Origin: Rozella allomycis CSF55
Taxonomy: Eukaryota
Reading direction: 5' to 3'
NCBI GenBank assembly: GCA_000442015.1
Contig: KE560925.1
Location: 1 to 35,862 of the forward strand
DNA length: 35,862 nucleotides
The notes below the pieces were generated by a model. It ran no database searches, was not told the DNA's origin, and was given only the letters and a program-made list of their open reading frames with translations. This document shows positions 1 through 35,862 of the stretch, piece by piece. Every line of letters begins with the position of its first letter. The stretch's first letter is position 1. The position numbers and the translations under genes are program-made.

Positions 1-57
1 CGTTTCTGAAGTCCGGGTCGTAAACTCCCCGTCCGATAAGACCATTATCATCTAACA

Positions 58-97
58 GATCTGAAGGTCTCGTGTTCGATCCACGATGTTCGCACCA
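58..97 (+). other. 3' half of a tRNA-Phe-like sequence (tRNA positions ~37-76, with encoded CCA); probable minus-strand primer-binding site rather than a tRNA gene
   Basis: GATCTGAAGGTCTCGTGTTCGATCCACGATGTTCGCACCA aligns position for position with the 3' half of eukaryotic tRNA-Phe. T-arm TCGTG/CACGA pairs, B-box GTTCGATCC is present, and it ends in CCA. No oligo-T terminator, and the upstream bases cannot form the anticodon stem. Confidence 0.75.
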
Positions 98-100
98 ATT

Positions 101-489
101 TGTAACAATTGATCCATGCTAAAGTTCAATAATTTAATTTAGTGTTATTAATTAGTTATGCGAATACTTATCTTTGATTGACGCGACTGTCAAGATTGAT
201 TATCGATCTTCTTGTCATCTGTCATTACATATGTTTCCATGTATGATTCTAATTCTGGATCCATGATAAGTTCATTTTCTTCCTTACAGATCATGAGGGA
301 TCTCTTCGCAAATACATAAACACTTGAATTCAAACTCGACAGTTTGGATTGGCACAAAGTTTTCCAAATCAGCAATGATGCGGTTTTATATGTATAAAGA
401 AATATGTCTAGCGGAACTGTATTTGGACGAGCAATCCACAAAATGTCATATATTGATCTCTTTTATGTTTTTTCGAACTACAAGTTACA
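101..489 (-). mobile_element. Candidate LTR of an LTR retrotransposon whose internal region runs off the window start
   Basis: TGTAAC at 101-106 and GTTACA at 484-489 give TG...CA inverted termini. The minus strand reads ...GTTACA-aat-TGGTGCGAAC, the canonical LTR/PBS junction. The 489 boundary is a guess. Confidence 0.45.
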
Positions 490-833
490 ACAATCATCAA
501 ATCCGCGATTTGGTAATTCGACGCGGAGAAGAAAGTCACGAAGTCCCGGTTATTTATCACTTATTTCCCCAACCCTGGGCATTTATTCCTTCAATCCTTT
601 ACAGATTTAGTAGCATTGCAATTTGCAAATTCTTAATTGAAGTACTTTCCAAACCTTTTTTTCTTTTCAACGATTACTGTTGCAAACTTGACCTTTGAAT
701 CTCTTTGCCCCAATCAATGAGTATACCATACCTTTGCCAATACTTACGCATTTAGATAAACAGTCTTATCATCATACACACCGATGTTGACGCTAAAAAA
801 TTTTGATTGTCAAATTCGGCAATTTTGGATTCC

Positions 834-1866
834 ATGCGTCCCAAAAAGATACTGCTTAATCATTCAAATTACATTCTTAAATCAAATTCCGACCGCAAAA
901 GCCAGATTATATTTGGTAAATCCTGTGTACGGATGGCCTTAAAAAGCCAAAGCAGGTCCTCCTTCACGAAGTTATTCATGGACAAACAGAACCAAGATCT
1001 AGACATTTTGAACCTTGCTAAGAGCATTAATCTCAGTTTTAAGCTTGTAGACGAGAAGACTTTGAGAAGATTGACGAATGAAGAGAAATCACATCAAGTA
1101 AAATGTTGCGGTAACATACACGAGGGCGTAGTGGTTTCGTGCGGACCGCTGAAACAGAATTCAGTGGAAGAACTTGGCTGGGAACCGGGGACGAATACTT
1201 TGATAATGCGGACTAGAAAGAACACGACTGCACTGGACTATCAGTCACGACATCCGGTACCGGCTGGAAGGATGCCGTTGGTTGTGGTTCTGGAGCATGT
1301 TTCATGCCCATCAGTAATAGATATTTTTGTTATTTAGAGAATATGGGAATGATTATAAGGAATGCTTGCTGCTTTGGTGCTGATGCAATTGTAATTAGTC
1401 GAGATAGGTAAATACCAATTTAAATTTTTATGCAGCTCTCCTTTAAGTGCCACTACTTCTTTCTCGAGCGGTGGGCTAATGGAACTGTACGGAGCGAGCA
1501 GAGTGCATCGTGCTTCAAGAACAATTTTAGGGGTTCTGACAGTACATCTAGTTATTCTAGTATAAATTAGGCAGCTAGGAACAGCGGCTGGGATATTGTC
1601 AATACGCAGGTTCATGGGGATACAGTTGAACAATACCGAAATGAGAAACGGCCGACAATCCTCTTGCTTGGTAAACGTTATTACGATCTCTAATGATAGG
1701 AAATGAAGCTACTGGCGTATCATCAAGTGTTGGGAAACTTGCTAATTTTAATTTAACGATAAAGGGCAGTCCACTTCCCGGGTTTGAAAATGTTTTGGAT
1801 TCACTCAATGTGGCAGTTGCTTCGGGCATATTGATCCAGTCTCTGCTTCCAAAACTTAAAATTTAA
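834..1866 (+). CDS. MRM1: SpoU/TrmH-family rRNA 2'-O-methyltransferase (MRM1/PET56-like), multi-exon
   Basis: Motifs IFGKSCVRMAL, HQ/GVV, PLVVVLEH, IGNEATGV and LDSLNVAVASGILI (SPOUT knot), joined across short introns; stop at 1864-1866. Confidence 0.8.
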
Positions 1867-1957
1867 GTTGTGTCTAATAAATTCATTTAATATTTCATGC
1901 CATGAAACGTCTGATTTGATGCCGTTCAGCGACGTTTTCCAAGCCACTTTGAATCAT

Positions 1958-4900
1958 ATGCCACCCCATTCGCAAATCCAGCGACTGCGAGGGTTAGCAA
2001 TAAACGAGACAGAGTGTGAATCCCAAAATATGGCATTTAATCCCTATCAGAGTGACAAGTTTAAGGCCTTTATACCATCAGACCAAATCAGCGAGTACCA
2101 AGATTATTTGACTTTTCAATGCAATTCGTACAAGGCAACTGAGCAAGAAGTGACCGAGACATGGAGGATGAGAGACCGATTGAAGACTGTTAGTGTTGGG
2201 TTGGTAGTTTGTTTGAATATTGGAGTTGATCCGCCTGACGTAATTAGGCCTAATCCGTGTGCGACGTTGGAATGCTGGGTTGATACTACTGGTCAAGCTC
2301 CGGGAAAGGCGTTGGAAAATATAGGGAAGAATTTGCAGCAGCAATATGAATTTTGGCAGCCGAGAGCAAGGTACCGAACAGCGTTGGATCCTACTACTGA
2401 TGATGTAAAGAAACTGTGTATTGGTTTGAGAAAAAGCAGTAAAGATGAACGAGTCTTGTTGCATTATAACGGGCATGGAGTACCGAGGCCAACGATTAAT
2501 GGAGAGATATGGGTGTTTAACAAGGAGTACACACAGTATGTCCCTCTTTCCTTGTATGATCTATTATCATGGGTAGGAAGTCCGAGTGTGTTTGTTTTTG
2601 ACTGTTCGTGTGCTGGATATTTGATTCAATCTTATAATAAATTTGAAAAGCATGAGCAAGGTATGTCTGCGATATTTCTAGCGGCGTGTTCTAAAAATGA
2701 AAGTCTTCCAATGAATCCTGATTTGCCTGCTGATTTGTTTACTAGTTGTCTGACTACGCCGATAGAGATTTCGATCCGATGGTTTGTATTGCAGAGAGAC
2801 TTGTTGTGGCATGTTCCGATGGATGTAGCAGTTAAGATACCTGGCAAGTTGAATGATAGGAAGACGCCGCTTGGAGAGCTTAACTGGATATTTACTGCGA
2901 TAACTGATACGATAGCGTGGAGTGTGTTTCCGCGCGAGTTGTTTAAAAAGCTGTTTCGGCAAGATTTGATGGTAGCTGGATTATTTAGGAATTATTTGTT
3001 AGCGGAAAGGATAATGAAATCGTATGGATGTAATGTAACGTCGATACCAAGTTTGCCGCCAACCAGCCACCATGAATTGTGGGAGACGTGGGATTTAGTT
3101 TTGGACATGTGTTTATCGCAAATAAATGATGTTTTGAAAGAAAAGAAGGAGTATGAGTTTAGTTCATTTTTTGAGGATCAGTTGGTGTGTTTTGAAAAGT
3201 GGTTGGATAGAGGAGAAAGGAGGGCGCCGATACAACTGCCGATAGTATTGCAAGTGTTGTTGAGTCAGCAACATAGGATTAGAGCGTTGAGATTGATAGC
3301 AAGGTTTGTTGATTTGGGGCCTTGGGCTGTGAGAGAAGCGTTGAGTGTTGGGATATTCCCGTATACGTTAAAGTTGCTTCAATCGCCTGCTGTAGAATTG
3401 AAAGAAGTTTTGGTTTATATTTGGTGTAAAATAATTTGTGTGGATTTGAGTGTTCAAAGTGATTTGTTAAAAGATTCAGCATTTATGTATTTTGTTAATA
3501 TTTTGAAGAATGTAGAGGAGCCATTAGATAGGAGGAAAATGTGTTTGTTGATATTGACGTTGTTTTGTAAGGATCATCCTGCTGGACAGGAAGCGATTTG
3601 TGGTGTTGAAATGGAATTGGAGTCTGATTGTTTAAGACAATGGCAATGTGTGTTTAAAGGAATATTAATAAAGAATAATCAATTATTGAAATTAGAATTT
3701 TTGAAGGATTATGAAAAGATGCATTTGTGGATTTCTGATAGAGATGCGAATGTGAGGGCAAGCGTTTTATTTCTGTTGACTTGTTCGTTGGGCGGTGAAG
3801 AAGAAGTATTTTTGGATTATGAAACAAAAATTGCTCTTTCTTTGATTTCTTTGATTAATGATTCTAGCCCAATTGTTAGGAATGAATTGGTTATTTTCTA
3901 TTCGCATTTTATTTATCTTTATTTCAACAAATTTATTTTAGCGGCTTTTGATTTAATTGAAAAGAAGGGCGATAAATCACGCTATAGTTTGATGGATTTA
4001 GACAAGGCTGGATTTTCAGCGTTTTCGCCTGTGTGGAAAGCGATGCTTGTTTTGTCTGTTGATTCTTACCCATCAGTGTCTACCCCTGCCAAACATTGTG
4101 TTGATCAAATTCATTCTCAATTCATTCGTAAAAAGAATAGATTCACTTCTTCACAACCAGAATTATCTTCCTCTTCAATGTTTGATTCTTCTCGCTCTTT
4201 TAAAACTTCAAATTTCTCTATTAATCCAAACAATAACAATCCAATAAAGTTGCCGTTAAAATCTTCTTTTCTAGAATATTCTACAGAATTCTTTAATAAA
4301 GAAAAATCATTGAATCTAAATAAATGGAAACAACAAAGAAATTGGAAAATGAAACAAGAATATTTACAAAGTGATCTTGATCTTTTAAAATTTGATGAAT
4401 TCGGAGTTTTAACTAATGATTTAGATTCAAATATTGATTATTGTAAATTCCATACCTTTGATTCTCATTTAATTTCTTGTTCAAATTCAACTTTAACGTA
4501 ATTTGGAAATTTCAAAAGTTATTTTTAGAATTTGGGATTGGAAATTTGGGAAAAAAATTAACGAATTTAAGAATCATGAAAATAAGCAATGCAAAATATC
4601 AAACATTTGTTTCTTGAATGAAGAAAATGATTCAATGATTGCTTGTGCTTCAAACGATGGTATAGTTAGAATATGGAAAGATTACAATCATCAATTCAAT
4701 GAAAGTTTAGTAACCAGCTGGAGGTGTTTGTTGGATTTAATGCCAATGAGAAACTTTCCAAATGTTTTTGTAGATTTCTGGCAGAATTGTGGCACTTTGG
4801 TGTGTGCTGGAGATTCAAAATCAATTAAATTGTGGGATGTTGAAAAACAGTCGTGCATTAATGTAAATATTTATTCTATAGTTTAAAAGGACATTTCAAC

Positions 4901-5469
4901 ACATTGTATGGTTGGCGCTACTTGTTTAACTACAGAAAGAGTCGGTTGCTGTTTAATCGTTGCTGGATTTGTTGATGGATCTTTAAGGTTTTATGACAAA
5001 CGATTAAAGTCTTCAAATTGGTATTCCACTATGTTAAATCTTTTATAGCATTGTTAATACCTTTCATGAACATTCAACGGCTGTGCTAAATGTTAAACTA
5101 CAGAATCAAGGCTTTCGAGATGTGATCAGTGGAAGGTACGATTAAACCATAACTTTAAAAAGTGCTGAAGGCGACATTCGTTATTGGGATGTTTCTTCAA
5201 CTGCGAGTATTAAATCCCTAAATTTATCGCGGATTTCTTCACTGGATTTCCATGACGCATACCCATTAATAGCTTCATCATCAGAAAACCAAGACGTCAA
5301 GATTTTCAACTCTGATGGCCACATTCTGTCAAACAATAAATACCACGAAGGCTTCCTTGGCCATAGAATATCCCCCGTCACTTCCCTCTCATTCCACTCC
5401 CTTGACACTGTACTGGCTGTCGGCTCAACAGACGGCGACATTACAATTTTCAAGGCAACTAAAATTTAG
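1958..5469 (+). CDS. KOG1: Raptor/KOG1 (TORC1 subunit): RNC domain, HEAT/ARM repeats, WD40; multi-exon
   Basis: WRMRDRLKTVSVGLVVCLNIGVDPPD, LLHYNGHGVPRPT, LPADLFTSCLTTP, KKLFRQDLMVA and LPIVLQVLLSQ; WD40 exons from 4529 to TAG at 5467-5469. Start codon uncertain. Confidence 0.95.
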
Positions 5470-5530
5470 ATTTTGTAAATAAATTATTCATCATTTTATT
5501 CATCTTTTTATTAATTATTTAATTATTGTT

Positions 5531-6927
5531 TTATTCAAACGAACATATCGTTACAATACCCTTGGAATCACCATACACTATTATATTGTCGGTTGAATCA
5601 AAACTGGTAATCACATTCTCTTCTTTAAACTCCAAAACGTTGCATCCATTAAAGTAATTGTACACTTTTAGTGTCTTATCTGCACTGCATGTGATTATTC
5701 TCCAATCATCTATTTTACAAGACAAAACCCACGATTTATGCATCTCTATTGGTACCTTCAACGTCATCACATCGCCACTAGCCCATTTAATATACTCAAC
5801 AACCGACTCGTTATCCTCCTTGGTCACAGGCGTAGGTTCCAACGTCCACAGCAGCACATTTCCATCCATAGTAGTAATAGTAACATACCTATTATTCGCA
5901 AGTAAATTATATACCTCCTCTCACTGTCAAACAATAAATTATTAATGCCGTTATACGCCATTTGCCACATCCGCACGCAATTTCCAGTTGCTAAATGCCA
6001 CATCCTCAATTGCTGGTCAAATGACATGGACAATAGAATATAATCATCGAAATCCAAACACTTGATCCCTGATTCATGGCCATTTAGTGTTCGATGATGC
6101 GCGAACGTTCCGTCCATGTTGTATCGCCACAGTCTTACTGTCTTGTCGGATGAGCCGCTGGCAATCAGACTTTTCCTGTATTGAACAGTATTGACACTAC
6201 TTTTATGGCCAGATAGACACTGTTTTTCTTTGCGTTCACTCAGCGACCATATTCTAATGGACTTGTCAAATGACGCCGATACTAGCTAAATTTATCTTAA
6301 AATTGTTATGTTTACAATGTCTTTTTGAACTGCCATGGCTGATATCGTATCCTTGTGTCCTTCAAGCGTTGCAACTTGTTTATCATTGCACAAATCCAAT
6401 ATTTTGATTGTCCGTTCTGCAGAGGCTGTGATGACATAAGGGTGCTGATACAAGAGGCATGTGATAGATTCCTCGTGCATCTCTATTCGTCTCGTCTTGA
6501 AGAATCTCTTGTTCCAGCGCTGGATCAGGTACACCTTGTAGCTGTTCTGCTTAATGTCTCCAGGCCAGTAATTCACATCAGCGACTTTTGACACCTTCAT
6601 TTTCTTGAACAGGTATTCCCAAAACTCTTCCTCTTTGATTATACTGTACCATGTTCGATTGACCGTGCATAGAAGCGTCCATGATCGCGGATGAAGCATT
6701 GACAATATGTAATATGAAATAGATCGCGGTAGGAGAGTGATGAAATCTCGATGCAGGTTGGGTAATACGTGGTATAGATATGACATGTCGTGCTGATTAC
6801 ATTCGCCGAGCAAGGAGAGTAAAAATCGTTGTCGGTCTGCAAGATTTAGTTTTGGAAAAAATTGAACAGATTGGGTAACGTGGTTATTCATGGATTCGTA
6901 ATCATCTGATGAATTTCTTTGCGTCAT
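5531..6927 (-). CDS. F-box/WD40-repeat protein (Cdc4/Met30/beta-TrCP-like SCF adaptor)
   Basis: RDFITLLPRSISYYILSML...LCTVNRTW F-box, followed by GH...WD-type repeats across ORFs 6292-6927, 5824-6117 and 5531-5869. Confidence 0.85.
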
Positions 6928-7066
6928 TTTGGGATCAAGTTACGAATCGGAATTTAACACATTCATAAATTAGAGTTTGCACCATTTTAGCGTATATACT
7001 GGTTTGCTTTTGGTAAAATGGTCTAAATCTGATACTTGCGAATTTTTCACTTCAGCTTCGCCTCTC

Positions 7067-7451
7067 ATGAAAGTTAAAATAGTAGATTACTTGTTTATCA
7101 AAAGAATTATAAATGATAATGCAAAGAAATATCTTCTAGTGGATGTACGAACTAAGAACGAAGTCTTGCAGGGTTGTATTAAGACATCGATTCATATTCC
7201 TTTGCATCAAATTCACAGCGAGTTTAGCATACCAACGTCCGGATTTGCTACAAAATATAATTTTGACCTGAGAAAAAATTCTCCTTTGATTTTTTATTGC
7301 CAAGCCGGAGTACGATCACAAAAGGCAGCAGAAATTGTGTCTTCTCTGGGGTTTACGTAAGTTGCTTTAGTTGATTAGATAAAGTGATGTATCGAATTAT
7401 GCTGGAAGTTGGTCTGAATTTTCTGCATTAGATAATAAAAAACTCGATTGA
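7067..7451 (+). CDS. Single-domain rhodanese (Rdl1/TSTD-like sulfurtransferase)
   Basis: LVDVRTKNEV..G.I..SIHIP, active-site loop FYCQAGVRS; intron 7357-7384, then NYAGSWSEF. Start uncertain. Confidence 0.85.
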
Positions 7452-7943
7452 TAGGTTAACCACATTAGGACGTTCTTACGTTGTAGAATCCGAATGGACA
7501 TGAAAAAATTCAAAGCTTTTACATCTCTAACTTTTATTTATTCTTTATAACATAAAATTTTGAAGCAAATCGACGGAATTTGACCTGCGGTCTGATGATG
7601 ACTAGGATCATCAATAGACAATAAGAAAGAAATTTGCCAATGGCAACTGAATGCCGTTAAAAATATAGGGCATTGGATTTGCAAAATTACGAGGCACGAA
7701 ATGAAACAAGTCCCTCAGATCAAGGTTCCCAGATATCATTTATCCGCGCGTTTATGTGCGCATTTTCACGTTTATTACTAAATAATGGTTAAAAATCATT
7801 CAATTTTTGATATTCATTGATTGAAGATCGTACAAGGTTCCTCTATTAGTATTTTCTATTCATAATTATTAATTATGCAACCATAGAAATTTGAAAAATG
7901 GATTTAATATAATCTTTTTATAAATTAATAATCTGTAATACTN

Positions 7944-9546
7944 GAGTTTGTTCAAGCCAACCAGTTTAAATTTGAAAACTACTATTTTTTCACCAAAGAG
8001 GATTGGGTTGCAGGCCTTGGATTAGCAGGACGTGCTATCTACAATAAGCTCAATTCAGCGAGTAAAAAATCAAAGTTTAAATAAATAAGTAAGCATTCCA
8101 ATGAAGCGCAAACTCAGTGCATCGAATGATTTGACGGTTTGCTTTACATCTTTTGTCGCAGATGCTTTTATTAGAGATAGAATAATGTTTTGTAAAGAAT
8201 TATTTCCTTATCCACTGAATGATTATGAAATCAAGACATTTTATGTTCGCCAATGCTATATAGATGTGTTTGAGTTATTAACGGCAAGGATTGAAAGAGG
8301 AAAAAAGAAATTTGGAATATCAGGGACTCCGGGAGTTGGCAAATCGATGTTTTTTCTGTATATCTTATTCCGTGTTTTAAAGGGGGAATCTTCATTCAAG
8401 CCAAAGAAAATAATGTATCAAAATGATCTTGAATTCCTGTGTTATGAATTTAGTACTGAAAACGAATTAATAGTCAAAAAATATTCAAGACATGAGGCAT
8501 ACATGGACACGGTTTTGCAAAAAGCTGACACTCTATATATTATTGACGGTAACGAGGGATCTCCCATCAGCTCTCGATGCATCACTGTTTTCATTAGTTC
8601 TCCTGGATCAAATGACTACAAGAGATTTATAATGCAGAATATGGCTACTGAATGGTATTTTCCTGTTTGGACTTTGGATGAATTGAAAGCTTGCCGCGAC
8701 AATTGCTATCAAGGTTTACCAGAAGAGTTTTTGAAAGAGAGATATCTTATGTTTGGCGGAATAGCTCGTTTTATATTTTGGGATTGGATTGATCAAATTG
8801 ACCGAAATGGAATTCCCCAGAAGCTGGCTACGGACCTTGAGTGTGCGTTGAATGATGAAACAGCCGTCCGAAATATTGTCAGACCACCTCAATTATTAAA
8901 GGTTTTCAATACAATCCATTCCCTGTTGCATATCATTGTCGATAGAAATTATCGGTATTCAAAGGTAGGGGTAGCTAGTGACTACATAGCCCATGAAATC
9001 TGTGTCCGGCACTATAATTACATGATCTCTCATTTACAAACTTTTTTGGGAGGGAGCCCTAGTGTCATTTCTAGACACCTGTTTGAAATTTATGGAAACC
9101 GTGTTTTCTCAATGGGAGGCAAGAAATTGAATTGCAGGGACCTCCAGAATGAGAATAATCAAGAAAGCTTTGAAATATATTTACAAAAATTTGACTTACC
9201 GACGACTTCTTTTCGGCAGAATACAATTCCTCTGGCTCTTCCAACTTCTTATTACGAAACATCAGATGATGATACATTCCCTGCTATTGATGCAATCAGT
9301 CCACAGGGAATGTTTCAATTTACGGTCGAGAGTGAACATCCTATTCGCGGTATTCAAGTGTTGAAGAAGGTTTGCAAGCTATTTAAAGACCAACAAAAGG
9401 AGCCCAAACTTTTCTTTGTAGTTCCAACACATCAATTTAGTTCCTTCAAAAAACAAGTTTTCGTCGGGAAGAGTGGCAACTCATCTGTTCAAGAAATTCA
9501 AGAGTTGAAACAATATGTCCTAGAACTCCCTGTCGGAATTAAGTAA
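7944..9546 (+). CDS. Crinkler (CRN)-type effector: SAM-like header exon, P-loop NTPase, restriction-endonuclease-fold domain; 5' end lost at N 7943
   Basis: FYVRQCY, Walker A GTPGVGKS, LYIIDG, VFISSP, PVWTLDEL, FGGIARFIF, FPAIDAI..GMFQFTV...HPI, LFFVVP and QYVLEL. Exon 7944-8061 splices in frame through GT-AG intron 8062-8089. Confidence 0.85.
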
Positions 9547-10134
9547 ATAAATTGAAATGCTTTTACATTTTAAATGTTATTAATTTATTAGAATTTATTT
9601 AGTTAATTAGTGTAATGTGTGCCAGATTTCTTAGAGTATGTATAAAGATCCAAGTTCATTCTATGATCCATCAATGAACGAGAATACTTTTCGTTCAGCT
9701 CAAAGTTCTAAATATGTAAACCTTTGCCTTTGAACCATTCTGCACGACTAGAAAATATAATAGCTTCTATATTTGAGGTAAATACTAAAAAGATTGCACC
9801 GGCTATGATCCTTTGTCACTTTTCATAAATCAAATAAATTATAAATATATCTTGTTCCTTTAAATTGAGAGAGATAAGAAGATTTGGGTATTAACTCTCA
9901 AATTCAAGCCATTTTAGTTAATTGGATAAGGTGAATTTTTGTAATTCTGAATTCATTCAGATTTTCACAGGAATCTTGTCTTAGACAATCTCTATTTCAC
10001 ATTTTGGAAATTTATTTTCATCTAAAAATATCTTGCCTTCTTGCTCTTCAGTTTGGTCATCTTTTTTTTAACAAGTAAAAAAATTCATTTAATGAGTAAA
10101 TTTTTCTTCAAAACTTCAAGAGCGTAGGAATGAG

Positions 10135-10625
10135 CCTTATTCATTTTTTGCTCATCTGAAGGATCTAGTCTTGATTGCTCATTCTTTTGCTCTTTATTCC
10201 GTATTCGATAGACTTCCTTCACGATAGATATCCAGATAATCTATCGGGCATAGATTACTGGATCATCTTCAAACAATCTTTTAAGAAGATAGAAGATTTT
10301 ATGAATTTTAATTATTACTTTAACATTTTTTACTAATTAAAAAAATCAATATTACTTTAACAGAAAATAGTCCATCTGCNCCTTATTCATTTTTTGCTCA
10401 TCTGAAGGATCTAGTCTTGATTGCTCATTCTTTTGCTCTTTATTCCGTATTCGATAGACTTCCTTCACGATAGATATCCAGATAATCTATCGGGCATAGA
10501 TTACTGGATCATCTTCAAACAATCTTTTAAGAAGATAGAAGATTTTATGAATTTTAATTATTACTTTAACATTTTTTACTAATTAAAAAAATCAATATTA
10601 CTTTAACAGAAAATAGTCCATCTGC
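10135..10625. repeat. 245 bp direct duplication either side of a single N (10380); probable assembly overlap
   Basis: 10135-10379 is repeated at 10381-10625. Confidence 0.85.
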
Positions 10626-10777
10626 ATATTTAATGTTTTATGACAGTTTAAACCTTAGGAAGGCTAGTAGGGAAGAAATCGAGATTGTCATGACTCATTT
10701 CTTCGCGTTGGCTGATTTGAAAGATTATTATATTTTTTTTTATATTTTAAATAGATACCATTAATTTATTAATCGTA

Positions 10778-11245
10778 TCTGTAATACTAAAAGCGGATTT
10801 GCCATGGTAATTGGTTGTCAAGAATAGAATTGAACCTCCATGATGCCAAATATTAAATGAGCGGCATACTTTTTTGTGAATGCTTTCTTAGTCCAAAACT
10901 ACTCTTTAAGTGTTTCGGATGTGGGTATAATGGAATGCGTAAATAAACAATATTCTGTTTATTAGTTATTAGTCGAATGCGCGTGAAGCGAGTACAGACC
11001 TAACTATGGTCAATAGCGTGCGTATATGCTAACAGCGTGCGAACCCGAATATTTTAAGTCTATTAATTTGGTAGAAGCTATGAAAACCGCTAGAAACAAA
11101 GGTCAAAGTGTTTTTTGTTAAGTGAAAGTATGAAGTACAGACGATCGACAATGCTTATCATCTTTAGGTTTTATCAATGCGAGAAACATGACGTTTTAAT
11201 GCGAGCGAAGCGAATACAACCACTAGTAACTAGTGGTTTGACTAG
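10778..11245 (+). mobile_element. Non-autonomous Helitron-like element (~470 bp)
   Basis: Begins A|TCTGTAATACTAAAAGCG and ends CTAG|T. Subterminal GCGAGCGAAGCGA (11201-11213) and perfect hairpin AACCACTAGT-A-ACTAGTGGTT (11218-11238). Non-coding; the same 5' sequence recurs at 7931-7942. Confidence 0.6.
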
Positions 11246-11340
11246 TTTATAAAGTATGAGGGATCCACATCGTCAAAATCACCAAGGAGTCGAACCTTGC
11301 CTCAACCTGAAAACCCCAGAAAATTCGGNTCTCCAATTAA

Positions 11341-12791
11341 ATGATTGAAAACTTGGAGGTAAAACTTGGCGTTAGTTTGTTCATTATATGTTTTTACTTT
11401 ATAGGGTCATTATTGCTGGCATTTAATTTCAGAAACCAAGATATCATTCAACGGCGGATGTTAGTTACTTTAAGTTTGCTATCATTTATAAACTTTTGTT
11501 GCTGTGTCCTGTTTCTTTTAACAAGCAAGTACTTTTTTGACGTTCGTGCTGTAATTACCTGTGGAGTCCAAATTACACTGTACTACATCTTTGTTCCATT
11601 ATTTTTCTTTCTATATATCATTAGGATGTGTTACTTAGTTATAACAAGTTTAATAACACAAAACAAGGTAAATGGCAGGAGTGTCCCTTTTACAACAATA
11701 CACAAACCTTTGATATACTTTATAACAATGCTTGGAAAATACGTTCTTCGACACAAACACGATAGTACTCATGTAATTTTACGATTTTGCTTTAAAAGGT
11801 TGACAAAGAATCTCGTATTGCGTTCGAAATTCAGCCGGGTCGCAAAGAAGAACTTCAATACACGCATATTCAAAAATTGACGTCAAAATCGATTCTCAAG
11901 CTTTCTGGATACATATTTATAATTGAGATTCTTTTATTTTTACTTGCTTATTACATGGACACATCGTCTATGTCTCTCACTGTGTGTCCTTACAAGCATT
12001 TTTATCCTGTCTATTTTGTAATTGCAATTTCGTTAGTTTGTATCGGATATCTAACACTGGTCCTTAAGGATTGCAAGGACAGCTTATGGATGTCAACAGA
12101 GTCGAAATTGGAAACCATAACATCCTTGGTTGGATTTTTGTTATACATAGCTGTAAATTTTCTAAATTTTAGCCCTTTTACTAACATATACAATACTTCG
12201 GGGGCAACCTTTATCTTGTTCTTTTTATCATTGTGCATGCAATATCTATCTGTGTTGCATCCAGCATTGCTGGCTTGGAAACTTTCTCGGACTAAGAAAC
12301 GATTAAATGTGGACGAAGCAAGTTTTTATCTCATATTACAAGATCCAAAAATGTTCCAAGAGCTAAAAGATGAAGCCGCTGACGAATTGTGCATTGAAAA
12401 CGTTCTCTTTATTGAAACACTAATGAATTTCTACGCAAAGCATTCTTTGAAAATGGTTTTTAGATTGCATTCGAGAAGTTCTTCCGATAAAATATTTGGC
12501 AATGAGAAAACGACCAGCGCGACACTCAAAACAGCTTTTGATAACCAAACCCTTACTGGAAAAGATATTGATAATGAGGTCTCTGCGATATACAAAGAAT
12601 ATTTAAAACCCGGTTCCCAATTTGAATTGAACATTCCTTTCACCATGCTTAAAGAATTTGAACAAAAAATGCGGGACATCAATTATGAAGATATTTTTGA
12701 GCCAATTAAGCGGGAAGTTCTTCGAATGATTTACCAAAATACTTTTCCTAGATATGTGCAAAAGGAATCTAAGAGAAAAATCAAAAAATAA
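11341..12791 (+). CDS. 7TM-RGS fusion protein (GprK/AtRGS1-like architecture), paralogue 1
   Basis: About seven hydrophobic helices, intron 11773-11798, C-terminal RGS motifs ELCIENVLF, YLKPGSQFELNIP and IFEPIKREVLRMIYQNTFPRY. Confidence 0.85.
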
Positions 12792-12864
12792 ACGGATTTA
12801 AAAATATTTTGATGTTCTTTAGATATGTAATTGTAATTAGTTACCTTACGTATTGTAAACAAAC

Positions 12865-13609
12865 ATGAGTGTTAACGAATCAATATACACTGCTGAGCAA
12901 ATAAGAATTCCTTCAGAATTCCCAGACATTCTAAAAAATTATGCTAAATCTGTATTGAAAGATCAGCCTAATGATGTGTACACATATTCCATCGAGTATT
13001 ACAAACCTACAGATTTCATTCTAGATACTTTCAAAACGTCCAAAAATCACGACCATCTCTTAAAAAATTATCTGATAGTCAACTTTGGGCATTGTACCAA
13101 AAGGTATAAGAATCGTGGCAATATACCAGATGGCTAAATTGTGTAACAATGACGAAGGTACCCTAAGTAAAACTGATGTGGTCGCACTTTACGATGTAAT
13201 TGGTGCGTCCAATCAACATGTTCAAGAAATAATAAAGTAATACCAAAATATTCGGTAGATAGGGAACTAAATTATGCCGACTCTATACCATGGCTGACAT
13301 CATGGGCTGTNATGCAGACTCTATACCATGGCTGACATCATGGGCTGTATCAATCTCTTTGTCAAAACCGGTACTCAGAAACACATATTATATTAGGACT
13401 TGATCACAACTATGGAATTATGCCAATCAATTCTCCAAAAGGAAACACCAAAAACTTGTATTAGCGATATGACTACTATATTTCAACTTATTGCATCCAA
13501 AGATCCATTGTGGACTCAGGAAAGGATTACTAAAGTTGTAACAATGGCAAGAAATCTAACTGAAGCGAATTCAAATGTAGATTTCCCAAGTTTAATCAAG
13601 GCGGCATAA
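12865..13609 (+). CDS. RIIa dimerisation/docking-domain protein, ropporin/ROPN1L/radial spoke protein 11-like; multi-exon
   Basis: N-terminus IYTAEQIRIPSEFPDILKNYAKSVLKDQP matches the ropporin-family pattern; N join at 13311. Confidence 0.7.
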
Positions 13610-13632
13610 AAATAAATAACTCGTTTATTGTT

Positions 13633-14424
13633 TTACATGAAATCATCAAAGTCATCATACTTGCTAGTGTCAACAATGTCGCTGGCTTCAGTTCTCACTG
13701 CTGCTTTCTTCACAGCAGTGGTCTTCTTTTTGCCCTTGTCCTTGCCAGATTTTTGTTTTTCATTCGAAATAATATTTAGCGCCGAAGATAAAGACCTGAT
13801 GTCAGTAAAATTCATGTCTTGGACTAATTCTCTAAGAAGTGTATCGATGAAACCGGTATATAGTTTACTTTTCTACATGAAACCATAATAAAAGCTATAC
13901 GCTAAACGGAACACATTTCGATGCAATTTGATTTGCCAAGCTATCAAAATCTGCTTTGGTTTTAGGTTCCATAGAAAGATCCAAGCTCGCTGGTTTTGCC
14001 TCCTTGTTTTCTTTCTCCTTGGGATGGATGTCACCAGTAACAAACAAATCCACAGCATTCTTAATATCTGCTTCTTCTTGCATTTTTTGTAATCTAATTT
14101 TTCTTTCTAGTGGTGTCTCTTTTTCCAAGATGTCCTGTTCGGCCTCATTTAATTTCTTCTCTTCGCTCTCTTTCAGCTTTCTTTCAGCAATGGCCTGCTT
14201 TACGGGTTTTTTCTTTTTTGAAGGAGCAAGAGTTACGCTCTCTACTTTTTTAGACATATCTTCTTCCTCTTCATCTTCCCAAGAATCCTACTCATAATAG
14301 AGGATTTCAATTACCGCAACGGTTTTTGAAGGATTTTCTTGTATTTCTTCATCCTCCCAAGAGTCTTTTATTTCGGATTCTTAAATTATATTACCAAAAA
14401 TAAGATTTTACCCCAGTCACTCAT
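13633..14424 (-). CDS. HCR1: Translation initiation factor eIF3 subunit J (Hcr1)
   Basis: MSDW start, acidic DSW(E/D) repeats, ERKIRLQKMQEEADIKNAVDLF and C-terminal YDDFDDFM. Confidence 0.88.
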
Positions 14425-14466
14425 TTAAGAAATTTACAAAAAAGTGATAGCAAAAGATGCTTTTAT

Positions 14467-15793
14467 TTACTCATCAAGGTATTCTAGAGCTTCAATGTTG
14501 TGAAATTTCCGTAATCTTTCACTAAGTTCTTCAATATATTCACCCCGTAGCATTTTCTGTATTCCATAGATGGTGTTGCCGATTCTGTGGTCTACAATTC
14601 TGTCACTTGGGAAATTGTAGGTACGAATCTTTTCANTCTGTCACTGGGGAAATTGTAGGTACGAATCTTTTCACTTCTCAGCGATTTACCAATCTTTAAT
14701 AGAATGTTTAGGTAGCATACCTGTTCTTTTCTTAGTTTCGAAAGTTTCGACAATCCATCATTTTCCAGAACTGCGTACAATTTTGACGCAAGGATTCTCA
14801 TGGCGGTTGCCTTGTTTTGATGCTGCGATCTGGAGTCTTGACATTCAACAACAGTTTTCGTTGGGAGGTGTGTTATTCTAACCGCGCTATCAGTTGTATT
14901 TACGTGTTGACCACCTACGTTTCCTATATTCTTGACAAAATACCCGGGCCACTAGAACGAAAAGTGTCGATTCTAAGATCTGAGCTTTTAATGCTAACGT
15001 CCGGCATTTTGTTATAAAATGGTAAAACTGCAATACTCGCTGTGCTTGTATGGATTCTTCCTGACCGCTCGGTTTGTGGGACTCTTTGGACCCTATGAAC
15101 TCCGGTTTCATATTTTAAGGTACCAAAGACATTTAATCCTTCAATTCTGGCTGATGCAAGCTAAAATTATTGGAATTGTTTATTACAGAATAACCGTTAC
15201 CGCCTTCCTTTGTCTCCTCATTTATGATTTTGAATTTCCATCCCTTTAAAATGCTGAATTTCTGATACATAGAAAATAAATCTTCAGCGAATAATGCCGC
15301 TTCGTTTCCACCGGTACCAGCCCGTACTTCAAACATTGCACTTTCTTTATCTTCAGACATTTCTGGCAATAAATTATCCAATATCTCAGTTTCCTTTAGT
15401 TCAATATCTTGTTCATTCTGGAACAATTCTTCTTCTGCCAAGATTTTCATTTCCTCTTCGTTTCCATTAATGATATCACTTAGCTCTTTCCTATCCTTTG
15501 AAAGCAAAAAACTTTAGATTACATTTCTTAAACCAATTAATTCCATGTAAATGTCACAAACAGGCCTGAAATCATTAATTTTTTTCATAGTTTGCATTAA
15601 TTCTACACCTTGTTGCTTTGTTATCTTGATGTTTTAGAAAAGTTACTTTTTCTGCTTCAACTTTTAGAGCATTATATCTTGCTGTTTGTCGAACAAGATA
15701 TTGCTCCAATTTGGGCGTAAACTGGGAGTAATTTTGACTTCTGTGGTTGAAATTTATAATTTTGTATGGTCGAAATTGTAAAAGGCGTATCAT
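14467..15793 (-). CDS. MRF1: Mitochondrial peptide chain release factor 1
   Basis: [27 protein letters not shown] (PxT), [16 protein letters not shown] (GGQ split by an intron), [11 protein letters not shown]; presequence-like N-terminus. Confidence 0.92.
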
Positions 15794-15918
15794 CACAATC
15801 ACAGCCACCTTTTGGTTCTTGCATTGCTGAAATATGGACGCTCGAATGAATTTATATCTTTATTTAGATTGTAGAATTTATTTTTACGTATACGGTTGTC
15901 AAGTCAATTTGAGTATAG

Positions 15919-17470
15919 ATGGACGTTGAAGAAGTCATTATTCCATTTGTTCTGTTACCTTTACTATATTCTTTGACGCTTTTATGGGCATACCAATACC
16001 GTCACGAGGATTACCTGGAAAAACGTATGTTCCCTGTCCTGTTCATAACAACTGCCACCAATTTTGTTTCCGGAATATCTTACTATCCGTTTAAGAAGCC
16101 AAACAGTTTTCAAATATGTTGGGTCCAACAAATATTTTACTATTCTGTGGCATCATACTTTGTTTTCTTGTACGTGATGAAAACAGCTAGTGTGATCATA
16201 TGGATCTATTTGGCTAATCACCACGATGAAAAGAAACGGTCAAGGATGGGACTAGAGAAACCTGTTTTACTATTCTTTGGGGCTGTATCAAGGATAGTGA
16301 ACAGAAAAGCCAAGGTAGGATTGTTTCTTTTGGATTAATAGTCGAAGGAGTCGAAAGATAACGAATTAACGTATGCTATTAGAAAGCCAGATTTGAAAGT
16401 CTTTTTATTCTGCTCCTTTTGTTTCAATATATTGCAAATAATCCTATTCTCAATTGGCTTTTTCACTACCCTCGATCACATGTATGATGATGGTTGTGCT
16501 TTAGCACCCTTCTATCCTATGATTGTTTTGGTTTTTACTTTCATGATGCTAGTTGGATATTTTATGTTTGTTTTAAAGAAGCTGAAGGATAACTTGGGAA
16601 TGGTAAAGGAATGTAAAATGATATTTATTACCTATTGCATTTGCTTGCCAATATATGCAATTTTAGACCAAACAAGTAATGATCCNCTTCATGATGATAG
16701 TTGGATATTTTATGTTTGTTTTAAAAAAGTTGAAGGATAACTTGGGAATGGTAAAGGAATGTAAAATGATCTTTATTACCTATTGCATTTGCTTGCCAAT
16801 ATATGCAATTTTAGACCAAACAAGTAATGATCCTGTGACTAAAGTACGTACTTCTAAAGCTCTAGCTTTGACTGTTGCTATAATCGTTCATTACCATTCA
16901 CTGGTATACCCCACGATTTTGGCGATGAAATTTAGATACATTAAAAGTCTAATAAGTTTAACCGAGCCCGCTCTCTTTAGTGCATTGAACGATCCATCTT
17001 CATTTAAGCAGATCAAAATGGTGGCCATAGAGTCATTAGCAGTGGAGAACATCCTATTTCTAGAAGAATTGAAAGATTTTTATGATAAAATTGGTGAAAA
17101 GTTTACGTACGCAAAGATCAAAAACGAAAACGATAACGTTGTCAAGACTTCTCCGGTTTTGACAAGCGACAAATCCTTAATTGTTCATACAAATCTCAGC
17201 CGACTTTGTCATACTTATATGGAGCAGATATACGAAAATTTTATAAAAGCTGGCTCGCCGAACGAGTTAAACTTGACTAATGAGGTTAGAAAGGAATTTG
17301 AGGACAAAATGGGGTCTTCTGACTTCTCACTTTCTATTTTTAATCCCGTGAAAGACGAAGTTTTAAAAATAATCTTTCAAAACATATTTCCAAGGTACGT
17401 AGAAAAGCTAAAGGAATCCAAATCGAAATCAAGGAGCTTATTGCTAGGAAGATTCTCGAGGGAAAAATAA
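15919..17470 (+). CDS. 7TM-RGS fusion protein, paralogue 2 (interrupted by an assembly duplication at N 16686)
   Basis: TM helices, then ESLAVENILF, FIKAGSPNELNL and IFNPVKDEVLKIIFQNIFPRY; collinear with 11341-12791. Confidence 0.85.
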
Positions 17471-17574
17471 ATTTTTGTTTCATAGTATTTTGATACTGAT
17501 TGCAAAGATTTTTAGTATATTTTTCATCTACAACAACAAAAATTGAGGTACTGTTTACATTTTGTGAAAGATAC

Positions 17575-20390
17575 ATGGTCAAATTTTTTAACGTTTTTGA
17601 GATTGTTGCCAATTTTGCACAAGTATGATTTAGTTTTCAACAAAACATGTATGTTGGTATAGTCGCCTCCGTTAGAATTACTTGGCCAGAATCGTGGAAA
17701 TCAGTGCTGCAATATGTAAACAACCATATATGCACGATTACATAGGCTTCTTACCTAAGATTAAATTTTCTTTCACAATTTTCCGAGCTCAAGATCCCTC
17801 AAGTCGACGTTAGGGCTCAACATATATTTTTGGCCAACATATTTCCACTAATACTTGCAATTCTCCTTTTGATATTTTTTAAATCACCAAAAGTAGTTGT
17901 GTGGTATGTATCCTTACTTGCATCAATTGGTTTGTTACTTGTTGGTATATTCTTTTTATGTTGCGTTAAGTAGGCCTAGTGAGTAAGTTCATCGGAAATA
18001 GTGACGCTAACGTGATTCCTACTTCTTCTGCACTGTCCGATATATTTTTAATAACAGGCGGTGTCATGGCAGGTCTTATGATCCTTATATTTTTGGGGAA
18101 CTATCTTCTAGAACGACGCCGAAAAATGAAACAAGTGAGCGTATATCCGTTTCATAAGTCTAGGTTAGTCCAGCCCGGGAAGACGATTCCAAAAGCGATG
18201 AAAGTAGTGACGACAGTTCTAAACCAGAGTCAGAGCATGAATTACGAGAGTCTAAGGCCAATCTAGAGCAATTCGCGTATTTGCACTACAAGTCCAAAAG
18301 CTTCTGGGTTATGTTTAGAAACCTTGTTTTGTCGGTGATTCTTATTTTCATCGGAATCATTTGTCTTTCATGGCTTGATTTAACAAAATATACTACCCTA
18401 TCCTTTATAAATATTGCACAGGTACCTTTCTTTACTTTGGTGAAAAGATAAAGAAAGCCTTGGTGTTAATTGGTGCCCCGCTTGGCGGCCCGCTAATTGG
18501 TTTTGGATCATTGCTCTTAATTAATTTTATGCTCAACTGTCATCCAAAAGTAAAGAATGTGATTTCTCATGAAAGGGACGCAAGTATTTAACTGATCTGA
18601 ATTTTTTCTGGAAGAAAAATGTTCTAAAAATAGCGCTGTTATTACTATCGTTGTCTTACATCCCCATATCTAGTAGTATTTTTGGAATGATCAATTGTCG
18701 CTTAAGGCAATGTTCAGCTGGAAATGAATTTTACTCTCATAGTGTAGCATACTCAAGTATTCCACACTTGATAAAATAGTAGGTGATTTATCTGATATAT
18801 CGGCAACGTTTTTAGCTCTAAATGCTCCAATGTGCCAATCGTGTAATTTTACATCCGATTGTTCATTGGCAACTACTACTTTATGTCCTGGTGGTTCAGA
18901 CTACAGGTTGGTAAAGTTCTTGTGTCATCAACTTAGGTTGAAGATCCTAGTTTTTCATGCAGCTCTGAAATATTCTATTATTACACACCGGGCGCTATAT
19001 TGATGCTTATTTCCTTTACCATAGGAGTTCCATGTAAGCAAATGGGTTTTGAAATATAGACCTATTTCACAGAGTAATCTCGATATCAACGAGCGTTATT
19101 CAACAACTGCCAATTAATGTTGATGACCAAAGTATAAAATGGAAAATAATGGTCCATACAACTAATAGTAGTTGTAAATCACTATTTGCAATGTTTGAAC
19201 ACAAATGGTAAGCATCTTACTCTTTGATTAAAGGAAAAATTACAAGCTCTTGCTTGTGCTACAAAAGCTGATTATCGTTTCTGTTTTCATCTTTGCCAGA
19301 GATCTTCCATTTCCCTTGGTTTGTTTAATGTTCGTCACCCAAACTGTATTTGCAGGATTAGCTATATACAGCCAACCGTACATTTCTAGAATCGAAGTAA
19401 AATTAAATCTTACAGGTTCCAAGGACTTTTCATCATTATCATGCTGCATTATCTCCGCGTTGAACGCCGTTGTAGCTTTCTTAATATCATTCAAGGACAA
19501 TTTTCCCACCATCTTTCCCTACACAATTCCCGAATACATAATATATCCACTTGGCGTTCTCAACTCTATTGTACCAATCGGAGCCGCCGTTCTGGTGATT
19601 GCCTATGGATTCATATACCCCGAAAAGAATGTAATCGAACAGCTCCAAGAAGCCGAAAAGTCCAAACAACAAGAAACAGTTAAAAATACCAGCATATTGC
19701 GATCGACAGCACTGCTAGAGGAGAAACAAGAATCAGTCCAAAACTCGCAAACAGCATCCTCATCAGGGTAGATATATTTACACCCGGGGTGTGCTTCACC
19801 CCTGGCCAAAAAAGTCGGGGTAATGAAGANTCAGCTCAACAGCATCAGAACCACCACCCGAAACCGAACAAGAGCGTCTCCTGCGCATCACAAAAGTCCT
19901 CGACACACAACTAGACAAGCAGCTCCTCCGCCTAATAGTAAACTTTTTCCTATTTCTCGGGCTGACCGCATTCCTCTCGCTTTGCATAATAGCGCTCGGC
20001 TATATAATCCAATGGCAGACATCATCCGTAATTGCCACAAAATACGCATCCTCCTCGTCAGCCGTGCAGTCGTCCGTCCAGCGATTCGAATTTGCAGGAT
20101 ACTCAAGCTGGACAGAATTCACGAGTAATTGCTGCTGCGAACCAAATCCAAGCGACACACAAAACGAGAGATGGAAATGCATTAATCCTAAAGGCGCTTC
20201 AAGCGGGTTTATCTACAAGCTCAGGCAGCGTGTGCAAGATGGACTGGATGGGTATTCAGTCAGAGGATTATGTTCAAAGACATTTGAAAGCACTGTTTGC
20301 ACATTGCCGTATTATGTGGACGGCAACACGTTTTATAGAATTGGAATGTGTTCGGATCCGATAGAGTCGATAGAAAGGTATCTTTGGTAA
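17575..20390 (+). CDS. Intron-rich polytopic membrane protein with Cys-rich loop and Cys-rich C-terminus (TRP/FLC-like TM motifs)
   Basis: Spliceable hydrophobic exons: FEIVANFAQ...ITWPESW, LLLSLSYIPI, CQSC..C..LC, FEHKW-KNYKLLLVLQKLIIV...YSQPY, WTEFTSNCCC. N at 19830. Start and exon structure approximate. Confidence 0.6.
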
Positions 20391-20531
20391 ATAAAATTTA
20401 GGAATATTCATTTACACATTATAAGGCGACTTTAACTTTTATAATGTGTTACTCTATACATTATCCATAGTGTGCATCTACAAATTTTATTACCAATTAT
20501 AAATTAACCCTTCGAATCTTCACTCCACAAA

Positions 20532-21020
20532 TTAATTCTCCAAATTCTCCTTTTCCTTTTCCTTCCCCTCCATCGTATCCAAAATAATAGTCACAGGCCC
20601 ATCATTAACAATCTCAACATCCATCATCTCGCCAAACACGCCATCGAAAACTCTATCAGCGCCAAGCTTGCCCTTTAAATATGCAAGAAAATTTTCGTAA
20701 AATGGTTTCGAATCGGCTGATTTCATGGAAAGGTGAAAGTCTGGCTTGTTTCCCTTGCTTGTTTTCGCAAACAGTGTGAATTGGGAGACACATAGGATTG
20801 GAAGCGAGAGATCGGAAACACTCTTTTTCCACATTTGAGATGTGTTTGGACATGAAAATAGTTTTAGTTTGAGAATCTTGTCTGCTAATTTTTGAGCGTC
20901 GAGGGGTGTGTCGTCGCAGTGTATACCAACAAGAATGCATAATCCTTGGTCGATAGAGCTAACTATTTGATTGTTGACAGTGACAGAAGCTCTTTTAACT
21001 CTTTGAATAACAGCTCGCAT
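20532..21020 (-). CDS. DTD1: D-aminoacyl-tRNA deacylase
   Basis: MRAVIQRV, SQFTL, KGNKPDFH and NDGPVT motifs. Confidence 0.95.
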   Translation of the reverse strand: MRAVIQRVKRASVTVNNQIVSSIDQGLCILVGIHCDDTPLDAQKLADKILKLKLFSCPNTSQMWKKSVSDLSLPILCVSQFTLFAKTSKGNKPDFHLSMKSADSKPFYENFLAYLKGKLGADRVFDGVFGEMMDVEIVNDGPVTIILDTMEGKEKEKENLEN

Positions 21021-21137
21021 ACAAGCCACACAAAATAAATGTATTAAAAGAGATAAGTACAAATGTACTTGTATTCCTAAAATCAAAAAATATTAATATT
21101 TTTTTTCAAAATAATATAAGATTGAAAATGAATTTAT

Positions 21138-23739
21138 TTATAACTTGTCATAAAAGCGATCGAATGGAGGAATTTCAGCAGAGAGACCTTTTCTGACACG
21201 AATACCCTTGACGATATCAGCGACTTTACCAGGTTCAAGAGCATTGCCAGGCATGAGTTGCCAGTGGTCAAAGACACATTGAGGAAAGGCTTGACCAGAG
21301 GTAGCAGCACGAAGATCACCGTTGAAACCAAAAGATTCACTGACTGGAAGGTAAGCCTTGACGGTGTACATTGGAGTACCTGGACGTTGTTCTTCAGAAA
21401 AGACATGACCACGACGACGATTGAGAACACCATAAATACCACCCATAGCGCTTTCAGGACATTGAATTTCAACCAAGTACATTGGCTCCAATAAAGTTGG
21501 GTTAGCAGTGAGAACGGAAGCATAAACAACACGACGAGCAGTTGGAATGATTTGACCACCACCACGATGGATAGCATCAGCATGAAGAACGACATCAAGA
21601 ATGTTGAATCTGCAAGAACGCATATTTTCATCAGCCAAAACACCTTCCTTTGTAGCCCATTGAAATGCAGCAACGCAAGAGTCTTTGATTTCATTCAAGT
21701 ATTGAACTCCCTTTGTCATGTCAACAAGAACGTTTGGACCAGAAGTATCTGGACCAAAGCACCAAATCTTCTTAGCTTCATCAGGATTCCAGTTGTAAGT
21801 TTCAGCCAAGAATTTAGCTCTTGCCTTGACTTCATCTCTTGGAGTAACTTTTCCAGCTTCAATATCTTTAGACAATTCTTCATCAAATGGAGCAGCCTTC
21901 ATAAAGATACGATTGTGTTTGTTTGGAGATTTAGATAAACAGACCATGTTAGATTCGTCTTGAATGGTTTCTCTGTAAGAAACAACAGGGTCAGATTTCT
22001 TCAATGGAACACCAGCGTGATCTTCTTCTAAATCTTTCAAACAGATTTCTAAATGCAATTCACCAGCACCAGCAACAATGTGTTCACCAGATTCAGCAGT
22101 GTAAGATAAAACACATGGATCAGATTTACACAATCTCTTCAAACCTTCAACTAATTTTGGCAAATCAGCAGCATTCTTAACTTCAACAGCAACTTTAACG
22201 ACTGGAGAAACAGAGAATTTCATGACTTTCATGTTGTGGGCAGTTTCGCTTGTAGTGATAGTACCAGACTTGACCAAATATTGATCAATTCCAACTAAAC
22301 CAATAATGTTTCCAGCTGGACAATCATCAATAGATTCAACACCTCTTCCCATCATCAAAACAGTACGTTGAACAGACTTCAAGAACAAATCATCCTTCTT
22401 TCCTGGTTCATAGTTTGGTCCTTGAATTCTAACTTTCATTCCTCCTCTAACAGTTCCAGAGAAGACTCTTCCAAAAGCATAAAATCTTCCCTTGTCACTG
22501 GTTGGAACCATCTTGGAAACATACAACATCAATGGAGCCTTTGGATCACAGTTTCTAATACCAGTTGCACATTCATCATCTAATGGTCCTTCATATAAAG
22601 TATCAACTCTGTATTTCTGTGCTGTCATTGGTGATGGCAAATGAATAACAACCATCTCTAAAACTGCATCTCCAGCTGGTAAAAATTCCTTCATAACAGC
22701 CTTCAACAATTTCTTATCAGTCAATTCTTTATCTTCTGCTTTCAAATTAACTCCCAATTTGTTCAACATTTCATCCAACTTGTCTCTCTTGTTGTTCATA
22801 CAAGCATCAAAGATTCTAAAGATTGGATCCAAAACAAATTGACAAAATGCTCTCTCCAAAAATGTCTTATCATCAGCTTGTGCCTTGGTAGTCCATTTCT
22901 TGGTCTTTGGATTAAAGTAATTCTCTCCCCACAATTTATCCATCATCTTGTCTCTGTCAACTCCAAACTTCTTGGCATATCTATCAGCAAATTGTCTCAA
23001 AGTAAATGCCCATCCATGTAATCCAGATCCAAAAGCAACAGTTCCCTTGTATGGATAAACTTGACAATCTCCCAATGCCTTGTCATAGTAAGTAGAAATG
23101 ATAACGTTAGCACTTTCAATAGCACGGGAAAAGGATTGGTAAAGATCTTCCTTTGACAATTGCAATTCCAAAAGAGCTCTATCAACCTTGTTAATAACCA
23201 ACACAGGCTTAATGCGTTCTCCAAGCGCTTGTCTCAACACAGTCTCAGTTTGCACACACACTCCATCAATAGTATCAACAACAACCAAAGCACCATCAGT
23301 AACTCTCAATGCAGCAGTAACTTCAGATGAAAAGTCAACGTGCCCAGGTGAATCAATCAAGTTGATCAAAAACTTGTTTCCATCAGTCTTTTGCTTAATA
23401 TCTCCCATAGCGTCTTCACTCATTTCAAAGTACATGGAAATAGCAGTCGACTTGATAGTAATACCACGCTCAATTTCATCAGGTCTAGTGTCCATATAAC
23501 GAGCATCTCCAGCCTTGGCCTTGGCAATAATACCTGCCTTGGATAAAAGCGAATCAGTCAATGTTGATTTTCCGTGATCGACATGCGCAATAACTGACAT
23601 GTTACGCACGTTCGATGGTTTATCCATCATCTCTCTAATTTGGTCGATTGTGAAATTAACCTATCATTAGCTGTTCTCAAACACACACGGTTAAAGTAAA
23701 TTCACACAAAAGTTTACACAAGCTCAAAATACTTACCAT
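21138..23739 (-). CDS. EFT2: Translation elongation factor 2
   Basis: [27 protein letters not shown] and diphthamide loop [14 protein letters not shown]-only first exon (23737-23739) and 76 nt intron 23661-23736. Confidence 0.98.
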
Positions 23740-23923
23740 TTTGCTTCGAGGTTTTGACCAGGGTTAGGAAAAAAAGGAAAGTGGATAATTCAGAATTTAT
23801 GATTTTGAAATTTCTTGTTTTTTAAACTTTAACTGTATTTAATTGACATTAACATTTTTTGTTTTGACTTGACTTTTTGCATCTGATTAGCTGTTGCTAT
23901 TACATTGTCAACTTGTAAATTTC

Positions 23924-25352
23924 ATGATCAGATTTTCTCCATGGAGTGTGATATTCCCATTATTGTTTTCTGTATCAGTTTATTTCATTTCAAACATTGT
24001 TAATGGTATTGTGCGGGATCCTTACATGGATGAAATCTTTCACATTCCTCAAGCGCAACGATTTTGCAACTTTGATTTCACTCACGACCCAAAGATTACA
24101 ACACCTCCATTAATGTAAAAAACTGTTTCATCAATGATAGATATATATTTTCAATGATTTTGAGAAGTTGCTCCGTCTCGAATCTTAGAAATATCAACGC
24201 ATTGTTTTCAATTGTCAACCTGATCATTACTTTCAAGATAAGCAAACTGCTGCATAACAAGGATGCGCTTGAAACATGGCTAACATCGCTAGCCATAGGA
24301 TTCTTTCCTGTCAGTTTCTTTTTCAATTTCTTATTCTACAATGAAACTTTATCACTTACATGCATCTTACTCATGTATTATATGGCTCTGAAAAGGCACA
24401 GAATAATAAGCGCTACATTTGGTTTCCTTTCAATTGGATTCCGACAAACAAATTTTATTTGGGTGTGCTTTACTGCCGGCGTCGTTGTCATCGATGAGCT
24501 GCGGCTCATATACACCTCCACGAATTCAAAGTCACTTCAAAATTTATTCAATGAAGCTGAATTCAATCCTTTCAGAAAAATTCTCAGTTTAATTGCAAAT
24601 ACTCTGATACATTTTGAAAGATTATTTTGCCATTTATTGCCCTTTATTTTGTGCAGTCTGTGCTTTGTTTTTCTAGCAATATGGAACAATGGTATAGCGC
24701 TGGGCGATAAAAGCAATCACCAGATTTCCATTCATGTTCCAAACGTTTTCTACTTTGCATGCTTTACTTTGTTTTTTTTATCGATGTATGTAGAAACGAA
24801 CTACTTTAGAAAGCCTTTGGCTTTTAAATTCACGAGGTAAAATTTGTACTATATGATTAAAGAGGAACATTTAAACATATTGCTTCCCTGTCAATTACGC
24901 TAATTGCTATACATTACTGTACTATCGAGCATCCATTTCTATTAAGTGATAATAGACATTATTCATTTTATGTTTGGAGATACTTTTATAGAGGTCACTG
25001 GATTTTGAAATACTTGTACGCTCCATTCTACTTGCTGGCATTTAATCTTCTCAAATCATGTATACGTAAATTTGACCAGTTATCAAAATTAGTGCAAAAA
25101 ATACATTCATTGTGGATGATCATTTATTCTCTTGCGGTTTTCTTTTGTTTGGTTACCACACCGTTGCTGGAGTTTCGATACTTTATAATACCATTCATAA
25201 TGCTTAGGCTTCACTCCAATGCTAAAAACAAATTGTATATTGTTAAAGAACTGATTTTGGGACTCGTTGTGAATCTTTTTACGTTCTACATGTTTTTGTA
25301 TCGACCATTTTTCAATCGTAATAACGCAAGCGTCGAGCGATTCATGTGGTAA
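23924..25352 (+). CDS. ALG10: Dol-P-Glc alpha-1,2-glucosyltransferase
   Basis: [55 protein letters not shown] and C-terminal RFMW. Confidence 0.93.
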
Positions 25353-25420
25353 TTCAATAAAAAATATTAACGCATACAGCATACTGAATATTAGCATAGT
25401 GTAAATGACAATTTATTTAC

Positions 25421-26326
25421 TTAAGACTTTTGATCGCTTTTTTCTTCATATTGTATTCTTTCTTCAATGGCTTCCCATACTGAAGGCACACCTCTGACGT
25501 AAACATTATCATCAGTCAATTCTCTTCCGGCTATGTAAGACAATTCGTTTAATCTGTTTAAGCTAATTTTATCTAGAGTTTCTACTTCCTCAGAGTTTAT
25601 TGTTTTGTAAGATCTTCCATTTACTGGAAAGTCATTTTCAATGGGTTCTGCTATGTAGCCTTCTTCAAATGCTCTTTGAGTACCTGCTTCAATTACTTTT
25701 TCGCATTCATTCATCATTGTCTGCAAAGTCTTTGGCAATTGTGCTTGCTCTTCCGTTGTCTTATTTTGTTTCAACAAGTACACTCTTTGGCTTTGACACC
25801 TCCAATACCATGCTTCGGCAACTTTTAAAGCTTTAAGAAAGTTTTTGTCTGAAATAGTATCGTGCTCTTGGCTAAAGAATTTTTCAAACGTGTTCATTTG
25901 ACTTGGCGCCAAACCAAGCTTGCCATATATTGGCTCATGTTTAAAAAGTTCATAGTATGGCGGAAAATCTGTCTTGTCAATGACTCTCAAGTACCAGCTA
26001 TAAATTCCCAAAGACTCCCAAGAAAAGTAAGAGTCTCGAACGTCGGACGGGGTCCAATGACCTGCCGGAACAGCCATTCTGGTGGCCTCTTCGGGTGTTG
26101 CAAAATTAAATAGATTAAACTTTTTGTAACATTTGTCGATAACAGGTTTCCCTTTTTTCACCTTTTCCATTATGTCCAATTTGGTATCTCTTGAAAGAGA
26201 AACATTCTGCAATATGGACTCCATGCCCCATCGTGATTGATGCAAAAAGAGAAATGCAGTTCTACTCTTAATTTGATCAATAGGTCGCATCGGCATGATG
26301 AAAATTCGTAATTTTTTTGGCTTCAC
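25421..26326 (-). CDS. Hypothetical protein, possibly DUF4272-like
   Basis: 301 aa open frame; WESLGIYSWYL...AWYWR...RLNELSYIAG pattern recalled as DUF4272-like but not verified. Start uncertain. Confidence 0.6.
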   Translation of the reverse strand: MKPKKLRIFIMPMRPIDQIKSRTAFLFLHQSRWGMESILQNVSLSRDTKLDIMEKVKKGKPVIDKCYKKFNLFNFATPEEATRMAVPAGHWTPSDVRDSYFSWESLGIYSWYLRVIDKTDFPPYYELFKHEPIYGKLGLAPSQMNTFEKFFSQEHDTISDKNFLKALKVAEAWYWRCQSQRVYLLKQNKTTEEQAQLPKTLQTMMNECEKVIEAGTQRAFEEGYIAEPIENDFPVNGRSYKTINSEEVETLDKISLNRLNELSYIAGRELTDDNVYVRGVPSVWEAIEERIQYEEKSDQKS

Positions 26327-26390
26327 AGAGTCTTGACGATTTTATTTATTGCCTGCCATCTTGGTTACCGGTGAATTTTCTATAAGAAAA

Positions 26391-28105
26391 ATGACGATCG
26401 TTAATGGGTCTTCAAATACCTCGAGAATAGTTCAAGGCGTATTTGATAAATATCAAAAAGAACGGTTGTCATTCGTTCAAACAGTCGCCGACTTGGCATC
26501 AAGAGAGACAAATATTCCCGCTCTTCAGCAGGCAGGTGTAATGAATTTGCTAAGACCACTTTTATTGGACACTGTTCCCGGCATTCAACAGTCGGCCGCT
26601 GTGGCACTTGGACGTTTAGCAAATTACAATGAGGAATTGGCTACAGCTGTAGTTGACGGTAGTATTCTCCCCCAATTGGTCTATTCATTATCTGAACAAA
26701 ATGTAATAATTATAACTATCTGTAAAGGTAGAGGTTTTATAAGAAAGCCGCGGCATTTGTGTTACGCGCGGTTGCAAAACATTCTGCTCATCTTGCAAAG
26801 TCTGTTGTTGATTCTGGGGCAGTGGAAGCTTTGGTTAACTGTTTAGAGGAATTTGATCCGACAGTGAAGGAAGCTGCTGCCTGGGGTTTAGGATATATTG
26901 CAAGACATAACGGAGAACTCTCACAGTCGATTATAACAGCTGGGGCGATACCACTATTAGTTTTATGTGTTCAAGAGCCGGAGCTATCTTTGAAAAGAAT
27001 AGCTGCTTCATCCTTGAGTGACATTGCGAAACATTCGACAGAGCATGCTCAAGCCGTTGCAGACTCAGGAGCGATCAATCACATTGCACCACTTTTAGCG
27101 CACCCGGATGCAAAACTTAAACGTCAAGTGACATCAGCTTTGGCCCAAATCGCGAAGCATAGTGTTGATTTGGCTGAAGCGGTAGTCGAAGGAGAAATAT
27201 TTCCTCAAATTGTTAATTGCTTGAAGGATTACGATGTTTATGTAAGAAAGAATAGTGCTACACTTATATGCGAGTTGGCCAAACACTCTGCTGAAGTAAT
27301 ATAATGTTTTTAACTACAGTAGCTCTCACAGCTTGTTGTTAACAGTGGTAGCGTTGCTGCTATGGTAGATTATGTTCAAGAATCTAGCGGAAATGCCAGA
27401 TTGCCAGGAATTATGACGCTAGGGTACATCGCTGCCTTTTCTGAAACTCTTGCGTTAAGTGTAATTGTAGCTAAAGGAGTTGCTCCACTTGTGTCAATTT
27501 TGCATGAAGAGAATGAAACTCACATCAAATCAGCTACTACCTGGTCATTAGGACAGATAGGAAGACATACGTCTGAACACGCCAAATCTGTGGTAGAACA
27601 AGGTGCTCTTCTTGCACTCTTAAAGACTTACACTGGAATTAATAATGATGATGACATGTCTTCTGACTTGAAAACTAAAGTAATTAATTCTCTTTTAAAT
27701 TAATAGACTAAACGCGCTCTTAAATCTATTATCGAGAAGACTCTTGTTTTACCTGCACTTGAGCCTCTTTTACATCATGAAACACCTTCGAACATTCTAA
27801 AATACGTATTAAATCAATATTCCAAAGTATTACCCCATGATGTCAAAGCAAGAAGAAACTTTGTCACATCTGGAGGTCTCAAGAGAGTGCAAGAAATCCA
27901 GGCCGAGGAAGGAAGCAAGTTGGCTGAATCAATTAGAAGAATAAATGAAGTATATCCTGAAGAAATAGTCAGATATTATTCACCAGGATATTCCACCGCC
28001 CTATTAGAAAAATTGGAAGAACAACTGAAGCCAGAAGTGAAAATTGACCAAAAGGAATCTCAAAACTCTACCAATATTCTTGTCCCAACGTCCATACCAG
28101 TTTAA
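26391..28105 (+). CDS. SPAG6: Axonemal central-pair armadillo protein PF16/SPAG6
   Basis: VFDKYQKERLSFVQTVADLA, LLRPLLLD, ALGRLAN, CLEEFDPTVKEAAAW and YPEEIVRYYSPGYS; three short introns. Confidence 0.95.
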
Positions 28106-28257
28106 TAAAATCATTTCAATACAATTTATTTATTCCTTAAGTAATTTCATCGAATGTTTGCTTGTTGTGTCCTTTTTTAACTGCTACATTAAAATTACTT
28201 CTCTTTACTATTACCTTCATCATCTCCCTCGACCATGTCTAATACCTAAACAACATA

Positions 28258-28575
28258 TTAAAATATTTTTACCACAATCATTGACCCGTTCGCGTTTGTC
28301 AAGGCGGAAACTCTAAATACACTTCCATTAATTGACGCAGTTTTGTTGGTAAGAAATGCATTGCTTAAAGTCCTTAGAAATGAGGAATTTTTAGCACATG
28401 ATCGTAATGTGAAGGAGAATCTGTTCGTTGGAACAAAGGAGCGAAAGCCTGTATTTAGCCTTACATTTGGTAGAGTATTTGCGGAATAGAATCTGCATCC
28501 TTTCGGCAATGTGTTAAATAGCCGTGCGTACGTCCTCATATACCAGGGTTGATAGATTACTACCAAATTGGTCAA
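28258..28575 (-). CDS. Small hypothetical protein with mitochondrial presequence-like composition
   Basis: R/S/F-rich, acid-free 105 aa ORF filling the gap between two genes; possible short last exon after an intron near 28246-28273. Confidence 0.35.
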   Translation of the reverse strand: MTNLVVIYQPWYMRTYARLFNTLPKGCRFYSANTLPNVRLNTGFRSFVPTNRFSFTLRSCAKNSSFLRTLSNAFLTNKTASINGSVFRVSALTNANGSMIVVKIF

Positions 28576-28652
28576 TTGATGTTGGTGGAAAATCTAACAA
28601 GTTGCAATTCTAAATATTGAAATAAAATTATTCGAATTTCAATTTGTAATGC

Positions 28653-31330
28653 ATGTCTTTTAATATGGCAGGAACAAATAAAACCAAATGCGAAATTTGG
28701 AATATGTCAAGCCTAAAGGTTTTGTTCATCAAGGGTGTCCAAGCATTTATTTACGATTTAGATTCGAAAGATCTTTCTTTACTGGAAAAGATAGGAGTTA
28801 TTCTGCCCCTTCTTTCTGTTGGGTCCAATTCTACAATAACTTTCCTTCCAGATGGTGTTAGTATTTACGGAAGAGAAAAATACCGTGTTTCAAATACAAA
28901 ATGGTCTGAGATTCAGGCAAAACTTTTATCTTATCTATATTATCATGTCAAGGTAGAAATTCAAGAAAAGAAGAGAAAAAGTACCCAGGATGATAACGGC
29001 CTCAATTTTGAAAAGCATCAGGCAACCATTCTATCAATTATCTCTTCTTCTTCTGATTTTGAGTATAAAGAAAATTTTCTAAAGTTTTTATACCGCTGGA
29101 TGAGTATTTTCACACATGAGAAAATGCAACTTTCCTGGTTGATAGATCCTTTGATCCAATGTTTTAGTGTTCAGAATATCGAATTGAAGAGACTATCTAT
29201 ATCAATACTCTCTTTAAACTGTTTTTCAAAGATGTTTGATGTGAATCAAATGATGTCAATTTCTAGATTACTAGGAACGATACAAATACATGAAGATACA
29301 GAACATTTAAGAATAAAGACTTATAATTTATTAAAGGTATTCATAGAAGCAGACGAAAATTTCAGAAAGCTGATCCCAGTTGCCGATTTCGCTCCGGTGC
29401 TTTTGGAATGTTTAGCAGTCAAAGTAAAACTCGATGATTTATGTAATATTAGAATGAAAATGCCCTGTTTATATGTAAAGGTATTATGTATAACCTTGGC
29501 GCCAATTCTTCGCGGTCTTCACATCTGAATAATGCATTGGTGAAGTTAATACAATTATCAAAAAATGCTAAGGTAGATAAGTATTCACTTATGGCTGCGA
29601 AATGTTTATTAAAAGCCAAGAAGAGAAAACTTTTAAACAGTAGACTGCTTGCGATTCTCTTTAGTGGATTTGTCCATGTAGCATCATCAATTTGGATTCC
29701 AAATTTTAAGATTAAAAAAGTTGACAATCCTTTGAACTGTTTGGTCAGTTGGTGTAGAATCAACTTGGATTTATTTGATGGGATAGAATTTCCGAAATTT
29801 GAAGAATTGGATTTGATTCGTTACGCTTGTTTGATATTCTATTTTTGCTGTTTAAAATGCTTTATAAAAAGCGAAATTCTTTCATCACAGTTTGAAGTAA
29901 TTGTTTCTCTTTGTAAAGACTTGAAAATTGTTTTATATCGATTGACATATTTGCAATCTTTTCTCGAGGCAATAACAATTGAACTGTTAAAGAATCAATC
30001 AATGCTTGGATTCAAAATCTTAAATTTTATCGTAAAGAATGAAAAGGTTGCGAAAAGACTTTTAGAGAATTTGGATTTTCTTCTTTTAATTGATGAATAT
30101 TTGATTCAAAGGTTGAAATTAATAAATTCTATTTGTGGATTCCAGAAGTTCAGACCCAGAAAGGAAGTAGAAGGCATTTTAAAGTTTGTTACTGAAGTTT
30201 TGGTAACATCAACTGAGATTAACATTAAAAGTGAATGTTGCAAAATTTTTAACATTTTTTCACATGTAGAAAGTATTTTTTGCAAGTATTTAATGTCATT
30301 GAATACACAATTGAAATCCACTGTTCTAAATTTGCTTCAAGTGGAATTTGACCATTCAAATATTTATGATTCATTTTTAATTTTGTTTTGTTGGTTTTGC
30401 TCTTGCGATGATTTTCTTGCTGATGTCCTAGCGGAGAGAAAATTTCGCTGTTTGGCCAAAGGATTGGTCATGTCAAACCACACTAGCGTCTTTCACATTG
30501 CAAACTTGAAGATAAAGAATATCTTTACTAGAAATAAAAGACAACTCTTGATGTATGATGGTTATCTGCAACTGATTGAAACCGTCATACAAGCTTGGTC
30601 ATTTCTTGAAATAAAGAAATTCTTAAGTCCGTTCGAACCAAATTTGGAAGATAAAGTTTGGATTTCAGGTAATCCATTTTATCACGAAGCTCTTTGGTCA
30701 ATTTTAAAAAATCAAGACATTTTAATTCTTCATTTACTTGTAGATTCATGCGAGCAAGCCATTTTACTTCAGAATCTGTATTTCAAGAGAGAAAATCCTT
30801 ATCACATATCTCATTACATAACTCAAAGCACTCATCTAGACATAGCCTCGTCCACTGACAATGATACCAACATATACATCCAAAACAATGCGATTCCAAT
30901 TCCCTCTTCCTTGCTAAAAGAAATTTCTCCATTCTTCAAAACTTTATTTGACGGAAAATTTGATTCTAAAATTAAATTTCAACTCTTCGATGTCGATACA
31001 AATGGTTTCCTTTTGTTTTTAGAGTTTCTTAAGAACCCTCAAGTAGTTGACTCTAAAGATTTCTTGAAAGTACTTGAAGTGTGCGATAGATTTTTGATCA
31101 ATTCATTTGATTCTGAAATATTGACCACCCTTATCTTGGATGCCGCCGAGCAAAGTACCACATTAGATATTTTCGAAATCTATCAATTTGCATCTCAAAG
31201 AGAGAATTTTGCTTGGGCGATTCCTTACTTTTTATACATTATATATGGGAAATGGTTTCAGTATGCAGATCGCGCTACTTCTTTAGGAATCAATTTTGCA
31301 CCATTCACATTTTCAAATAAATACAATTAA
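28653..31330 (+). CDS. Large helical (ARM-like) protein with C-terminal BTB/POZ domain
   Basis: Two ORFs joinable by an intron near 29424-29452; LLKEISPFFKTLFDGKF...DVDTNGFLLFLEFL...VLEVCDRFLI fits BTB. Confidence 0.7.
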
Positions 31331-32092
31331 AGTTGTAGATTTTTAAATTCTTTCTGGATGAGATGGAATGTAATGTCTTAAAATTAAATAAACAAAGTTG
31401 TAAATTTTGTACAATTTTCACCCATAAGGTTTACTGTCATTCATTTTCGCAATTTATTTAATTTCTTAATCTGCCTTCAGTGGGTTGACCACTTTTCTGA
31501 TTTCATCAATGGTAGATTTGAGAGAGTCTCAACTGATGCTGATGTGTTCAAATTTAAGAAAACCATTAGTAAATCCGATAAAAGATAAAAGTTAACCAGG
31601 GTTTTATTCATCTAATTATGCTTAAATAGCACAGTGAAGATATTTTTCTCATAATTCCCTTCAATAAAGACATGATCTTCTTCATCATTAATTTTACATT
31701 TAACGATGATATCTGTGAGCTCTGCAACAGTAGAAACATTTTAATTTTTTGCTTTCAATTTGCCAGCACTTTAGGGTCTGTCTAAGCCCCAAATAATCTC
31801 AAAATTGTCGTGTTTCCATAGAATGAAATCGTGGAGAACATTTTTCGATTAATAAGAACAGGCCGTTTTTTCATGGCTAGTAAAAGGAACAACTTTGGAG
31901 CTTTAACGAGGATATGAGCAAACATCTGACGTCGCTTCCGCTTGACCTTGTTTCGCTCAGACTCTCACTCTCCGGCCCACATAATTTCAGTCATAGTCGT
32001 AGGTTGGCTCACGAAATCATTGGCTTGCATATAGTGGTCATGTCAAAATTACATTAATAAGATACACAATACTATATTTATTAGTAATGATA

Positions 32093-32545
32093 TCATAAAA
32101 CAGCAATATTTTTCCTTTTATCTTGAATTTCGGCTTTTGCAACTTGCAGAGTGAGAACCCCATTTTCAAGTTTAGCTTCGGTCTTGTTAGCATCAACTGG
32201 CTGAGGTAGTCTGATAGATCTCTTCATCTTTCCATAAAATCTTTCACTGAGATGAACAGTGCCCTTATTTTCCTCTCGTTGATCTTTTCTTTCAGTTTCA
32301 ACAGTCAAGATATTGTCTTCGAGATGGACCGAAACGGCATCCTTTGAGATTCCCGGTAAATCAGCATGAATAACATATGTTTTGTCAGTTTCCTGTACAT
32401 CCAAGGCTAGCTGTGGTAAGGCCCTTGAGGTATTGGCTTTCCTTGAAACTTGTCTTTGGTTGTTATTTGTAGGTTCGTCAAAAAAATCTTGCAGCCTTTG
32501 TTCAATGTAGCGGTCAAAGTTATCAATTGGTGTAAATCCAAACAT
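32093..32545 (-). CDS. Small heat-shock protein (HSP20/alpha-crystallin domain), intronless
   Basis: LDVQETDKTYVIHADLPG, ERFYGKMKRSIRLP and AKLENGVLTLQVAK. Confidence 0.95.
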   Translation of the reverse strand: MFGFTPIDNFDRYIEQRLQDFFDEPTNNNQRQVSRKANTSRALPQLALDVQETDKTYVIHADLPGISKDAVSVHLEDNILTVETERKDQREENKGTVHLSERFYGKMKRSIRLPQPVDANKTEAKLENGVLTLQVAKAEIQDKRKNIAVL

Positions 32546-32570
32546 GATGGGGACGTTAAGTCGGTTGCCA

Positions 32571-32607
32571 TATTTATAGATTTGACCCCGGCGTTCTCGA
32601 AAATTCC
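32571..32607 (-). promoter_or_regulatory. HSP20 promoter: TATA box plus heat-shock element
   Basis: TATAAATA on the minus strand at 32571-32578; TTC-tc-GAA-aa-TTC at 32594-32606 is a perfect three-unit HSE. Confidence 0.75.
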
Positions 32608-32849
32608 AGCACTATCTTATCTACCAATCTGAGAAGGCGTGAGCTTGATGAGTCAATGTCAGCTTTGATTTTTCTTGTTGAAAATTATTAGAGTTAATGA
32701 CTTTCATTTTCAATTTCAATGTTAAAAATGTATAGAGATTAGAAAGTGTGTAATCCATTACCAATTGTAGATCTGCCATATCAAAATGATATATTTAATA
32801 AATTATTTTGGAAAATGATATAAACTCAACATCACAACATGCCAATGAA

Positions 32850-32927
32850 CATTTCTCAAGTCCGGGACGTAAACTCCATGTCCGATATTACCAACCACAT
32901 CATTTGATATTACCAACCACATCATTT
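32850..32927. repeat. Diverged copy of window positions 1-44, overlapping a 22 bp tandem duplication
   Basis: 32850-32893 matches 1-44 at 37/44 positions; GATATTACCAACCACATCATTT occurs twice (32884-32927). Confidence 0.8.
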
Positions 32928-34119
32928 TATTTTAATACCATGATAATATTATAATGGTAAATGGTAGTCTCCATAACATTGCAACGATTTCTTTTTATTT
33001 CTACAAATCCATTATGTTTTATTCCTTCTCTCGTTTCTCGACGAATACTCTTTTATCTTGCCTGTTTTCTGCACAGTATGATTTGATAATAGATATTATC
33101 AATGCCACTTAATGACGTCGAATGCGAGATATAAGTAATATACATTTCAAATAAGACATGTGTGTGAAAATCCAGATCTCGATGAACTTTTGACTGCGCT
33201 TGAGCCTTACCTTGATTTTATGAAACAGAAGAATAGATTAATATCCAACGACAAGGCAGACTTTGCCTTCCACAAAAGAAGAAACGCTAGACAAATATGT
33301 ACTAGATAATTTAGAAATGATACCGCTTAGCATGTATTTGGAAGTAAAATATTTGTAATGCATGTATTAAAATATCATACGACCATAGACAATACAATCT
33401 TGGACTTTATGGAAATCACACAGGCGGCTGTTGTTTAGACACTATAAGAATACATTAAAATCACTAGTGGGACCTGAAGGAAATCCCTTATGGCAAAATT
33501 TGATGGGACAAAAAGCGTGCAGAGTAATATTTCAATGCTTTACTGAAGAGCAGCTGGTGAATTAAGAGGCGCGTGTCGATTGCACGGCCTAGGTTTGTTA
33601 ATGTCGTCCATAAAATGGATATATATCATGACAAACGCGACTACAAACAGACGTGATAGGCGCTTAAGTCGTTAAATCAAATAAGCGACATGTGGTGCTT
33701 TATTGATTTACTTCATGTACCCATACACTTAAACTTTCAAAGTCCAACTTGAAACGTATTACTCAACGTTGCTGTGGTTGATTTCGCATGATCGCGCAGA
33801 ATTGCGCCAAGTTCTAAGACTGCCCACTCTTTGATAACAAAACTGCTTAATGAAGCAAGGAAATAACTGATAATGACCATCTACCCGGGGTCAGGGGTGT
33901 GTTACACCTTTGAGAAAAAGCCGGGATCTCTTTTGTCACTAAACTCGCAGAGTCTTGGGTCAAAAATTGGGCAAGTCAAAACAAGAAATAATCTTTATCT
34001 TAATAATGTGATTATCACTCCAATTCTCCCCATTAATTTTAAAGTAGAATATTAATGAAATCGTTTGATTTCTTGCTCTTTCAGTCGTACAATGTCCGGT
34101 TGTGGCTAGGTTTGTCAAG

Positions 34120-35553
<1,434 letters not shown>

Positions 35554-35707
35554 NCAACATTCCACTTCATACAGTTATTCAATTAACCCCTAAAGCATAT
35601 GGATGTGAAGAAGTTCGTTATAAATTGTAAGTGAAATTACTAAATTTAAGCAAGAAATATTGACGCGGTGGATACTTATCGACCAAAACCTNATTTAAGA
35701 TGTTTAA

Positions 35708-35860
<153 letters not shown>

Positions 35861-35862
35861 AT

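Follow-up and report, generated by a model that had tools for sequence, protein, structure and literature searches.

On the plus strand, positions 57-97 of the window (the whole 35.9-kb stretch of Rozella allomycis DNA that was analysed) reproduce the host tRNA-Phe(GAA) from position 36 to position 73 and continue with CCA, with 41 of 41 bases in agreement. On the minus strand, this is the complement of the 3′-end of a mature tRNA; it stops in the anticodon loop, lies three nucleotides from the CA end of a TG...CA repeat, and is tied to its neighbours by junctions that are single copy. With a probability of about one half, we read 57-288 as the fossil of a reverse transcription event in which an LTR element was primed by tRNA-Phe and its plus strand was copied as far as the anticodon loop. 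An origin by reverse transcription, read-through of the usual stop, and dead-end status would be the most likely explanation of this arrangement.

The tRNA-Phe half copy and the host gene

The minus strand reads GTTACA (106-101), AAT (100-98), and TGGTGCGAAC...AGATCT (97-57), and these letters bear out the coordinates 57-106 that the first-pass annotation had given to an extra-long primer-binding site (PBS) for tRNA-Phe. The PBS-like complement (97-57, minus strand) follows the tRNA from position 76 to position 36, comprising CCA, the 3′-strand of the acceptor stem, the T arm, the variable loop, the 3′-strand of the anticodon stem, G37, and A36. Its first 18 nt (97-80) constitute the canonical PBS part, and 79-57 add a further 23 nt; a 3-nt spacer (98-100; AAT on the minus strand) lies between the CA end of the adjoining repeat and TGG. 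On the plus strand the sequence is of the cytosolic tRNA type; its T arm adopts the expected fold (stem 70-74/82-86, loop TTCGATC), and the tRNA part is closed by the discriminator A and then CCA (95-97). The base at tRNA position A58 is present as A at window position 79. At the opposite end, window positions 57, 58, and 59 correspond to A36, G37, and A38, and position 56 differs from A35; one or two of the end bases at A36/G37 could match by chance. The homology had been said to end at about tRNA position 37. Its end within the anticodon loop is upheld, and the match runs one or two bases further, to A36.

Contigs from four public runs that contain this DNA (X1, X2, X3, and X7) were aligned to window 1-1200. 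The depths given below are sums over contigs, and single contigs are cited from a list of the best-supported ones, beyond which lie another 387 pieces and 33 loose ends; single-copy depth is 21 in X1, about 320 in X2, 244 in X3, and about 5 in X7. One X7 contig (record 31) equals window 57-94 at 38 of 38 bases and then reads TTCTTGG..., from which it follows that this is the host tRNA-Phe gene and that it does not encode CCA. In an X2 contig CAGACTGA stands directly before the base equivalent to 57, which gives the host gene a GAA anticodon and no intron. The comparison with the host tRNA-Phe gene proposed in the first-pass annotation thus yields contigs identical over 57-94, and with CCA at 95-97 the complementarity to tRNA-Phe, CCA included, is confirmed. 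Since the host gene lacks CCA and the window copy carries it, the template was a processed tRNA. Downstream of the host tRNA-Phe gene (X7 record 31) come 9 nt (TTCTTGGTT) without a T run and then another tRNA gene, which starts GGGTGGCCGAGCGG... and is Ser/Leu-like. The arrangement suggests a dimeric, co-transcribed pair.

The sequence supports the view that 57-97 was copied from mature tRNA-Phe with its CCA and is no gene. A nuclear tRNA gene would possess a 5′-half, a cloverleaf, and no encoded CCA; within the window, 57-97 has a CCA and neither of the former. ARAGORN predicted 0 tRNA genes in the window, and Rfam returned 0 hits for the window at the gathering score and, for 1-600 at E up to 10, three hits at chance level, none of them a tRNA. 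No cloverleaf forms when 1-97 is folded. A pairing 5′ tRNA half upstream, which had been named beforehand as the sign of an interrupted tRNA gene, is absent from the portion inside the window: CTGAAG does occur at 6-11, but the adjoining 1-5 (CGTTT) cannot pair with tRNA positions 39-43 (TCTGA). A 32-nt part of the copy occurs once in the window and had 0 matches in 100 shuffles with three mismatches allowed. A metagenome scan with 24 nt of the tRNA half including CCA gave 0 matches, in a collection that may contain no relative.

The flanking repeats and their junctions

The earlier reading of a PBS produced by read-through held for the mature tRNA copy, its end in the anticodon loop, and its PBS orientation beside a TG...CA repeat, and fell on the extent of the LTR, which had been drawn at 101-489. 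Over 289-1200 the summed depth equals that of a single spanning contig (X2 record 13, 223-836; X3 record 22, 223-1188); this stretch is single copy, nothing else in those genomes therefore resembles 289-489, and contigs cross 489 without a branch. LTR bounds set by eye through a TG...CA pair, as in the case of 101-489, can err by 200 bp.

Depth, other copies, and the nature of its ends argue instead, with reservations, for an LTR-like unit of 188 bp (30% G+C) at about 101-288 on the minus strand. Read on that strand, it begins with TGTAA (at 288) and ends with TTACA (at 101), a terminal inverted repeat of 5 nt, and the TTACA end sits 3 nt ahead of the TGG with which the tRNA complement starts. 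In X2 and X3 the depths summed over 161-280 amount to ~7-17 times the single-copy level, and among the matches listed several contigs carry other copies that are 90-97% alike to the window in this interval. The outer edge is marked by another copy (X2 record 14, the same as X3 record 23), which departs exactly after 288; in X2 record 14, 52 unlike bases follow. As TTACA has a density of 1.5 per kb in the window, one ending inside the mapped edge (283-288) has a probability of ~1% by chance, and the accidental chance of the TG...CA/terminal-inverted-repeat match, a feature sought after the fact, is roughly 1-4%. When 1-300 was compared with the window by BLAST, the only match was a second copy of the abundant repeat described below; neither 101-288 nor the tRNA half recurs there.

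The part of the unit nearest the tRNA copy is the source of these reservations. Among the matches listed, other copies align at 85% or better only from 145 rightwards, and 101-144, the last 44 nt beside the tRNA copy, is at best weakly shared, with indels. This counts against an LTR, the U5 end of which should be well conserved. Judged by eye, a loose end in X7 (record 32) is alike at ~19 of 23 bases over 118-142 if one permits a small indel at 143-144, and copies in X2 resemble the inner part of the window sequence after an insertion of 13 nt; the repeat family probably extends inward beyond 145. A PBS is expected within 0-5 nt of a repeated TG...CA LTR; the unit here has TGTAA...TTACA ends, a 3-nt spacer, a repeated portion at 145-288, and a weakly shared one at 101-144. 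A loose end behind 247 (GTTAGATCTG) was considered as the start of a second tRNA half and rejected; it is read as a diverged continuation of the repeat, alike with 248-257 at 6 of 10 bases.

On the internal side, 17 unique bases (40-56) separate the tRNA copy from a second kind of dispersed repeat, which is very abundant and the end of which occupies 1-39; it is a neighbour which lies outside the tRNA/LTR feature and inside which the window starts. Its summed depth is 132,027 in X1, 151,378 in X2, 201,378 in X3, and 10,570 in X7, which exceeds the single-copy value by a factor of hundreds to thousands. On the right the repeat breaks off sharply at 37-40, and the flanks beyond are numerous, varied, and mostly A+T-rich, whereas its left side is much alike in many contigs. 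It measures some 80 nt or more, and units occasionally stand in tandem, separated by one T; it may be a MITE, a SINE, or a regulatory module. A second, diverged copy (32/38 alike, with the same left-hand continuation) is located at 32810-32889, ~200-270 bp upstream of an Hsp20 gene, and has no tRNA near it. Directly after this copy, at 32887-32929, there is a tandem direct duplication of ~21 nt (ATTACCAACCACATCATTT, twice). The abundant repeat had no Rfam hit, its folding showed nothing beyond that of shuffles, and a metagenome scan with its core gave 0 matches, again in a collection that may contain no relative.

The joints between this repeat, the 17 nt, the tRNA copy, and the 188-bp unit are real. 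Unitigs X1 record 7 (10-234) and X3 record 17 (11-85) span both junctions of 40-56 at single-copy depth, and the junction of the tRNA copy with the LTR-like repeat lies on unitigs of single-copy depth in X2 (record 9, 65-247; depth 348.7) and X3 (record 18; depth 171.9). Together they show that, among the contigs listed, these joints occur once per genome; there may be further copies that carry this tRNA tail. Neither 57-97 nor 57-288 nor 101-288 is flanked by a target-site duplication, which fits an insertion without integrase but would be expected just as much at the 5′-end of a complete element.

The internal side present in the window amounts to 56 bases, namely the 17 unique bases and the end of the abundant repeat, and includes no retrotransposon body. 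Because the window ends 56 nt past the tRNA copy, gag, pol, a second LTR, and a PPT are not visible. Pfam analysis of 69 reading frames of the window revealed ordinary cellular genes only, with no gag, RT, RNase H, or integrase; these frames were 13 ATG-ORFs and 56 of the 106 stop-to-stop frames of at least 70 aa, the 50 left out overlapping, or lying antisense within, scanned frames.

Origin of the tRNA copy

If 57-288 is the fossil of an LTR-element reverse transcription, an element with a 188-bp LTR (101-288, minus strand) would have been primed by the CCA end of tRNA-Phe. The plus strand, copied from the LTR into the primer while this was still attached to the minus strand, would have missed the stop before A58, and synthesis would have run to position 37 or 36 in the anticodon loop. 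It may have been halted there by G37, if modified, or, where a 3′ tRNA half had served as the primer, by the 5′-end of that half. The resulting product would have consisted of the LTR, AAT, and the 41-nt tRNA complement, with unrelated DNA directly after; it may have been captured in the chromosome as a fragment, or may represent one odd insertion that was later cut by another repeat.

Features that point to this origin are the PBS orientation and spacing (CA end of the repeat, 3 nt, TGG); the end of the copy at 36/37, where 3′ halves begin; the repeat-family behaviour of 101-288, the outer edge of which is set independently by another copy; and the single-copy depth of the unitigs with the junction of tRNA copy and repeat. 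The copy itself has what would be expected of a reverse-transcribed mature tRNA, in that it carries CCA, is 3′-complete and 5′-truncated, and ends at A36/G37, a block at 37 being assumed. In known eukaryotes, the base at position 37 of tRNA-Phe is m1G or wybutosine, either of which is a hard block to RT, and we take G37 of the R. allomycis tRNA-Phe to be modified in the same way. An RT that reads through m1A usually inserts a wrong base; A58 was copied faithfully here, from which we surmise that the template may have been without the m1A mark.

In tRNA-primed retroelements, as described in PMC8599865, plus-strand synthesis proceeds from the LTR into the tRNA primer and halts one base ahead of m1A58, which results in the 18-nt PBS; without this stop RT copies more of the tRNA, and the tail cannot be paired after transfer. 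Copies of tRNA longer than 18 nt, with CCA and joined to LTR ends, are reported from cell culture in PMC12220202. Because a read-through tail would be unable to pair in the second strand transfer, the locus is taken as an aberrant or dead-end copy, and is probably such a product rather than the normal PBS of an active family.

A somewhat unlikely origin is that of an orphan tRNA cDNA. Here tRNA-Phe would have been copied from CCA to the block at 37, for instance after an RT of a non-LTR element had jumped to the tRNA's 3′-end or through self-priming, and the cDNA patched in among repeats, the adjacency of which would be due to chance. The presence of CCA and the end at 36/37 are consistent with such a cDNA, as are the neighbours on both sides, which are repeats of different families, and the lack of target-site duplications. 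The same applies to the right-hand repeat, the other copies of which, among the matches listed, align well only from 145. Integrase-independent insertion of reverse-transcribed tRNA with CCA is described in PMC12220202. Such an origin leaves unexplained, however, both the CA-3 nt-TGG arrangement and the coincidence of TGTAA at the mapped edge 288 with TTACA at 101-105, and neither a poly(A) nor a LINE-like tail is present.

The proposal that 57-97 is a working, extra-long PBS appears quite unlikely. It holds that 41 nt of pairing, with tRNA-Phe or the 3′ half of it, are the rule in a whole element family, that plus-strand strong-stop DNA runs to 36/37 in each cycle, by which the long PBS renews itself, and that the body of the element lies to the left of the window and is interrupted by the abundant repeat. 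The perfect match of 41/41, including the faithful A at 58, and the PBS-like position beside a TG...CA repeat are in its favor, and a template in which A58 was possibly unmarked also fits a regular long PBS. Complementarity beyond 18 nt, and up to 22, is documented for HIV-type viruses (PMC8599865) and MusD (bioRxiv 10.1101/2025.05.12.650695). Against it, unitig depth indicates a single copy of the junction, no body of an element is visible, another repeat starts 17 nt past the tRNA part, the 69 scanned frames contain no retroelement protein, and the listings of a literature search included no element with ~40 nt of contiguous complementarity. Decidedly improbable, in our estimation, is a small-LTR family of an early-diverging fungus with a self-renewing 41-nt PBS and with the entire 3′ half of tRNA-Phe as its primer, supplied either as a tRNA half or as a tRNA without an effective m1A58 block.

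A tRNA-Phe gene split by insertion of the abundant repeat into the anticodon loop, or by a long intron, with its 5′-half to the left of the window and CCA as a chance trailer, is very improbable: the abundant repeat does end 17 nt before the tRNA part, CTGAAG is found at 6-11, and the canonical intron site at 37/38 is near the break, but CCA after A73 has a chance of 1 in 64, the break at the loop would also be accidental, the host gene in the runs is intronless with a different trailer, 1-5 cannot pair with 39-43, 1-39 belongs to a repeat family whose second copy has no tRNA nearby, and ARAGORN and Rfam detected no tRNA gene.

Known systems and genomic setting

The Rozella site shares with the canonical PBS of LTR elements and retroviruses its complementarity to a host tRNA at the 3′-end of the latter, its TGG start, and its location a few bases past the CA end of a repeat bounded by TG...CA. 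It differs from the canonical 18-nt site in its length of 41 nt, all contiguous matches, where a PBS has up to 18 (22) nt; in being single copy with no target-site duplication seen; and in that no second LTR, gag-pol, or PPT is seen in the window. The use of tRNA-Phe as a primer is known from HERV-F. The PBS of lentiviruses and MusD has 22 nt of complementarity, which reaches to one base before m5Um54, according to PMC8599865 and bioRxiv 10.1101/2025.05.12.650695. These too extend past 18 nt, but they stop at 22 nt, whereas the Rozella match proceeds 19 nt further, to the anticodon loop. In MusD the position of A58 is mismatched, whereas the Rozella match is perfect through A58.

Copies of tRNA at LTR ends are represented, in PMC12220202, by a MoMLV circle (Colicelli and Goff 1986) and by tRNA-Gly beside an HIV provirus. 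Like the Rozella sequence, these are DNA copies of a mature tRNA with CCA which are much longer than 18 nt and adjoin an LTR end, and there they are explained by copying of the tRNA that was used as primer. The MoMLV and HIV cases, as presented there, involve near full-length tRNA-Gly in cell culture, whereas the Rozella copy is natural and fixed and ends at tRNA-Phe 36/37. The tailless tRNA retropseudogenes of mammals are L1-mediated, 5′-complete, and 3′-truncated, and have target-site duplications, as stated in PMC5322556. They are likewise RNA-derived tRNA fragments broken in loops; by comparison, the Rozella copy has the opposite polarity, being 3′-complete with CCA and 5′-truncated, and no target-site duplication.

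Nor does 57-97 resemble a tRNA-derived SINE, as it comprises only the 3′-half (B box) and both of its junctions lie on unitigs of single-copy depth. A pseudo tRNA-Phe gene of the mouse, reportedly described by Reilly, Ogden, and Rossi in 1982, is said to consist of the 3′ part with CCA, to end near the modified base 37, and to have been taken as a product of reverse transcription. That copy is mammalian and is not known to adjoin an LTR.

If 57-288 is a scar only, it would be a natural, fixed example of what cell culture predicts for a failed A58 stop, namely that RT continues until it reaches the next hard block in tRNA-Phe and that the product is a dead end. The faithful copy of A58 hints that some tRNA-Phe in Rozella may be without m1A58. 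Were a 41-nt site common to the family, it would constitute a new priming mode, undescribed so far, and would bear on the interaction of 3′ tRNA halves or fragments with retroelements.

The window carries ordinary eukaryotic genes with introns and has a G+C content of 32-40%. Pfam identified Raptor, F-box/WD40, rhodanese, two RGS-domain genes, an eIF3 subunit, a mitochondrial-type release factor, D-Tyr-tRNA deacylase, eEF2, ALG10, an armadillo-repeat protein, Hsp20, and PFK2; the eEF2 is ~80% identical to that of chytrid-grade fungi. The gene nearest the tRNA copy (834-1337) specifies a substrate-binding domain of the SpoU-type RNA 2′-O-methyltransferases, with no evident link to it. X1 and X2/X3, which bear different organism labels, possess near-identical DNA in this region. 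The X1 contig has 13 letters that differ from the window over 205-1200, with 11 listed differences within 876-1142, an interval in which X2 and X3 show zero; the window is closer to X2/X3 than to X1. Tandem duplicates that are 95-100% alike occur at 10135-10625, 16540-16833, and 35248-35862, where they flank single N letters (10380, 16686, 35554, and 35692), and those at the right end of the window include duplicated PFK2 exon sequence. They look like artefacts of gap closing or assembly rather than biology.

Follow-up and report, generated by a model that had tools for sequence, protein, structure and literature searches.

Canonical (HLE1) Helitrons, as outlined in the sections of the sources drawn on here (PMC4289320, PMC11417382), begin with TC and end with CTRR, carry a hairpin near the 3' end, insert between A and T, and have neither target duplications nor terminal inverted repeats. 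Accounts of Helitron searches, to the extent consulted, also indicate that the terminal TC and CTRR signals alone give many false positives. The closest described fungal elements, HELPO1 and HELPO2 of Pleurotus ostreatus, are covered by the same two sources. For Rozella and the Cryptomycota, we found no Helitron report in the literature, and the HELIANO supplement has no Rozella entry.

In Phytophthora infestans, crinkler (CRN) genes have been placed in Helitron-rich regions (Haas et al. 2009, via PMC5289972), and crinkler C-terminal modules of the NTPase + (HTH) + REase type have been described (Zhang et al. 2016, via PMC5289972), both according to the part of that source available to us. An earlier note on a 35,862-nt stretch of the Rozella allomycis CSF55 genome (contig KE560925.1; hereafter the window, meaning the whole stretch that was analyzed) proposed that a CRN gene located there is bracketed by Helitron-like ends and could be mobilized together with them. 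Our analysis indicates that this apparent bracket is probably a scaffolding error around one short, Helitron-like, non-autonomous element, the same end of which is seen twice.

RESULTS

The scaffold and the contigs compared with it

The window consists of short contigs that have been scaffolded with single Ns between them (n = 9). Direct duplications of 37 to 245 nt, with 95 to 100% identity, flank six of the nine Ns; since these represent unmerged overlaps, the single Ns are taken as contig joins. For comparison, we used contigs assembled from the public sequencing runs X1, X2, X3, and X6 (X1 and X3 being one sample), which were aligned to positions 7000-12000. These are contigs and not raw reads, probably from the same strain as the window, and some of the runs may be source data of the window's own assembly; therefore, they are regarded as a re-assembly rather than as an independent isolate. 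X1 does not cover 8169-8502, and that stretch was not used as evidence. Statements on joints and links apply to the pieces and loose ends listed for these alignments; a further 912 pieces and 151 loose ends lie outside the listings. The features relevant to the analysis are as follows.

7931-7942, plus strand: 12-nt end of contig c1, i.e., the host A plus 11 nt (TCTGTAATACT) from the start of an element copy, E'
7943, no strand: single-N join of c1 and c2, supported by none of the run contigs listed
7944-8084, plus strand: 46-codon tail and stop, open toward the contig edge; its frame is not that of the CRN ORF, from which stop codons separate it
8101-9546, plus strand: ORF of 481 aa, CRN (crinkler) C-terminal module with a P-loop NTPase and a possible restriction-endonuclease-like domain
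9547-10379, no strand: AT-rich noncoding tail of contig c2, with a short high-depth repeat at about 10076-10136
10135-10379 and 10381-10625, no strand: 245-nt stretch present twice, 100% identical, on either side of the N at 10380
10626-10777, no strand: left part of repeat R (R-left), ending with the target A at 10777 according to empty-site joints
10778-11245, plus strand: element E, 468 nt, noncoding, TC...hairpin...CTAG, within repeat R; limits from the empty-site joint, ambiguous by 1 nt
11246-11328, no strand: right part of repeat R (R-right), starting with the target T; high depth
11329, no strand: single-N join of c3 and c4, supported by none of the run contigs listed
11341-12791, plus strand: membrane-segment ORF and RGS-domain ORF, probably one gene

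Both supposed termini probably lead into the same short element

The letters reported in the earlier note are correct: ATCTGTAATACT is present at 7931-7942, with an N at 7943, and again at 10777-10788, and no further match occurs in the window when one mismatch is allowed. Judged on sequence alone, this pair is not above chance: the 5.3-kb region has 3 maximal direct repeats of at least 12 nt, and first-order Markov simulations (n = 200) yielded 2.55 on average, with one or more in 187 of them. A chance match in AT-rich DNA, which these numbers would allow, is nevertheless ruled out, and we give it next to no weight, because contigs from all four runs go from 7930 into 10777 and onward, so that the sequence after 7942 continues as 10789 onward, and because 12 nt is too short to make joins in contigs assembled from longer words.

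This 7930 to 10777 joint skips 2,846 positions, with 12 letters fitting both sides, and its depth (457.1 in X1, 144.2 in X2, 5.99 in X6, and 66.6 in X3) is near the single-copy flank depth of each run. X1 record 1 (9,830 nt) comprises 7000-7930, followed by 10777-11227 without a single difference, 65 other letters, and finally 11330-12000, which makes the membrane-RGS gene the right-hand neighbor of E'. The complete path through the element to c4 is seen in this contig only, and the X2 and X3 contigs break at the ends of the element. Beyond its first 11 nt, E' is absent from the scaffold.

These contigs bear directly on the proposed compound Helitron, with its 5' end at 7932 and its 3' end at 11245, that would carry the CRN gene and move it by rolling-circle transposition. 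The scaffold as written does have A/TC at 7931-7933 and CTAG/T at 11242-11246 (the slash marks the insertion limit), and both gene capture by Helitrons and the P. infestans precedent, as far as the sources consulted describe them, would fit such a unit. However, 7930 joins 10777 directly in all four runs, and X1 record 1 lacks the CRN block and runs on to 11330-12000; the 5' end at 7932 is accordingly that of a separate, complete short element, entering that element's own body of at least 451 nt and then c4. Indeed, the earlier note had itself named a complete, independent short element in the gap as an outcome contrary to its proposal, and such an element, opening at the first 12-mer, lies there, with the rhodanese gene on one side and the membrane-RGS gene on the other. 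Among the joints listed for the run contigs, none corresponds to an empty site of the compound unit (7931 to 11246), no second copy of that unit was seen in these contigs, and the CRN contig opens in the tail of a reading frame rather than in the interior of an element. We consequently regard a CRN-carrying compound Helitron as highly improbable.

The joins on either side of the CRN block were also assessed. Contigs c2 and c3 are truly adjacent, since the 245-nt duplicate on both sides of the N at 10380 represents a contig overlap left unmerged, collapsed by the joint from 10134 to 10381 in X1. None of the run contigs listed links c3 to c4, and in three of the four runs the loose ends behind 11328 share a continuation other than 11330 (two in X2, two in X6, and three in X3). 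On the left, X6 record 25 extends 128 nt past the edge at 7944 with sequence that matches nothing in 7000-12000, and no joint between any element 3' end and 7944 is among those listed for the run contigs. The impression of a block interrupting packed housekeeping genes is thus best explained by mis-scaffolding, with neither the join at 7943 nor that at 11329 being supported.

Since a k-mer assembler may cross a repeat by dropping the weaker branch, an allele with the CRN block at this locus deserves consideration. The scaffold order would then be real in one allele or haplotype, with the CRN gene and the repeat block between two direct element copies, and the short form in the read contigs would represent the second allele, or else recombination between these copies would have deleted the block. 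Differences of 2-5% separate the duplicated flanks at several Ns, and X2, X3, and X6 have contigs that are 3-10% different from the CRN region; both could be allelic divergence. The original scaffolder presumably had read-pair links, and the depth of the element interior is compatible with two copies, although depth does not tell one copy from two (in X2, 339.6 for the element interior, with the flanks at 147.9 and 313.8 and CRN at about 200). Against this, a recombinant should retain R-right (11246-11328 and its continuation) before c4, whereas X1 record 1 has only 65 letters between 11227 and 11330; in addition, the X6 sequence left of 7944 corresponds to neither c1 nor the 3' end of an element, and the c3-c4 link appears in no listed contig. 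An allelic difference is therefore an unlikely account of the locus, and a misplaced CRN contig is the reading that we retain.

The 468-nt element looks like a Helitron

The earlier note had described a noncoding unit of ~470 bp that starts at the second 12-mer and ends in a hairpin and CTAG/T, and this description holds for a 468-nt unit (10778-11245, element E). Its limits come from empty sites. More specifically, a joint from 10777 to 11246 in two of the four runs (X1 and X2) skips 468 nt, the skipped part beginning with TC and ending with AG; a variant empty-site joint (10762 to 11246) is found in X1, and AATAATCGTA stands directly before 11246 in two X6 contigs. According to the empty-site contigs, the element inserted between A (10777) and T (11246) without target duplication, its 5' end being the TC at 10778 and its 3' end the CTAG at 11242-11245, followed by the T at 11246. 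Two features lie inside it.

10976-11011, plus strand: degenerate version of the 3' terminal motif within the element (local score 30 to 11198-11238; maximum 23 in 200 shuffles)
11220-11236, plus strand: palindrome forming the subterminal hairpin, with 5 nt between it and the terminal CTAG (11242-11245)

The hairpin has a stem of 8 to 9 bp (11218/11220-11236/11238) located 3 to 5 nt ahead of CTAG, and it is of the kind that HelSearch accepts. Aligning the first 40 nt with the reverse-complemented last 40 nt revealed no terminal inverted repeats (local score 6, against a null mean of 5.8), and 10778-11245 contains no open frame of more than 52 codons. Searches with Rfam (gathering threshold and E <= 1) and ARAGORN gave no match in the element or in the repeat.

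Element E is located inside a high-copy repeat: the summed depth of R-left in X1 is 26,095-52,143 versus 457 in the flanks, and R-right in other contigs runs on into more repeat and not into 11330. From its letters, 11246-11328 appears to include a tRNA-like T-arm on the minus strand.

At least 17 contigs (11 in X2, 5 in X3, and 1 in X6) carry differing sequence before 10776/10777, and the 3' region of the element has high depth in the run contigs. The E' copy at c1 is likewise preceded by A. The sequence at the end of c1 does not resemble R-left, nor does that at the start of c4 resemble R-right, so the element occurs in two different insertion contexts. E' matches as far as 11227, and the first CTAG (11223-11226) may be its end. 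The 35.9-kb window holds no second complete copy of the element, and metagenome contigs searched with its 3' 26-mer, or with the first bases of c2, gave 0 matches.

With these properties, the 468-nt unit does look like a non-autonomous Helitron, and the Helitron-like half of the earlier proposal (A/TC...CTAG/T at the empty-site limits, a hairpin, no target duplication) stands, whereas the compound gene-carrying half does not. We also considered whether the unit might be mobile or repeated and yet not a Helitron, i.e., a tandem (satellite-like) unit or a member of another class that mimics TC...CTAG. Several observations lean this way: in X2 and X3, back-joints leading from 11227/11228 to 10776-10787 represent head-to-tail arrangements, many alignments end at 11227 and not at 11245, and no Rep-helicase partner of the unit is known. 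Terminal signals of this type are, moreover, frequent in AT-rich DNA, and the fold energy of the 65-nt stretch that holds the hairpin is unexceptional (z -1.75; 10 of 200 shuffles fold as well). However, the limits came from empty sites and not from a motif search, and the coincidence of the four terminal features, i.e., A/TC...CTRR/T at an independently defined insertion, has a chance probability of about 1.7e-4 at this base composition. The lack of target duplication and of terminal inverted repeats and the solo copies in two unrelated contexts also argue against a non-Helitron unit, and tail-to-head arrays are described for Helitrons too in the source sections consulted. A unit of another class thus seems doubtful, and we continue to treat element E as Helitron-like.

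Compared with HELPO1 and HELPO2, as portrayed in the sections of PMC4289320 and PMC11417382 used here, element E is alike in its TC, CTAG, hairpin, and A/T site, in lacking target duplication and terminal inverted repeats, and probably in having several copies that share ends. It differs in being only 468 nt long without coding capacity, in its internal degenerate second 3' motif, in having some relatives that appear head-to-tail or end at an earlier CTAG, and in its cryptomycete host.

The CRN gene probably lies outside the element

The earlier identification of the ORF at 8101-9546 as a CRN NTPase was borne out by homology, conserved motifs, and a structural model. Among 4,506 candidates, 98 proteins matched it with E <= 0.001, several of them named crinkler at the source, and it shares 40-48% identity over 92-100% of its length with many named crinklers from chytrids, aphelids, and Aphanomyces. 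Walker A and B are conserved (S74, G75, T76, and G78, and D149 and G150, are invariant in 29 sequences). The model (pLDDT 80) matched Avs/AVAST, ORC/Cdc6, NLR, and Apaf-1 structures in Foldseek (E 4e-6 to 1e-3), and VIA gave Z 9.7 with 231 aligned and an rmsd of 5.5; judging from the model, the NTPase fold is STAND/AAA+-like. Pfam returned one weak RHSP P-loop match (E 0.0084, below the cut-off), and a PDB sequence search gave 0 matches. For the last 146 residues (pLDDT 82.8), restriction enzymes (OkrAI, BamHI, McrC, BspD6I, and SdaI) top both lists, with Foldseek E >= 0.19 and VIA Z <= 3.7, such that a nuclease fold is only hinted at by the predicted structure.

The crinkler N-terminal header (PF20147) was detected neither in the 481-aa ORF nor in the upstream tail; the relatives P0003 and P0019 carry it, and the header may be located beyond the contig edge or may have been lost. 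The first 12-mer had been described as lying just upstream of the CRN coding sequence, which applies to the ATG at 8101 only, since the contig at 7944 opens inside the 46-codon frame tail. This tail has a weak match to the closest paralogue, P0002 (27% identity over 30 residues, residues 9-38 of P0002; pairwise E 0.006), upstream of the CRN module of P0002 and collinear with a shared MKRK stretch. It matched P0096 with E 0.34 and had no Pfam match. A profile of the N-terminal regions of 36 relatives did not recognize the tail (E 0.95) or a trial splice of tail and ORF (E 0.28), so the link between tail and CRN rests on the P0002 pairwise match; the same profile weakly matched the linker at the start of the CRN ORF (E 0.11). 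Going by this slight sequence resemblance, the tail is probably what remains of the stretch that preceded the CRN module.

With respect to the crinklers of NTPase + (HTH) + REase type, as characterized in the part of PMC5289972 consulted, the ORF is alike in homology, Walker A and B, and the predicted STAND/AAA+-like fold, and differs in the absence of the PF20147 header that many relatives have. Within its own contig, the ORF precedes the E copy by 985 nt. This closeness of a crinkler gene to a Helitron-like element (985 nt downstream) and to other repeats resembles the situation reported for P. infestans in the same excerpted source. Unlike a gene-carrying case, the CRN gene here is outside the element and the bracket is a scaffolding effect, as judged from the one CRN-element neighborhood examined. 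The CRN gene is most likely near mobile DNA and outside any mobile unit.

DISCUSSION

Most likely, the same end of a single small element was seen twice and gave rise to both supposed termini, so the CRN gene is not carried by a transposon here. We propose that the real locus order would be the rhodanese gene, a 570-nt spacer, E', a few dozen bases, and the membrane-RGS gene, with contig c1 ending 12 nt into E'. A second, identical copy (E, 10778-11245) would be elsewhere, inside the high-copy repeat R on contig c3, which overlaps the CRN-bearing contig c2. The shared element most likely led the scaffolder to thread c2 and c3 between c1 and c4, and this threading would have given the CRN gene its apparent 5' and 3' Helitron ends. 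In this scheme, c2 and c3 would come from another locus and would not represent an alternative allele. The pattern is that of a collapsed-repeat scaffolding error, i.e., contigs that end at repeat limits, a contig from another copy threaded into the gap, and unmerged overlaps at N joins, and nothing about it is unusual here.

The direct path from c1 through the element to c4, the limits of E with its A/T target, and the several 5' flank contexts are observed in contigs. As for how E moves, we would expect rolling-circle transposition with a nick at the 5' TC and termination at the hairpin and CTAG, and a Rep-helicase may be supplied in trans by an autonomous element outside the sequence seen here.

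A more far-reaching reading, which we consider quite improbable, is that of a still-active cryptomycete family of Helitron type that forms tail-to-head arrays, inserts into a high-copy tRNA-like repeat and gene promoters, and settles beside crinkler paralogues often enough to drive their duplication. Crinkler duplication driven by adjoining Helitrons has been proposed for Phytophthora. If this were true, the CRN block would be a real, hemizygous, element-flanked insertion.

What was taken for a transposon-borne effector cassette is thus most likely a product of scaffolding. Such an artifact should be put on record, since eight further single-N joins are present in this scaffold and the duplicated flanks at five of these can break gene models. 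The bracket is most likely an assembly artifact, and the short element is most likely of an ordinary, Helitron-like kind. It nonetheless provides a clean, empty-site-verified insertion of Helitron type in a lineage for which we found no Helitron report, and it could seed a survey of rolling-circle elements in Rozella, together with a test of their nearness to crinkler genes.

A short element with Helitron-like ends

The earlier note described a crinkler (CRN) gene bracketed by Helitron-like termini at 7931-11246 and read the block as a possible transposon-borne effector cassette. The 12-mer behind this reading, ATCTGTAATACT, is indeed found at 7931-7942 and 10777-10788, with no further match anywhere in the window when one mismatch is tolerated, and the first copy is cut by an N at 7943. 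The features to which we refer are as follows.

Features of the stretch
to 7942: contig c1
7944-10379: contig c2
10381-11328: contig c3
from 11330: contig c4
~10605-10777 and 11246-11328: high-copy repeat R, interrupted by the element E
10976-11011: internal degenerate copy of the 3' motif of E
11220-11236: palindrome, folding into a hairpin of 8-9 bp
10380, 13311, 14636, 16686, 35554, 35692: single Ns lying between duplicated stretches of 37-245 nt

The second 12-mer opens a non-coding unit, as had been noticed, and this unit (E, 10778-11245) measures 468 nt, has no open frame of more than 52 codons inside it, and gave no match in Rfam and tRNA searches. Its end is also as described: 5 bases separate the hairpin from CTAG (11242-11245), and T (11246) comes next. 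Contig c3 carries E between the two parts of R, and E-free R contigs show a joint from 10777 to 11246 that skips 468 nt with the ends TC and AG (depth 13 in run X1 and 247.7 in X2). A variant joint leads from 10762 to 11246 with 22 other letters (X1, depth 272), and AATAATCGTA stands directly before 11246 in two X6 contigs. The limits of E, thus set without a motif search, read A/TC...CTAG/T with a 1-base ambiguity and no target duplication, a coincidence with a chance of ~1.7e-4 at this base composition, and a comparison of both ends revealed no inverted repeats.

The 5' end of the element lies behind many different flanks (at least 11 contigs in X2, 5 in X3, and 1 in X6). Since the c1 and c4 flanks of a second copy, E' (starting at 7932), are unrelated to R, there are at least two insertion contexts. 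The short 468-nt element is genuine.

Read-derived contigs across the bracket

We used Logan contigs from 4 (X1, X2, X6, and X3) of 15 public runs for 7000-12000. The evidence consists of contigs, not reads; X1 and X3 come from one sample, so that the runs represent at most three studies, and the contigs are probably of the same strain as the window, perhaps partly the data behind it. A joint from 7930 to 10777, at which the 12-mer fits both sides, was present in all four runs at single-copy flank depths (457.1 in X1, 144.2 in X2, 5.99 in X6, and 66.6 in X3). The whole path from c1 through the element to c4 is given by one contig among those listed: this 9,830-nt X1 contig covers 7000-7930, continues through 10777-11227 with 0 differences, and, after 65 letters unlike the window, covers 11330-12000. 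Therefore, the first 12-mer is not a second terminus but the start of E', a copy of the same short element; this copy extends over 451 nt or more and then enters c4, bypassing the CRN block. Taken purely as sequence, the pair of 12-mers is unremarkable, in that 187 of 200 Markov simulations of a de-duplicated 5.3-kb region held a direct repeat of at least 12 nt (mean 2.55 vs 3 observed); a chance match of the two copies is, given the joint in all four runs, scarcely credible.

A compound Helitron carrying the CRN gene, as the earlier note proposed, is hardly more plausible: its 5' end at 7932 leads into E', which reaches c4 without CRN, and its empty site, a joint from 7931 to 11246, is absent among the joints listed for the four runs. 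Likewise, no joint listed for these runs leads from any element 3' end to 7944, and the joins c1/c2 (7943) and c3/c4 (11329) are unsupported by the contigs listed. Contigs reaching 11328 (at least two in X2, two in X6, and three in X3) continue in common sequence and not at 11330, and an X6 contig over 7944-8185 extends 128 nt leftward into sequence unmatched within 7000-12000. The flagged effector cassette is most likely not a real feature.

The window contains nine single Ns, and direct duplications of 37-245 nt at 95-100% identity flank six of them; the single Ns are therefore joins of overlapping but unmerged contig ends. The 2-5% differences between duplicated flanks could be allelic. Because c2 and c3 have 245 identical bases in common, they are truly adjacent, and one read-derived contig collapses this duplicate by a joint from 10134 to 10381. 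The reading that we favor, and consider fairly likely, is that E' sits between a rhodanese gene and a membrane-RGS gene, that its twin E lies in R, 985 nt downstream of the CRN ORF (8101-9546) on the 3.1-kb piece c2+c3, and that the scaffolder threaded this piece into the E' gap via the shared element. It is unlikely that one allele truly carries the CRN block at this locus, as the short form is without the R-right sequence (11246-11328) that a two-copy recombinant should keep. Depths in X2 (element interior 339.6, flanks 147.9 and 313.8, CRN contigs ~200) are compatible with either one or two element copies.

Overlaps left unmerged in this way create false duplications in the assembly and may disrupt gene models.

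Repeats and neighboring genes

Summed over its contigs, R has a depth exceeding that of the flanks by a factor of tens to hundreds (26,095-52,143 vs 457 in X1). As read directly from the sequence, R-right contains, on the minus strand, a perfect tRNA-like T-arm with a 5-bp stem and 7-nt loop, and its continuation in other contigs holds a second B-box-like motif. Searches with Rfam and ARAGORN returned no match for R, which could be a tRNA-derived SINE-like repeat. Another repeat boundary lies at 10076-10136, in the tail of the CRN contig; this short segment has a very high summed depth (7,771-12,335 in X1 and X2), and beyond it contigs diverge from the window with shared sequence (at least 2 in X1, 5 in X2, and 8 in X3).

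The window (35,862 nt, G+C ~35%) hosts conserved eukaryotic genes for Raptor, an F-box/WD40 protein, rhodanese, elongation factor 2, ALG10, and 6-phosphofructo-2-kinase, together with two RGS-domain genes less than 6 kb apart (11341-12791 and 16667-17467). An ORF with several hydrophobic segments precedes the first, which looks like a membrane-anchored RGS protein gene; in a read-derived contig, E' lies within ~80 nt of its first ATG.

The CRN ORF

The 481-aa product matched 98 proteins at E ≤ 0.001 among 4,506 candidates, and many of these, from chytrids, an aphelid, and Aphanomyces, are named crinkler and are 40-48% identical across almost the entire ORF. The closest relatives, which carry the name Rozella allomycis CSF55, are P0002 (82% identity), P0096 (80% over a fifth of the query), and P0046 (44%). 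Judged by sequence, the ORF encodes a genuine crinkler C-terminal module. The label NTPase-REase held for its first half: the residues of Walker A and Walker B do not vary across an alignment of 29 sequences, and the model (pLDDT 80) resembles STAND/AAA+ NTPases (Foldseek E 4e-6 to 1e-3; VIA Z 9.7, 231 residues aligned, rmsd 5.5). For a separate model of the C-terminal 146 residues (pLDDT 82.8), restriction endonucleases headed both lists weakly (Foldseek E ≥ 0.19, VIA Z ≤ 3.7), so the predicted nuclease label draws mainly on the literature (PMC5289972).

No crinkler header domain was found in the 481-aa ORF, and most relatives extend ~100 residues further at the N-terminus. Contig c2 begins partway through a reading frame whose 46-codon tail (7944-8084) shows weak similarity to the sequence immediately before the P0002 CRN module (E 0.006; P0096, E 0.34), is in a different frame from the CRN ORF, and is separated from its ATG by stop codons. 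A profile built on the N-terminal regions of 36 relatives gave no significant match to the tail (E 0.95) or to a trial splice of tail and ORF (E 0.28). This weak resemblance suggests that the c2 edge probably lies in CRN-related sequence, not in a promoter beside a transposon end.

X2, X3, and X6 contigs match the ORF (8190-9440) with 3-10% differences (e.g., 18 in 535 nt); therefore, a very close CRN paralogue or allele exists beside P0002. In P0096, from another assembly under the same species name, the first ~160 residues correspond to a CRN paralogue whose N-terminus is longer, and the remaining ~240 are unrelated to crinklers, with no Pfam match; the gene model may continue into an inserted element.

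Relation to known Helitrons

Helitron-like termini thus stand for the 468-nt unit, by its empty sites and A/TC...CTAG/T limits, and fall for the pair bracketing CRN, by the joint from 7930 to 10777. E resembles canonical Helitrons in these ends, the lack of target duplication and inverted-repeat ends, and the hairpin (PMC4289320 and PMC11417382), which agrees with the HelSearch criteria.

Several X2 and X3 contigs run from 11227/11228 back to 10776-10787 and represent copies in head-to-tail order or tandemly arrayed relatives; these back-joints start in the first half of the 3' palindrome and re-enter the 5' end with 1-5 extra letters. Many alignments also end at 11227, right after an earlier CTAG (11223-11226). 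Such joints, the 11227 stops, and the internal 3' motif are consistent with rolling-circle elements, for which tail-to-head arrays are described (PMC5289972). The same three observations leave room for a satellite-like repeat, but the limits and ends of E carry the defining features of canonical Helitrons, and we doubt that the unit is something other than a Helitron.

The open-access text searched held no Helitron report for Rozella or Cryptomycota. A CRN-Helitron link is known from Phytophthora infestans (PMC5289972) and is echoed here as a single neighborhood only. E adds a member, a putative Helitron, to a known element type.
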